Positions 1 through 64,000 of a stretch of 64,000 nucleotides of DNA are shown here, in pieces. Source of the DNA: Dehalococcoidia bacterium (GTDB lineage: Bacteria > Chloroflexota > Dehalococcoidia > UBA2979); contig OZ219871.1 of the NCBI GenBank assembly GCA_964291495.2, positions 352,001 to 416,000 on the forward strand, read 5' to 3'. Made by a program: the position numbers and the translations under genes. Position 1 is the stretch's first letter. Each line of letters begins with the position of its first letter. The notes below the pieces were generated by a model, which saw only the letters and a program-made list of their open reading frames with translations, was not told the DNA's origin and made no database searches.

Positions 1-1158
1 GAGCTCTCGCTCTCCTCGCTGGTCCAGCGCGAGGGCATCACAGTGCTGGAGCACGCGCTCGCCGAGCGGCTGATCGTCGCCGACGGGCGCGCGATCGGCG
101 CCGACGTGCTCTGCGCCGACGACGGCGCACGACTGCGCTGCGAGGCGGACACGGTCGTCCTCGCGACCGGCGGGGCGGGCCAGGTCTACCGCGTGACGAC
201 GAACCCGCCGATCGCGACCGGGGACGGGATCGCGCTCGCCTTCCGCGCGGGGGCCGAGGTCCAGGACATGGAGTTCACGCAGTTCCACCCGACGGCGCTG
301 CGGCTGCCGGGCCAGCCCTCGTTCCTGATCTCCGAGGCGGTGCGCGGCGAGGGCGCCCTGCTGTTCGATACCGCGGGGCGGCGCTTCATGGCGGACCTCG
401 ACCCGGCGGCGGAGCTGGCGCCGCGCAACATCGTCGCGCTGGCGGAGCTGGCGCAGATGCGCGCGACCGGCAGCGATCACGTGCTGCTCGACATCACGCA
501 CCGCGAGGCCTCGTGGCTCGCCGCACGCTTCCCAAACATCTACCGCACCTGCCTCGCCGCCGGCCTCGACATGGCGCGCGACCGCATCCCGGTCTCACCG
601 GCCGCGCACTACACGATGGGCGGCGTGCGCACCGACACGTGGGGCCGCACGACGCTGCCCGGCCTCTACGCGGTCGGCGAGGTGACCTGCACCGGCGTGC
701 ACGGCGCGAACCGCCTCGCCAGCAACTCCCTGCTCGAATCGGTCGTCTTCGCCCACCGCCTCGTCGACGCGCTCTACGGCGGCCCCCTCCCCGAGGGCGA
801 AAGCGAGCCGCCGGCGCTCAGCGAGGACGCGCAGACGCTGGATGCCGGGGCGGCTGGTCCCGCCTCGGAGGCGCCATCGCGCGAGGACGTGCGGGCGCTG
901 ATGTGGAGCGAGGCCGGCCTCGAGCGCGAGGGCGAGCGCCTGCGCGCTGCCGCCGCGCAACTCGCCGCCTGGGAGGGCACGCTGCCCGACCCGCGCACGC
1001 GCGAGGAGCACGAGGTGGCCTCGCTGCTCACGTGCGGGCGGCTGATCACGGAGGCCGCGCTGCTGCGCGAGGAGTCGCGCGGCGCGCACTACCGGCGGGA
1101 CTTCCCGGAGCAGCGGCCGGAGTGGCGGCGGCGGCTCGTGTTCCGCGCGCTCGCCTAG
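1..1158 (+). CDS. nadB: L-aspartate oxidase (5' truncated by window edge)
   Basis: Motifs VVLATGG, TTNPPIATGDG, MEFTQFHPT, LISEAVRGEG, ELAPR, AHYTMGG, GVHGANRLASNSLLE, REESRGAH; upstream of nadC; frame open from base 1. Confidence 0.95.
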   Translation, partial: ELSLSSLVQREGITVLEHALAERLIVADGRAIGADVLCADDGARLRCEADTVVLATGGAGQVYRVTTNPPIATGDGIALAFRAGAEVQDMEFTQFHPTALRLPGQPSFLISEAVRGEGALLFDTAGRRFMADLDPAAELAPRNIVALAELAQMRATGSDHVLLDITHREASWLAARFPNIYRTCLAAGLDMARDRIPVSPAAHYTMGGVRTDTWGRTTLPGLYAVGEVTCTGVHGANRLASNSLLESVVFAHRLVDALYGGPLPEGESEPPALSEDAQTLDAGAAGPASEAPSREDVRALMWSEAGLEREGERLRAAAAQLAAWEGTLPDPRTREEHEVASLLTCGRLITEAALLREESRGAHYRRDFPEQRPEWRRRLVFRALA

Positions 1159-1187
1159 GCCGCCGTCGTGACTCCGGCGCCACGCCT

Positions 1188-1500
1188 CCCCCTCCGGCCC
1201 CCTCTCCGCGGGGAGAGGGTGGGGGTGAAGGGGAGGACTCCCGCGCCCCTTCGAGAGCCCCGATGGCGCAACGAAACTCCAGAGGGCGGGCCCTCCCTCA
1301 CCGTGACCCCCTCCCCGCGGAGACCCTTGCGAAACTCCCACAAGCCGGATCCGGCCCCCTCTCCCTGGGGAGAGGGCGGGGGCGAGGGGGAGGACTCCCG
1401 CGCCCCTTCGAAAGCCCCGACGGCGCAACGAAACTCCGAGGGCGGACCCTCCCTCACCCTGACCCTCTCCCTTGGGGAGAGGGGACCGGAGGGGATGCGC
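1188..1500. repeat. REP/MITE-like palindromic element, tandem double copy (copy A)
   Basis: Alternating CCCTCACCC..CCCTCTCCC-Nx-GGGAGAGGG units; internal ~160-bp duplication; homologous to 21311-21516 and 57595-57765 in inverted orientation. Confidence 0.9.
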
Positions 1501-2172
1501 GCCCTGCTGTTCGACTTCGACCACACGCTCGCCGACCTCGGCTCGCACGTGCGCTGGGGCGACGCCCGGCGCGAGCAGCTGGCCTGGTACGAGGAGCGCG
1601 GCGTTCCCAGCGAGGCGCTCGGCTCCGGCGCCGTGAGCCTCTACGCGCGGGTCGCGGCCTCCCGCCTGCTGCCCGAAGCCACCCGCGAGGCGACGCTGCG
1701 CGGGGCCGCGGCGATCCTCGAGCGCTACGAGGGCGAGGCGATCGCGAAGACGCGCCTGCTGCCCGGCGTACGCGAGGCGCTGGGGACACTCGAAGGCTCC
1801 GGCCTGCTCGCGGGCGTCGTCAGCTCCAACTCGCGCGAGGTCGTGCGCGCCATCCTCGAACGGCAGGGAATAGCGGAACACTTCGCCGTCATCGTGGGCC
1901 GCGAGGACGTGCGGCTGCCCAAGCCCGCGCCCGAGGGCCTGTTGCTCGCCTGCGAGCGCCTCGGCGTCGCGCCGCACGAGGCCGTCTACGCCGGCGACAA
2001 CGTCGCCGACATCGAGGCCGCACGCGCCGCCGGGCTGCCCGCCTGCGGCGTGCGCGGCGGCGACTCCAGCGAGGAGGCGCTGTGGGAGGCGGGCGCGGCG
2101 GCGGTCCTCGATGGCGTCGAGCCGCTCGTCGCTGCCGTGCTGCATACCGCGCGCCCGGAGCGCGTCGCGTGA
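1495..2172 (+). CDS. HAD-family hydrolase (phosphoglycolate phosphatase-like)
   Basis: Motif I FDFDHTL, motif II VSSN, KP, motif IV GDNVAD; GGAGG RBS before ATG 1495; stop overlaps nadC start (GTGA). Confidence 0.88.
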   Translation: MRALLFDFDHTLADLGSHVRWGDARREQLAWYEERGVPSEALGSGAVSLYARVAASRLLPEATREATLRGAAAILERYEGEAIAKTRLLPGVREALGTLEGSGLLAGVVSSNSREVVRAILERQGIAEHFAVIVGREDVRLPKPAPEGLLLACERLGVAPHEAVYAGDNVADIEAARAAGLPACGVRGGDSSEEALWEAGAAAVLDGVEPLVAAVLHTARPERVA

Positions 2173-3050
2173 GCGGCGCGGCGGAGGGACTGCGGCCGCC
2201 GGACGGCGCCGCCCTGCGCGAGGCCGTCGCGCGCGCCCTCGCCGAGGACCGTGTCCTGCAGGACGTGACGACGCAGGCGACCGTGCCGCCGGACCAGTCG
2301 GGGCGCGGGACGCTGCTGATCAAGCAGGACGGCGTGCTCTGCGGGCTGGACCTGATTCGCGAGGTCTACCGCCAGCTCGGCGGTGTCGTGGCCCTCGAGG
2401 CGCTCGCCGCCGACGGCGACGCCGTCACCGCCGGGCAGGTCGTCGCGAAGCTCGGCGGGCCGCTCGCGGCGCTGCTCTCGGGCGAGCGGGTCGCGCTCAA
2501 CTTCCTGCAGCGGCTGAGTGGAACCGCGACGCTGACGCGCGCCTTCGTCGAGCGCGCCGCCGAGGGCGGAGCGGCGCGGATCACGGACACGCGCAAGACG
2601 ACGCCGGGGCTGCGCGCGCTGGAGCGCTACGCCGTCCGCGCCGGGGGCGGACACAACCACCGCGACACCCTCGCCGACGGCGTGCTGATCAAGGACAACC
2701 ACCTCGCCGCCGCCGCCGCGCGCGGGATCGCGCTGCCCGAGCTGCTGCGCGAGGCGCGCGAGCGCGCTCCGCACACCCACCGCATCGAGGTCGAGGCGCC
2801 CGATGTGGAGACGGCCCTGCTCGCGATCGAGGCGGGCGCGGACATCGTGATGCTCGACAACATGCCGGTCGCCGCAATGCGCGAGGCCGTCGAGGCGGCC
2901 GGCGGGCGCGCGGTGCTCGAGGCCTCGGGCGGGGTGAACCTCGAGACCGTGTGCGAGATCGCGGCGACGGGGGTGGACTTGATCTCGGTCGGGGCGCTGA
3001 CGCACTCCGCGCCGGCCCTCGACATCTCGCTGGAGGTGGAGCCGGGATGA
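2169..3050 (+). CDS. nadC: nicotinate-nucleotide diphosphorylase (carboxylating)
   Basis: GERVALNFLQRLSG, DTRKTTPGLR, LIKDNH, IEVE, MLDN, EASGG, ISVGALTHSA. Confidence 0.96.
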   Translation: MSGAAEGLRPPDGAALREAVARALAEDRVLQDVTTQATVPPDQSGRGTLLIKQDGVLCGLDLIREVYRQLGGVVALEALAADGDAVTAGQVVAKLGGPLAALLSGERVALNFLQRLSGTATLTRAFVERAAEGGAARITDTRKTTPGLRALERYAVRAGGGHNHRDTLADGVLIKDNHLAAAAARGIALPELLREARERAPHTHRIEVEAPDVETALLAIEAGADIVMLDNMPVAAMREAVEAAGGRAVLEASGGVNLETVCEIAATGVDLISVGALTHSAPALDISLEVEPG

Positions 3051-3586
3051 ACCAGGTGATCGTCATCTCGGGGCCGCCGGGGGCCGGCAAGAGCGCGGTC
3101 GCCGGGGCGATCTGCGAGCGCTTCGACCGCATGCTGCTGATCGAGGTCGACGAGCTGCGGCGCTGGGTCTGCGCCGGCTACCGCCGCCCCTGGGACGGCG
3201 ACGCGCAGGCCGAGGAGCAGCTGCGGCTCGGCGCGCGCGCCGCCTGCGCCGTCGCCCGCGAGGCAATCGCGACGCGCTACGCCGTCGCGATCTGCGACAT
3301 CGCCGACCCGGCACTGGCCGAGGTCTACCGCGATGCCCTCGAGGGCGTCGGCGCGGCGGTGCACTTCGTGACGCTGCTCCCCGACGTCCGGGCGACGCTT
3401 ACGCGCGGGGGCGAGGCGCAGGCCGAGCAGACGCGCGAAGTCCACGCACGGCTCAGCGCGGCGCACGAGGCCAGCGAGCTGCCCGGCGCGGTCCTCGACA
3501 GCTCCGAGGACGCGGACGCGTACTTCACCGCCGACCGCCTGCAGGAGCTGGTCGCGCGCGGCGAGGCGCTGCTGCTGCCGGAGTAG
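3047..3586 (+). CDS. small P-loop kinase / AAA-family protein
   Basis: N-terminal Walker A ISGPPGAGKS; ATGA overlap with nadC stop. Confidence 0.75.
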   Translation: MNQVIVISGPPGAGKSAVAGAICERFDRMLLIEVDELRRWVCAGYRRPWDGDAQAEEQLRLGARAACAVAREAIATRYAVAICDIADPALAEVYRDALEGVGAAVHFVTLLPDVRATLTRGGEAQAEQTREVHARLSAAHEASELPGAVLDSSEDADAYFTADRLQELVARGEALLLPE

Positions 3587-3604
3587 CGAGCCGCGAGCGG
3601 CTCC

Positions 3605-4048
3605 CTATGCCTCGCTATCGAGGGTGATCGTCACCGGGCCGTCGTTCGTGCTCTCGACCGCCATCATCGCGCCGAAGCGGCCCTCGGCGACCGTCACGCC
3701 GAGGGCGCGCAGCTCCGCGCAGACGGCCGCGACCAGCGGCTCGGCGTCCTCGGGCGGGGCGGCGTCGAAGAAGGAGGGGCGGCGGCCCTTGCGCGTGTCG
3801 GCGAGCAGCGTGAACTGCGAGACGATCAGCGCCGCGCCGCTCACGTCGAGCAGCGAGCGATCGATCGGGCGCGTGTCGCTCGGGAAGATCCGCAGCTCGG
3901 CGACCTTCTTCGCCAGCCACCGAGCCTGCGCCTCGCCGTCGCCCGCCGCGACGCCGACGTAGACGAGCAGGCCGCGCCCGATCTCGCCGCTGACTTCGCC
4001 TTCGACGGTGACGCGCGCCCGATCGACGCGCTGCACGACGGCTCGCAT
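3605..4048 (-). CDS. dtd: D-aminoacyl-tRNA deacylase
   Basis: [32 protein letters not shown]. Confidence 0.96.
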
Positions 4049-4065
4049 CGGGGGTCTCGAGGCGC

Positions 4066-4425
4066 CTAGTTGCTCTTGTCGCTGGAGCTGCGCGAGCCGC
4101 CGGTGGTGGTCTTCGCCTCGTCCGCCTTCTTCTTTGCGGCGACGGACTCTTTCCTGGCCTCGCGCTCGTTAGTTGCGGCCTCGGCGGCGAGCACACGGTC
4201 GGACTTCTCGGAATCGTCGCCCTCGGAGGTGGCGGGGGCGCGCTTCGAGGTAGAGCGGCTGTCGGTCTTGTACCAGCCGGAGCCCTTGAAGACGACGGGC
4301 GGGGCATGGATCACGCGCCGGGCGGTCTCCCCGCACTCGTCGCACGGCTGCTGCGCGGGCGAGCCGAAGGGCTCGCGCTTCTCGTAGCGATGGCCCTCGG
4401 CGCAGAGGTAGTCGTAGGTGGGCAC
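4066..4425 (-). CDS. FmdB-family zinc-ribbon protein
   Basis: (M)[27 protein letters not shown]; GTG start at 4425. Confidence 0.88.
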
Positions 4426-4573
4426 GGCGGGGGAGTCTCCGTCGGGTCGTTCGCACGGCAACGCCGCAGGAAACGCTCCCGCGGCGTGCGAGTCAGTGTA
4501 CGTAAGGGCCGATCAGGCCACAAGCGGCGGAGCTACGGTCTCGAGTTGGCGCTCGCGTGGCGAGACCACAATC

Positions 4574-4972
4574 TCACTCGGTGGCGTCCGACCGGCTCAA
4601 TTGGCCGGGCCAGGCGAGGATCCGCTGATCTGCCGTGACGAGTTGATGGTTTTCGAGGGCCGTCGCGACGATCAGCCGATCGGCGGGGTCGCCATGCATG
4701 GCGGGCAGCAGGCCCGCGCGGGCCGCGATGCGGCCATCGACGGGTATCTCGACCAACCCCTGATTGATGAGGTCGCGGCGCCAGGCATCCAGGTTCAGGG
4801 CAAAGTCGAGATCGCCCTTCTGGACTCGCATGCCGATCTCCCAGAAGGAGATGGCCGACACTGCCGCCTCGCCCGCGTGTAGGGAGCGTTCGAGAAGTTG
4901 GCGAGTCCTGCGCCCAAGTCTCCGGTCGCCTTGCTCCTGCCACACCAGCACATGGGTGTCGAGCAGTATCAA
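4574..4972 (-). CDS. vapC: type II TA toxin, VapC/PIN domain
   Basis: LLDTHVLVW, VSAISFWE, HGDPADRLIVATA, LVTAD; TTG start overlapping antitoxin stop. Confidence 0.9.
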   Translation of the reverse strand: MILLDTHVLVWQEQGDRRLGRRTRQLLERSLHAGEAAVSAISFWEIGMRVQKGDLDFALNLDAWRRDLINQGLVEIPVDGRIAARAGLLPAMHGDPADRLIVATALENHQLVTADQRILAWPGQLSRSDATE

Positions 4973-5253
4973 AGCGGATCCTGCCCGGAGTGGGCAGCGT
5001 CTTCGAACCACTCCGCGGGCATCGGCTCGACGATGTCGCCAAGGATCTTGATCTTGTCCCGGTTCCGGCCGAACACCATGCTCGGCTTCTCCCGATAGGG
5101 TGCTAGCCGTGACACCGGACGACCGTTCTTGGTGATGACTATCTCCTCGCCGCTCTCGGCGACCTCGTCCATGAGCTTGAGACACCGGGCCTTGAACTCG
5201 GAGGCCTTGATCGTTCTCGGGCTCCCGCTGGACCAGCTGTCGGCTGACACCAT
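4969..5253 (-). CDS. type II TA antitoxin, Phd/YefM family
   Basis: IKASEFKARCLKLMDEV..GEEIVITKNGRPV. Confidence 0.9.
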   Translation of the reverse strand: MVSADSWSSGSPRTIKASEFKARCLKLMDEVAESGEEIVITKNGRPVSRLAPYREKPSMVFGRNRDKIKILGDIVEPMPAEWFEDAAHSGQDPL

Positions 5254-5282
5254 TGCTGTCTCCCGTTCCGCATCACCACCAT

Positions 5283-5303
5283 ACCATGGTCACGACCATG
5301 GTC
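5283..5303. promoter_or_regulatory. putative TA autoregulatory operator
   Basis: Two palindromes, ACCATGGT (5283-5290) and GACCATGGTC (5294-5303), just upstream of the antitoxin. Confidence 0.6.
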
Positions 5304-5410
5304 GCATCGCGGGCTGGGACGGAAGTCCACCGATCCGGTCTCGTAGTCCCCGCACGGGGCAGGCTTCCCAGGCGTCGCATGCCCGGTAGCCCCTGCGCCG
5401 GGCCTGTGGC

Positions 5411-5503
5411 TATACTCGGTGGCTCGCAGACACCGTCGCGAGAGGCGTGCGGCGGGCCGCCGACAGCCCGCCAGTTCGAGGCGTAACGCGCCGAGGGAGT
5501 GCC
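5411..5503 (+). promoter_or_regulatory. rpsB promoter -10 and structured rpsB leader
   Basis: TATACT at 5411-5416, GGCGGGC..GCCCGCC hairpin, GAGGGAG RBS; position of the S2 autoregulatory leader. Confidence 0.5.
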
Positions 5504-6349
5504 GTGAGCGCAGCCGCAACCATGAAGCAGATGCTGGAGGCCGGCGTCCATTTCGGACACCAGACCCGGCGCTGGAACCCGCGTATGCGGCCGTTCATCT
5601 ACACCGAGCGGCACGGCATCCACATCCTCGACCTCGCGCAGACCGTGCGGCGCTTCGATGAGGCGCTGCAGCAGGTGCGCGAGACCGTCTCGGCCGGCCA
5701 GACCGTGCTCTTCGTCGCCACCAAGAAGCAGGCCCGCGCCGTAATCCGCGCCGAGGCCGAGCGCTGCGGGATGCCGTACGTCACCAACCGCTGGCTGGGC
5801 GGCACGCTCACCAACTGGGCCACCATCTCGCGCCGCATCGAGTACCTGCGCGACCTCGAGGTGCGGATCGCATCCGGCGAGCACGAGGAGTTGCCCAAGC
5901 GCGAGCGGCTGCGGCTGGAGAAGCAGTTCAACCGCATGCAGCGCGCCTTTGGCGGCATCAGCACGCTGGAGCGGCCGCCGGGCATGCTCTTCGTCATCGA
6001 CGTGAAGCTCGAGGACATCGCCGTCCGCGAGGCGAACCGCACGAAGACCCCGATCGTCGCGATGTGCGACACGGACGCCGACCCGACGCTGATCGACTTC
6101 CCGGTTCCGGCCAACGACGACGCGATCCGCGCCATCCAGCTGGTCACGGGGCGCGTCGCCGACGCCGTCCTCGAGGGACGCGCCTTCGGCGAGGTCGAGC
6201 AGGAAGCGGCGGCCGCCGGCTCGGTGGCGATGATGCCGCCCGCGGAGGAGTCCGCACCCGCCGAGGCCGCCGTCGCCGTCGCCGAGGCCCCTGCCCCGGC
6301 GGCGCCGTCGCCGCCTGCGGACGGAGCGGCCGAGGCCGCCGAGCAGTAG
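5504..6349 (+). CDS. rpsB: 30S ribosomal protein S2
   Basis: MLEAGVHFGHQTRRWNP, RWLGGTLTN, PANDDAIRAI; Ala/Pro/Glu-rich tail. Confidence 0.97.
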   Translation: MSAAATMKQMLEAGVHFGHQTRRWNPRMRPFIYTERHGIHILDLAQTVRRFDEALQQVRETVSAGQTVLFVATKKQARAVIRAEAERCGMPYVTNRWLGGTLTNWATISRRIEYLRDLEVRIASGEHEELPKRERLRLEKQFNRMQRAFGGISTLERPPGMLFVIDVKLEDIAVREANRTKTPIVAMCDTDADPTLIDFPVPANDDAIRAIQLVTGRVADAVLEGRAFGEVEQEAAAAGSVAMMPPAEESAPAEAAVAVAEAPAPAAPSPPADGAAEAAEQ

Positions 6350-6410
6350 CGAACGAAGCCTGCCGCCCCGGCAGGCCACCCGACAGGTACAGCAGGACAA
6401 GGGAGCGGTT

Positions 6411-6929
6411 GTGGTCTCAGTCCAGGATGTGAAGCGGCTCCGCGAGGAGACCGGCGCCGGCGTGATGGACGCGAAGCGCGCGCTCGATCGGGCGGAGGGC
6501 GACTTCGATCGCGCCCGCTCGCTGCTGCGCGAGGAGGGCATCGCCGCCGCCGCGAAGCGCGCCGACCGCGCGACCAGCGAGGGCGTGATCGAGTCCTATA
6601 TCCACGCCGGCGGGCGCATCGGCGTGCTCGTCGAGCTGAACAGCGAGACGGACTTCGTCGCGCGCACGGAGCAGTTCCAGAACCTGGCGCACGACGTCGC
6701 GCTGCAGGTCGCCGCGATGAACCCGGACACGGTCGCCGTCGACGACCTGCCCGAGGACGTGCCGGAGAGCGAGCGCGAGCAGCGCGCGCTGCTCACCCAG
6801 CCGTTCATCAAGGAGCCGGGCAAGACCATCCAGCAGCTCGTCGAGGACACGATCTCGGCGACGGGCGAGAACATCCGCATCTCCCGCTTCATTCGCTACG
6901 AGATCGGCGGAGGGTCGCCGGCCGAGTAG
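6411..6929 (+). CDS. tsf: translation elongation factor Ts (short form)
   Basis: VKRLREETGAGVMDAK, EGVIESYIH, ELNSETDFVAR, GENIRISRF. Confidence 0.96.
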   Translation: MVSVQDVKRLREETGAGVMDAKRALDRAEGDFDRARSLLREEGIAAAAKRADRATSEGVIESYIHAGGRIGVLVELNSETDFVARTEQFQNLAHDVALQVAAMNPDTVAVDDLPEDVPESEREQRALLTQPFIKEPGKTIQQLVEDTISATGENIRISRFIRYEIGGGSPAE

Positions 6930-6985
6930 CGGATCGGGCGACGAACGGGGCCGGGCTCGCGCTCGTCCGGCCGGAGGAGGCGGCG

Positions 6986-7546
6986 GTGGACGTCGACGAA
7001 GTGCTGCTCGACGCCGACGACCGCATGGACAAGGCGGTGGAGTCGCTGCGCCAGGCGCTGGCGGCCGTGCGCACGGGCCGGGCCAACACCGCGATCGTCG
7101 AGCGCCTCCAGGTGTCCCACTACGACCAGGTGATGCCGCTCAACCAGCTCGCGACACTCGCCGCGCCGGAGCCGACGCTGGTCACCGTCCAGCCCTGGGA
7201 CAAGTCCGCGCTGCAACCGATCATGAAGGCGCTCCAGGCGAGCGACCTCGGGATCACGCCGAGCAACGACGGCACCACGATCCGGCTGCCGATCCCGCCG
7301 CTCACCGAGGAGCGCCGCCGCGAGCTGGTGAGGCTGGTGGGCGCGCGCTCCGAGGAAGGCAAGGTCGCGGTCCGCAACATCCGCCGCCAAGCCATCGACG
7401 AGCTGCGCAAGGCGCTGCGCTCGGGCGAGCTCTCCGAGGACGAGGAGCGCCGCGCGCTTACCGACGTCGAGGAGATCACCGGGGCGCACACGAAGCAGAT
7501 CGACGAGATTGGACAGCAAAAGGAGCAGGAGCTCCTCGAGATCTAG
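6986..7546 (+). CDS. frr: ribosome recycling factor
   Basis: RTGRAN, QPWDKS, LGITPSNDG, IPPLTEERR, VAVRNIRR. Confidence 0.97.
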   Translation: MDVDEVLLDADDRMDKAVESLRQALAAVRTGRANTAIVERLQVSHYDQVMPLNQLATLAAPEPTLVTVQPWDKSALQPIMKALQASDLGITPSNDGTTIRLPIPPLTEERRRELVRLVGARSEEGKVAVRNIRRQAIDELRKALRSGELSEDEERRALTDVEEITGAHTKQIDEIGQQKEQELLEI

Positions 7547-7675
7547 AGCCGCCGCCCGGCCGCCCGCGACGCCGCGGGGAATCGACGGACTTCGGATTGG
7601 CGACCCGCTCCGCGAGGGGAACTGACCTGATACGGTGCGAGGCGCAGGGCATGGAGCAGACCGGGGTGAAGCCGC

Positions 7676-8476
7676 ATGTCCGTGAGCCAGGCCGGGGGTC
7701 CAGCAAGCATGGTCGTTGAGCCCGCCGCGAGCGATGTCGCGAGTCCCGCGGACGAGGCGCTGCCCCGCCACGTCGCGATCATCATGGACGGCAACGGCCG
7801 CTGGGCGCGCGAGCGCGGACTGAGCCGCCAGCGCGGCCACCGCGCGGGCGCCGACCGCATCCGCGCCGTGGTCGAGCGCCTCGGCGAGCACGGCGTCCCG
7901 ATCGTCACGCTCTTCGCCTTCTCCACCGAGAACTGGGGGCGGCCTCGCGGCGAGGTGGACTACCTGATGCGCCTCGCCGGCCGCGTGATCGACCGCGAGC
8001 TGGACTCGCTCGACGAGGCGGGCATCCGCCTGCGCCACATCGGCGACCTCTCGCCGCTCCCGAACTCGCTCCAGCGGAAGGTGGAGGGCGCGGTCGCCCG
8101 GACCGCCGGGAACGACCGCATCACCGTCAACCTCGCCTTCAACTACGGTGGCCGCTCCGACATCGTCGGCGCGGTCCGGCAGTTGATCGCCGACGGCGTC
8201 GCGCCCGGTGACGTGGACTCGGAGGCGATCGCGAGCCGCCTCGCGACCGCCGAGCTGCCGGACCCGGATCTGTTGATCCGCACGGCCGGGGAGCGCAGGC
8301 TCTCCAACTTCCTGGTCTGGGAGTCGGCCTACAGCGAGTACTACTTCACCCCCACGCTCTGGCCGGACTTCGGGCCGCAGGACGTGGACGAGGCGCTTGG
8401 GGAGTACCGCCGCCGCCGCCGCCGCTTCGGGCTGGTCCCGGAACGCCAGGCGGAGCACGCGCACCCGGACGCCTGA
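7676..8476 (+). CDS. uppS: polyprenyl (undecaprenyl) diphosphate synthase
   Basis: HVAIIMDGNGRWA, FAFSTENWGRP, NYGGR, DLLIRTAGERRLSNF; start could be 7709. Confidence 0.95.
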   Translation: MSVSQAGGPASMVVEPAASDVASPADEALPRHVAIIMDGNGRWARERGLSRQRGHRAGADRIRAVVERLGEHGVPIVTLFAFSTENWGRPRGEVDYLMRLAGRVIDRELDSLDEAGIRLRHIGDLSPLPNSLQRKVEGAVARTAGNDRITVNLAFNYGGRSDIVGAVRQLIADGVAPGDVDSEAIASRLATAELPDPDLLIRTAGERRLSNFLVWESAYSEYYFTPTLWPDFGPQDVDEALGEYRRRRRRFGLVPERQAEHAHPDA

Positions 8477-8479
8477 CCC

Positions 8480-9265
8480 ATGCTGCGCATGCGGCTGCTG
8501 GTGGCGGCGATCGGGCTGCCGCTGCTGGCGCTCGTCATCGCGTTGCCCGAGCCCGTCTTCGCCGCCGCCATCTCGCTGTTGCTCGCAGCCGCCGCCGCCG
8601 AGATGTTCATCGCCGCCGCTGGCACGCGGCCCCTCTGGCAGCCGCTGGGCGCAGCCGCCGCGGCGGCCTTCGTCGCGCTCTGGATGCGCCAGGCGGCGGA
8701 GGGCTTCCCGCTCTGGACGCTGCTGCCGCTGCCCGCGATCGCGCTCTACGGCCTGCTGCGCCCCGGCCCTGGGCCGCGCCGCCTGCGCGAGGCCTGGTGG
8801 CTCGGCGCCGTCGCCTACATCGGCGTCCTCGGCGCGCACTGGCTGCTGCTGCGCGGGGAGCCCGAGGGCCAGCGCTGGCTGGTGGTGTTGCTCGGCGTCA
8901 CGATCGCCACCGACACCGGCGCCTACGCCGTCGGGAAGTGGCTCGGCCGCCACCCGCTCGCGCCGCGCATCTCGCCCGGCAAGACGCGCGAGGGCGCGAT
9001 CGGCGGCTTCCTCGCCGGCGCTGTCGCCGGCGCCGCGCTGCCGCTCGCGCTCGATCTCGAGGCCGAGGCAGCGGCGATCGGAGCGATCGCCGTGCTGCTG
9101 CCGATCGCGGCGCAGGCGGGCGACCTGCTGGAGTCGGCGCTGAAGCGGCGGATCGGCGTGAAGGACAGCTCCGGGCTGCTGCCGGGGCACGGCGGGCTGC
9201 TCGACCGGATGGACTCCCAGTTGCTCGCGGGGTCGTTGCTATACTGGGTGTTGCAGTGGCTCTAG
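8480..9265 (+). CDS. cdsA: phosphatidate cytidylyltransferase
   Basis: Multi-TM; DTGAY, ISPGKTREG, GDLLESALKR..GVKDS..LPGHGGLLDRMDS. Confidence 0.95.
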   Translation: MLRMRLLVAAIGLPLLALVIALPEPVFAAAISLLLAAAAAEMFIAAAGTRPLWQPLGAAAAAAFVALWMRQAAEGFPLWTLLPLPAIALYGLLRPGPGPRRLREAWWLGAVAYIGVLGAHWLLLRGEPEGQRWLVVLLGVTIATDTGAYAVGKWLGRHPLAPRISPGKTREGAIGGFLAGAVAGAALPLALDLEAEAAAIGAIAVLLPIAAQAGDLLESALKRRIGVKDSSGLLPGHGGLLDRMDSQLLAGSLLYWVLQWL

Positions 9266-9308
9266 CCACCGGCCCGGCCCTGCTCGCGGCGCACGGTTGG
9301 AGGTCCGC

Positions 9309-10469
9309 ATGACCGCGATCGGCATCGCGATCCTCGGCTCGACCGGCTCGATCGGCACCCAGACCCTCGACGTCGTACGCGGGCTGTCCGACCGCTTCCG
9401 CGTCGCCGCGCTCGCCGCCGGCGGCAACGTCTCACTGCTGCGCGAGCAGATCGAGGAGTTCCGCCCCAGCGCCGCCTGCGCCGCTCCGGGCGTCGAGGCG
9501 GACCGCCTCGCCTCGGAGTTCGGGCGCGACTCGTGGCTGCCGCTGGACGAGCTGGCCGTCCGGCCGGACGTCGACATCGTCGTCGTCGCCACCGCCGGGC
9601 GCCTCGGCCTGGAGCCGACGCTGCGAGCGCTCGAGGCGGGCAAGATCGTCGCGCTCGCCAACAAGGAGGTGCTCGTCGTCGGCGGGCACGTCGTGCGCGC
9701 CGCCCTCGAGGCGAACGAGCACCGCGGCGCGGAGCTGCGCCCGATCGACTCGGAGCACTCGGCGATCTGGCAGTGCCTCTGGGGCGAGCCGATCGAGACC
9801 GTCGATCGGCTCACACTCACCGCCTCCGGCGGCGCCTTCCGCGACTACGACATGGACGCGCTCGACCGCGTCACGCCGGAGCAGGCGCTCAAGCACCCCA
9901 ACTGGCAGATGGGCCCGAAGGTCACGATCGACAGCGCCACCCTCTTCAACAAGGGCCTCGAGGCGATCGAGGCGCGCTGGCTGTTCGACATCCCGATCGA
10001 CCGCGTCGACATCCTCCAGCACCGCGAGAGCATCGTGCACTCGATGGTCACCTACGCCGACGGCTCGATTAAGGCGCAGCTGGGCGAGCCGGACATGCGG
10101 CTGCCGATCCAGTGCGCGCTCACCTACCCGGAGCGCGCGCCGCAGCAGCCCGCGCCGCCGCTCGACCTCGCCGCGCGCGGGACCCTGAACTTCAGCGAGG
10201 TCGACACGAAGCGCTTCCCGGCGCTGCCGACGGTGCTGGAGGCGGGACGGCGCGGCGACACCTCTGCCGCCATGCTGTCCGGCGCGGACGAGTCCGCGGT
10301 CGAGCACTTCCTCGCCGGCCGCTGCCGCTTCACGGACATCGCCCGGCTGCTGGTGGAGGCGCTCGACGCGCACGAGGCGGACACGGACCCCGGCCTCGAG
10401 CAGCTGATCGCCGCCGACGCGTGGGGCCAGCGCTTCGTCAACGAGCGCGTCGCCGCCGGAATCCGCTGA
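9309..10469 (+). CDS. dxr: 1-deoxy-D-xylulose-5-phosphate reductoisomerase
   Basis: LGSTGSIG, LANKE, PIDSEHSAI, TASGG, HPNWQMG, NKGLE, PDMRLPI. Confidence 0.97.
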   Translation: MTAIGIAILGSTGSIGTQTLDVVRGLSDRFRVAALAAGGNVSLLREQIEEFRPSAACAAPGVEADRLASEFGRDSWLPLDELAVRPDVDIVVVATAGRLGLEPTLRALEAGKIVALANKEVLVVGGHVVRAALEANEHRGAELRPIDSEHSAIWQCLWGEPIETVDRLTLTASGGAFRDYDMDALDRVTPEQALKHPNWQMGPKVTIDSATLFNKGLEAIEARWLFDIPIDRVDILQHRESIVHSMVTYADGSIKAQLGEPDMRLPIQCALTYPERAPQQPAPPLDLAARGTLNFSEVDTKRFPALPTVLEAGRRGDTSAAMLSGADESAVEHFLAGRCRFTDIARLLVEALDAHEADTDPGLEQLIAADAWGQRFVNERVAAGIR

Positions 10470-10476
10470 GCAGGCG

Positions 10477-11694
10477 ATGAGCGACCGCGTGGACGTTCCG
10501 GCCGGCGAGTCAGGCCCGGAGCGCGGCGGCCCTCGCATCCCGCGCGCCCTCAACACCTTGATCGCGATCGCGGTCGCGCTGGCCGTGGCCTGGTGGTTCG
10601 CGCCCGATGCGGTCAGCTCGATGCTGCTCTTCATCGGCGTGCTCGTCGTGCTGGTGGTCGCGCACGAGCTGGCGCACTTCGCGACCGCGAAGCTGTTCGG
10701 CATCTACGTGCTGGAGTTCGGCGTGGGCTTCCCGCCGCGGATCGTGGGGCGGCAGTGGGGCGATACCGTCTACTCGCTGAACTGGACGCCCCTTGGCGGC
10801 TTCGTGCGGCTGCTCGGCGAGGAAGCCCCGGACCACCCGCGCTCCCTCGCCGCCGCGGCGCGCTGGAAGCGCTTCATCGTGCTGGTCTCCGGCTCCGTGG
10901 TGAACCTGCTGCTGCCGATCCTGCTCTTCGCCGTCGCTTTCACGATCCCCCACGAGGAGTCGATCGGCCGGGCGGTCGTCGAGCAGGTCGTGCCCGGCGC
11001 GCCGGCGGAGGCCGCCGGCTTCCTCAGCGGCGACGTGATCTACGAGGTGGGCGGGCGCGACGCGCAGAACGTCGCCGCGGCCATCCGGTTGATCCGCCTC
11101 AACCTCGGCAAGGAGATCGACGTCGTCGTACGGCGCGGCCAGGTGTACGAGACGCTGCGCGTCGAGCCGCGCTGGACGCCGCCGAGCGGCCAGGGCCCGA
11201 CCGGGATCATAGTCCGCTCGCAGTGCACGTTCGTTGGCGGCGAGGGCTGCGTGCCGTTCACGGAGACGGTCTCGCAGCCGCCGTGGGAGTCGATCCCCGG
11301 GGGGGCGCGCGCCACCCTCGACGCGATGATCCTCGCGCGCAACGAGCTGGTGTCCTGGTTCAAGGGCGGCAACAGCCCGGCCGTGGCCGGCCCGGTCGGG
11401 ATCGCCCAGACCACGGGCGAGGTCGCGCGCGAGGGCGGCGTAACGCCCCTGCTGATGCTCGCGGCGCTGCTCTCGATCAATCTCGGCGTCCTCAACCTGC
11501 TGCCGCTGCCGATGCTCGATGGCGGGCGCATCTTCTTCCTGTTGATCGAGGTGCTGCGCGGGGGCCGACGGATCGCGCCGGCGAAGGAGGCGCTCGTCCA
11601 CCTCGTGGGCTTCATCGCCTTCATCGCGCTGGCGATCGTGATCACCTTCGCGGACATCGCGCGCATCGCCAGCGGCGACTCGCTGTTCAATTAG
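10477..11694 (+). CDS. rseP: RseP-like M50 intramembrane zinc protease with PDZ domain
   Basis: HELAH, GFPP, PLGGFVRL, AGPVGI, NLLPLPMLDGG; canonical position between dxr and ispG. Confidence 0.93.
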   Translation: MSDRVDVPAGESGPERGGPRIPRALNTLIAIAVALAVAWWFAPDAVSSMLLFIGVLVVLVVAHELAHFATAKLFGIYVLEFGVGFPPRIVGRQWGDTVYSLNWTPLGGFVRLLGEEAPDHPRSLAAAARWKRFIVLVSGSVVNLLLPILLFAVAFTIPHEESIGRAVVEQVVPGAPAEAAGFLSGDVIYEVGGRDAQNVAAAIRLIRLNLGKEIDVVVRRGQVYETLRVEPRWTPPSGQGPTGIIVRSQCTFVGGEGCVPFTETVSQPPWESIPGGARATLDAMILARNELVSWFKGGNSPAVAGPVGIAQTTGEVAREGGVTPLLMLAALLSINLGVLNLLPLPMLDGGRIFFLLIEVLRGGRRIAPAKEALVHLVGFIAFIALAIVITFADIARIASGDSLFN

Positions 11695-11700
11695 CGGGGC
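11653..11700 (+). repeat. 48-bp direct repeat, left copy (3' end of rseP)
   Basis: GACATCGCGCGCATCGCCAGCGGCGACTCGCTGTTCAATTAGCGGGGC, identical at 12372-12419. Confidence 0.97.
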
Positions 11701-12025
11701 TGCGGCTGCGTCGGTCGATTCGGGCGGGCTGGTAGCGTCGCACGCTGATCTCGTCCGCACGCGCACGCATTCGCGAGGCGTCGTGCCACGCCTGCATCCG
11801 CAGCAGCATGTCCATGCCGATGTCGAAGGCCTTCTCGATTCGCAGCGCCATCTCAGGCGAGAGCTTCGCGTTGCCGTTCAGCAGGTCAGAGAGCGTCGCC
11901 CGGCGCACGCCTAGAATCTCGGCCGCCTTCGTGACGCTGAGGCCCAACTCCTCGATGACCTCGGTGCGGACGAACTCGCCCGGGTGCGAGGGCGTCATGT
12001 TCACTTCGATACTGCCGTCACTCAT
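11687..12025 (-). CDS. higA: HigA-family addiction module antitoxin (HTH-XRE)
   Basis: PSHPGE, LSVTKAAEILGVRRATLSDLLNG, SPEMALRIEKAF, LLRMQ. Confidence 0.92.
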   Translation of the reverse strand: MSDGSIEVNMTPSHPGEFVRTEVIEELGLSVTKAAEILGVRRATLSDLLNGNAKLSPEMALRIEKAFDIGMDMLLRMQAWHDASRMRARADEISVRRYQPARIDRRSRSPAN

Positions 12026-12315
12026 CAGTGGTAGTCCTCCAGGTTCAGGCGATCGATGTAGCCGCCCTCTTCCTCGAACGTGATCCGCCAGCCTTCCGAT
12101 GCGGACACTCTCCACGCACCTCGAGGCCGCCCCGAGACCAGTTCGATTCGCCAGCCAGGCGGTGCATCGGCGATGAACCGCCTTATGTCCACGGCCAACA
12201 TCAGCGCAGCCAACACCTTGCGAACCCGATCGTCCATCCCGCGCCCGAGGTACGGGGCCCTGTCGTCTGAGATCACGCGGCGCAATAGCGGGTGGCGAAC
12301 GGAGCGGATGATCAT
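12025..12315 (-). CDS. higB: HigB-like RelE-superfamily toxin (divergent)
   Basis: IRSVRH, WRITF, C-terminal LEDYH; toxin-first order upstream of higA. Confidence 0.82.
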
Positions 12316-12322
12316 CCCTGCA

Positions 12323-12352
12323 ACTGTACGGTTATACCGTACGCCCCTGCAA
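12323..12352 (-). promoter_or_regulatory. higBA promoter with palindromic operator
   Basis: Minus strand TTGCAG-N18-TACAGT; perfect inverted repeat GTACGGT-TAT-ACCGTAC at 12326-12342. Confidence 0.6.
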
Positions 12353-12371
12353 ACGCTGCCCGACACGAGCC

Positions 12372-12419
12372 GACATCGCGCGCATCGCCAGCGGCGACTC
12401 GCTGTTCAATTAGCGGGGC
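12372..12419 (+). repeat. 48-bp direct repeat, right copy (duplicated rseP 3' end)
   Basis: Identical to 11653-11700. Confidence 0.97.
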
Positions 12420-12525
12420 CTCCGTCGCGGCATCCCGTTGTGACGCGCAACATCCGACGCCCGAAGCGTCCCGGTTGACACGCCGCCCCGATGCCCCCGA
12501 CGATCAAGGCGATGGAGGCTGGCTA

Positions 12526-13659
12526 GTGGCTCGCAACAAGACCCGCAGCGTGTCCGTCGGGCCGCTCACGATCGGCGGCGGCGCGCCGATCGCCGTGCAG
12601 TCGATGGCCGCCACGAAGACCCAGGACATCGAGGCCACCGTCCGGCAGGTCGAACTGCTGGAGCAGGCCGGCGCCGACATCGTGCGTATCGCCGTCGACT
12701 CCCGGAAGGACGTGGAGGCGCTGGCCGAGGTGCGCGCCCGCACGGCGGCGACGCTCTCCGTGGACCTGCAGGAGAACTACCGCCTCGCCACTATCGTCGC
12801 GCCGCACGTCAACAAGATCCGCTACAACCCCGGCCACCTCTGGCACCACGAGCGCGACAAGCCCGTGCGCGACAAGGTCGCCTTCATCGCCGAGACCGCC
12901 GAGGCGAACGACTGCGCGCTGCGCGTCGGCGTCAACTGCGGCTCCGTCGACCCCGTGCAGATCGAGGCCCACGGCGACGACGACGTGGGCGCGATGGTCG
13001 CCAGCGCACTGGAGCACTGCGAGTTCCTCGACAGCATGGGGTTCGAGCGCTACGTCGTCTCGCTCAAGGACTCGGACTGGCGCAAGGTCGTCGAGGGCAA
13101 CCGCCGCTTCGCGTCGCAGCGCCCGGACGTGCCGCTGCACCTCGGCGTGACCGAGGCGGGCATGCTGCCGGAGGGCGAGATTAAGACGCGCCTGGCCTTC
13201 GAGCAGCTGGTCCCGGAGGGCATCGGCGACACGGTGCGCGTCTCGCTGACGCTGCCGTTCGAGGACAAGGGCACGGAGATCGAGGCCGGACGGCGCATCC
13301 TCGCAGACATCGAGTCGGGACGCTTCCGCTCGATGCCGACGGTCCTCGACGACGGCCTCAACATCATCTCCTGCCCCTCCTGCTCCCGCGTGGAGAACGA
13401 GGCGTTCATCGAGCTGGCGCAGGACGTGCGCAAGATCACGGCCTGGGCGAAGCAGCACGACGTCACGATCGCGGTGATGGGCTGCCGCGTGAACGGGCCC
13501 GGCGAGACGGACGACGCCGACCTCGGCCTCTGGTGCGGCCCGGTGGCCGTGAACCTGAAGCGCGGCCCGGAGCTGGTCGGCTCCTTCCCCTACGACGAGG
13601 TGCTCGAGCACCTGCAGCGCGAACTAGAGTCGATAGTCGAGGGGCGCTCAACGGCGTGA
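12526..13659 (+). CDS. ispG: (E)-4-hydroxy-3-methylbut-2-enyl diphosphate synthase
   Basis: [59 protein letters not shown]; TTGACA at 12475 upstream. Confidence 0.94.
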
Positions 13660-13690
13660 GTCCCGAACACCCTGAATCCGAGGGGGCGCG

Positions 13691-14650
13691 GTGAGCGCCC
13701 CGGGTTCCGACGGCGCCTCGCAGCGCCCGCTGCTCGCCCTGAGCACGATGTGGGCGGTGCAGCCGCGCTTCGAGCGTGACCTCGGCGCCTTCATGGAGCG
13801 CGCCGCCGAGCTGGGCTACGAGGCGATCGAGATCAACCACTCGATGGACGCCGAGCAGATCGGCGCGATCCTCGGGCACGCGACGCTGCCCGTGACCGGC
13901 GTGCACGCCCCCGCGCCGCTGGAGCGCGATCGCGGGCGGGGCTGGAACCGCGACCTCAACCTTGCCTCCACCGACGAGGAGGAGCGCGCGCTGGCCGTGC
14001 ACTACACGCAGCGATCGATCGATGTCGCCGCCGATGCGGGCGCGTACGCGGTCGTCGTCCACCTCGGCGCCGTCGGCGAGCGAGCGATCAGCGCGGCGAC
14101 GCGGCTGCGCGAGATGTACCCGCGGCAGCAGCTCGCCGAAGACGGCTGGGAGCAGGCGATCTTCGAGGCGCGGCGCGAACGTGCGCAGGAGGCGCCACCG
14201 TACCTCGCGCAGGCCCGGCGCTCGCTCGACGAGCTGGTGGCCTACGCGGAGCCGCGGGGCGTCGCGATCGGCCTCGAATGCCGCTTGCGCTACCACCAGA
14301 TCCCGCTGCCCGACGAGATGGTGGACCTGCTTGAGCCGTACCCGCGGGAAGTCGCCGGGTACTGGCACGACGTGGGGCACGCCGAGGTGCTACACCGCCT
14401 GGGGCTGGTGGAGCGCGGCGCGTGGTTCGACCTGCTGGGCGATCGCCTGCTGGGCAGCCACCTCCACGATGTCGACGGGCTGCAGGACCACCGCGCGCCC
14501 GGCCGCGGCAATGTCGACTTCGCCTGGCTCGCGGAACGGCTGCCCGCGACGGCCGCCCGCACCTTCGAGATCAACCAGCGTCAGCCGGACGAGGCCGTGC
14601 GCGACGCCATCGTCCTGCTGCGCGAGGCGGGAGTGATCGCGGGCCCGTAG
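13691..14650 (+). CDS. sugar phosphate isomerase/epimerase family (xylose isomerase-like TIM barrel)
   Basis: VVVHLG, GLE, YWHDVGH, HLHD...DHRAPGRG, FE. Confidence 0.82.
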   Translation: MSAPGSDGASQRPLLALSTMWAVQPRFERDLGAFMERAAELGYEAIEINHSMDAEQIGAILGHATLPVTGVHAPAPLERDRGRGWNRDLNLASTDEEERALAVHYTQRSIDVAADAGAYAVVVHLGAVGERAISAATRLREMYPRQQLAEDGWEQAIFEARRERAQEAPPYLAQARRSLDELVAYAEPRGVAIGLECRLRYHQIPLPDEMVDLLEPYPREVAGYWHDVGHAEVLHRLGLVERGAWFDLLGDRLLGSHLHDVDGLQDHRAPGRGNVDFAWLAERLPATAARTFEINQRQPDEAVRDAIVLLREAGVIAGP

Positions 14651-14656
14651 GCGGCC

Positions 14657-16606
14657 TCAGCGGCCGTCGAGCGCCTGTTCCTGCAGCGTGCGGTCCGGGC
14701 GGATGAACCGCGGGCCGAAGACCCCCGCGAGGAGGGCGACCAGCGCGATCGCCGCGACAACGAAGCCGGGGCGCCGGACGCCTCCGGCGAAATCGTCCGA
14801 GGCCCCCTCGGCGACATCCACGGCCTTCCCGGCAAGCAGGCGCTCGGTGGGCCCCACGTCCTGGTCCGACCAGTCTGCGATCTCCTCACGCGCCTGCTCG
14901 AACAACGCGCCCGAGGCGACCTCGTAGACCGGCCAGAAGAGGAACAGGATCACGACAACGGTCGCGAGCAGGGACGCCGACGCCCACACCACCCGCTCGG
15001 CCCAGCTCGTTCCACCGAGTGCCCCGATCGCGACCAGCAGGACCGCCACGATCAGCCAGGCAAGCACCCCGCCCCGGCGAACGTCGTTCGATACGTCGTG
15101 CGCCTCGTCCAGGGCCATGCCGAGCCCGCTCGCGGCTGGGTCATCGGGCGTATGGACGTAGCCGTCCGCCAGGAAGGCGCGCACCCGGTCCAGACCGTCC
15201 AGCACATCCGGTTCCGAGGCGAGGTCGGCGCGGAGGTCGGCCGCGCTGTACGTCCAGCCTTCGCTGAGCAGCTCACGCGTGTCGTGGAGCGCATCCAGGG
15301 CGTCCGGGCCGCCGGCCTCCCGCAGCTCCAGCCGCAGGTCGGCATCCGTGTAGGTCACCGCGTCCGGTACGGGCTCCAGCACGAGCGGCGGAATCGCCTC
15401 GGTGATCGCGGCACGCGCGTCTACGAGCAGATCGTCGGCCGGAACGCCCGGCGGAAGGCAGTCCGGCAGCCTCCCGCTCCCGAGGGCGGCAAGCGCGCCC
15501 GCTTCGGCGTCCGCCGGGCACGCGGGAAGGCCCTGCACCGACTCCTCGATCCTGGCGAGCGCGAGATCGGTCAGCAGGCCTGCAGCCGTGTCCTTGCGCT
15601 CGGCCAGCGAGATCGAGGTGGCAAACCCCTCCGACCGTCCCGTCACGTAGGCGCTCACATCGTCGATGAGCAGGTCGGCCTGCTGCTGCACCCAGGGTCG
15701 CGGCGCGGCCTGACGGAGCAACTCTCTGACCTCGTCGCGCCCGACCTCAACGCCGTACGGCAGCGTGATCGTCTGCTCGAGGTTGTCGTCGACGGTCGGG
15801 TCGAGGATGTCCGTGTACACGAAGTCGAAGGCGTCGGCCTCGTGCAGGACGGACTTGAGGTTCTCAACGGCCGCCGCCACCAGCGCGTCGCTGAGCCGTA
15901 TCCGCAGCTCGAAATCGTCCGTGTCGCCCACAAGGTACGCGGTCAGCTCGTTGACCACGTGCTCGACCTGCGTCGCGAACCACTCTGGAGTCAGGGTGTC
16001 TGTCACGACCTCGGCGAGCCGGCTGTTCTCTTCGTCGTCGCTCTCGAACAGCTGCTGCACCCAGCTGGGAGCCTCCTCATCAGGATCCACCGCGTGGCCT
16101 GCCGTGTCCTCGACCCGCGGCTCCAGCTCCAATTCGAGCAGCCGCTCGTAGACGCCCTCCTCGCGCATCAGCGCCAGCAGCTCGTCCACCACCTCGCGGA
16201 TCGTCTCTGCCAGCGGCGGATCGATGGTGAACGTGTCGCTGCGGCCCGTGACGTACCCGGCGACCTCCCGCACGGACGGGGCGACGAGGGCCTCGAGATC
16301 CTGGGGGGACAACCCGCGCTGCACGGCCTCGACGACCTGCGAGGTCGAGAGACCGGACGCCTCGACGGGGTTCTCGCGCAGTTCGACCCCGGCCTCGTTC
16401 GGATCCTCGTCACGCGCCTCGTCGACGGCCGACGAGAGCACGTTGTCCATGACGAAGCCGTAGGCATCCGCCTCCTCGAGCCGGTCCGCATAGAAGTCCG
16501 GGTTGAGGAAGGTGCCGTTCACGCTCTGCAGCACCAGGGCGGAGAGCACGAACCCCAGCAAGGGAACGCTGAGGGCGACGGCGGCAGTCCGCCTCAACCA
16601 GATCAT
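14657..16606 (-). CDS. hypothetical membrane protein with acidic internal repeats
   Basis: 649 aa; N-terminal TM, ~3 C-terminal TMs, three Y(V/L)xGx(S/T)xxF repeats. Confidence 0.8.
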   Translation of the reverse strand: MIWLRRTAAVALSVPLLGFVLSALVLQSVNGTFLNPDFYADRLEEADAYGFVMDNVLSSAVDEARDEDPNEAGVELRENPVEASGLSTSQVVEAVQRGLSPQDLEALVAPSVREVAGYVTGRSDTFTIDPPLAETIREVVDELLALMREEGVYERLLELELEPRVEDTAGHAVDPDEEAPSWVQQLFESDDEENSRLAEVVTDTLTPEWFATQVEHVVNELTAYLVGDTDDFELRIRLSDALVAAAVENLKSVLHEADAFDFVYTDILDPTVDDNLEQTITLPYGVEVGRDEVRELLRQAAPRPWVQQQADLLIDDVSAYVTGRSEGFATSISLAERKDTAAGLLTDLALARIEESVQGLPACPADAEAGALAALGSGRLPDCLPPGVPADDLLVDARAAITEAIPPLVLEPVPDAVTYTDADLRLELREAGGPDALDALHDTRELLSEGWTYSAADLRADLASEPDVLDGLDRVRAFLADGYVHTPDDPAASGLGMALDEAHDVSNDVRRGGVLAWLIVAVLLVAIGALGGTSWAERVVWASASLLATVVVILFLFWPVYEVASGALFEQAREEIADWSDQDVGPTERLLAGKAVDVAEGASDDFAGGVRRPGFVVAAIALVALLAGVFGPRFIRPDRTLQEQALDGR

Positions 16607-16745
16607 GGCTCGCGAAGGTGACCGGCGGACGCGGCAAGACGTGCCGCGAGCGGCCTACGCCGCCTCACCGCTCGATCGGTGGGCTGACGGGCGCCGGCCG
16701 CGCCAGTCCGGCACGGCCCGGCGCCGTGTCGAACGAGGCCGGTAG

Positions 16746-17522
16746 CTATCGCCCCTGCCAGTTCGGGTCGCGCTTCTCCGCGAAGGCGCGCGCGCCCTCC
16801 TTGATGTCCTCGGAGTTGACGACCGGCAGCGACAGCCACGCGCCGAGGCGGTAGGAGTCGTCGATCTTCGCCATCCGCCAGGCCTGGATCATCGCCTTCG
16901 TCGCCTGCACCGAGAGCGGCGCGTTCGAGGCGATCTGCTCGGCCAGCTCGATCGCACGAGGCATCAGCTGCTCCGGCGGGTCCACCACCTCCGAGACGAT
17001 GCCGAACTGCAGCGCCTGCTCCGGCTCCACGCGGTCGCCGACGAGCAGCACGTGGTTGGCGGCCGAGAGGTTCGTGATCCTCGGCAGGTGGTGAATCGCG
17101 TAGCCGGCGATGATGCCGCGCCGGGGCTCGAACAGGCCGACGTAGGCGTTCGAGGCCATGATCCGGATGTCGCAGTCCAGCGCCTGCTCCAGGCCGCCGC
17201 CGACGGCGAGCCCGTTGATCGCCGCGATGAACGGCTTGGGGCTACCCGAGTAGACCAGCCGCGGCACCTGGCCGGTCTGCCGCTGGGAGACGCCCTCGCC
17301 GGTGTTGGCGCGGTCGGCGGCCTCCTTCAGGTCCATGCCGGCGCTGAAGGCGCGGCCCGCACCCGTCAGGATGCCGACCCGCATGTTCGGGTCTGCGTTG
17401 AAGTCGTCGACGTGCTCCGCCATCTCCGCGCGCAACTGGCCGCCGAGGGCGTTGAGCCGCTCGGGCCGATTGAGCGTGAAGATCGCGTAGAAGTCCCGCT
17501 TCTCGTACAACGCGTCAGGCAT
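16746..17522 (-). CDS. enoyl-CoA hydratase/isomerase family protein
   Basis: LNRPERLNAL, AFSAGMDL, KPFIAAING, GGGLE, FE, EG..AF.EKR.P. Confidence 0.92.
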   Translation of the reverse strand: MPDALYEKRDFYAIFTLNRPERLNALGGQLRAEMAEHVDDFNADPNMRVGILTGAGRAFSAGMDLKEAADRANTGEGVSQRQTGQVPRLVYSGSPKPFIAAINGLAVGGGLEQALDCDIRIMASNAYVGLFEPRRGIIAGYAIHHLPRITNLSAANHVLLVGDRVEPEQALQFGIVSEVVDPPEQLMPRAIELAEQIASNAPLSVQATKAMIQAWRMAKIDDSYRLGAWLSLPVVNSEDIKEGARAFAEKRDPNWQGR

Positions 17523-17594
17523 GGTTCCCCCTTGTCTGCCTTGCGGTGCTCCCTCTGCTTCTGCTGTATCCTGCGTCGCCGCGGCGCGGACGCC

Positions 17595-18371
17595 TCAGCG
17601 CCCCTGCCACACGGGGTCGCGCTTCTCCGCGAAGGCCTGCGGCCCCTCTCGGGCGTCCTCGGAGTCGAGGACCACCGCGTCGATCCACTGGTAGAGCCGG
17701 TAGTTGTCGTCGATGCTCGCCATGCGCCAGGCCTGGATCTCCGCCTTGGTGCCGTGCACGGAGAGCGGCGCGTTCTCCGCGATCATCTGCGCGATCTCGA
17801 CCGACCGCGGGATCAGCCGCTCCGGCTCGACGACCTCGCTCACCACGCCCCACTCGAGGGCCTGATCGGCCTCGATGGCGTCGGCGGTGAGCAGCATGTA
17901 GGCGGCTGCGGTGGAGCCGACGACGCGCGGGAGGTGGTGCATCGCGTAGCCCGCCATGATTCCGCGCTTCGGCTCGAACAGCCCGACGTAGGCGTCCGAG
18001 GACATGATGCGGATGTCGCAGTCGAGGGCGATCTCCAGGCCTCCGCCGATCGCGAGCCCGTTGATCGCCGCGATGAACGGCTTGGGGCTGCGCGAGAAGT
18101 CCATCAGCTCCACGCGGCCCTCGGGGCGAACCCCGGTGACGGCGTCCCCGCTCGCGGCGCGGTCCGCGGCCTCCTTGAGGTCCATACCCGCGCAGAACGC
18201 GCGCCCGGACCCGGTCAGGATCCCGGCGCGCATCTTCGGATCGGCGTTGAAGTCCGCGATCGCCTCGTCGAGCTGGTCCATCAGCGCGCCGCCGAGGGCG
18301 TTGAGCCGCTCCGGGCGGTTGAGCGTGAAGATCGCGTAGGCGTCGTGCTTCTCGTACAGGAGCTCACTCAT
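17595..18371 (-). CDS. enoyl-CoA hydratase/isomerase family protein (tandem paralog)
   Basis: MSELLYEK..LNRPERLNAL, AFCAGMDL, GGGLEIAL; same length (777 nt) as its neighbour. Confidence 0.92.
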   Translation of the reverse strand: MSELLYEKHDAYAIFTLNRPERLNALGGALMDQLDEAIADFNADPKMRAGILTGSGRAFCAGMDLKEAADRAASGDAVTGVRPEGRVELMDFSRSPKPFIAAINGLAIGGGLEIALDCDIRIMSSDAYVGLFEPKRGIMAGYAMHHLPRVVGSTAAAYMLLTADAIEADQALEWGVVSEVVEPERLIPRSVEIAQMIAENAPLSVHGTKAEIQAWRMASIDDNYRLYQWIDAVVLDSEDAREGPQAFAEKRDPVWQGR

Positions 18372-18475
18372 CGGCGCGCCGTTCGTCCTCTCCCGGACCT
18401 CGCCGCTGCGGGCGCTTCGCCGCGCCATCATACGCGGCCGGGGCGGACCGTGCGGCGCGGGTTCTCGCAGGACCG

Positions 18476-20197
18476 TCAGGCGCCGCCCAGCTCGCGCCGC
18501 ATCAGCGCGAGGCCCATCGGCCCCAGCTCGAAGGCGCGCGCGTGGAAGGCCTTGAGGTCGAAGGCATCGCCGAGGCGGCGGCGCGCCGCCTCGCGCGCAT
18601 CGAGCCAGGCGCGCTCGCCCACCTTGTAGCTGATCGCCTGCCCCGGCAGGCCGAGGTAGCGGTCGACCTCGCTGGCGACGAAGTCCGCCGGGAAGTGGCT
18701 GCGCTGCTCGATGAACTCCAGCCCCAGCGCCGGGGTCCAGCGCGCGCCGGGGTGGAAACCGCCCGACGCGTCGCCCTCGGGGATCGAGAGTTCGAGGTGC
18801 ATGCCGATGTCGATCACCACGCGCACGCAGCGCAGCGCCTGCGCGCGCAGCATCCCCAGCTCGTAGTCCGGGTTGTCGAGGTAGCCGAGCTCGCCCATCA
18901 GCTGCTCGGCGTAGAGCGCCCAGCCCTCGACGTAGCCCGAGGTGCCGCCAATCAGGCGCTGCCAGCGCGAGAGCAGCCCGGCCAGCCAGGTCGTCGTCCC
19001 GATCTGCAGGTGGTGGCCGGGGACGCCTTCGTGGTAGGCGATCGAGACTTCGCCCCAGAGCGGGAAGCGCGTCTTGCCGCCCGTCGGATACCAGGTGCGG
19101 CCGGGCCGGCTGAAGTCCTCCGAGGGCCCCGTGTAGTACATCGCCAGCGCGCCGCCGGGCGGCGCGATCAGCGCCTCGATGCGGCGCACGGGCTCGGGGA
19201 TCTCGAAGTGCCGCCCGTGCAGCTCGGCGATCGTCGAGTCCTGCAGTTCCTGCATCCAGCGCTGGAAGGCGTCGACGCCCTCGATCGCGCGATCGGGGTC
19301 CGTCTCCAGCAGCTCCTTCGCCGCCTCGACGCCCCCGCCGGGCAGGATCCGCTCGGCGACCTCCGCCATGCGGCCTTCGATGCGGCGCAGCTCCTCCCAG
19401 CCCCACTCGTACGTCGCGCGCAGGTCGAACTCGTCGCCGTTGTAGACGCGCGCGCCGAGGGCGTAGCGGTCCGGCCCGACGGCGTCGCGCGGCCTCGCGA
19501 GCTGCAGGTAGCGCTGGCGCAGGTAGCGGCCGAAGGCGGCGCAGGCGCCGCTCGCCGCCCCCGCGGCGTTCCGAAGCTCCGCCGCCAGCCCCGGCGACTC
19601 GATGCCCGAGTCCGCGAACTCGTCCGCGAGGCCGTGGAAGAAGCTGGTGGCGCCCTCGCCGTGACCGCTCCAGACCTCCGCCTGCCGGGCGCAGGCCTCG
19701 ACCTGCCGACGCGCCGCCACGCGCTCGCGCCGGATGCCCTCGTCGAGCGTGTCGCGGTAGCGGCTGTACGCCTCGGGCACGCGCGCCATGCGTCGTGCGA
19801 TGTACGCCCAGTCTTGCTCGGTCGCGCGCGGCATCAGGTCGAAGACGCGCCGGATCGACTGGAACGGGCTGGCGAGGATGTTGAGGCCTCGGTAGTGCTC
19901 GCCGGCGGCGTCCAGCTCGAGCGTGAGCCGCAGCCGTTCGGACACCGCCTCGCGCGCGATGCGGTCGCGGTCGTCCTCGGGCTCCGCTGCCTCGAGGGCG
20001 CTCAGCGTCTCGCGATCGAGCCCCGTCCGCGCCTCGTGGCCGGCCGGCGAGAAGTCGGTCAGTTGCTCCTCGTAGCCCGGGATGCCCATCGAGGTCGCGG
20101 CGTTGGGGTGCAGCGCGGCGAGGCGCTCGACGTAGTCGCTGGCGATCGCGTAGATCGCCGACGGCTCGCGGTCTGGTGTTGCTGCGGCGGGCGACAT
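18476..20197 (-). CDS. DUF885 family putative metallopeptidase
   Basis: YHEGVPGHHLQ, EGWALYAE, DIGMH, EVDRY..PGQAISYKVG. Confidence 0.9.
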   Translation of the reverse strand: MSPAAATPDREPSAIYAIASDYVERLAALHPNAATSMGIPGYEEQLTDFSPAGHEARTGLDRETLSALEAAEPEDDRDRIAREAVSERLRLTLELDAAGEHYRGLNILASPFQSIRRVFDLMPRATEQDWAYIARRMARVPEAYSRYRDTLDEGIRRERVAARRQVEACARQAEVWSGHGEGATSFFHGLADEFADSGIESPGLAAELRNAAGAASGACAAFGRYLRQRYLQLARPRDAVGPDRYALGARVYNGDEFDLRATYEWGWEELRRIEGRMAEVAERILPGGGVEAAKELLETDPDRAIEGVDAFQRWMQELQDSTIAELHGRHFEIPEPVRRIEALIAPPGGALAMYYTGPSEDFSRPGRTWYPTGGKTRFPLWGEVSIAYHEGVPGHHLQIGTTTWLAGLLSRWQRLIGGTSGYVEGWALYAEQLMGELGYLDNPDYELGMLRAQALRCVRVVIDIGMHLELSIPEGDASGGFHPGARWTPALGLEFIEQRSHFPADFVASEVDRYLGLPGQAISYKVGERAWLDAREAARRRLGDAFDLKAFHARAFELGPMGLALMRRELGGA

Positions 20198-20209
20198 GGC
20201 GCCTCGAGG

Positions 20210-21187
20210 CTAGAAGGTCGCGATCGGGTTGGCGGGCGAGCCGGTGCCCTGCGCGAGGCGGAGCGGGTTCAGCGTCAGGCAGAACTCCCAGCGATTGCGC
20301 TCCGCGCAGGCCTCGGCGAGCCGTTCGAGGTGGCCGTTGTCGATCAGGCGCAGGCCCAGCGCGACCAGCGAGACCTGGTGCACCGGCAGCATCGTCCTGG
20401 GGTACGCGCCCGGCGGCGTGGCGTCCTGGATGACGTCCGAGCCGAGCAGCGCGACGTCGCGCTCGCGGATCCAGGGCATGCAGGCGACGTTGTAGCCGGA
20501 GTGCTCGGCGGGCGGCTCCCCTCCGGAAGCCGCGGCGGCCTCGACCTGCGCGCCGTAGCCCGTGCGCAGCAGCAGCACGTCGCCCGGCTCCACGCGTACG
20601 CCCTGCGCCTCCTCGGCGGCCTCGAGGTCCTCCGGGAAGACGTGGTCGCCGGGCTCCAGCGTCGTCACGCCCTTCGCGCGGGCGACGTCGAGCAGGACGC
20701 CGCGGCTCATGATGCCGTCCTGCAGCACGTCCGAGGTCTGGACCGTGGCGCCCTCGGAGGCCTTGACCAGCTCGGCGGGGCGACCGTTGTACATCTTGCC
20801 CTGGTAGAAGACGTGGGCGAGCCCGTCGATGTGCGTGAAGACCTGGCCGTGGAAGACGAAGGCGACGTGCTCCGCGGCCCACTCGAGCATCTCGACGCCG
20901 GGGAAGAGCGGGTGGCCGGGGTTGTCGCCGAGGGCGTAGCGCTCGCCGGTCTGGACCATGTGGATCAGCGGGTTGGCGGCGCCCATCGCCATCGGACCGG
21001 GGAAGGGGATCTGCCGCGAGCAGGAGACGCTGACGCCGTCCTGCACCAGCGAGGCGGCCTGCCTGCGCTTCTCGGGCGTAATCAGGTTGAGCGTGCCGAG
21101 GAGGTCGTCATCCCCCCAGCGCCCCCAGTTGCTCAGGGAGTCGAAGTAGCCGATCACCTCGTCCTGCGTAGGTGGCGTCCCCATCAT
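20210..21187 (-). CDS. cyclase (kynurenine formamidase-like) family metal-dependent hydrolase
   Basis: NWGRWG.DD.LGTLN, THIDGLAH, RGVLLD, GDVLLLRTG, GSPANPIA. Confidence 0.88.
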   Translation of the reverse strand: MMGTPPTQDEVIGYFDSLSNWGRWGDDDLLGTLNLITPEKRRQAASLVQDGVSVSCSRQIPFPGPMAMGAANPLIHMVQTGERYALGDNPGHPLFPGVEMLEWAAEHVAFVFHGQVFTHIDGLAHVFYQGKMYNGRPAELVKASEGATVQTSDVLQDGIMSRGVLLDVARAKGVTTLEPGDHVFPEDLEAAEEAQGVRVEPGDVLLLRTGYGAQVEAAAASGGEPPAEHSGYNVACMPWIRERDVALLGSDVIQDATPPGAYPRTMLPVHQVSLVALGLRLIDNGHLERLAEACAERNRWEFCLTLNPLRLAQGTGSPANPIATF

Positions 21188-21310
21188 TCGGCCTCCTCCA
21201 CGCGCCGCTCCGGGCCCCCGCGCGGGCCCGCGGCGATGCTACACCAGCGCCGCGCTCCATTCCCGCGCCCGATGGAGGCCTTCGCGTAGCCCTCACCTCG
21301 AGGCAGCGAG

Positions 21311-21516
21311 CGCATCCCCTCCGGTCCCCTCTCCCCCAGGGAGAGGGTCAGGGTGAGGGAGGGTCCGCCTTCCGGGATTGCGTTGAGCCATCGGGGGTTC
21401 CGGAGGTGCGCGGGAGTCTTCCCCTCACCCCCGCCCTCTCCCCCAGGGAGAGGGAGCCGGATCGGGCTTGTGGAAGTCCGCAAAGGTCTCCGATGAGAGT
21501 GGGTGAGGGGGATGCG
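21311..21516. repeat. REP/MITE-like palindromic element (copy B)
   Basis: Inverted homolog of copy A; 9-bp terminal inverted repeat CGCATCCCC/GGGGATGCG. Confidence 0.9.
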
Positions 21517-21539
21517 GCGGCGCCTACGCGACGCCCCAG

Positions 21540-22064
21540 CTAGTAGCGGATGTTGATCGAGGTGCGCAGGCGCACCAGTTCGCCGTGCTGGTTCTCCCAG
21601 CGGATGCTCGTGTAGGTGAAGAGGGTGAGGCCGAGGCGGCCGGTGCGCTCGTCCCACTTCGTGAGGGCGAACGTCTCCGCGATGCGGTCGCCGGGGCGCA
21701 TTGGGACGCCGTAGACGTCATCCTGGCCGCCGTTCATGCCGTGCTGGCCCGGCGCGTTGGGGTCGGGCGGCGTCTGCGGGCGCGGCAGGTTGTTGTCCGC
21801 CTCCCAGAACTGCCGCCCCGTCGGCGTGTCGATCTGCCACGCGAAGGGGTTGAACTCAGGAGGCGCGATGATTCCGCCCCAGCGCGTCGTCTTCGCGTAC
21901 TCCTCGTCCCAGAACAAGCGCGGCGGCTTCTCCGGGTAGTAGGTCGCGATCGCCCAGCGGCGGATGTCGGAGGCCTCGATCGGCAGCGACCACGACGGCT
22001 CGCTCCAGGCGTCGAGCGCCTCGCGCATCTGCGGCGTGACCAGCGTGTCGACTCCCTCGGCCAT
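21540..22064 (-). CDS. MaoC-like dehydratase N-terminal (hot-dog fold) protein
   Basis: DIRRWAIA, A..TRWGGIIAPP, NGG, PMRPGD, NQHGELV. Confidence 0.8.
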   Translation of the reverse strand: MAEGVDTLVTPQMREALDAWSEPSWSLPIEASDIRRWAIATYYPEKPPRLFWDEEYAKTTRWGGIIAPPEFNPFAWQIDTPTGRQFWEADNNLPRPQTPPDPNAPGQHGMNGGQDDVYGVPMRPGDRIAETFALTKWDERTGRLGLTLFTYTSIRWENQHGELVRLRTSINIRY

Positions 22065-22151
22065 CGCGCCCCTCCCCGCGTCGCCCTGACGCCGCGAGCA
22101 TACCGCGCCGCGCGGTGCGATGACGGCGACGGCTCGCTGACTACGATCGGG

Positions 22152-22239
22152 TGGCGGAGGGGGTGGGATTCGAACCCACGACAGCTTGCACTGCGACGGT
22201 GTTCAAGACCGCTCCCTTAAACCACTCGGGCACCCCTCC
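22152..22239 (-). tRNA. tRNA-Ser (anticodon TGA)
   Basis: GGAGGGG acceptor stem, GCGGT-CTTGAAC-ACCGT anticodon arm, long variable arm, GTTCGAATC T-loop, G73 and encoded CCA. Confidence 0.95.
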
Positions 22240-22342
22240 ACCTTCCATTGTAGGTCCGCACCCCCGCGGACCGGGCGCGCGCCCGATCGCGCGCGCTATG
22301 CTGCGGCCCGCAACGAGTGCAACCGGCGAGAGGAGCCAGAGG

Positions 22343-23296
22343 ATGTCCACGGTCAACACCGCCCGAGGCCCGGTCGACACCTCCGAGCTCGGCCGCACCT
22401 TCATGCACGAGCACATCTCGCTCGGCGGGACGGACGTCTTCGCGAACTGGCCCGAGCTGAACGACGCCCCGGCCTGCCTCGAGGCCGCGACCACGCGCTT
22501 CGCGCAACTCGACGAGCGCGGCGTCGGCAGCGTCGTCGACGTGACGCCTGCGAACCTCGGACGCGACATCGCGCTGATCGAGCAGGTGCAGGCCTCGACG
22601 AGCGTGAACATCATCGTGGCGACGGGGATGTACTGGAACGTCCCGCTCTACTGGCACGGCCGCGACCCGGACGAGCTGGCCGACGCCTTCGTGCGCGAGA
22701 TCGAGCAGGGCATCGGCGAGTCCTCGGTGCGCGCCGGCATCATCAAGCTCGCCTCGCATATGACCCTCGACGAGGTAAACGAGGCCGTGCTGCGCGCCGG
22801 CGCGCGCGCCCACCGCCGCAGCGGCGTGCCGATCACGACGCACGCGATGCCGCAGGCGTTCGGCCTGGAGCAGCAACGCATCTTCCGCGAGGAGGGCGTG
22901 GACCTCTCGCGCACCATCATCGGGCACCAGGGCAACGAGCCGACGTCGGACTTCTACCGCCGGTTGATGGACGCCGGGAGCCTGATCGGCGTCGACAACT
23001 TCGGCATCGAGATCGGCAGCCCGGACTGGCACGACTCGCAGGGCCGCATCGAGGTGATCGCGGAGCTCTGCGCCGACGGTTACGCCGACCGCATCGTGCT
23101 CTCGCACGACAGCATGTGCTGCATCCACTGGGGGCAGGTGCAGGCGCTCCGCCAGGCGAACCCGAACTGGACCTCGACGTACATCCCGGACGTGATCGCA
23201 CCCGCCATGCTCGACCGCGGCATCAGCGAGGCGCACCTGGAGCAGATGCTCGTCACCAACCCGCGACGGGTGTTCGAGACGCAGGGCGCTTACTAG
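22343..23296 (+). CDS. phosphotriesterase-family (PTE/PLL) hydrolase
   Basis: MHEH, LGRD, GIIK, TTH, IGH, LSHD, NPRR. Confidence 0.9.
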   Translation: MSTVNTARGPVDTSELGRTFMHEHISLGGTDVFANWPELNDAPACLEAATTRFAQLDERGVGSVVDVTPANLGRDIALIEQVQASTSVNIIVATGMYWNVPLYWHGRDPDELADAFVREIEQGIGESSVRAGIIKLASHMTLDEVNEAVLRAGARAHRRSGVPITTHAMPQAFGLEQQRIFREEGVDLSRTIIGHQGNEPTSDFYRRLMDAGSLIGVDNFGIEIGSPDWHDSQGRIEVIAELCADGYADRIVLSHDSMCCIHWGQVQALRQANPNWTSTYIPDVIAPAMLDRGISEAHLEQMLVTNPRRVFETQGAY

Positions 23297-23320
23297 GGAG
23301 GCCGGCCTGGCGCCGGCGCC

Positions 23321-23998
23321 TCAGTACCAGATCGCGACCTCGCGGCCCTCGATGCGCTGAGGCGGATCGGGTAGCGAGCGGGCCTCGCCGCGGGCGATGC
23401 GGGCGGCCGTCCAGGCGCAGGCCACCGCGTCCACGATGTCGTCCGCCGCCCCGTGGCGGCTCGCCTCGCCGACGAGGTCGGGGACCGCGAGGCTCGCCGC
23501 GGCCAGCAGCGCGCGCCGCTGCAACAGCCCGTCCCACGTCTTCTTCGAGGGCAACGTCCGCCCGGCTGAGAGCGCGGTGAACGTAACCTCGGGATGTACC
23601 TCGTAGACGCAGGCGCCCTCGGCCGCGATCTCGCGTACCTGCCGGATCTTCGCAATCAGCGCGAAGCTCTGGCGCGATAGACCCTTCCCGCTCACCCGCC
23701 TCGACGCCTCGTTCGCCTCCTCGTAGCTCGCCGCGTGGAGGGCGGCCAACGGAGGCGCCTTGAAGATGCTCGATGCGCGTCCCGTCGGGAGGAACCGGCG
23801 AGCCTCCCTGTCGGCCTCACGATCTCCGGTGGCGCTGAGGTGGATCGGTATGTCGAAGGCGAACGCCTCGGCGTTCGGGTACGCCTTGAGGGCGACGCGG
23901 GCCGACTCGACAAACTCGATGGTGGCCAGCCGTCCGTCTTCGACGACGGCGGCGATCCAGCCGGTAGGACAGCCATCGAGGCCGACCGCAACGCCCAT
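23321..23998 (-). CDS. DUF429 family protein (predicted RNase H-like nuclease)
   Basis: GLDGCPTGW, DIPI, R.ADREAR, EVHPE, DD.VDA. Confidence 0.85.
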   Translation of the reverse strand: MGVAVGLDGCPTGWIAAVVEDGRLATIEFVESARVALKAYPNAEAFAFDIPIHLSATGDREADREARRFLPTGRASSIFKAPPLAALHAASYEEANEASRRVSGKGLSRQSFALIAKIRQVREIAAEGACVYEVHPEVTFTALSAGRTLPSKKTWDGLLQRRALLAAASLAVPDLVGEASRHGAADDIVDAVACAWTAARIARGEARSLPDPPQRIEGREVAIWY

Positions 23999-24051
23999 CG
24001 CACCCCTCGCGCCCGTCCGGTACCCGCGAATTCACCCGCGACGCCGGATGA

Positions 24052-24924
24052 TCAGCCCTCCTGGAGCTCCGCGAGGTGGTCCTGGGCGAAGCGCTCGATC
24101 AGCTCGGGAACGCGGTCCGTTTCGCGGAAGTCGACGGTCGTCAACGCGTGCTGGACGCCGGCGTCGCGGAGCGCCGCGAGACCATCGGCGGCGGCCTCCA
24201 TCCCGTCCGCGCTGATCACGACGTGAGAGTGGATCGCGACCGTCAGGTCGACGGGATCGCGCCCTTCGGCTTCGGCGGCGTCGTGGAGCATCCCGATGTG
24301 CTTGCGCAGCAGCGGGGCCTCGGCGCCTCGGGAGATCCAGCCGTCGCCCCAGCGGGCGGCGCGGCGGAACTGCTGCGGGCTGTTGCCGCCCATCCAGATC
24401 GGCAACCGCCGCGGCGGGACCGGCCGCGAGATCCAGCCGCCCACCTGGTGGAACTCGCCCTCGAAGTCGACCGGCTCGCCGGTCCAGAAGGCGCGGTACA
24501 GCTGCAGCATCTCGTCCGTGCGTCGCCCGCGGCGGTCCCAGGGCATCGAGAGCACCTCGAACTCCTCGCGCGCCCAGCCGATGCCCGCGCCGAGGATCAC
24601 GCGGCCGCCGGCGAGGTGATCGAGGCTGGCGAGGATCTTGGCGTGCAGCACGGGCTGGCGCATCGGCACGACGAGCACGGAGACGCCGAGATCGACGCGC
24701 TCGGTGATTGCGGCGAGGAAGGCCATCGTCGCGAGCGGCTCGAGGAAGGCCTCCTCGACCTTGAAGGGCGCGCGGTGCTCGCTGTCGTGCCGGCGGGGCA
24801 TCACGACGTGATCGGAGACCCAGAGCGAGTCGAAGCCGTGCGCCTCGGCGGCGCGGGCGTGCGCCTCGATGTGCTCGGGCGTCGCCCGCCAGCCGAACAT
24901 CGGCACCCGCAGTCCGACCTTCAT
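24052..24924 (-). CDS. LLM class (probably F420-dependent) oxidoreductase
   Basis: GFDSLWVSDHVV, VLVVPMRQP, GRVILGAGIGW.REEF, PIWMGG. Confidence 0.88.
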   Translation of the reverse strand: MKVGLRVPMFGWRATPEHIEAHARAAEAHGFDSLWVSDHVVMPRRHDSEHRAPFKVEEAFLEPLATMAFLAAITERVDLGVSVLVVPMRQPVLHAKILASLDHLAGGRVILGAGIGWAREEFEVLSMPWDRRGRRTDEMLQLYRAFWTGEPVDFEGEFHQVGGWISRPVPPRRLPIWMGGNSPQQFRRAARWGDGWISRGAEAPLLRKHIGMLHDAAEAEGRDPVDLTVAIHSHVVISADGMEAAADGLAALRDAGVQHALTTVDFRETDRVPELIERFAQDHLAELQEG

Positions 24925-24968
24925 GCTGCTCCTCCCTCGATGGCTACGCTGGGCCGGGAGCCTGGAGG

Positions 24969-25376
24969 CTACGACGGCGAGACGTCCAGGCCTTCAGCGG
25001 TGGCGGCGCGAGCCAGTTGCGCATCAAGCGTCGCCAGCGGCGCTCCGCGCCGCACGCCCAGTTCCAGGTACAGCGCGTCGTAGAAGGACAGGCCGTGGTC
25101 GCGTGCCAGGTTGAGGGCCACCTGCAGATCGGCCTCTCGATCCGTTTCGATGGGCAGCCATGTCAGTTTGTCCAGGAATTCAACGGCGTCACTCCCGCCG
25201 AGGCGGCCCCGTCGCTCTGCGACCAGCAGTGTGTTTCGCACTTCGTAGTGCCAGAGCGGCGGTACAACTGCCCCTTCCTCGCTGAGCTGCGCGATGGCTG
25301 CTTCGGTGCCCGGATCGAACTCATCCTCGAGGAGCCAGGACGCTGCGACAGAAGCGTCGAGAACGAGAAGGTTCAC
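24969..25376 (-). CDS. vapC: type II TA toxin, VapC/PIN domain
   Basis: VLDASVA, EVRN, LSFYDALYL, LATLD; GTGA overlap with antitoxin. Confidence 0.9.
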   Translation of the reverse strand: MNLLVLDASVAASWLLEDEFDPGTEAAIAQLSEEGAVVPPLWHYEVRNTLLVAERRGRLGGSDAVEFLDKLTWLPIETDREADLQVALNLARDHGLSFYDALYLELGVRRGAPLATLDAQLARAATAEGLDVSPS

Positions 25377-25624
25377 ATGCGGTGCCCCTCATGACGAGCC
25401 GCGAGAATCTCTTCCCGGGTCATCCCGGTGGGCGCCCGGTTAGCCCGCCACTCAAGGAATCGGTTTACCGCCTCCTCACGCTCAGCCCGTTCCCGGGCCT
25501 GAGCGGGGACCATGTGAACAATGGTCTTACCATGCCGCGTGATCGCGACAGTCTCGCCGTGCTCCACATCGCGCAGGATCTCGGCAAAGCGCGTTCGGGC
25601 CTCGGTCGCTTGAATCTCTCGCAT
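25373..25624 (-). CDS. type II TA antitoxin, Phd/YefM family
   Basis: IQATEARTRFAEILRDVEHGETVAITRHGK; GGTCG-TTT-CGACC palindrome upstream (25640-25652). Confidence 0.9.
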   Translation of the reverse strand: MREIQATEARTRFAEILRDVEHGETVAITRHGKTIVHMVPAQARERAEREEAVNRFLEWRANRAPTGMTREEILAARHEGHRM

Positions 25625-25665
25625 TGCGCACTTCCTACCGGTCGTTTCGACCAGTCAATATTACA

Positions 25666-26967
25666 CTATCCCACTGCGCCACAGGCCTGCAGCGCCTCGA
25701 TCTCCGCGTCGCCGAGCCCCGCCTCGCGCAGCACGTCGGCGCCGTGGCGGCCGAGGGGTGGCGCGGGGCCGGCGGCCCGCACGGGCGTGACGGACATCTC
25801 GAACAGCGAGGCGAGCTGTTGCTGCTCGCCCGTGATCGGATCGTCGATCGCGGTGAAGAGCGGCCCGGCCTGCGGGTCGTCGGCGAGCTGCGGCGAGAAG
25901 TGCATCGGCGCGACCGGCGCGCCGGCGGCCCGGAACTCCTCGACCCACTCGGCGACGGGCCGCGTGCGAATCAGTGCCGCCAGCTCCTTCCGCAATTCCT
26001 CGATCTCCAGCAGCATCTGCGGGTCCAGCGGGTCGAAGTCCGGGTCGTCCCCGCCCTCGTCGCGGGTGCCGAGGACGCCGCGAATCGCCTCGCGGTGCCC
26101 GGGCGAGGTCGCGCCGAGGACGAGCGGGCCGTCCTTGGCCATGTAGACGGACTGGTAGAGCCGCCGCACCGCGCCGAGCTGGCGCAGCGGGTTGCCGTCG
26201 CCCCAGGCGTCGGCGACCTCGGCGAAGCCCGCGCCGTCCTCGATCAGCGTGCGGACGCGATCGAAGGCGGGCATCGAGAAGACGGCGTCGGAGACCGGCT
26301 CGCGCATCACCGAGCTGCCGATCGCGGCCATCGCCCCGCGCAGCAGCGAGGCGTCGACCAGCTGCCCCTCGCCCGTGCGCGCGTGGTGGTGGACCGCCCC
26401 GACGATGCCGAGGGCGGTCCCAACCCCGGCGATCAGATCGGCCACCCACATCGACTGCGTGCCGATCGGGGTGCCCTCGGCGTCGAGGCGGCCCTCGTCG
26501 GCCATCATCCCGGAGTAGGCCTGCACGATCAGGTCGATCGCCGGGTCGTCGGCGAGCGGGCCGCTCGCGCCGAAACCGGTGATGCGCGCGTAGATGACGT
26601 CCGGCCGGTGCGCCGCGATCGTCTCGTAGTCGATGCCGAGCGAGCGCGCGACGTTGAGCCGGAAGTTGTTCATCACCACGTCGAAGCGCGGCAACAGGCG
26701 CTCGTAGACGAGCGCTCGCGCCTCGGGCCGTTCGAGGTCGAGCACGAGGCTGCGTTTGCCGCGGTTGAGCCACTGGAAGCGCTTGCTGGTGCCGGGCGCG
26801 ATGCTGCCGCTGCGGCGCGTGCGGTCGCCGTTGGGCGACTCGACCTTGACGACGTCGGCGCCCATGTCGGCGAGCAGCATCCCGGCGAGCGGCGCGGCGA
26901 TGATCTGCGAGAACTCGAGCACGCGCGTCCCGGTCAGCGGTCCCGCCCGTTGCGCCTCGGCCATCAC
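25666..26967 (-). CDS. class III CoA-transferase (CaiB/BaiF family)
   Basis: PLTGTRVLE, LADMGADVVKVE, NRGKRS, ITGFG..GP, catalytic Asp in WVADLIAG. Confidence 0.92.
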   Translation of the reverse strand: MMAEAQRAGPLTGTRVLEFSQIIAAPLAGMLLADMGADVVKVESPNGDRTRRSGSIAPGTSKRFQWLNRGKRSLVLDLERPEARALVYERLLPRFDVVMNNFRLNVARSLGIDYETIAAHRPDVIYARITGFGASGPLADDPAIDLIVQAYSGMMADEGRLDAEGTPIGTQSMWVADLIAGVGTALGIVGAVHHHARTGEGQLVDASLLRGAMAAIGSSVMREPVSDAVFSMPAFDRVRTLIEDGAGFAEVADAWGDGNPLRQLGAVRRLYQSVYMAKDGPLVLGATSPGHREAIRGVLGTRDEGGDDPDFDPLDPQMLLEIEELRKELAALIRTRPVAEWVEEFRAAGAPVAPMHFSPQLADDPQAGPLFTAIDDPITGEQQQLASLFEMSVTPVRAAGPAPPLGRHGADVLREAGLGDAEIEALQACGAVG

Positions 26968-27090
26968 GCCCTCCCCGTGGACTGCCAGGTCCGCACGGCG
27001 GGGATTCTAGCCCGGCGAGGCCGCAGGTTCCGGGCGACGGCGAGGCCGTAGAATCGAGCACACGCCGCACCCCTCGGATGGAGGCCCACC

Positions 27091-28476
27091 ATGACCCTCG
27101 CACGCGACCTCGCAGCAGCCATCTCGGCACTCGACCGCACGAACCTCGACGGCGAGGCGGTGCGCTGGGCGCAGCTCGGCATCGCCGACGCGATCGCCTG
27201 CGCGATCGCCGGATCGCACGAGGCCGCGCCGCGGCTGGCGATGGCAGCCGTGGGCGCCGACAGGGAGGAGGGGCCGTGCCTGCTGCTTGGCCTCGGCCGC
27301 CGCACGGGGCCGCTCAGCGCGGCGCTCGTCAACGGCGTCGCGGCGCACGCGCTCGACTTCGACGACGTGAACGACGTCCTCGGCGGACACCCCTCGGCGC
27401 CGCTCGTGCCCGCGCTGCTCGCCCTCGGCGAGGCCGACGGGGCGAGCGGGAGCGAGCTGCTGCTCGCCTACGTCGCCGGTTTCGAGACGGAGTGCAAGAT
27501 CGGGCTCGCCGTCAACTTCCACCACTACGACAAGGGCTGGCACCCCACCGCCACGCTCGGCGTCTTCGGCGCGGCGGCCGCCTCGGCGAAGCTCCTGCGC
27601 CTGAGCGAGGAGGAGACGGCGACGGCGCTCTCGATCGCCGCCTCCTTCGCGAGCGGGCTGAAGGCCAACTTCGGGACGATGACCAAGCCGCTGCACGTCG
27701 GGCACGCCTCGCGCAACGGCGCCTTCGCCGCGCTGCTCGCGCGGGAGGGCTTCACCGCCGGTGAGGCCGCCTTCGAGCACGAGATGGGCTTCTTCGAGGT
27801 CTACAACGGCCCCGGAACCTACGACGCCTCGCGCGTGCTCGGGGAGTGGGCGGACCCGCTCTCCGTGGTCGAGCCGGGCGTCGGGGTGAAGCCCTACCCC
27901 TGCTGCGGCAGCACGCACGCGCCGATCGACGCCGTGCGCGCGCTGGTCTCGGCCAGGAACATCGCCCCCGAGGACATCGTGTCCGTGCGCGTGCTCGCCC
28001 ACCCGAGCCGCATCCCGCACATCGACCGCCCCGAGGTGCACACCGGCCTCGAGGGCAAGTTCTCGATCCAGTACTGCGTCGCCCGCGCCATCCACGACGG
28101 TGCGCTTCGGCTAAGCCACTTCGAGGACAGCCTGGCGACGGAGGCCGCCGTACAGGCGCTGATGCCCGGCGTAAGCATCGAGCCCGGCGTGCCGCGCGAG
28201 TCCGACGAGCGCCTCGCCGTGCGCGTCGAGATCGCCACCCGCGACGGCGCGACGCACGACTGGCGCGTCGAGGAGGCGATCGGCACGGGCGGCGCGCGAT
28301 CGCCGATCCCGGAGGCCGACTTCCGCAGCAAGTTCGAGGACTGCTGCACGCGCGCGATCAGCAGCGAAGCCACGGATCGCCTCTACGCGCTCTGCTTCGA
28401 CCTCGACGGCGTCGCCAGCGTCTCCGACCTCACGGCGACGGTCGCCGAGGGGGCGCGGGCGGCAGTGGCGGGCTAG
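27091..28476 (+). CDS. MmgE/PrpD family protein
   Basis: NGVAAHALDFDD, HPS, GWHPT, KPLHVG, KPYPCC, KFS. Confidence 0.92.
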   Translation: MTLARDLAAAISALDRTNLDGEAVRWAQLGIADAIACAIAGSHEAAPRLAMAAVGADREEGPCLLLGLGRRTGPLSAALVNGVAAHALDFDDVNDVLGGHPSAPLVPALLALGEADGASGSELLLAYVAGFETECKIGLAVNFHHYDKGWHPTATLGVFGAAAASAKLLRLSEEETATALSIAASFASGLKANFGTMTKPLHVGHASRNGAFAALLAREGFTAGEAAFEHEMGFFEVYNGPGTYDASRVLGEWADPLSVVEPGVGVKPYPCCGSTHAPIDAVRALVSARNIAPEDIVSVRVLAHPSRIPHIDRPEVHTGLEGKFSIQYCVARAIHDGALRLSHFEDSLATEAAVQALMPGVSIEPGVPRESDERLAVRVEIATRDGATHDWRVEEAIGTGGARSPIPEADFRSKFEDCCTRAISSEATDRLYALCFDLDGVASVSDLTATVAEGARAAVAG

Positions 28477-28493
28477 CGGGACAGGGGCCCGAC

Positions 28494-29081
28494 GTGGCTG
28501 CCAATCTGCCCGAGGGCTACGCGGAGATCGGGCGCTGGGAGCTCGGCCAGGTGCGGCGTCGGGTGATCGTGCTGCTCTTCGTGCTCTCGCTGGTCGCGAT
28601 CGTTGTGACGGCGAACGTCGCCATAGCGATCCAGTACCTGGCGACCGGCGTCTCCTCGATCAGCCTCGACCTCGGCACCTTGGCGCTTGGGCTGGTCGGC
28701 GGGTTGGCGCTGCACGAGGCGGCGCACGCCGTCGCCTTCCTCGCGCTGGGCGCGCGGCCGCGGTTCGGGGCGAAGTGGAGCACGCGGTTCGGCCCTATGC
28801 TCTACGCCTCTGCGCCCGGCTCCTGTCTGAGCAGGAGAGGCTACGTCGTGGTCGGTCTCGCCCCGGCGGTCGGATTGACCGTGGTGCTGCTGGCGGTGAT
28901 CGCGGTTGCGCCGACGGGCGGGCTCATCGGGAGCGCGGCGTTCCTGGCCGTGATCCTGAACGTCGGGGGATCCGCCGGCGACGCGATGATGATGCGCACG
29001 GTGCTGACGTACCCCGCGGATGCGCGCTTCGAGGACACCGCGGATGGGTTCGTGATCTACGGGCCGGAGCCCGCGGGGTAG
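28494..29081 (+). CDS. DUF3267 family membrane zincin-like protein
   Basis: TM helices, HEAAH (HExxH), LAP, N.GGSAGD. Confidence 0.75.
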   Translation: MAANLPEGYAEIGRWELGQVRRRVIVLLFVLSLVAIVVTANVAIAIQYLATGVSSISLDLGTLALGLVGGLALHEAAHAVAFLALGARPRFGAKWSTRFGPMLYASAPGSCLSRRGYVVVGLAPAVGLTVVLLAVIAVAPTGGLIGSAAFLAVILNVGGSAGDAMMMRTVLTYPADARFEDTADGFVIYGPEPAG

Positions 29082-29091
29082 CCGTAGGGGA

Positions 29092-29121
29092 TTGCACAGC
29101 ATGCTTGACGCATGCTATCGT
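29092..29121 (+). promoter_or_regulatory. TA promoter with tandem GCATGC operator palindromes
   Basis: TTGCAC-N18-TATCGT; AGCATGCT and GCATGC inside the spacer; ATG 6 nt after the -10 box. Confidence 0.6.
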
Positions 29122-29127
29122 CATGAC

Positions 29128-29361
29128 ATGGCGAACCTGCAGGTGAAGAACGTGCCCGACTCACTCCACGAACGTCTGCGCCGCCACGCGCAGGAGCAGA
29201 ACATCACGCTTGGCGCCGCCGTGCTCAACGCCGTCGAGCGCGAACTGGCGAGGGCCGAGTGGCGCCGCCGCCTGGCGCAGCGCCCGACAACCTACCTCGG
29301 CATCCCCGCCGCAGATCTGCTCGTCGCAGAGCGCTCCGAACGCGAGACGGAGCTTGGGTGA
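29128..29361 (+). CDS. type II TA antitoxin, ribbon-helix-helix (FitA/VapB-like)
   Basis: MANLQVKNVPDSLHERLRRHA; overlaps downstream PIN gene. Confidence 0.85.
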   Translation: MANLQVKNVPDSLHERLRRHAQEQNITLGAAVLNAVERELARAEWRRRLAQRPTTYLGIPAADLLVAERSERETELG

Positions 29362-29759
29362 CGGGCTACGTCGTCGACGCCTCGGTCGCCGTCGAGTACC
29401 TCCTCAGGACACCGCTCGGACTCGCCCTCGCCGACATGATGGAGAGCGGCCCTCTCGCAGCGCCCGAGCTGATCGATGTCGAGGTGGTCTCGGTGTTGCG
29501 CAAGGCCGTGCTTCATGGCCGCCTCGACGAGGCGCGAGCACTGATGGCGATCGACGACCTGGAGTTCTGGCCGGTCGAACGACTGCCGCACGCGGAGTTC
29601 GCGCGGTCCGCCTGGCAGTACCGCCACAATGTCAGCGCCTATGATGCCTTCTACGTGGCCGTCGCCGACGCCCTCGCGCTGCCCCTGCTGACCGCCGACG
29701 GGCGGCTCTCGCGGGCCTCGGGGCTGGGCGTCGCCGTGCAGCACGTGTACATGAGCTGA
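29358..29759 (+). CDS. vapC: type II TA toxin, VapC/PIN domain
   Basis: VVDASVAV, APELIDVEV, SAYDAFYVA, LLTAD. Confidence 0.9.
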   Translation: MTGYVVDASVAVEYLLRTPLGLALADMMESGPLAAPELIDVEVVSVLRKAVLHGRLDEARALMAIDDLEFWPVERLPHAEFARSAWQYRHNVSAYDAFYVAVADALALPLLTADGRLSRASGLGVAVQHVYMS

Positions 29760-29797
29760 GCCGGCCCTCGCGTGACTGCGGCGCGACTGGAGGCACG

Positions 29798-30832
29798 ATG
29801 CGCGTCGGGCTGTTCCTGACCAGCCAGCAGCACCTCGACACCGACATGGTCGTCGCCTTCCAGGAGCAGGCGGCGATGGTGCGGCTGGCGCGCGACGCCG
29901 GCTGGGACTCGCTGTTCAGCGGCCAGCACTACCTCAACGAGGGCGACAACCAGGGCCTCCAACTCGTGCCCTTCCTCGCCCGCCTGCAGGCCGAGGCCGG
30001 CGAGATGACGGTCGGCCTCGGCATCCTGCTGCTCAACCTCCACAACCCCGTCTACGTCGCCGAGACCGTCGCCACGCTCGACGTGATCAGCAGCGGGCGC
30101 TTCGTCTTTGGCATCGGCCTCGGCTACCGCGACATCGAGTTCGACGCCTTCCGCGTGCCTCGAGGCCAGCGCGTCGCGCGCTTCGAGGAGACGCTGGCGC
30201 TGGTCAAGCGCTTGTGGACCGAGGAAACCGTCAGCCACGAGAGCGAGACCACGAAGCTGGACGGCGTGCGCATGAACCTGCGCCCCGTGCAGCAGCCGCA
30301 TCCGCCGATCTGGATCGCGGCCAACAGCGACGCCGCCGTGCGGCGCGCCGCCCGCCTCGGCGACGCCTGGTTCATCAACCCGCACGCCACCCTCGAGACC
30401 GTGCGCCGCCAGCTCGCGCTCTACCGCGAGGAGCGCGCGGCGGCCGGGCTGGGCGCGCCCGCCGCGCTGCCCGCGCTGCGCGAGGTCTACTGCGCGCCCG
30501 ACCGCGAGACGGCACTGCGGCTGGCCGCTCCAGCCCTCGGCGGCAAGTACGCGGACTACGCACGCTGGGGCCAGGACGAGGTGATGCCGGGCGAGGAGCA
30601 GTTCGGCGCGCCGTTCGAGGAGCTGCTCTCGGACCGCTTCGTGCTCGGTTCTCCCGAGGAGTGCTACGCGCAGCTGCGGCCGCTCTGGGAGGAGCTGGGC
30701 GTGACCGAGCTGATCATCCGCACGCACTGGGCCGGCCTGCCCGCCGAGGACTCGCTGGCGAGCATGCGGCTAATCTCGGACGAACTGCTCCCCGAGTTGC
30801 GGCGCGCGCAGCCCGCGGAATGGAGGATCTGA
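29798..30832 (+). CDS. LLM class flavin-dependent oxidoreductase
   Basis: GQHY, NPVYVAETVATLDVISSGR, GLGYR, PPIWIAA, LGSPEE. Confidence 0.9.
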   Translation: MRVGLFLTSQQHLDTDMVVAFQEQAAMVRLARDAGWDSLFSGQHYLNEGDNQGLQLVPFLARLQAEAGEMTVGLGILLLNLHNPVYVAETVATLDVISSGRFVFGIGLGYRDIEFDAFRVPRGQRVARFEETLALVKRLWTEETVSHESETTKLDGVRMNLRPVQQPHPPIWIAANSDAAVRRAARLGDAWFINPHATLETVRRQLALYREERAAAGLGAPAALPALREVYCAPDRETALRLAAPALGGKYADYARWGQDEVMPGEEQFGAPFEELLSDRFVLGSPEECYAQLRPLWEELGVTELIIRTHWAGLPAEDSLASMRLISDELLPELRRAQPAEWRI

Positions 30833-31227
30833 TGGTGCGGATCGTTCGGCTCTACAGCGGCGACGACGGCGAGTCGCACTTCGAGGACCTCGACATCCCG
30901 ATTGAGGGCGGGCTCTCGATGGCGTTCCCCGTCGATACGCTGGACTTCCGAGAGGCGCCCGAGGAGCACGACCCGGACTGGCACAACGCCTCGCGCCGGC
31001 AGTTCGTGATCACGACCAGCGGGGCGCTGGAGATCGAGATCGCCGGCGGGGAGAGGCGCCGCCTCGGCCCCGGCGATGCGATGCTCGCCGAGGACCTGAC
31101 CGGGCACGGGCACGTCTCGCGGACCGTGGAGGCGCCTCGCCGCAGCATCGTGGTCACACTCGCCCCCGGCGCCGACATCGAGGCGCTGCTGGACCGGCTC
31201 CGCGGTGGTGGCGACGGCAGTGACTGA
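30832..31227 (+). CDS. cupin-fold protein
   Basis: RLYSGDDGESHFED, WHNA.RRQF, GPGD..LAED..G.GH. Confidence 0.78.
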   Translation: MVRIVRLYSGDDGESHFEDLDIPIEGGLSMAFPVDTLDFREAPEEHDPDWHNASRRQFVITTSGALEIEIAGGERRRLGPGDAMLAEDLTGHGHVSRTVEAPRRSIVVTLAPGADIEALLDRLRGGGDGSD

Positions 31228-32245
31228 CTCCTCGCGCACCGGCACGCTGGAGGTGCTGATCCGCGACGCGCGGGCGGACGACCTGCCGGCGATGCAGCGC
31301 ATCCTCAACCGCGAGATCGTCGAGGGCGTCGCGCACTGGGACGAGTGGCCCTGGAGCGCCGCGCGGCGGCGCGAGTGGTTCGAGCAACAGCGCGCCGAGG
31401 TGATGATCGTCGCCGTCGGGCCGCACTCGGTCGCCGGGTTCGCCTACCTCTCTCCCTACCGCGGCAAGTCCGGCTACCGTTTCACGCGCGAATGCAGCCT
31501 CTACGTCGATCCGGCGTTCCATCGCCGGGGCGTCGCGCGCCGCCTGCTCGCGGAGCTGATCGAGCGGGCGCGGGCGCGCAACCTGCACGCGCTCGTCGGC
31601 TGGATCGAGGCGGGCAACGAGGCAAGTCGCGCCCTCGCGCGCGAGTCCGGCTTCGAGGAGGTGGGGCTCGAGCGCGAGACCGGCTACAAGCACGGCCGCT
31701 GGCTCGACACCGTCGAGGTGCAACTGCTGCTCCAGTCCAGCGAGGAGCTCGAGCGCCTCGTCGCACCCGGCTTCCGCATCGTGACGATCGAGACGGCGGA
31801 GCAACTGGCCGAGGCGATCGAGGTCCGTCGCGCGGTCTTCATCGAGGAGCAGCAGGTCCCCGAGGAGGAAGAGATCGACGGCTACGACGCCGACCCCGCA
31901 GCGCCCGGGATGAGCGAGCGCGTGGTGCACGTGCTCGGCCGCCTCGACGGGCGGGCGGTGGCGACGGCGCGGCTGCTGCTGGACCACGCGGGCGAGCCGC
32001 CGCACGGCTATCCGCACGTCGGCCGCGTCGCCGTCCTCGCCGAGCTGCGCGGGCGACACTACGGCGAGCAGATCATGGAGGCGCTGCACGAGGAAGCGCG
32101 CCGCCGCGGTCACGCCGGCATCACGCTCGCCGCGCAGGAGCACGCGCTGCCCTTCTACGAACGCCTCGGCTATGTCGCGCGCGGCGGGCTGTTCCTCGAC
32201 GCCGGCATCGAGCACCGCTGGATGGACCTGGCGTTCGAGAGCTGA
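31220..32245 (+). CDS. tandem GNAT acetyltransferase fusion (YncA/Pat-like + YjcF/ElaA-like)
   Basis: N domain SLYV...RRGVA, NEAS, GYKHGRWLD; C domain R.AVFIEEQ.VP, GRVAVL...RG, AQ..ALPFYERLGY, FLDAGIEH. Confidence 0.85.
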   Translation: MTDSSRTGTLEVLIRDARADDLPAMQRILNREIVEGVAHWDEWPWSAARRREWFEQQRAEVMIVAVGPHSVAGFAYLSPYRGKSGYRFTRECSLYVDPAFHRRGVARRLLAELIERARARNLHALVGWIEAGNEASRALARESGFEEVGLERETGYKHGRWLDTVEVQLLLQSSEELERLVAPGFRIVTIETAEQLAEAIEVRRAVFIEEQQVPEEEEIDGYDADPAAPGMSERVVHVLGRLDGRAVATARLLLDHAGEPPHGYPHVGRVAVLAELRGRHYGEQIMEALHEEARRRGHAGITLAAQEHALPFYERLGYVARGGLFLDAGIEHRWMDLAFES

Positions 32246-32351
32246 CGATGGGGCTGCGGACGTGTGCTGCACAGCTGGGTCTTGGTACTTGAATCCAAAG
32301 GTTGCGATAATGACGCCGCATAGGACTGGCAACCAGGATGAGGGGGACGCT

Positions 32352-33593
32352 ATGAAGGGCTTCTGGCTTGGCGCGCCGGGGCGACTCTCGCTACTGTTCG
32401 CACTGATCGCGCTGCTCACGCTGGGCGCGGCAGCGTGCGACGACGAGGGCGAGCAACTGAAGATCGGCTACCTGGCCGACTTCTCCGGCCCGCTCGCCGA
32501 GTATGGGGCGGACATCGAGACCGGCGTACAGCTCGCGATCAAGCACATCAACGAGGGCGGCGGCGTCAACGGTCAGGACGTGGTCTACGTCACCGGCGAC
32601 ACCCGCGTCGACCCGACCCAGTCCGTCGAGGAGGCTCGCCGCCTCGTGGACGTCGAGGGCGTGCACGCGATCGTCGGGCCGCTCGCGAGCACGGCGACGC
32701 TCGCGGTGGCGGACAGCGTCACCGGACCGGGCGGCATCCCGCACATCTCGCCCTCGGCGACGTCGCCCGCGCTCACCGACGCCGACGACGACGGCTACCT
32801 CTTCCGCACCACCGGGTCGGACGCGGTGCAGGGCGTGGTGCTCGCGAAGCTGGTGGAGAGCGAAGGCCACACCAACGTCGGCGTGATCTTCCGCGACGAC
32901 GCCTGGGGCCAGGGCCTCTCCGAGGTCTTCACCGCGAACTACGGCGGCACGGCCACCCTCGCCTCGTACTCGGCGGACGGGCAGCCCAGCTACCTGGCGG
33001 AGCTGCAGCAGGCCGCGAGCGGCGGCGCCGAGGTGCTGGTTGCGATGGGCTTCGCGGAGACCGAAGTCTTCCTCCGCGAGTCGATCGAGAACGACATCTT
33101 CACGCGCTTCATCTTCACCGATGGCAACAAGAGCGAAGACCTGATCGAGCAGCTCGGCGCCGACGCCCTCGAGGGCGTCGTCGGCACGGCGCCCAGCAGC
33201 AACCCCGACAACGCCTCGACCAAGGCCTGGACCGCGGCCTACGTCGCCGAGTACGGGGCGGAGCCTTCTCTGCCATTCGTGCGCGAGGCCTATGACGCCG
33301 TGATCGCGATCGCCCTCGCCGCCGAGGCGGCGGGCTCGACCGACGGCGAGGCGATCCGCGACGAGCTCGCGCGCATCGCCGGACCTCCGGGCGCCACCTA
33401 CGTGGCGGATGCGGCGGGCATCAAGGCGGCGCTCGAGGCCGCAGCGGACGGTGACGACATCAACTACGAGGGCGCGGCGACCCCGATCGACTGGAACGCC
33501 GCGGGGGACGTCACCTCCGGCTTCATGGAGATCTACGGCTACCGTGGCGGCGAACTCGTGACGATCGAGATCCAGCCGTTCAGCCTCGAATAG
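32352..33593 (+). CDS. ABC transporter substrate-binding lipoprotein (Leu/Ile/Val-binding family)
   Basis: Lipobox-like LGAAAC, INEGGGVNG, SPSATSP, FRT..SD..QG, YDAV. Confidence 0.9.
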   Translation: MKGFWLGAPGRLSLLFALIALLTLGAAACDDEGEQLKIGYLADFSGPLAEYGADIETGVQLAIKHINEGGGVNGQDVVYVTGDTRVDPTQSVEEARRLVDVEGVHAIVGPLASTATLAVADSVTGPGGIPHISPSATSPALTDADDDGYLFRTTGSDAVQGVVLAKLVESEGHTNVGVIFRDDAWGQGLSEVFTANYGGTATLASYSADGQPSYLAELQQAASGGAEVLVAMGFAETEVFLRESIENDIFTRFIFTDGNKSEDLIEQLGADALEGVVGTAPSSNPDNASTKAWTAAYVAEYGAEPSLPFVREAYDAVIAIALAAEAAGSTDGEAIRDELARIAGPPGATYVADAAGIKAALEAAADGDDINYEGAATPIDWNAAGDVTSGFMEIYGYRGGELVTIEIQPFSLE

Positions 33594-33622
33594 CCGGGGC
33601 AGCCCGGCAGCAGTAGCGAGCG

Positions 33623-33648
33623 AGCGGGCGGCCTCCGGGCCGCCCGCT
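33623..33648. terminator. hairpin between convergent genes
   Basis: AGCGGGCGGCC-TCCG-GGCCGCCCGCT, 11-bp stem. Confidence 0.55.
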
Positions 33649-33674
33649 TCAGGTCTGGAGCCGGGCGAACGGGG

Positions 33675-34781
33675 CTACCCACCCTCGCCGGGCTGGCCTC
33701 GGAGGCGCACCCGCAGCGCGCCGAGCCAGCCGCCGCTGCCTCCGCCGCCACTGCCCCCTCCGCCGTCGCCTCGCGGGGCGAAGCGGCTGACGCGCGGCTC
33801 CTCGGCGAGCAGCCCCTGCGGGCGGGCGAGGATGAAGCCCACGATCAGCAGGCCGATCGCGATCCGCCGCAGCATGAAGACGCGCGACCCGAGGAAGTCG
33901 GGCAGCTCCTCCTGGATGAGCGGCAGCCCGAACCAGACGAAGCCGACCACGAGCGCGCCGAGCATCACGCCGCGGTTGTTGCCGCTGCCGCCCACCATCA
34001 CCATCGTCCAGACGAGGAACGTTGTCAGGTTGTCGAAGGAGTCGGGCGCGATCGTGCCGATGCGGTGCGCCCAGATGGCGCCCGCGAGGCCCATCAGCGC
34101 ACCGCCGAGCACGAAGCTCTGGATGCGGTAGCTCGTCGTCATCTTGCCGACCGACTGCGTCGTCGCCTCGTTCTCCCGGATCGCGCGCAGGACGCGGCCC
34201 CAGGGCGAGGCGGTCGCGCCCCGCACCACGAGGAACACCACGAGCAGCGCCAGCCCGGTCATGATGAGCAGCACCAGGTCGTAGTCGATGTTCAGATCCC
34301 TCGACGCGCCCTCGAGCGGTCGGGGCACGCCGTTCAGGCCGCGCGCGCGGTTGACGAGGCCCTCCTGCGTGTTGGCGATGCTGCGGAGGATGGTGGCGAT
34401 GCCAATCGTGGCGATGGCGAGGAAGTCGTCGCGCAGGCGCAGCGTCGGGAGGCCGACCAGCAGCGCCAGGACGCCTCCGGCGAACATCCCGCCGATCCAG
34501 CCCACGGGGACGGGCAACTCGAGGCCGCCGACGTAGTTCTCGAACTGGCCGGGCGGGTCGAGCGTGAGCAGCGCGCTGACGTAGGCGCCGATGCCGAAGA
34601 AGGCGACGACGCCGAAGTTGATCGTGCCCGTGTAGCCCCACTGCACGTTCAGGGCGAGCGCGACGATGGCGAAGATGGCGGCCGTCGTGAGGAAGCCGAC
34701 CGTCCAGTTCACGCCTCCACCGACCGTGACCAGCAGCGGCAGTTCGCCCGCGAGCGGCGTCAGGGAGTCCAGTGGGAACAT
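33675..34781 (-). CDS. livM: branched-chain amino acid ABC permease (LivM-like)
   Basis: LNVQWGYTG..NFG, LRLRDDFLAIAT, SPWGRVLRAIRENE, GGSGN. Confidence 0.88.
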   Translation of the reverse strand: MFPLDSLTPLAGELPLLVTVGGGVNWTVGFLTTAAIFAIVALALNVQWGYTGTINFGVVAFFGIGAYVSALLTLDPPGQFENYVGGLELPVPVGWIGGMFAGGVLALLVGLPTLRLRDDFLAIATIGIATILRSIANTQEGLVNRARGLNGVPRPLEGASRDLNIDYDLVLLIMTGLALLVVFLVVRGATASPWGRVLRAIRENEATTQSVGKMTTSYRIQSFVLGGALMGLAGAIWAHRIGTIAPDSFDNLTTFLVWTMVMVGGSGNNRGVMLGALVVGFVWFGLPLIQEELPDFLGSRVFMLRRIAIGLLIVGFILARPQGLLAEEPRVSRFAPRGDGGGGSGGGGSGGWLGALRVRLRGQPGEGG

Positions 34782-35701
34782 CAGCCGGACCCCCCGATCG
34801 ACGAGCCGAAGAGCCCTCGCGGACGCACGATCAGCATCCCGATCAGCAGCACGAAGGGCACGGCGGGCTTGAAGCCGGTGTTGATCCACTCCGTCGAGAG
34901 CTCCTGCGAGACGCCGACGATCAGCCCGCCGACGAGCGCGCCCCAGGGGTTCCCGATGCCGCCGAGGATGACGGCCGCGAACATCGGCAGCAGCAGGAAC
35001 TCGAACCCGGCGTCGAAGCGCAGCTGCGATTGCAGGGCGAACATGACGCCGGCCACGGCGGTCAGCGCCGCGGCGATCACCCAGGTCGCCATCCGCACCC
35101 GCTCGGTGTCGATGCCGCTCGCTTCCGCCAGCGGCGCGTTATCCGCCGTCGCGCGCATCGCAGTGCCAAGGCGGGTGCGGTGCAGGAGCACGTAGAGCGC
35201 CACCGCGAGCGCCGGCATGAGCAGGATCATGAGCAACTGGTCCGCCTTCAACTTGAGCCCGCCGGCAAACGTCCACGCCTCGTGGATCTCGTTGTGGTAG
35301 CGCAGCGGCGTGGAGCCCCAGATCGCCTGCACGACGGCCTGCAGCGCAATGGCGACGCCGAGGGCGGCGATCTCGAGGTTGAGCAGGCCCGTCTGCCGCG
35401 CGCGCAGGCGCCGGTAGATCACCCGGTCGGCGCCCATCGAGACGGCCGCGACGCCCGCCCAGGCGAACAGCACCGCCGCGATCATCCCCCAGCCGAATGA
35501 GAACGGCCCGATGTGACCGCCCGCGATTCCGATGTCGACGTACACGAAGAACGCCAGGTACATCCCCAGCGTCATCAGGTCCGCGTGCGCGAAGTTCGCG
35601 AACTTGAAGACCCCGTAGACCAGCGTCAGCCCCATCGCTCCCAACCCGATAATCGAGCCGACCACGAGGCCGATCAGGACGAGCTGCAGGATCTCCGTCA
35701 T
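34781..35701 (-). CDS. livH: branched-chain amino acid ABC permease (LivH-like)
   Basis: GLTLVYG...NFAH, TRLGTAMRA, ILGGIG, RPRGLFG. Confidence 0.9.
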   Translation of the reverse strand: MTEILQLVLIGLVVGSIIGLGAMGLTLVYGVFKFANFAHADLMTLGMYLAFFVYVDIGIAGGHIGPFSFGWGMIAAVLFAWAGVAAVSMGADRVIYRRLRARQTGLLNLEIAALGVAIALQAVVQAIWGSTPLRYHNEIHEAWTFAGGLKLKADQLLMILLMPALAVALYVLLHRTRLGTAMRATADNAPLAEASGIDTERVRMATWVIAAALTAVAGVMFALQSQLRFDAGFEFLLLPMFAAVILGGIGNPWGALVGGLIVGVSQELSTEWINTGFKPAVPFVLLIGMLIVRPRGLFGSSIGGSG

Positions 35702-36432
35702 GCGCCGTTCTCGCCTTCGGCGCTGTCGAGGCCGAGGAACATGCGGCCGACCTCGGGGTTGGCGAGCATCTCCGGGCCCGGCTGCTCGTGCGCGTTGCGG
35801 CCGTCTACGAGGAGGTAGGCACGGTCCGAGATCGCGAGGGCCTCGCGGGCGTTCTGCTCGACCATCAGCAGCGCCACCCCGCCCTCGCGCACGGCTTGCA
35901 GGCGATCGAAGATCTCGCCGCGGCGCACGGGCGAGAGCGCGGCCGTCGGCTCGTCGAGCAGCAGCACCTTCGGGTCGAGCATCAGCGCCCGCGCGATCGC
36001 GAGCGCCTGGCGCTGCCCACCCGAGAGGTGCGAGGCGCGCGCGCCCGGGCGCTCCGCCAGCTCCGGGAAGAGCCTGAGTACCTCGGTGATGCGATCATCG
36101 ACATCGCCGCTGCGCTGGTAGCCGCCCATCGCGAGGTTCTCGCGGATCGTCAGCGACGGAAAGACGTTCTCCGTCTGCGGCACGAACGAGACGCCGAGGC
36201 GCACCATGTGCGAGGGCATCTCGTCGGTGACCTCGTTGCCCTCGAGGCGCACCTCCCCGTCGCTGACGGGGAGCAGCCCGAAAATCGCCTTGAGCAGCGT
36301 GGACTTGCCGGCGCCGTTCGGCCCGATGATCGTCACCAGCTCTCCGCGCTCGAGGCGCAGCGAGACGTCGTGCACGATCATGACGCTGCCGTAGCCGGCT
36401 CGGACGGCGTCGACCTCGAGCAGTGCGCTCAC
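35698..36432 (-). CDS. livF: ABC transporter ATP-binding protein (LivF-like)
   Basis: GPNGAGKST, LSGGQ, LLLDEP, VEQN. Confidence 0.9.
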   Translation of the reverse strand: MSALLEVDAVRAGYGSVMIVHDVSLRLERGELVTIIGPNGAGKSTLLKAIFGLLPVSDGEVRLEGNEVTDEMPSHMVRLGVSFVPQTENVFPSLTIRENLAMGGYQRSGDVDDRITEVLRLFPELAERPGARASHLSGGQRQALAIARALMLDPKVLLLDEPTAALSPVRRGEIFDRLQAVREGGVALLMVEQNAREALAISDRAYLLVDGRNAHEQPGPEMLANPEVGRMFLGLDSAEGENGA

Positions 36433-37193
36433 AGCGCCTGCGCTCCCAGGTAGGCGGCCTGCACCTCGGCGTTCTCCAGCACGTCGTGCGGGTCGCCGGC
36501 GACGAGCACCGTGCCGTCGGCCATCGCGATCAGCCGCTCGGAGAGGCGCATCATCAGGTCCATATCGTGCGCGATCACGAGGAAGGTGATGCCGAAGCGA
36601 TCGCGCAGCGCGCGGATGCGCTCGATCAGGCGCAGCGTCAGGGTCGGGTTCACGCCCGCGCTCGGCTCGTCGAGCAGGATCATGCTGGGGCTCGACATCA
36701 GCGCGCGCGCCAGTTCCAGCAGCTTGCGCTGGCCGCCGGAGAGGTTCCCGGCCTGGTTCTGCGCCTCGTGGGCGAGGTCCACCTCGGCGAGCACCTCGTG
36801 CGCTCGCTCGGCGATTTCGCGCTCCTGCGCGGCGACACGCCAGGGCCGCAGCCAGCTCTCCTGGATGCGCTCGCCTGCCTGCTCCTCCGGAACCACCATC
36901 AGGTTCTCGAGGACGGTGAGGGCACCCAGCTCCTGCGGGATCTGGAAGGTACGGATCAGGCCGCGGCGGAACACCCGGTACGAGGGCAGGCCCGTGATGT
37001 TCTCGCCGCCGAAGCGCACGCTCCCGCCGTCCGGCCTGAGCGCACCTGCGATGCAGTTGAAGCAGGTGGTCTTGCCCGCGCCGTTGGGGCCGATCAGCCC
37101 GGTGATCGATCCGCGCTCGACCGCGAAGGTCGCGCCGTCGACGGCGACGTGGCCGCCGAAGCGCTTCATCAGGCCTGAGACTTCGAGCAGCAT
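36429..37193 (-). CDS. livG: ABC transporter ATP-binding protein (LivG-like)
   Basis: GPNGAGKTT, RTFQ, LSGGQRKLLE, LLDEP, HDM, AYLG. Confidence 0.9.
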   Translation of the reverse strand: MLLEVSGLMKRFGGHVAVDGATFAVERGSITGLIGPNGAGKTTCFNCIAGALRPDGGSVRFGGENITGLPSYRVFRRGLIRTFQIPQELGALTVLENLMVVPEEQAGERIQESWLRPWRVAAQEREIAERAHEVLAEVDLAHEAQNQAGNLSGGQRKLLELARALMSSPSMILLDEPSAGVNPTLTLRLIERIRALRDRFGITFLVIAHDMDLMMRLSERLIAMADGTVLVAGDPHDVLENAEVQAAYLGAQAL

Positions 37194-37307
37194 GTCCACG
37201 AGCGCCGTCCTCGAGTGCGATGCTAACGTGCCTCGCGAGGCGGCGACACATACCGGCGCGATGTGGCGAGTGAGGCAGCGGATGCGGCCGATCCTCAAGA
37301 CCCGGCG

Positions 37308-39455
37308 ATGAGCCGCGCGGGCGCCGCGCTGCGGCTGGTGCGCGCCGCGCCGAGGCCGTTCGTTTCGTGGCTGCTGCTTGTCGCGGGCGCGCTGTTGCTC
37401 TTCGCCGCGCTGTTCGCACTCTGGGCCGCCGACGCCCTTGTCGACAGCGACGGCTTCTCGGAGCGAGCGGTGCGCGCCCTCGATGACGAGGACGTGCAGC
37501 GGTTCGTCTCCAACTTCCTGGTCGAGGAGCTGATCGAGCAGGGCGAGCCCGGCCTGATCGCGGCTCGCCCGCTGATCGAGGCGGCGGTGCAGGCGGTGAT
37601 CGGCACCCCCGCCTTCGCGCAGCTCTACGAGACGGCGCTCCGCCAGACACACAGCGCGCTCTTCTCCGACGAACCGATCGTGCTCCAGCTCGTGGACGCC
37701 GCGATCGCCGTCGAGGTCACGGTGGCCCGCTTCAACCCGGATCTGGCCGCGGAGCTGCCCTCGCTCGACAGCGCCGTGATCGAGCTCGCCGACTCCGAGT
37801 ACGTCGACAGCGCGCTCGGCATCGCCCGCGCCATCCGCTTCCTGTCGGCGGTGCTGCCACTGCTCGCGCTCGCCGCCTTCGCGGGCTCGTGCGCGATCGC
37901 GCGAGGGCGGCGTCGCGCCCTCCTGCGCATCGGGCTCACCGTCGCGATCGTCGCCGCGCTGACGATCGTGGCGCTCGATGCCGGCAAGGCGGCGCTCGAG
38001 GAGCTCGCCGGTGGCGGCCTGCGCGGCGCGGCGGGGGCGGGCGTGTGGGACGCCTTCCTCGGCGACTTGCGCGCGTGGAGCTTCGCGCTCGGCGCGGGCG
38101 GGCTGGTGCTCGCCGCCGCCTCCAGCTCGCGCCTCGCCGGCCTCGACGCGGGCGAGACACTGCGGCGCGTGTGGCTGCTGGCGACCGCTCCGCAGTCGAA
38201 CGCCGGGCGGCTCGTCCGCGCCGTCGCGGCCGTCGTGCTTGGCTGGCTGGCGCTGTTCCGCACGGACGACCTCGTGACAGTCGTGGTCGCCGTCGCGGGC
38301 CTCGCCGCCCTCTACCTCGGGCTGATGGAGCTGATGCGCCTGCTCTGGAAGGAGCGCGCCGCCACCGCGAGCGATGTTGCACGGGTCGCCACAGCGCCCG
38401 AGCTGCGGTCGCAACTCTCCCCGGTCGTGCGGATCGCCGCGTTTGCCGCGCTCCTCGCCGGGGGCGCCGCTGGCGTCGCGCTGCTGCTCGCCGGCCTCGG
38501 TCTGCTCGGAGGCGACGACGGAGGCGACCGGGTGACGGTCTGCAATGGCCACGCCGCGCTCTGCACCCGCCCGCTCAACGAGGTCGCGTTCGCCGCCACG
38601 CACAACTCGATGTCGGCGGCCTCGGAGGAGGGTTGGCTCTTCGCCGCGCACCGCGACGGGATCGCCGAGCAGCTGGACGGCGGCGTTCGCGGGCTGCTGA
38701 TCGACGTCTGGTTCGGCTTCCGCTCCGTCACGGGCGTCGCCACGGAGCTGCTCGGCAAGGACCGCGCAGCGATGGTCGAGCTGTACGGCGCGGAGGTCGT
38801 CGAGGCGCGCGAGCGCATCGCCGCGGGGCTCGGACCGCTCGAGGATCGCGAGTTGTACCTCTGCCACGGCTTCTGCGAGGTGGGTGCGACGCCGCTGCGC
38901 GAGGCGCTGCAGGACATCCGCCGCTTCCTCGGGACCAACCCGGGCGAGGTCCTGATCGTCTTCATCCAGGACGAGGCGCCCGCCGAGGACATCGCCGCCG
39001 CCGTTGTCGAGGCCGGCCTCGAGCGCTACGCCTACGCGCATCCCGGGCGTGATGCGCCGTGGCCGACGCTCGGCGAGCTGGTCGACCGCAACGAGCGGCT
39101 GATCGTGATGACGGAGCACGCCGAGCGCGCGCCCGTCCCGTGGCTGCATCGCGGCTTCGAGCTGACGCAGGAGACACCGTTCGCCTTCCGCTCGGTCGAC
39201 GACCTCAGCTGCGCGCCCAACCGCGGCGCGGCGGACGCGCCGCTCTTCCTGGTCAACCACTGGATCGAGGACGTTGCCCCAACACCGAAGGACGCGGAGC
39301 TGCTCAACGCGCGCGAGGTGCTGCTGCCGCGGCTGCGCGAGTGCGCGGCGGAGCGCGGACTGACGCCGAACCTGGTGGCGGTGAACTTCTACCGCAGCGG
39401 CGACCTCTTCGCCGTCGTCGACGAGATCAACGGCGTTGGCGCGGCCGCCGAGTAG
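37308..39455 (+). CDS. multi-TM protein with C-terminal PI-PLC X-like (PLC-like phosphodiesterase) domain
   Basis: CNG...LC.R, ATHNS, QLDGGVRGLLID, LCHG.C, FL..NP.EV, LVNHW, PNLVAVNF. Confidence 0.78.
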   Translation: MSRAGAALRLVRAAPRPFVSWLLLVAGALLLFAALFALWAADALVDSDGFSERAVRALDDEDVQRFVSNFLVEELIEQGEPGLIAARPLIEAAVQAVIGTPAFAQLYETALRQTHSALFSDEPIVLQLVDAAIAVEVTVARFNPDLAAELPSLDSAVIELADSEYVDSALGIARAIRFLSAVLPLLALAAFAGSCAIARGRRRALLRIGLTVAIVAALTIVALDAGKAALEELAGGGLRGAAGAGVWDAFLGDLRAWSFALGAGGLVLAAASSSRLAGLDAGETLRRVWLLATAPQSNAGRLVRAVAAVVLGWLALFRTDDLVTVVVAVAGLAALYLGLMELMRLLWKERAATASDVARVATAPELRSQLSPVVRIAAFAALLAGGAAGVALLLAGLGLLGGDDGGDRVTVCNGHAALCTRPLNEVAFAATHNSMSAASEEGWLFAAHRDGIAEQLDGGVRGLLIDVWFGFRSVTGVATELLGKDRAAMVELYGAEVVEARERIAAGLGPLEDRELYLCHGFCEVGATPLREALQDIRRFLGTNPGEVLIVFIQDEAPAEDIAAAVVEAGLERYAYAHPGRDAPWPTLGELVDRNERLIVMTEHAERAPVPWLHRGFELTQETPFAFRSVDDLSCAPNRGAADAPLFLVNHWIEDVAPTPKDAELLNAREVLLPRLRECAAERGLTPNLVAVNFYRSGDLFAVVDEINGVGAAAE

Positions 39456-39519
39456 CCGAGCCGCGCGCGACGTGACAGATTGCGCGCGTCCACCCGCGCG
39501 CAACCGACGGACCGCCACC

Positions 39520-39942
39520 ATGACCAGCGAGCGAACGATCGAAGACCCCGAGATCGCCGAGTACCTGGACCGCCGCAGCGAGTGGGCCGTGCTCACCACC
39601 ATCGGCGTGGACGGCTACCCGCACAGCGTCGCCCTCGGCTACTACCGGATCGGCGACGTGCTCTACGTCGGCACCCCGGCGCACACGCGCAAGGTGCGCA
39701 ACGCCGAGGCGAACGGGCACGGCTCGCTGCTGGTCACGGGCTCGAAGGCGTCCGGCGACTGGAGCGGCGTGCTGGTGCAGGGCGACCTCGAGATCGTGCG
39801 CGACGATGCCGAGCGGCTCGCGATCGAGCGCGAGGGCCGCCGTCAGCGCGGCGTACCGGAGGAGGAGCTGCCGGACACGCCCCGCGAGGGCGAGGTGATC
39901 GTGCGGCTGCACCCGCGCCGCACGATCACCTGGAGCTACTGA
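39520..39942 (+). CDS. pyridoxamine 5'-phosphate oxidase-like split-barrel flavin/F420 protein
   Basis: LTT..DGYPH, KVRN, GVLVQG, P...ITW. Confidence 0.8.
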   Translation: MTSERTIEDPEIAEYLDRRSEWAVLTTIGVDGYPHSVALGYYRIGDVLYVGTPAHTRKVRNAEANGHGSLLVTGSKASGDWSGVLVQGDLEIVRDDAERLAIEREGRRQRGVPEEELPDTPREGEVIVRLHPRRTITWSY

Positions 39943-39965
39943 GCAGGACTCCGCGAGCGCGCTCG

Positions 39966-40277
39966 ATGACCTCGCCGCCCTCGCCGACGCCTTCCACGCC
40001 CGTGCGCGACCCCGCGCAGCACGAGCGCACGCTCGATGAAGCGCTGCCGCCCCACCGCGTGATCCTGCACAACGACGACGTGAACGAGATGGGGCACGTG
40101 GTGCGCGCGCTGCTCGCCTCGGTGCCGGAGCTTGATGTGCGCGGTGCGACGGAGATCATGCTGACGGCGCACCTCCAGGGCCGCGCCGAGGTGATCGCCT
40201 GCCCGCTCGAGCGCGCCGAGTTGTACCGCGACCGCCTCGAATCCCATGGCCTAACCGCGACAATCGAGCGGGTTTGA
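39966..40277 (+). CDS. clpS: ATP-dependent Clp protease adaptor ClpS
   Basis: RVILHNDDVN, IMLTAH..G.A, E.AE.Y. Confidence 0.88.
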   Translation: MTSPPSPTPSTPVRDPAQHERTLDEALPPHRVILHNDDVNEMGHVVRALLASVPELDVRGATEIMLTAHLQGRAEVIACPLERAELYRDRLESHGLTATIERV

Positions 40278-40350
40278 GGCGCTGCCCCCCGGCCAGCCAC
40301 GGGGCGGCCGTCCAGAGCACGCAGCCTACGGACTATAACGTTCGAGTAAG

Positions 40351-40390
40351 TTACAAATACGATGCAAACGAGGTACAATATACCAGGTAT
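40351..40390 (+). promoter_or_regulatory. sigma70-like promoter with palindrome over the start site
   Basis: TTACAA-N17-TACAAT in an AT-rich patch; ATACC-A-GGTAT at 40380-40390. Confidence 0.55.
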
Positions 40391-40555
40391 CACTACTGCG
40401 ACGAATGAGGAGCTGTGAAGTGCAGTTCACCACCGACTCCGGACAGAGGGTGGACACCTCCCCGGAGCCCTAGCACGCCCCCCAAAACCCCGTCGCCAGT
40501 CGGCGGGGCTGAGGAAGGAGGCCGTCGCGAGACGCCAGCGGCGGCCTCCCCTCTA
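40386..40555 (+). ncRNA. candidate structured sRNA or 5' leader
   Basis: Four consecutive hairpins downstream of the promoter; matches no RNA family I recognise. Confidence 0.35.
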
Positions 40556-40629
40556 CCCGGAACTCCTCTGCTCCCCGCCTTCCGAGCTTGCATGAGACGC
40601 GGTCGCGCGGAACGTCGTAGGCTAGGCGC

Positions 40630-41865
40630 ATGCGCAGCCTGACCACCGCCTTGCTCCTCCTGCTGCTCGCCTCGGGCGCCCTGATCGCCTCGTCCTGCGA
40701 CGGCGCTGGCGAGGAGGACGAGCAACTGCGAGTCGGCTACCTCGCCGATCGTTCCGGCTCCCTCGCGGAGCTCGGCGACGTGGTCAGCGTCGGCGTCGAG
40801 CTCGCCGTGCAGCACATCAACGAGGCCGGCGGCGTCAACGGCCGCGACGTCTTGCTCTTCAGCGGCGACACCAAGGTGAACCCAACCCAGGGTGTCGAGG
40901 AGGCGCGCCGCCTCGTGGACGTGGAAGGCGTGCAGGCGATCGTCGGCGCGATCTCGAGCACGGTCACGCTCGCGGTGACGGAGAGTGTGATCGGGCCCTC
41001 GGGCGTCGTCATGATCACGCCGTCCGCCTCCTCCCCGGCGCTTTCGACATCGAACGACCGCGACTTCCTCTTCCGCAGCGCCCCCTCCGATGTCGCGAAG
41101 GGCGTGATCCTCGCGGCGCTCGCGCGCGAGGAGGGGCTCGACAACGTCGGCCTGCTCTACCGCGACGACGCCTACGGGCAGGGGCTGGCCGAGGTCTTCA
41201 CGCAGCACTTCGGCGGCACCGTGTCCGCCGCCTCCTACTCGGCGCTCGGCCAGCCCTCGTACGTGGCCGAGCTGCAGCAGGCGGCGAGCGGCGGGGCGGA
41301 CCTGCTGGTGGTCGTCGCCTTCCCGGGCGAAGCCGAGGTGTTCCTGCGCGAGTCGATCGAGAACGACATCTTCACGAAGTTCGTCTTCGCGGACGCGACG
41401 CGCAGCGAGGACCTCGCAGCCAAGATCGGCCCGGAGCACCTCGACGGCTCGAAGGGCACAGCGCCCGGCAGCGGACCCGACGAGCCCTCAACGGCGGCCT
41501 GGAACCGCGCGTACGTCGTGCAGTTTGGCGAGGAACCGGCCCGCGCCTACGTGCGCGAGGGCTACGACGCCGTGATCGCCATCGCGCTCGCCGCCGAGGC
41601 CGCCGGCTCCACCGACAGCGCCGCGATCCGCGACCAGCTGCGCAACGTCGTGCAGCCCCCCGGCCGCACCGTGATCGCCGGGCCCGAGGGCGTCGCGGCA
41701 GCCCTCGAGGCCGTACGCAACGGCGAAGAGATCGACTATGACGGCGCGGCCTCGCCGCTCGACTGGAACGCCACGGGCGACCTCGTAACCGGCTTCGTCG
41801 AGATCTGGGAGTACCGCAACGGCAAGATCGTTCCGCTCGAGTCGCGTTCGTTCGACCTCCGCTAG
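40630..41865 (+). CDS. ABC transporter substrate-binding lipoprotein (paralog of 32352-33593)
   Basis: Lipobox-like LIASSC; shares EEARRLVDVEGV, ELQQAASGGA, FLRESIENDIFT with the paralog. Confidence 0.9.
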   Translation: MRSLTTALLLLLLASGALIASSCDGAGEEDEQLRVGYLADRSGSLAELGDVVSVGVELAVQHINEAGGVNGRDVLLFSGDTKVNPTQGVEEARRLVDVEGVQAIVGAISSTVTLAVTESVIGPSGVVMITPSASSPALSTSNDRDFLFRSAPSDVAKGVILAALAREEGLDNVGLLYRDDAYGQGLAEVFTQHFGGTVSAASYSALGQPSYVAELQQAASGGADLLVVVAFPGEAEVFLRESIENDIFTKFVFADATRSEDLAAKIGPEHLDGSKGTAPGSGPDEPSTAAWNRAYVVQFGEEPARAYVREGYDAVIAIALAAEAAGSTDSAAIRDQLRNVVQPPGRTVIAGPEGVAAALEAVRNGEEIDYDGAASPLDWNATGDLVTGFVEIWEYRNGKIVPLESRSFDLR

Positions 41866-41868
41866 CCC

Positions 41869-42405
41869 CTAGCGCCCCCTCAGGGGCGACAGCCCGTGCT
41901 CGCGGCGGCGCTCGTTGAGCGCGCGCCAGGCGGCGCGGTCGGCCTCGAGGAAGCGGGTCAGGGAGGCGTTCGTGACGCCGAGGGTGCGCGCGGCCTCGCC
42001 CGGCCGCCACCCGGTCGCGGCGAGCAGGTCGAAGAGCGCCGCCAGCATCGGCGGGTAGCGCGCGTCGCGGCGGCCGAGCGCGAGCCTGCGCTCCTTCGTG
42101 CGCGCCGCGGCGAGCTCCGAAGCGGGCGCGTAGCCCTCGAGGCTCACGGGCGCGCGTAGTTGCAGCGCGATCGCGTGGCGCAGGCGGCGCAGGGCGCGCG
42201 CCCGGTTCTCGTGCTGCGAGCGCGACTCGACGGCCTCGGTGCTGACGCCGGAGGGGCGGTGCCGCAAGCGCACGGCGGAGTCCGTGACGTTGCGCTTCTG
42301 CCCGCCCGGCCCGCTCGCGCGGAAGCGGTCGAAGTCGCACTGGCGCAGCAACGCCGCGTCATCGAGGTGCAGGAACTCGCGCCAGTCCGGCTGCTCCGCG
42401 CTCAC
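41869..42405 (-). CDS. peptide chain release factor-like protein (GGQ domain + C-terminal helical/HTH-like region)
   Basis: FRASGPGGQKRN.TDSAVRL.H.P.G, E.RSQHENR. Confidence 0.85.
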   Translation of the reverse strand: MSAEQPDWREFLHLDDAALLRQCDFDRFRASGPGGQKRNVTDSAVRLRHRPSGVSTEAVESRSQHENRARALRRLRHAIALQLRAPVSLEGYAPASELAAARTKERRLALGRRDARYPPMLAALFDLLAATGWRPGEAARTLGVTNASLTRFLEADRAAWRALNERRREHGLSPLRGR

Positions 42406-42428
42406 GCCCGCGACCGTAGCACGCCGCG

Positions 42429-44981
42429 TCAGCCCGGCAGGACCTCGTCCGGGTAGCGCGTCCCGACAATGCCGCGCTCCACCATCGCGTCGTACTCCTC
42501 GCGGGAGTAGCCGAGCAGGTCGAGGTACACGTCCTCGTTGTGCTCGCCGAGCCGGGGAGGCGGGAGCCGCACCTCGTCCGAGGTGTTGCGCATCTTGAAG
42601 ATGTACCCGGGGTAGCGGTGCGTGCCTACCGTCGGCATGTGGATCTCGCGGAACCACTCGCGCGCGTTGAGCTGCTCGTCTCCGAGGATCTCGAGGGAGT
42701 CGCGCACCGGGGCGGCACAGACGCCCACCGCCTGCAACTCGTGGAAGAGCGTTTCCTTGTCGCGGGCGGCGGTCAGCTCGCCGATGCTTGCCTCGAGCTC
42801 GACGCGGTGCGCCCGGCGGCCCGCCGCGCTTGCGTAGCGCGGGTTGGCGGCGAGCCCGGGGCTGCCGAGCACCCGGCACAGCGCCGCGAACTGCTCGTCG
42901 GTCGCGACGTCGATCGCGATCCACTGGTCCTCGCCGCGGGCCGGGTAGACGCCGTGCGGGGCGTGCCAGCGGTGCGTGTTGCCCTGCGCCGTCGAGTCGG
43001 CGCCGTTCATCACGTAGTCAAGGATGAACTCGCCGACCGTCGGGATGAAGCCCTCGGCGAGCGGCAGCTCGATGAGCTGGCCCTCGCCGGTGCGCGCGCG
43101 GTGGCGCAGTCCCATCATCGCCGCGACCGCGCCGTGGACCCCAGCCATCGCGTCGGCGCTGAGCACGTCGCCGGAGAGCTCCGGTTCGCCGTCGATGTAG
43201 CGGCGGAAGAGCGTCTGACCGACCATCGCCTCGGCGTGGGTGCCGAAGGAGCGGTAGTCGCGGTAGGGCCCCGACAGCCCGAAGGCGGGCATCCGCACCA
43301 TCACCAGCCGCGGGTTCACCTCGCGCAGCTCGTCCCAACCGAGACCCGCGCGGTCGAACGCACGGGGCGAGTTGTTCTCGATCACCACGTCGCTGACGGC
43401 CGCCAGGCGCAGGAACGCCTCGCGGCCCTCGGGGGCGGAGATGTCGACGGTCATCGACTTCTTGTTGCGGGCGTGGGAGTTGAAGTTGGCCGATCGGTTC
43501 CAGCGGTCGTCCTTCGGATCGTGGTCCGGATAGAGCGCGTGCAGGCTGACGCCGTCGCGGATCCGCTCCTCGATCTGCTCCTTCGTGAAGGTGACCTCGG
43601 CGCCGCGAGTGTTCGGGTGGATGCGGTTCATCGGTTCGGCGCGGATCACCTCGGCGCCCCACTCCGCCAGCAGTTGCGTGCTGTGCGGGCCGGCCCAGAC
43701 CACCGTCGCGGCGATCACCCGCACGCCCTCGAGGGGCGGCCGCAGCAAGCCGCCATTCGCGGAGCGCGGCGCGCGAGGGGATCGCGGCGCCTCGCGCTGC
43801 TCCGGCCGGTCCGCCCGGGCCGGCCAGGCCGAGGGCTCCTCGACGGCCGCGTTGTGTTCGCCCAGCAGCGGGGCGCGCCGCGCGGTGGGGCGGGGCGAGG
43901 CGTTCGTGATGAACGGCCGGCCCGGGTACTGGAGCGGCCCGGTGCGCGGGTGGTCGATCGTGTCCCAGGCGCCGCGCTCCCGGAAGTGCGGATTCTCCAG
44001 CAGCTCCCCCATGGTCTGCAGCGCCCCGCCCAGCAGACCGTACTCCTGGGCCTGACGGAGCGCCTCAAGCTTCGGCGTGCGCTGCAGGAACTCGGCGTAT
44101 GACGCCTCCAGCTCCTCGCCGAGATCTTCGGGCCAGTAGTCAAACGGCTGGAACAGCTCTTCCCGGGTCACGAGGTCCTCGCGCCCGATCATGGCGAGGA
44201 ACCCGGGCAGCCGGGCGCCGAGTCCGTGCAGGTTGACGTAGCCGTCGACCGTGGGGCGGACGCCGCTCAGGGGGATCTGGCCGCCGGTCCGGCGCCGCAT
44301 CGTGTGGCCCGCGTAGGCCGCGCCCGTCAGGTCGACGGCGCGACGGTCTCGGAACCCGGCCTGGCACTCGTAGACCGCGAGGTCGATGTAGTCGCCGGCG
44401 CCGCCAGCCTCGACGCGGTAGCGGGCGAGCAGGATCGCGAGCGCCGCCGTCGCCCCGGCCGAGTAGTGCGCGACGTGCCCGGCGTACTTCAACGGCTCCC
44501 GGCTGCGATGCCCGGTGATCCACAGCGGCCCGCCCAGCGCCTGGAGGGTGATCTCGGATCCGAGGTAGTCGCGGTACGGCCCGTCCTGGCCGAACGGCGT
44601 GAGCGAGAGCATCACGAGGTCGTCGCGGCCGCGGGAGAGCTCGTCCCAGCCCCAACCCCACTCGGCGGCGCGTCCGGCCTCGTAGTCCTCGATCAGCACG
44701 TCGCACTCCGCGGCAAGGCGGCGAATCGTCGCCGCGCCGTCCGTGCTTGTGGAATCGACCGTGGCGGAGCGCTTGTTGGTGTTGAGGTGGAGGAACAAGC
44801 CGGACGCCTCGAGGTCCTCGACGTTGCCCGGGAACGGGCCGAAGCGGCGCGCCGGGTCGCCGTCCGGTGGCTCTATCTTGAGCACGTCGGCCCCGTAGTC
44901 GGCGAGCAGCTTCGTCGCGTACGGGCCGGCGACGTTGCGGGTGAAGTCGAGGACGCGGATGCCTTCGAGCGGACCTGCCAT
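42429..44981 (-). CDS. fused two-domain class III CoA-transferase
   Basis: Two CaiB domains, PLEGIRVLD/NTNKRS and PLEGVRV/RNKKS, joined by a linker. Confidence 0.9.
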   Translation of the reverse strand: MAGPLEGIRVLDFTRNVAGPYATKLLADYGADVLKIEPPDGDPARRFGPFPGNVEDLEASGLFLHLNTNKRSATVDSTSTDGAATIRRLAAECDVLIEDYEAGRAAEWGWGWDELSRGRDDLVMLSLTPFGQDGPYRDYLGSEITLQALGGPLWITGHRSREPLKYAGHVAHYSAGATAALAILLARYRVEAGGAGDYIDLAVYECQAGFRDRRAVDLTGAAYAGHTMRRRTGGQIPLSGVRPTVDGYVNLHGLGARLPGFLAMIGREDLVTREELFQPFDYWPEDLGEELEASYAEFLQRTPKLEALRQAQEYGLLGGALQTMGELLENPHFRERGAWDTIDHPRTGPLQYPGRPFITNASPRPTARRAPLLGEHNAAVEEPSAWPARADRPEQREAPRSPRAPRSANGGLLRPPLEGVRVIAATVVWAGPHSTQLLAEWGAEVIRAEPMNRIHPNTRGAEVTFTKEQIEERIRDGVSLHALYPDHDPKDDRWNRSANFNSHARNKKSMTVDISAPEGREAFLRLAAVSDVVIENNSPRAFDRAGLGWDELREVNPRLVMVRMPAFGLSGPYRDYRSFGTHAEAMVGQTLFRRYIDGEPELSGDVLSADAMAGVHGAVAAMMGLRHRARTGEGQLIELPLAEGFIPTVGEFILDYVMNGADSTAQGNTHRWHAPHGVYPARGEDQWIAIDVATDEQFAALCRVLGSPGLAANPRYASAAGRRAHRVELEASIGELTAARDKETLFHELQAVGVCAAPVRDSLEILGDEQLNAREWFREIHMPTVGTHRYPGYIFKMRNTSDEVRLPPPRLGEHNEDVYLDLLGYSREEYDAMVERGIVGTRYPDEVLPG

Positions 44982-45210
44982 CGTCGTCACCTCGGATCGC
45001 TTCGAATATCGAGGGCGACGCGCATGATACGTCGCGCCCGGCGGCGTGGGATCGGTGCAATTGCGCATCAGATGATGCTGTTTTAGCGGGCGACAGCAAG
45101 CGAGCACGTTAATAAAGTGAGGAGGACCAAAGTTTAGTATGATGGCTCGCGCTCGTCGCGAGGGAGCCGATCATCGGCTTACGCTAATTCAGGCTGGTAC
45201 ACCCCCGAAG

Positions 45211-45239
45211 CAGACAAATAAAGAAACCATGCATATACT
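45211..45239 (+). promoter_or_regulatory. putative fic promoter
   Basis: CAGACA-N17-TATACT in an AT-rich patch; AGGAGAG RBS downstream. Confidence 0.5.
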
Positions 45240-45259
45240 TAACTAAGACAGGAGAGGCC

Positions 45260-46459
45260 GTGGACGCCGCCGCATTCACCAACCCATCGGGCCAACTCGT
45301 CACGCAGCGCCCTCGCGGCGGCGGGCGCTACCTGACGTTCGTCCCGAACCCGCTGCCGCCCCCGCCCGAGATCGCGCAGGCCGCGATTGCGAGCGCTGGC
45401 GCGCTGCTCGCCGATGCCGAGTACTGGCTCGGGCAGCTGATCGGCCTCGGCGGCGTACTCCACGACGCGAACGCACTGGCCGCACCGTACATCCGGCACG
45501 AGGCCGTCCGCAGCTCCCAGATCGAGGGCACCCGGACCTCGATCGGCGACCTTGCGGCCTTCGAGGCGGTGCCCGAGTCGCAGCCGCTCGACGGGGACGC
45601 CCAGGAGACGCTGAACTACGTCGCCGCGCTTGACGAGGGTCTGGACCGCATCCGGGACGGCGGCGCGATCGATGCCGACCTCGTTCGCGACCTGCACCGC
45701 ACGCTGATGGCGGGTGCAGGCGACGAGGTGCGCAGTGCCCCGGGCGAGTTCCGGACCGTCCAGAACTACATCACCGCCGGTGGCGCGCCGATCTACACCC
45801 CGCCGCCGCCCGACCGGATGCTCGACTGCCTCGACAGCCTGTTCGGCTACATCGACTCGCAACCGGAAGCACCGCCGCTGGTGGAGATCGCGTGGGTGCA
45901 CTACGCCTTCGAGGCGATTCACCCCTTCCGCGACGGCAACGGCCGTGTCGGGCGGATCCTGATGCCGCTGCTGCTCGCCCGGCGGCGAGGGTTGGAGCAT
46001 CCGCTGCTCTACCTGAGCCCCTACCTCTTCGAGCACCGGCAGGAGTACTACGACCGCCTCTTCGCCGTCAGCGCACGCAGCGACTGGCCTGGCTGGCTGG
46101 CGTTCATGCTGCGAGCCGTCGCTTCGCGCGCGCAGGCATCCGTCGCGACGGCGCAGCGCCTGATGGCCATCGAGGACGAGTGGCGACTGCGGCTCGAGGA
46201 GGCCGGCGCGACTCCCACGGCGCTCCGCCTCGCAGTGCTGATCCGGCGCCAGTCGCTCGCGGTCACCGCACCGCACGCGATCGGCCTGCTCGCCGGGGCC
46301 GGCTCCCCGGTCACCCCGCCGACCGCCTACCAGGCGATCGCCGACCTCGAGCGCGCCGGCATCGTGACCGAGATCACCGGCCGGGCCCGTGGGCGCATCT
46401 GGCTGGCCCGCGAGCTCGTAGACCTGCTCGAAGGCGACGAGGGCGGCGCGGGCTCGTAG
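45260..46459 (+). CDS. Fic family protein (class II, N-terminal inhibitory motif)
   Basis: HPFRDGNGRVGR; SSQIEG inhibitory motif; C-terminal wHTH-like region. Confidence 0.92.
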   Translation: MDAAAFTNPSGQLVTQRPRGGGRYLTFVPNPLPPPPEIAQAAIASAGALLADAEYWLGQLIGLGGVLHDANALAAPYIRHEAVRSSQIEGTRTSIGDLAAFEAVPESQPLDGDAQETLNYVAALDEGLDRIRDGGAIDADLVRDLHRTLMAGAGDEVRSAPGEFRTVQNYITAGGAPIYTPPPPDRMLDCLDSLFGYIDSQPEAPPLVEIAWVHYAFEAIHPFRDGNGRVGRILMPLLLARRRGLEHPLLYLSPYLFEHRQEYYDRLFAVSARSDWPGWLAFMLRAVASRAQASVATAQRLMAIEDEWRLRLEEAGATPTALRLAVLIRRQSLAVTAPHAIGLLAGAGSPVTPPTAYQAIADLERAGIVTEITGRARGRIWLARELVDLLEGDEGGAGS

Positions 46460-46532
46460 CCGGGCCGAACCTTCCGGCAGGCGCGCCTGCCGCATATCCT
46501 GCAAGGGGCGGACCTGACCGACGGAGGCCACC

Positions 46533-47585
46533 ATGCGCGTGCAGATCGTCGGGGCGACCGGCTACGGCGGCCTCGGCATCCTCGAACTGCTGCTCCAGCA
46601 CCCCGTGCTCGAGCCTTCGGCGCTGATCGCGCGCGACGACGCGGGCCGCCCGATCGCGGACATCTACCCGCACCTCGCGGGCCGCACGGACCTCGTCGTG
46701 CAGGCGCCGGACGCGGCCGACATCGGCGCGGACTGCGACGTCGTGGTCTTCTCCACGCCCGACCGGGTCTCGATGGGATACGCGGCGGCGCTCGCCGACG
46801 CGGGCGTGCGCTTCCTCGACTACTCCGGCGACTTCCGCTTCCCGGACGAGGCGTCGTACGCGCGCTACGCGGCGGCGCACCCCTCGATCGGCGACGGCGC
46901 GCACAAGGCCGGCGCGCTGCTCGGTAGCGCCTGCTACGGCGTGCCCGAGCTTCACGCCGGGGCGGTCGCCGGGGCGCCGATCGTCGGCAACCCCGGCTGC
47001 TTCGCCGTCGGCATCACGCTCGGCCTCGCGCCGCTCTTTGCCGACGGGCTCGTCGAGGGCGGCTCGGTCGTGGTCGACGGCCTCACGGGCTCGTCGGGCG
47101 CGGGCAAGAAGCCGGCGGCCGCGCAGCACTTCTCACACCTCAACGACAACGTCGTCCCCTACCGCGTGTTCAGCCACCAGCACGTCGTCGAGGCCGAGCA
47201 GACGCTGGGCGGTCTCGCCGGCGGCGCGGCGAGCGTGCTCTTCGTGCCGCACCTGCTGGGGACGACGCGCGGCATCCTCAGCACGATGCACCTCACGCTG
47301 AGCCGCAGCGCCTCGCGCGAGGCGTTGCTCGAGCGCTACCGCGAGTTCTACGCGGGCGCGCCGTTCGTGCGCGTGCTGGACGCGCCGCCTTCGCTGAAGC
47401 AGACGGCCGGCTCGAACTACTGCGACATCTCGCTCGTGAGCTCGCCGGACGAGCGGCGGGTGGTCGTGATCTCCTCGATCGACAACCTGCTGAAGGGGCA
47501 GAGCGGCAACGCGCTGCAGAACCTCAACCTGATGTTCGGCCTCGACGAGACGGCAGGGCTGGAGCGCACGCCCCTCTACCCGTAG
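46533..47585 (+). CDS. argC: N-acetyl-gamma-glutamyl-phosphate reductase
   Basis: GATGYGG, SGDFR, YGVPE, NPGCF, G.SGAG, HQH, FVPHL, GSNYC, IDNLLKG.SG. Confidence 0.92.
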   Translation: MRVQIVGATGYGGLGILELLLQHPVLEPSALIARDDAGRPIADIYPHLAGRTDLVVQAPDAADIGADCDVVVFSTPDRVSMGYAAALADAGVRFLDYSGDFRFPDEASYARYAAAHPSIGDGAHKAGALLGSACYGVPELHAGAVAGAPIVGNPGCFAVGITLGLAPLFADGLVEGGSVVVDGLTGSSGAGKKPAAAQHFSHLNDNVVPYRVFSHQHVVEAEQTLGGLAGGAASVLFVPHLLGTTRGILSTMHLTLSRSASREALLERYREFYAGAPFVRVLDAPPSLKQTAGSNYCDISLVSSPDERRVVVISSIDNLLKGQSGNALQNLNLMFGLDETAGLERTPLYP

Positions 47586-47624
47586 CCGCGACGGCCGTCG
47601 CCTCTAGGGTCAGCGCCCCGAGGG

Positions 47625-49010
47625 TCAGGTCAGCATGCCGGGCGCGGGCGTGCGGAAGCGGCTGACGGTGCGGTCGATCGCCACCGCCAGGACCAACAGG
47701 AACACCGGCGCCACCGTGATCACCGTGTCGACGCCGACGGTGCTCGCGATCGCTCCGAGCAGGAGCAGTGGCGGGATCGCGAAGCCGTCCTTGAGGACCC
47801 CCAGCAGCGCGAACGCGCGACCCTGGATGCGCAGCGGCACCGTGCGGCTGATGTAGGTCTGCGTCGCCACGACCGCGAGCGTCACCCCCGCCCCGAGGAA
47901 CATCGAGAGCAGCGCCGCCATCTCCACGCGCGGCCCCACGCCCGGGATGCCGAAGATCAGCAGCCAGCCGAGCAGATCGGTCAGCGTCGCGACGAGGCCG
48001 AGCGCCGTCACCGCCGAGGAGACGAGCACGAAGCCGAGGATCGCGATCGGGCGCTCTCCCGCCCAGCGGATCAGCAGCGGCGCGAGCGCGAGCGCGGCAA
48101 GCAGACCGACCGGCGCGGGCGCGAAGACGTAGAGCGTGTTCACCGGGTCGACGTCCAGCACCTCGGCGACGTACTGCGGTCCGAGCATCGCGAGGACGAC
48201 GTTGATCGTGCTCGCCAGCGCGGCCAGCACCAGCATCCACATCACCTGCCGTTCGGCGAGCAGCCAGCGCACGACCCCCATCGTCGAGGCCGGTGGGGCT
48301 CCCCGTTCCCCCTCGACGGGTCCGGGGTGCGGCGCCGGGCGCAGGTCGAAGACGCGGCTGGCGGAGAGGAGGAAGAGGAACCCGGCGATGATCGTCACCG
48401 GGTCCACCCCGTAGGCACGCACGATCAGCGGGGCCAGCACGGCCTTGCCCAGCAGGTCCGCCGCCGAGGAGATCAGCCCGAGCATCGAGTTCGCCGCCGC
48501 CAGCTCCTCGGCGGTTGCGACCAGCGGCAGCGTGGACGCCTCGGAGGGTTGCGAGAACTGGTGGAGGATGCGCACGACGAAGATCACGGCCAGCAGTGAC
48601 TGGAAGTCCGAGCCGAAGACGAAGGCGACGGCGAGCGTGAGCACGCCCATCCCCACGTAGGCGCCGGCGAGCGCGACCCGCTTCGGGAGCGCGTCGGCGA
48701 CGGCCCCGCCGTACAACCCGAGCAGCAGGCTCGGCAGCAGGAAGGCGGTGCCAAGCAGCGCCGCCTCGATGGCGCCGCCGTCGCCGCGCGCCGTCGAGAT
48801 CAGCGCGCCGAAGATCAGCGCATTGATCGCGACGTCGGTGAGGAAGCGCGATGCGAGCAGCGCCTGGAACTGCGGGTTCCTCGCCACGGACCCCGGCGGC
48901 AGCCAGAACCAGAGGACGCGAAAGACGCGCGCCTGCCCGGCGTCGAGGGCGCGATCGATGCGCTGGAGGCCTTCGAATGCCGGTTCGTCGAACTGGGGGG
49001 GCAGCGCCAT
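47625..49010 (-). CDS. MFS transporter
   Basis: ~12 hydrophobic segments, GAVADALPKR motif A, QGRAFA. Confidence 0.88.
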   Translation of the reverse strand: MALPPQFDEPAFEGLQRIDRALDAGQARVFRVLWFWLPPGSVARNPQFQALLASRFLTDVAINALIFGALISTARGDGGAIEAALLGTAFLLPSLLLGLYGGAVADALPKRVALAGAYVGMGVLTLAVAFVFGSDFQSLLAVIFVVRILHQFSQPSEASTLPLVATAEELAAANSMLGLISSAADLLGKAVLAPLIVRAYGVDPVTIIAGFLFLLSASRVFDLRPAPHPGPVEGERGAPPASTMGVVRWLLAERQVMWMLVLAALASTINVVLAMLGPQYVAEVLDVDPVNTLYVFAPAPVGLLAALALAPLLIRWAGERPIAILGFVLVSSAVTALGLVATLTDLLGWLLIFGIPGVGPRVEMAALLSMFLGAGVTLAVVATQTYISRTVPLRIQGRAFALLGVLKDGFAIPPLLLLGAIASTVGVDTVITVAPVFLLVLAVAIDRTVSRFRTPAPGMLT

Positions 49011-49073
49011 CGCCAGCCATCGTACGGGACGGCGGGTTAACGAACGGAATTCCCGACCAGACAGCCTCCGGCG

Positions 49074-49958
49074 CTAGTCGAAGACGGAGAGCGCCCGCGC
49101 GATGCCTGCGCGATCGTCGGGCGCGGGCGCGAGCACCAGCGTGACGCCCTCGGCGGCCCACGCCTCCGCCTGCTCCCGCACCTCCGAGGGCGTGCCCACC
49201 AGGCAGGCGTCGGCGATGAAGCGCTCGGAGATCGCGGCGAGGCGGGCTTCATCGTCACCGGCCGCGACCGCCGCCCTCGCGGCGGCCACCTCGTCGTGGT
49301 AGCCGGCCTCCTCGAAGTAGGCCTGGTAGTAGGGCCGCGAGAAGTAGAGGAACAGCTTGTCGCGCGCCGCCGCGAGGGCGGCCGCGCGGTTCTCGTCGAC
49401 CGCCGTCGGGATGAAGGTGCCCACGAAGAAGTCGTCGCGCTGCTCGGGCGGGATCACGGCGAGCGAGGTCGCCATGCGCGAGCGGAGGCCGTTGGCCCAG
49501 AGCGCGCCGTCCGCGATCTCGGTGGCGAGGACCGTCATGCGCCGTCGCAGCGTCGCGAGGACGAGGCGAGGGAACGCCGCGCCCTCGGTGTTCGCGCGCA
49601 TCTCGGCAACGTACTCGCGCATGTCCGAGAGCGGCCTGCCGACGCTGAGCCCCAGTTCCGCGTGCGTCGGCTGATGCGAGACGCCGAGCCCGAGCATGAG
49701 CCGCCCCGGGTGGAGCTCCTCGATCAGCGAGCCCGCCTGCGCCATCAGGTGCGGGTGCCGCAGGTAGATGTGCGCGATGCCCGTGGCGACGCTGATGCGC
49801 TCGGTGCGCTCGAGGACGGCGAGCAGGAAGGCGATGTTGTCGCCGCGGCTCGGGGACCAGACGCCGGGGAAGCCGCGCCGCTCCACCTCCTGTGCGAGCG
49901 CGAGCTTGTCCGCGCGTGTGCCGGCCTCGTCCCAGATCCTCAGGTACGGCTTCTCCAT
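49074..49958 (-). CDS. LLM class oxidoreductase
   Basis: TGIAHIYLRHP, PGRLMLGLGVSH, LVGTP. Confidence 0.88.
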   Translation of the reverse strand: MEKPYLRIWDEAGTRADKLALAQEVERRGFPGVWSPSRGDNIAFLLAVLERTERISVATGIAHIYLRHPHLMAQAGSLIEELHPGRLMLGLGVSHQPTHAELGLSVGRPLSDMREYVAEMRANTEGAAFPRLVLATLRRRMTVLATEIADGALWANGLRSRMATSLAVIPPEQRDDFFVGTFIPTAVDENRAAALAAARDKLFLYFSRPYYQAYFEEAGYHDEVAAARAAVAAGDDEARLAAISERFIADACLVGTPSEVREQAEAWAAEGVTLVLAPAPDDRAGIARALSVFD

Positions 49959-49985
49959 CCCCGTCTCCCCTTCCGCCGCTCCGCG

Positions 49986-50870
49986 CTACTCGAACGCGGC
50001 GAGGGCGCGCTCCGCGCCGTCGGGATCATCGGCCGGGGTGGCGAGCACGAGCGTCACGTCCTCGTCCGCCCAGGCCTCCGCCTGCTCGCGCACCTCGGAG
50101 GCCGTCCCCACGAGGCAGGAGTCGGCGATGAAGCGCTCCGAGATCGCCGCGGGCAGCGCCTCGCGGTCGCCGTCAGCGATCGCCGCGCGGGCCGCGGCGA
50201 CCTCGTCGTGGTAGCCGGCCTCCTCGAAGTAGGCCTGGTAGTAGGGCAGCCGGAAGTAGTTGCGCAGCAGGTCGCGCGCGGCGGCGAGGGCGGCCGCGCG
50301 GTCGTCGTCGACCGCCGTCGGGATGATGTTGCCGACGAAGAAGCCCTCGCGCCGCTCGGGCGGGACCCCGGCGAGCGAGCTGGCCATATGCGAGCGGAGA
50401 CCGTTCGCCCAGAGCGCGCCCTCGGCGATCTCGCCGGAGAGCGCGGTCATGCGACGGCGCAGCGTCGCGAGGACGAGGCGCGGCAACGGACCGCCCTCCG
50501 TGCCCGCGCGCATCTCGCCGACGTACCCGCGCATGTCCGCGAGCGGCCGGCCGACGCTCAGCCCCAGCGCCGCGTGGATCGGCTGGTGCGAGACCCCGAG
50601 CCCGAGCAACAGCCGCCCCGGGTGCAGCTCCTCGATCAGCGAGCCCGCCTGCGCCATCAGCTGCGGGTGCCGCAGGTAGATGTGGGCGATGCCGGTGCCG
50701 ACCTGGATGCGCTCGGTGCGGTCGAGGATCGCGAGCAGCAACGCGAGGTTGTCGCCCCGGCTCGGCGCCCAGACGCCCGGGAAGCCACGCCGCTCGAGCT
50801 CCTGCACGAACGCCATCTGGTCCGGGCGAGATCCGGGTTGGTCCCGGATCATCAGGTACGGCTTCTCCAT
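49986..50870 (-). CDS. LLM class oxidoreductase (tandem duplicate)
   Basis: Same length (885 nt) as its neighbour, with long identical blocks. Confidence 0.88.
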   Translation of the reverse strand: MEKPYLMIRDQPGSRPDQMAFVQELERRGFPGVWAPSRGDNLALLLAILDRTERIQVGTGIAHIYLRHPQLMAQAGSLIEELHPGRLLLGLGVSHQPIHAALGLSVGRPLADMRGYVGEMRAGTEGGPLPRLVLATLRRRMTALSGEIAEGALWANGLRSHMASSLAGVPPERREGFFVGNIIPTAVDDDRAAALAAARDLLRNYFRLPYYQAYFEEAGYHDEVAAARAAIADGDREALPAAISERFIADSCLVGTASEVREQAEAWADEDVTLVLATPADDPDGAERALAAFE

Positions 50871-50914
50871 CGCGGTCTCCCTTCCCGGTCTCTCGCGCTC
50901 GCCGCGCGCGAGGG

Positions 50915-51913
50915 CTACTCGCCCGCCTCGCGGACGGTGTTGCGCAGCGGCTCGCCGCGCGCCCAGCGTACGAGGTTGTCGAAGAAGATCTCGGCCGCGC
51001 GCGGGTCGTTGCCCGCCGAGGCGCCGGAGTTGTGCGGCGTGACGATCACGCGCGGCAGATCCCAGAGCGGCGAGTCCTCGGGCAGCGGCTCCTCCGCGAA
51101 GACGTCGAGGTAGGCGCCGCCGAGCTGCCCCGACCGCAGCGCCTCGATCAGCGCCGGCTCGTCGACGACGGGGCCGCGCGCGACGTTGAGCACGTGCGCC
51201 CCGCGCGGCATCGCCGCGAACGCCGCGGCGTCGAACAGCCCTCGCGTCTCGGCGGTGAGCGGACAGGCGAGCGCGAGCCACTCCGCGCGCGGCAGCAGCG
51301 AGGGCAGCGCGTCGGGGTGGTGCAGCTCATCGACGGGGTCGCCCTCGCGAGCCGGGCTGCGCCGCACGCCGACGACGTGCAGCCCGATCGCGCGGGCGAT
51401 GCGCGCGATCGCCGACCCGATCGCGCCCAGCCCGAAGACGACGAGCGTCTGGTCGAGGAGGTCGGGGCGCCCTCGGTCCTCGGCCGGCTCCCAGGCATGC
51501 CGTTGCTGCGCGTCCGCGTAGGAGGGGAAACCGCGCGAGAGAGCGAGCAGGCCGGCGATCGCCGACTGCGCGATTGGCTCCGCCGTCGCGCCGGCCGCAG
51601 TCGAGAGGGTGACGCCACGCGCCAGCATCCGCCCGAAGATGGGGTGGTCGACGCCGGCGTTGCGCGTGTGCAACCAGCTCAGGCGCGGCGCACGGTGCAG
51701 CGCGGAGAAGAAGCTGCGCGCCAATGGACCGGCGATCAGGTCGGCGCTGTAGTAGGCGAGGTCGATGCGCTCGCACTGCTCGTCGCTGAGTCGTGCGTCG
51801 GGGTCCGGCGGCACGGTGATGACCTCGGCCTCGAGGCCGGCCTCGGCGAGGGCGCCCCGCAGCTGTTCGCCGTAGCGCCCCACGAACCACTCGGACGTGA
51901 GGATTCCTGCCAT
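50915..51913 (-). CDS. D-2-hydroxyacid dehydrogenase
   Basis: AGVDH, GLGAIG, PLTAET, NVARG, AYLDVF..EPLP, TPHNSG. Confidence 0.92.
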   Translation of the reverse strand: MAGILTSEWFVGRYGEQLRGALAEAGLEAEVITVPPDPDARLSDEQCERIDLAYYSADLIAGPLARSFFSALHRAPRLSWLHTRNAGVDHPIFGRMLARGVTLSTAAGATAEPIAQSAIAGLLALSRGFPSYADAQQRHAWEPAEDRGRPDLLDQTLVVFGLGAIGSAIARIARAIGLHVVGVRRSPAREGDPVDELHHPDALPSLLPRAEWLALACPLTAETRGLFDAAAFAAMPRGAHVLNVARGPVVDEPALIEALRSGQLGGAYLDVFAEEPLPEDSPLWDLPRVIVTPHNSGASAGNDPRAAEIFFDNLVRWARGEPLRNTVREAGE

Positions 51914-52035
51914 GTGCCACTCCTCGCCCGCACGCCTCCCGCGGGCACGATAGCGAGGCTGCGGCGGCCTCACCAGCAGCGCGCGGCGCGCCGGCGCTTG
52001 ACAGCGAGGCGCGCAGGGCGCGAGATCGGCTCGGG

Positions 52036-52623
52036 ATGACCACGACACCGAGCCGCTACCCGGTCGAGCTGCCGCTGCGCGAGGGCGCCGTGCTGCTGCG
52101 CCCGCCCGAGCCCGAGGACCGCGACGCCATCCTCGGCTTCGCACGGTCGCTGCCCTCGCACGACCTGCTGTTCCTGCGCCGCGACATCACACGCCCCGAG
52201 GAGGTCGACGACTGGATCGCCTCGGTCGTGGCGGGCGAGCTGGCGACGGTGCTGGCGATCCGCGAGGAGGCGGTCGTCGGCTACGCCGTCGTCGATCGCA
52301 GCCGCCTCGAGTGGATGCGCCACGTCGCCGAGCTGCGCGTGATGGTCTCCGCCACGATGCGCGGGCAGGGGCTGGGCCGGCTGCTGACGACCGAGGCGTT
52401 CCGCATCGCCTCGGAGATGGGCGTCGAGAAGATGGTCGCGCAGATGACCACGGACCAGCGGACGGCGATCAGCGTCTTCCAGAACCTCGGCTTCGAGAAC
52501 GAGGCCGTGCTGCACGAGCACGTGCGCGACCGCGACGGCAAGAAGTACGACCTGCTGATCCTGCGCCGCGCCGTCTCCGGCTTCGAGTCGAGCGTGATCC
52601 TCGAGGAGTACGGGGTCAGCTAA
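52036..52623 (+). CDS. GNAT family N-acetyltransferase
   Basis: V...MRGQGLGR, F.NLGF.E. Confidence 0.82.
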   Translation: MTTTPSRYPVELPLREGAVLLRPPEPEDRDAILGFARSLPSHDLLFLRRDITRPEEVDDWIASVVAGELATVLAIREEAVVGYAVVDRSRLEWMRHVAELRVMVSATMRGQGLGRLLTTEAFRIASEMGVEKMVAQMTTDQRTAISVFQNLGFENEAVLHEHVRDRDGKKYDLLILRRAVSGFESSVILEEYGVS

Positions 52624-53425
52624 AGGCCAGCAGCGCCGTCTGCACGCCGACGAGGAAGATCCCGGCGGCCAGCGCGCGTGTGAGCAGGCCCTCGCCCAGC
52701 CGATCGTGCAGCTTCCGGGCGATCGGCACGGAGGCGATCACGCCGACCGTGAGCGGCGGCATGTCGTTCAGCGGGTCGCCCGTGTGGCCCGCCACCAGGT
52801 GCAGCGCGACGCCGGCGGTCGCGACCGCGGTGATCAAGACCTGCGCGGTCGGCACCGCGAGCGCGTGCGGGATCCGCATCACGCGCACCGCGAGCGGCGT
52901 GTAGAACAGCCCACCGCCGAGGCCGACGAGCGTGCTGGTGCCCGCGGCGCCGGCCGCGGCGACAAGGCTGCGCCAGACCGGCACGCGGTAGCTGAAGCTG
53001 ACGCCCGCCCGATCACGCAGCTCGCGGCTCCAGCCGGAGCGCAGCGGCTCTACGAAGTGCGCCACCGGCCGCCCCACGAGGTAGCCACCGCTGAAGATGA
53101 GCAGCAGCCCGAAGACAAGCGCGAAGGCCGCGCGGGGCATCAGCGACGTCGCCGCCGCCCCCAGCAGCGCGGCCGGCAACGCGGCGACGACCAGCGCGCC
53201 CGAGAGCGGCTGGTCGACGCGCCCGTGCAGCCAGGCGTAGGCCGCGGCGACGGCGTTGGCGAGGGCGACCGCGGCCAGCGTCGCCGTCGTGATCTCCTCC
53301 GGCGGGGCGTCCGGGTACCGCCACAGCAGGATCGGCGCGAACAGGAAGCCGCCGCCCGCCCCGACGGACCCGGCGTAGACGCCGACGACGAAGCCGACGA
53401 CGAGTAACAGGATCCACTCAAGCAC
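52616..53425 (-). CDS. TauE/SafE (TSUP) family permease
   Basis: GAGGGFLFAP, GLGGGLFYTP, A.PT; multi-TM. Confidence 0.85.
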   Translation of the reverse strand: MLEWILLLVVGFVVGVYAGSVGAGGGFLFAPILLWRYPDAPPEEITTATLAAVALANAVAAAYAWLHGRVDQPLSGALVVAALPAALLGAAATSLMPRAAFALVFGLLLIFSGGYLVGRPVAHFVEPLRSGWSRELRDRAGVSFSYRVPVWRSLVAAAGAAGTSTLVGLGGGLFYTPLAVRVMRIPHALAVPTAQVLITAVATAGVALHLVAGHTGDPLNDMPPLTVGVIASVPIARKLHDRLGEGLLTRALAAGIFLVGVQTALLAFS

Positions 53426-53523
53426 GGGCGCACCCGCCCACGGCCGTTGCATGCCCGCCAGCGCCGAAGGCGCTACCGTGCAGCGGGACGCCCGCCCCGG
53501 CGGGCACACGACGGAGGGTGCCG

Positions 53524-54468
53524 ATGGCGACGATTTCCACCGTGACCGGCGAGGTGGCTCCCGAGGATCTCGGCGTCACGCTCTTCCACGAGCACCTCGC
53601 GATGGTCTCGCCCGGCCTCGAGCTGAACTGGCCGCAGGCCTTCGACCGGCCCGCCGAGGTTGCCAACGCCGTCGAGCTGCTCTCGCGGGCGGCCGCCGTC
53701 GGCGTGCGGACACTCGTCGATCTCACGACCATCGACCTCGGGCGCGATGTCACGATGCAGCAGGAGATCGGCGAGCGCGCCGAGGTCCAGATCATCGTCT
53801 GCACGGGCGTGCACCTCCGGCCCTCGCGCTTCCTGCTGCACGCGCCCGACGAGCGGATCGTCGAGCTGTTCGTCGACGACATCGAGCGCGGCATCGGTGG
53901 TACGAGTATCCGCGCCGGCGCGCTCAAGATCGCGAGCGCCGAGGAGGTGACCGAGGAGAACGAGCGCCTGCTGCGCCTGATCGCGCGCGCGCACCTCGCC
54001 ACCGGCGTGCCGATCATCACCCACAGCGAGGCGCTGACCGAGAGCGGCGCGCGCCAGCAGGAGGTCTTCGCCGACGAGGGCGTCGACCTCACGCAGGTCG
54101 CGGTCGGGCACGTCGGCGACACCATGGACCTCGACTACCTCGAACGGCTCGCGGCGCGCGGCAGCTTCATCGGCATGGACCGCTTCGGGCTCGACGTGGT
54201 GCTGCCCGTCGCCGAGCGCATCGAGACGGTCGCGGCGCTCTGCAAGCGCGGCCGCGAGGCGAGCGTGCTGCTCTCGCACGACGCGGCAACCTCGTACGAC
54301 GCGCTGCCGCGCGGCCTCGAGCTGCCGGACCACCCGCTCTGGAAGTTCACGACGATCCACGAGGTGGTGCTGCCCGCACTGCGCGAGCGCGGCGTCAGCG
54401 AGTCGCAGATCGAGACGATGCTCGTCGACAACCCGCGCCGCCTGCTCACCCCGATCGCTCCCGCCTGA
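53524..54468 (+). CDS. phosphotriesterase-family (PTE/PLL) hydrolase
   Basis: TLFHEH, LGRD, ALKIA, ITHS, VGH, MDRFG, LSHD, NPRR. Confidence 0.9.
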   Translation: MATISTVTGEVAPEDLGVTLFHEHLAMVSPGLELNWPQAFDRPAEVANAVELLSRAAAVGVRTLVDLTTIDLGRDVTMQQEIGERAEVQIIVCTGVHLRPSRFLLHAPDERIVELFVDDIERGIGGTSIRAGALKIASAEEVTEENERLLRLIARAHLATGVPIITHSEALTESGARQQEVFADEGVDLTQVAVGHVGDTMDLDYLERLAARGSFIGMDRFGLDVVLPVAERIETVAALCKRGREASVLLSHDAATSYDALPRGLELPDHPLWKFTTIHEVVLPALRERGVSESQIETMLVDNPRRLLTPIAPA

Positions 54469-54480
54469 CGCCGCCGCGGC

Positions 54481-55851
54481 TCACGCCTGCGGCGCCTTGC
54501 CCTCGGCGAGCAGGTCGCGCAGGCCGCTCTCGACGGCACCCGCGAGGTGGTCGAGGTCGGCCTCTGTCATCGCGGTGGAGAGGCAGCCCATGTGTGGCTG
54601 CATGAAGACGCCGTGGCGCAGCAGGTGGCCCTGCAGCTGGAAGATCCAGCCGCGCTCGTCCGGCCGCCACCACGAGTCCCGGTAGTTGCGAATCGGGCGC
54701 GTCGTGAGGTGCAGACGGAAGAACGAGCCCATGCCCGTCACCTGCCCCGGGTAGCCCGCCGACTCGAACGCGCCGCGCAGCGCCTCGCGCGCGTACTCGC
54801 CGAGGGCGTTGAGGCGCTCGCAGGCCTCGGGCGTCAGCAGTTCCATCGCCGCCAGTCCCGCAGTCATCGAGGTGACGTTGCCGTTGAAGGTGCCGCCGTG
54901 CGAGATGCGCGGGCGATCGGCCGGGTCGGGGGCGAAGAAGCTGCCCTCGAAGACGCGCATGATCTCCTCGGAGCCGCCCATCCCGCCGACGGGGAAGCCG
55001 CCGCCGATGATCTTCGCAAAGGTCGTCAGGTCCGGCTCGATGCCGAACTCGCCCTGCGCGCCGCCGTAGCCGAGGCGCAGCGAGACCACCTCGTCGACGA
55101 TGAAGACGATGCCGTGGCGGCGGGTGAACTCGCGCAGCATCGCGATGAACTCGGGCGTCGGCGGCACCAGCGCCGCCACGTCCGAGACCGGGTCGAGCAG
55201 CACCGCTGCGAGCTGATCGGCGTGCGGCTCCAGCAGCCGCTCACCCGCTTCGGGGTCGTTCCAGGGGATCACGATCGTGTCGTCGAGGATCGACTGCGGC
55301 ACGCCGACGGCGTTCGGCACGGGCGCGGGGTCGGGCTCGCCCCAGACGTCGGAGCCGGGCCAGTAGGAGATCTCCGAGTAGTCGTAGGTGCCGTGGTAGG
55401 CGCCCTCGATCTTCGCGATCTTCGGGCGGCCGGTGTAGGCGCGGGCGGTGCGGATCGCCATCATCACCGCCTCCGTGCCCGAGTTGGAGAAGCGCAGCCG
55501 ATCGCAGCTCGGCACGCGCTCCTGCAGCAGCTCTGCGAGGGCCAGCTCCGCCTCGCTGCCGAAGCTGTAGGCGCTGCCTGAGGCGATCTGCTTCGAGACC
55601 GCCTCGACGATCGCTGGGTGCGCGTGGCCGTGGATGAGCGCCGTGTTGTTGTTGTTGAAGTCGATCAGCTCGTGCCCGTCGGCGTCCGTCACCCGCGCGC
55701 CCCGCGCCGAGCGCGCATAGAGCACGTACGGCCCGGGACCCGGCGCCGAGGCAACCACGCGGCTGTAGCCGTTCGCCAGCACCCCGCGCGCACGCGCGAA
55801 GAACTGCGCCGATCTCGAGTCCGGGTCCGGGTAGCGGTACGGCTGCGACAT
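54481..55851 (-). CDS. class III aminotransferase (glutamate-1-semialdehyde aminomutase-like)
   Basis: GHAHP, NSGTEA, EGAYHG, DEV, FAKIIGGGFP, HGGTFNGN. Confidence 0.88.
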   Translation of the reverse strand: MSQPYRYPDPDSRSAQFFARARGVLANGYSRVVASAPGPGPYVLYARSARGARVTDADGHELIDFNNNNTALIHGHAHPAIVEAVSKQIASGSAYSFGSEAELALAELLQERVPSCDRLRFSNSGTEAVMMAIRTARAYTGRPKIAKIEGAYHGTYDYSEISYWPGSDVWGEPDPAPVPNAVGVPQSILDDTIVIPWNDPEAGERLLEPHADQLAAVLLDPVSDVAALVPPTPEFIAMLREFTRRHGIVFIVDEVVSLRLGYGGAQGEFGIEPDLTTFAKIIGGGFPVGGMGGSEEIMRVFEGSFFAPDPADRPRISHGGTFNGNVTSMTAGLAAMELLTPEACERLNALGEYAREALRGAFESAGYPGQVTGMGSFFRLHLTTRPIRNYRDSWWRPDERGWIFQLQGHLLRHGVFMQPHMGCLSTAMTEADLDHLAGAVESGLRDLLAEGKAPQA

Positions 55852-55912
55852 GGCTCCCCCTCGCGGCGATGGTCCGAGCGATGGTAGCGCGGCGCACGGG
55901 TACGATGACCCC

Positions 55913-64000: not shown

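Follow-up and report, generated by a model that had tools for sequence, protein, structure and literature searches.

A higBA toxin-antitoxin islet between rseP and ispG in Dehalococcoidia, bordered by copies of the rseP 3' end and present in some but not all close relatives

Chromosomal toxin-antitoxin (TA) pairs are patchily distributed and come without mobility genes, and to our knowledge their gain and loss are rarely visible at base-pair resolution. A direct repeat that copies the 3' end of its target gene is the classical mark of attL and attR. Elements that keep such ends can persist after losing the genes that move them: CIMEs are defined in the account cited here as having lost integration and transfer genes while keeping attL and attR (PMC5704250), and 15 ssrA islands without an integration module are described in Dehalococcoides (PMC3146451). 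The microcin H47 island of E. coli is described as an integrase-free island with direct repeats that excises and integrates by host functions, independently of RecA (PMC3191183, PMC5426353). Homology-facilitated illegitimate recombination (HFIR) is described as the recombinase-free entry of a short foreign fragment beside a homologous anchor (PMC3240628).

Here we analyze a 64-kb window (the whole stretch of DNA under study) from a high-GC Dehalococcoidia genome, in which the spacer between the essential genes rseP and ispG contains a 0.67-kb islet. Judged from its sequence, this islet is a toxin-antitoxin module of the chromosomal type II higBA kind. The upstream neighbor rseP (10477-11694, + strand) encodes a PDZ-containing intramembrane metalloprotease of the site-2 (M50) type (PF02163, 1.6e-51; TIGR00054, 190.8 bits against a cut-off of 147.55), and the downstream neighbor ispG (gcpE; 12526-13659, + strand, GTG start) matches PF04551 at 1.4e-99 and TIGR00612 at 292.5 bits. 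A preliminary description of this DNA had reported that a perfect duplication of the rseP 3' end flanks the islet, and sequence comparison bore this out: the 48-mers at 11653-11700 and 12372-12419 are identical, and the adjoining bases differ on both sides. The left copy (+ strand) comprises the 13 terminal rseP codons with their stop (11692-11694) plus 6 nt, and the right copy (+ strand) is a non-coding duplicate of the same stretch. With one mismatch allowed, the repeat grows to 51 nt (11650-11700 and 12369-12419). Given the base composition of the window, exact 48-nt pairs are expected by chance at ~1e-16, and the window has no second repeat like it; elsewhere, exact repeats of at least 20 nt fall within tandem paralogues or a dispersed short element.

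The two copies are separated by 671 bp, which contain higB, most of higA and no further family-matched ORF, and both ends of the islet lie at most ~30 nt from the repeats. The islet genes have a GC3 of 0.79-0.86 vs 0.96-0.97 in the flanking genes. The data support a discrete insertion within the dxr-rseP-ispG block. A tRNA scan placed no tRNA close to the islet, an Rfam search of 11000-13000 with E values up to 1 returned only two sub-threshold chance matches, and in the table of exact repeats no other TA module of the window is bracketed by exact repeats of at least 16 nt. The earlier account of the 671 bp had listed a promoter beside the two genes. The gene content stands, but a consensus scan of 11500-12600 gave no sigma-70-type match, and we therefore claim no promoter for the islet. 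Located 5' of higB is a perfect 7-3-7 palindrome (12326-12342) that is a candidate HigA operator; its arms, GTACGG and CCGTAC, are kept in all six islets that we compared, with a variable center. The ispG upstream spacer (12420-12525, + strand) matches the spacer of relatives with an empty site in the junction alignment, and its TTGACA motif (12475-12480) is kept in 11 of 11 aligned genomes; the promoter scan called no full promoter at this motif.

The antitoxin gene higA (11687-12025, - strand) has 112 codons in the window. Its product is a member of the HigA family (HTH-XRE), as indicated by matches to TIGR02607 (83 bits over residues 10-87, cut-off 47.7), to PF01381 (1.1e-10) and to the solved HigA chains 4mcx and 6chv (~3e-9). 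It had been noted that higA has no stop codon of its own, and the reading frame does end at a TGA within the left repeat (11687-11689), but this is not a structural trait of the insert. Comparison of the ORFs from the six carriers, together with the junction alignment, places the ancestral higA stop at 11720-11722 (- strand), which is TGA in the relatives and CGA in the window. Since higA has 101 codons and stops at TGA in all five islet-carrying relatives, the lack of a stop reflects a point mutation specific to the window, and the TGA-to-CGA change adds a read-through tail of 11 codons.

The toxin gene higB (12025-12315, - strand, 96 codons) encodes a probable HigB-like protein of the RelE/ParE superfamily. 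The toxin gene comes first and the two genes are coupled, with the higB stop and the higA start overlapping by one base. The match to PF05015 (8.6e-4, 20.2 bits) is under the 27-bit cut-off and there is no NCBIfam match; the best solved match is HigB of Proteus vulgaris (4mct_B), which aligns over the full length at 3.5e-4 and includes the C-terminal D-Y-H. HigB has 519 homologues, and those among the matches listed carry PF05015; the nearest database protein (P0004) is 81% identical. Codons 1 to ~75 (12090-12315) represent a strongly divergent allele. Over 12090-12325, the window shares 52-75% of its nucleotides with the five other islets, vs 85-98% elsewhere, and of the 51 family columns conserved at 90% or more, 12 have a non-consensus residue in the window HigB. 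With regard to the catalytic set His54/Asp90/Tyr91/His92 (P. vulgaris numbering), Asp-Tyr-His is kept and the residue aligned with His54 is Glu, both in the window HigB and in P0004, at a position where 98% of the family sample has His. The residue aligned with Asn71 is Gly. His54 is described as the proposed general base of P. vulgaris HigB, and YoeB as using a Glu (PMC5027501), so the Glu at this position does not imply a loss of function. Overall, the islet in the window is a mosaic that appears somewhat eroded, with a mutated higA stop and a divergent 5' part of higB without the His54 equivalent.

To place the islet among related genomes, we compared the 10 closest species-level relatives (RseP 86-96%), which with the window and a further genome, L009, make 12 genomes. 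The relatives are all metagenome-assembled genomes, for which consensus or polishing effects are possible, and ~13 kb was compared per relative; a wider set comprised 76 loci, one genome per species, with ~6 kb of flank. higBA is present at the rseP-ispG site in five of the 10 closest relatives (L003, L004, L005, L006 and L007). The empty site that had been predicted, in which one rseP end runs directly into the spacer upstream of ispG, is found in the other five (L001, L002, L008, L010 and L019) and in L009. The junctions and gene order of the window islet match those of the five other species-level genomes, and higB and higA are the only genes in each of the six islets, which contain no residual island DNA. 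Among the 76 loci, no islet was detected in another genomic context. Islet presence is interleaved on a flank-gene tree (three genes). Presence and absence require 4-5 changes on the flank-gene trees, at least 2-3 of them forced by the starred branches. How many gains and losses took place is uncertain, because the flank tree is built on three genes and most forks within each flank clade are unresolved. When occupied and empty loci were aligned globally in pairs, the shorter sequence was spread over the insert in all pairs but the window and L001, and the boundaries were not taken from these alignments.

The right repeat, perfect in the window, is slightly decayed in L006 (~55 nt, with gaps) and decayed in L003 (36 of 39 positions). 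In L004, L005 and L007, local alignment found no right copy above shuffles. A first alignment had suggested a vestigial right copy in L004 and L007, which failed in local alignment with shuffles, and the aligned stretch in these two corresponds, as judged by eye, to a spacer motif that the empty-site relatives L008 and L010 have as well. Three substitutions are common to both window copies and absent from all 10 relatives, and two such sites are common to both copies in L006; in L003 the two copies have diverged at 3 sites of the core and 4 past the stop. Because both copies share lineage-specific substitutions, the identity of the repeats would reflect gene conversion and not youth. We infer that the window repeats have evolved in concert, through recombination or gene conversion acting between the two. 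The same shared substitutions would also arise if the islet were repeatedly excised and re-integrated through the repeat.

Evidence for an extended residence comes from synonymous divergence. For the same genome pairs, dS is 0.30-0.57 in higA vs 0.17-0.21 in rseP; with a higA dS at least that of rseP, the islet must be regarded as old. higA dN/dS is ~0.03-0.17, and the two flank clades are reflected in higA identity (96% vs 84%). The preliminary description had taken perfect repeat identity as a sign of recent integration. This found no support in an islet synonymous divergence equal to or above that of the flanks, in the decay or absence of the repeat in other carriers or in the shared substitutions. 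The proposal that the islet could move by homologous recombination fared better. The islet interiors of L003 and L006 differ at 3 of 634 nt, where the flanks are ~4% diverged. This is the lowest count of all 634-nt intervals in 13.2 kb (median 29), and mismatches resume within ~5 nt at the left end and ~28 nt inside the right end of the islet. L003 and L006 have thus exchanged the islet interior alone, and recently, which makes movement by homologous recombination plausible. The nearly end-to-end match between this tract and the islet, however, counts against recombination in random tracts and is more in keeping with a mobile unit of defined ends.

The 63 ORFs scanned in the window include no gene for an integrase, transposase or recombinase, consistent with the initial view of a two-gene, integrase-free islet, and no recombinase was found at the rseP-ispG site in the relatives. 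In thirteen distant loci with an enlarged spacer (63 ORFs), the scan gave no recombinase of the tyrosine or serine type; its one hit was an IS481-family transposase in L020. The cargo of these loci is unrelated, and none has an rseP-end duplication above shuffles (L014, which scored 30 where shuffles reached at most 26, is borderline). A search of this site for other cargo had been proposed, and in these 13 loci it gave no indication that the rseP end is used recurrently as an attachment site. Among the 76 loci, with the 13 enlarged spacers scanned, there is no cognate autonomous element at the same att site. Plasmid matches to the islet DNA are limited to genes annotated as HigA and RelE/ParE on alphaproteobacterial plasmids, at ~69-70%, with no plasmid record covering 80% of the query; a phage search gave nothing, and neither search found a donor replicon.

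We consider it probable that higBA is an old islet at this site that has been inherited, lost and swapped by homologous recombination of the host, with gene conversion homogenizing its repeats. The islet would have entered the rseP-ispG spacer in the ancestor of a group of species-level lineages, in an event that duplicated ~50 bp of the rseP 3' end, and we infer a single ancestral origin. Its later inheritance, loss and transfer between lineages would have run through host homologous recombination, without an element-encoded recombinase. Gene conversion between the copies would keep the repeats identical in the window and nearly so in L006; the repeats would have drifted apart in L003 and been lost from L005, possibly also from L004 and L007. 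Islets without a significant duplication, as in L004 and L007, could stem from a separate insertion or represent the original one. Intact direct repeats would offer a substrate for precise loop-out deletion, restoring the empty site, and deletion presumably proceeded through the repeats.

The same data can be read as the work of a still-active minimal integrative unit, in which ~0.72 kb of higBA plus one repeat copy forms a circle that re-enters the rseP end at the 48-bp repeat. Host functions or a recombinase encoded elsewhere would drive re-entry, and each cycle would homogenize the repeats. We regard this as unlikely, although it accounts for the lineage-specific changes present in both exact repeat copies, the interleaved occupancy, the almost identical L003/L006 interior bounded near the repeats within ~4% diverged flanks, and the tight cassette with ends within ~30 nt of the repeats; a precedent is described in the integrase-free H47 island, which excises between direct repeats (PMC3191183, PMC5426353). 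However, the three L003/L006 mismatches lie inside the right end of the islet, ahead of the right repeat, indicating that the crossover occurred inside the islet and not in the repeat. In addition, all other pairs show an islet divergence at or above that of the flanks, three of the six carriers have no usable right repeat, the islet occurs in no other context within the 76 loci and a 0.7-kb circle would have no replication or transfer function. A bolder form of this idea, which we find similarly doubtful, is that higBA plus one rseP-end repeat makes up a self-sufficient, recombinase-free TA mini-island of ~0.72 kb that alternates between a looped-out and an integrated form through host recombination at its 48-bp repeat, is retained by addiction and spreads between species-level lineages. 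If true, its cycles could overwrite the essential rseP end, which might explain why RseP ends in Asn in the window but in Arg in all 10 close relatives, and it would offer a concrete mechanism for chromosomal TA modules moving without mobility genes.

No more probable than these is a CIME-like remnant, in which a larger integrase-bearing island at the rseP 3' end was reduced by deletions to its addictive TA pair. The direct repeat does copy the 3' end of the target gene, and both the definition of CIMEs and the Dehalococcoides ssrA islands cited above offer parallels. Against it, no tyrosine or serine recombinase was seen in the 13 enlarged spacers or among the window ORFs, and none of these 13 loci pairs other cargo with an rseP-end duplication. 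Moreover, a deletion remnant would not lead one to expect six islets with the same two genes, tight ends and no leftover DNA.

Much less likely is a fresh, independent insertion in the lineage of the window, with repeat identity reflecting youth. The 48 of 48 identical positions and the GC3 of the islet genes, below that of their neighbors, are in its favor. However, the same junctions and gene order recur in five other species-level genomes, against which higA dS reaches 0.30-0.57, and the mutated higA stop and divergent higB allele point to residence time or recombination. Both repeat copies also hold a codon absent from all 10 relatives, so a donor copy would need to have had the same rare state. 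A false duplication created by assembly is very improbable, given homologous duplications with their own differences in L003 and L006, assembled independently on contigs of 3.37 and 1.90 Mb, respectively, and an interior that encodes intact conserved genes.

The 12 species-level genomes show the full range of stages for a single TA islet at a single site: an empty site and islets with perfect repeats, with decaying repeats, with lost repeats, after a recent islet-only exchange and with a mosaic toxin. This provides a testable picture in which host recombination alone would manage gain, loss and exchange and gene conversion would maintain the flanking duplications. It also carries the caution that perfect identity of flanking repeats cannot date an insertion. 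The component parts of the case are of known kinds, here in uncultured bacteria.

Compared with HigBA of P. vulgaris (4mct, 4mcx), the module shares the toxin gene 5' of the antitoxin gene, a palindrome upstream of higB, a HigA over the TIGR02607 cut-off and a HigB that aligns over its full length with Asp-Tyr-His kept. It differs in a HigB below the Pfam cut-off, in Glu and Gly at the His54 and Asn71 positions, respectively, and in the 11-residue read-through tail of HigA. Like a Campbell-type integrated element, the islet has direct repeats that copy the target gene 3' end (the window, L003 and L006) and a single-copy empty site in relatives (L001, L002, L008, L010, L019 and L009), but it has no integrase or recombinase of its own. 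As in CIMEs, including the integrase-less Dehalococcoides ssrA islands as described (PMC5704250, PMC3146451), target 3'-end direct repeats occur without an own recombinase; this form, with putative attL and attR but no integration or transfer genes, fits the window, L003 and L006, whereas the right copy is undetectable in three of the six carriers. In contrast to CIMEs, the target is a protein-coding gene, the cargo is a TA pair alone (~0.7 kb), neither a cognate autonomous element nor a further use of the site turned up among the 76 loci, and the repeats show concerted evolution and decay and not conserved attachment cores. With the microcin H47 island the islet shares the integrase-free state and the flanking direct repeats. 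The former is described as 13 kb long with imperfect, extensive repeats and experimentally shown mobility, whereas the islet is 0.7 kb, belongs to an uncultured lineage and has a mobility deduced from comparison only. Finally, the tight cassette without extra DNA fits the small-fragment insertion described for HFIR, which, by analogy, may leave a target duplication of about this length.

The perfect 48-bp duplication of the rseP 3' end that the preliminary description placed on either side of higBA was borne out. The 48-mers at 11653-11700 and 12372-12419 are identical, with adjacent bases differing immediately at both ends, and the match reaches 51 nt when one mismatch is allowed. The repeat comprises the last 13 codons of rseP, the stop codon and 6 nt, and the chance expectation for such a 48-nt pair is ~1e-16 at the window's base composition (71.7% G+C). 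Within the window, the exact-repeat table contains no second TA module bracketed in this way, and the remaining exact repeats of at least 20 nt are due to tandem paralogous genes (16.7-18.3 kb and 49.2-50.9 kb) or belong to a short dispersed element. The paralogues are enoyl-CoA hydratase-like genes at 16746-18340 (846/849-nt spacing) and luciferase-like monooxygenases at 49074-51281 (912-nt spacing). Copies of the G/C-rich element, which looks REP-like or MITE-like, lie at 1230-1500, 21310-21454 and 57600-57740, with exact direct and inverted matches of 23-32 nt among the three places.

The locus contains dxr (9297-10469), rseP (10477-11694; M50 plus PDZ, TIGR00054 above cut-off) and ispG (12526-13659), with higA (11687-12025) and higB (12025-12315) on the minus strand, where the higB stop and the higA start share one base. 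HigA matched TIGR02607 at 83 bits (cut-off 47.7) as well as solved HigA structures. HigB gave a weak Pfam score of 20.2 bits, under the cut-off of 27; its alignment with Proteus vulgaris HigB (4mct_B, E 3.5e-4) was full-length and took in the terminal Asp-Tyr-His. The module is of HigBA type with an atypical toxin. A perfect 7-3-7 palindrome is found at 12326-12342 and its arms are kept in six of six islets; scans around the islet returned neither a consensus promoter nor an Rfam family. GC3 in the islet genes is 0.86 (higA) and 0.79 (higB), compared with 0.96-0.97 for rseP and ispG. ARAGORN called a 97-nt tRNA-Arg within the cdsA ORF (8868-8964), which is probably spurious. It also placed a tRNA-Ser(tga) at 22152-22239, overlapping the called start of a phosphotriesterase gene ORF. 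A leucine-rich-repeat protein (63099-63998, plus strand) runs to the window end.

A genome scan with RseP as query yielded 76 loci of about 13 kb each, all from Chloroflexota or Dehalococcoidia MAGs. Each species was represented by a single genome, and islet presence was scored by tblastn with the window proteins. The islet was present in five of the 10 closest loci (L003 to L007; RseP 86-96%), with higA at 84-96% and higB at 59-64% identity, both between rseP and ispG. The other five (L001, L002, L008, L010 and L019) were empty, with a spacer of 115-138 bp and a single rseP end, as was L009 (RseP 76-77%), and the remaining 65 loci had no higA or higB match at E <=1e-5. Junction alignment showed the rseP end of the empty site joined to the sequence found 3' of the right repeat in occupied genomes, which agrees with the single-copy empty site anticipated in relatives. 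The empty spacer of L019 contains a perfect 23-bp tandem duplication (L019:7227-7272), and the ispG frame of L006 (L006:8033-9163) has one in-frame stop or indel at the relatives' coordinates, which reflects a frameshift or else an error of assembly. Maximum-likelihood trees from dxr, rseP (last 39 nt removed) and ispG gave two clades, {window, L001, L002, L005, L003, L006} and {L004, {L007, L008, L010}}; L019 fell outside both in the combined and left-flank trees and joined the second on the ispG tree only. Occupied and empty genomes are mixed in each clade. Islet presence or absence requires four to five changes, of which well-supported branches force at least two to three, many within-clade forks being unresolved.

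To find right copies, we aligned the rseP end locally with the region right of the palindrome, using 300 shuffles per genome. The window copy matched at 50/51 (score 97, shuffle maximum 24), that of L006 over some 55 nt interrupted by small gaps (36 exact; 84 vs 26), and that of L003 at 36/39 (63 vs 30). The same alignment found no copy above shuffles in L004, L005 or L007; in L005 the copy is gone along with most of the spacer. In a 42-nt gap-free core compared with 10 relatives, the two window copies agree with each other at three consecutive sites, which make up the last sense codon of rseP, and 10/10 relatives have another state there. In L006 two derived sites are common to both copies (9/10 and 10/10 relatives differ), and in L003 the copies differ at three core and four post-stop sites. 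On these shared and differing sites, copies within a genome appear to evolve in concert in two lineages and to decay in a third. The preliminary description had taken perfect identity as a sign of recent insertion; since both copies share lineage-specific sites, such identity does not date the event.

By Nei-Gojobori estimates, higA is under purifying selection (dN/dS about 0.03-0.17), and its dS between carriers is 0.30-0.57 compared with 0.17-0.21 for rseP in the same pairs. For L003 and L006, higA dS is 0.014 and higB dS 0, compared with an rseP dS of 0.17. Base by base, three mismatches separate these two genomes between 7223 and 7856 (634 nt), the minimum for stretches of that length across 13.2 kb (median 29). 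To the left, differences reappear at 7219-7222; to the right, they do so at 7857, 7859 and 7871, some 28 nt short of the right repeat. This tract shows a recent exchange of the islet interior, almost alone, between the two lineages. The window higB is a mosaic allele: identity to the other islets falls sharply at about 12090, from >90% to 52-75%, and codons 7-75 have dN of 0.32-0.43 and dS of 0.68-1.0 relative to other carriers. Its product has a single close relative in database matches (81% identical), others being <=66%.

Of the 51 family columns with at least 90% conservation, the window HigB departs from the consensus at 12. In the alignment, Glu takes the place of P. vulgaris His54, Pro that of Arg60 and Gly that of Asn71; Arg73 and Asp-Tyr-His are retained. 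According to PMC5027501, His54, Asp90, Tyr91 and His92 are critical in P. vulgaris HigB, Asn71 sets its adenosine specificity, and YoeB uses a Glu. Because of this last point, we infer that activity is altered or attenuated, its loss not being proven. In L004 (7541-7870) a 1-nt insertion near codon 6 puts the usual higB start out of frame, and the ORF is still open from an upstream GTG. The preliminary description stated that higA lacks its own stop. It does end inside the left repeat, but higA has 101 codons and a TGA stop in five of five other carriers; the appearance arises because CGA replaces TGA at 11720-11722 in the window alone, adding 11 codons before the next TGA.

Of 63 window ORFs scanned against Pfam, none matched an integrase, a transposase or a resolvase. 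The rseP-ispG spacer is enlarged (0.35-1.9 kb) by unrelated cargo in 13 more distant Dehalococcoidia loci (L011, L013, L014, L017, L020, L022, L023, L025, L026, L027, L030, L040 and L045), including a GyrI-like protein, a glycolipid-binding protein, DUF2975, a cupin, unannotated ORFs and, in L020, an IS481-family transposase. These spacers yielded neither a tyrosine or serine recombinase nor a TA module, and in none did an rseP-end duplication rise above shuffles save a marginal one in L014 (30 vs 26). The spacer is generally permissive, and nothing indicates a site-specific system directed at the rseP end.

The window is rich in other toxin-antitoxin-type genes: Phd/YefM with a PIN-like ORF (4574-5253, minus), a lone PIN (24972-25376, minus), RHH with PIN (29092-29756, plus), a Fic/DOC protein (45260-46456, plus) and Phd with PIN (59762-60372, plus). 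The exact-repeat table lists no repeats of at least 16 nt flanking these five. A second variable TA spot is the spacer that separates a zinc-ribbon gene from rpsB (4969-5253; L001-L010 and L019). Among these 11 relatives, the Phd antitoxin has matches of only 52-72% in seven and none in L001, L002, L006 and L009, and the PIN-like partner matches partially in L006 only; rpsB is 90-99% identical in ten and 76% in L009.

We consider it reasonably probable that higBA is an old islet that, on inserting, left about 50 bp of the rseP end duplicated, with host recombination handling the rest. After a single origin, suggested by the comparative patterns, the islet would persist under purifying selection on the antitoxin, and host recombination would convert the flanking copies and exchange alleles between lineages. 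Loss may occur by deletion through the copies or by replacement with empty alleles via the flanking core genes. The cassette is tight in six of six genomes, neither end lying more than about 30 nt from the repeats and no additional DNA being present. Because of this, and as the window ORFs and the 13 enlarged spacers gave no recombinase and no second use of the site, entry of a small fragment seems likelier as its origin than decay of a large island. That the islet is an active mini-circle seems improbable, and we keep this reading because of the close match between the L003/L006 tract and the islet.

The islet resembles in architecture cis-mobilizable elements (PMC5704250), the integrase-less ssrA islands of Dehalococcoides (PMC3146451) and the H47 island, which lacks an integrase and shows RecA-independent excision between direct repeats (PMC3191183, PMC5426353). 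Among the papers listed by full-text searches on higBA or toxin-antitoxin islets with direct repeats, none described a comparable islet. The islet differs from the three systems in its size of 0.7 kb, in carrying a TA pair only, in targeting the end of an essential protein gene, and in that concerted evolution and decay of its repeats are demonstrable.
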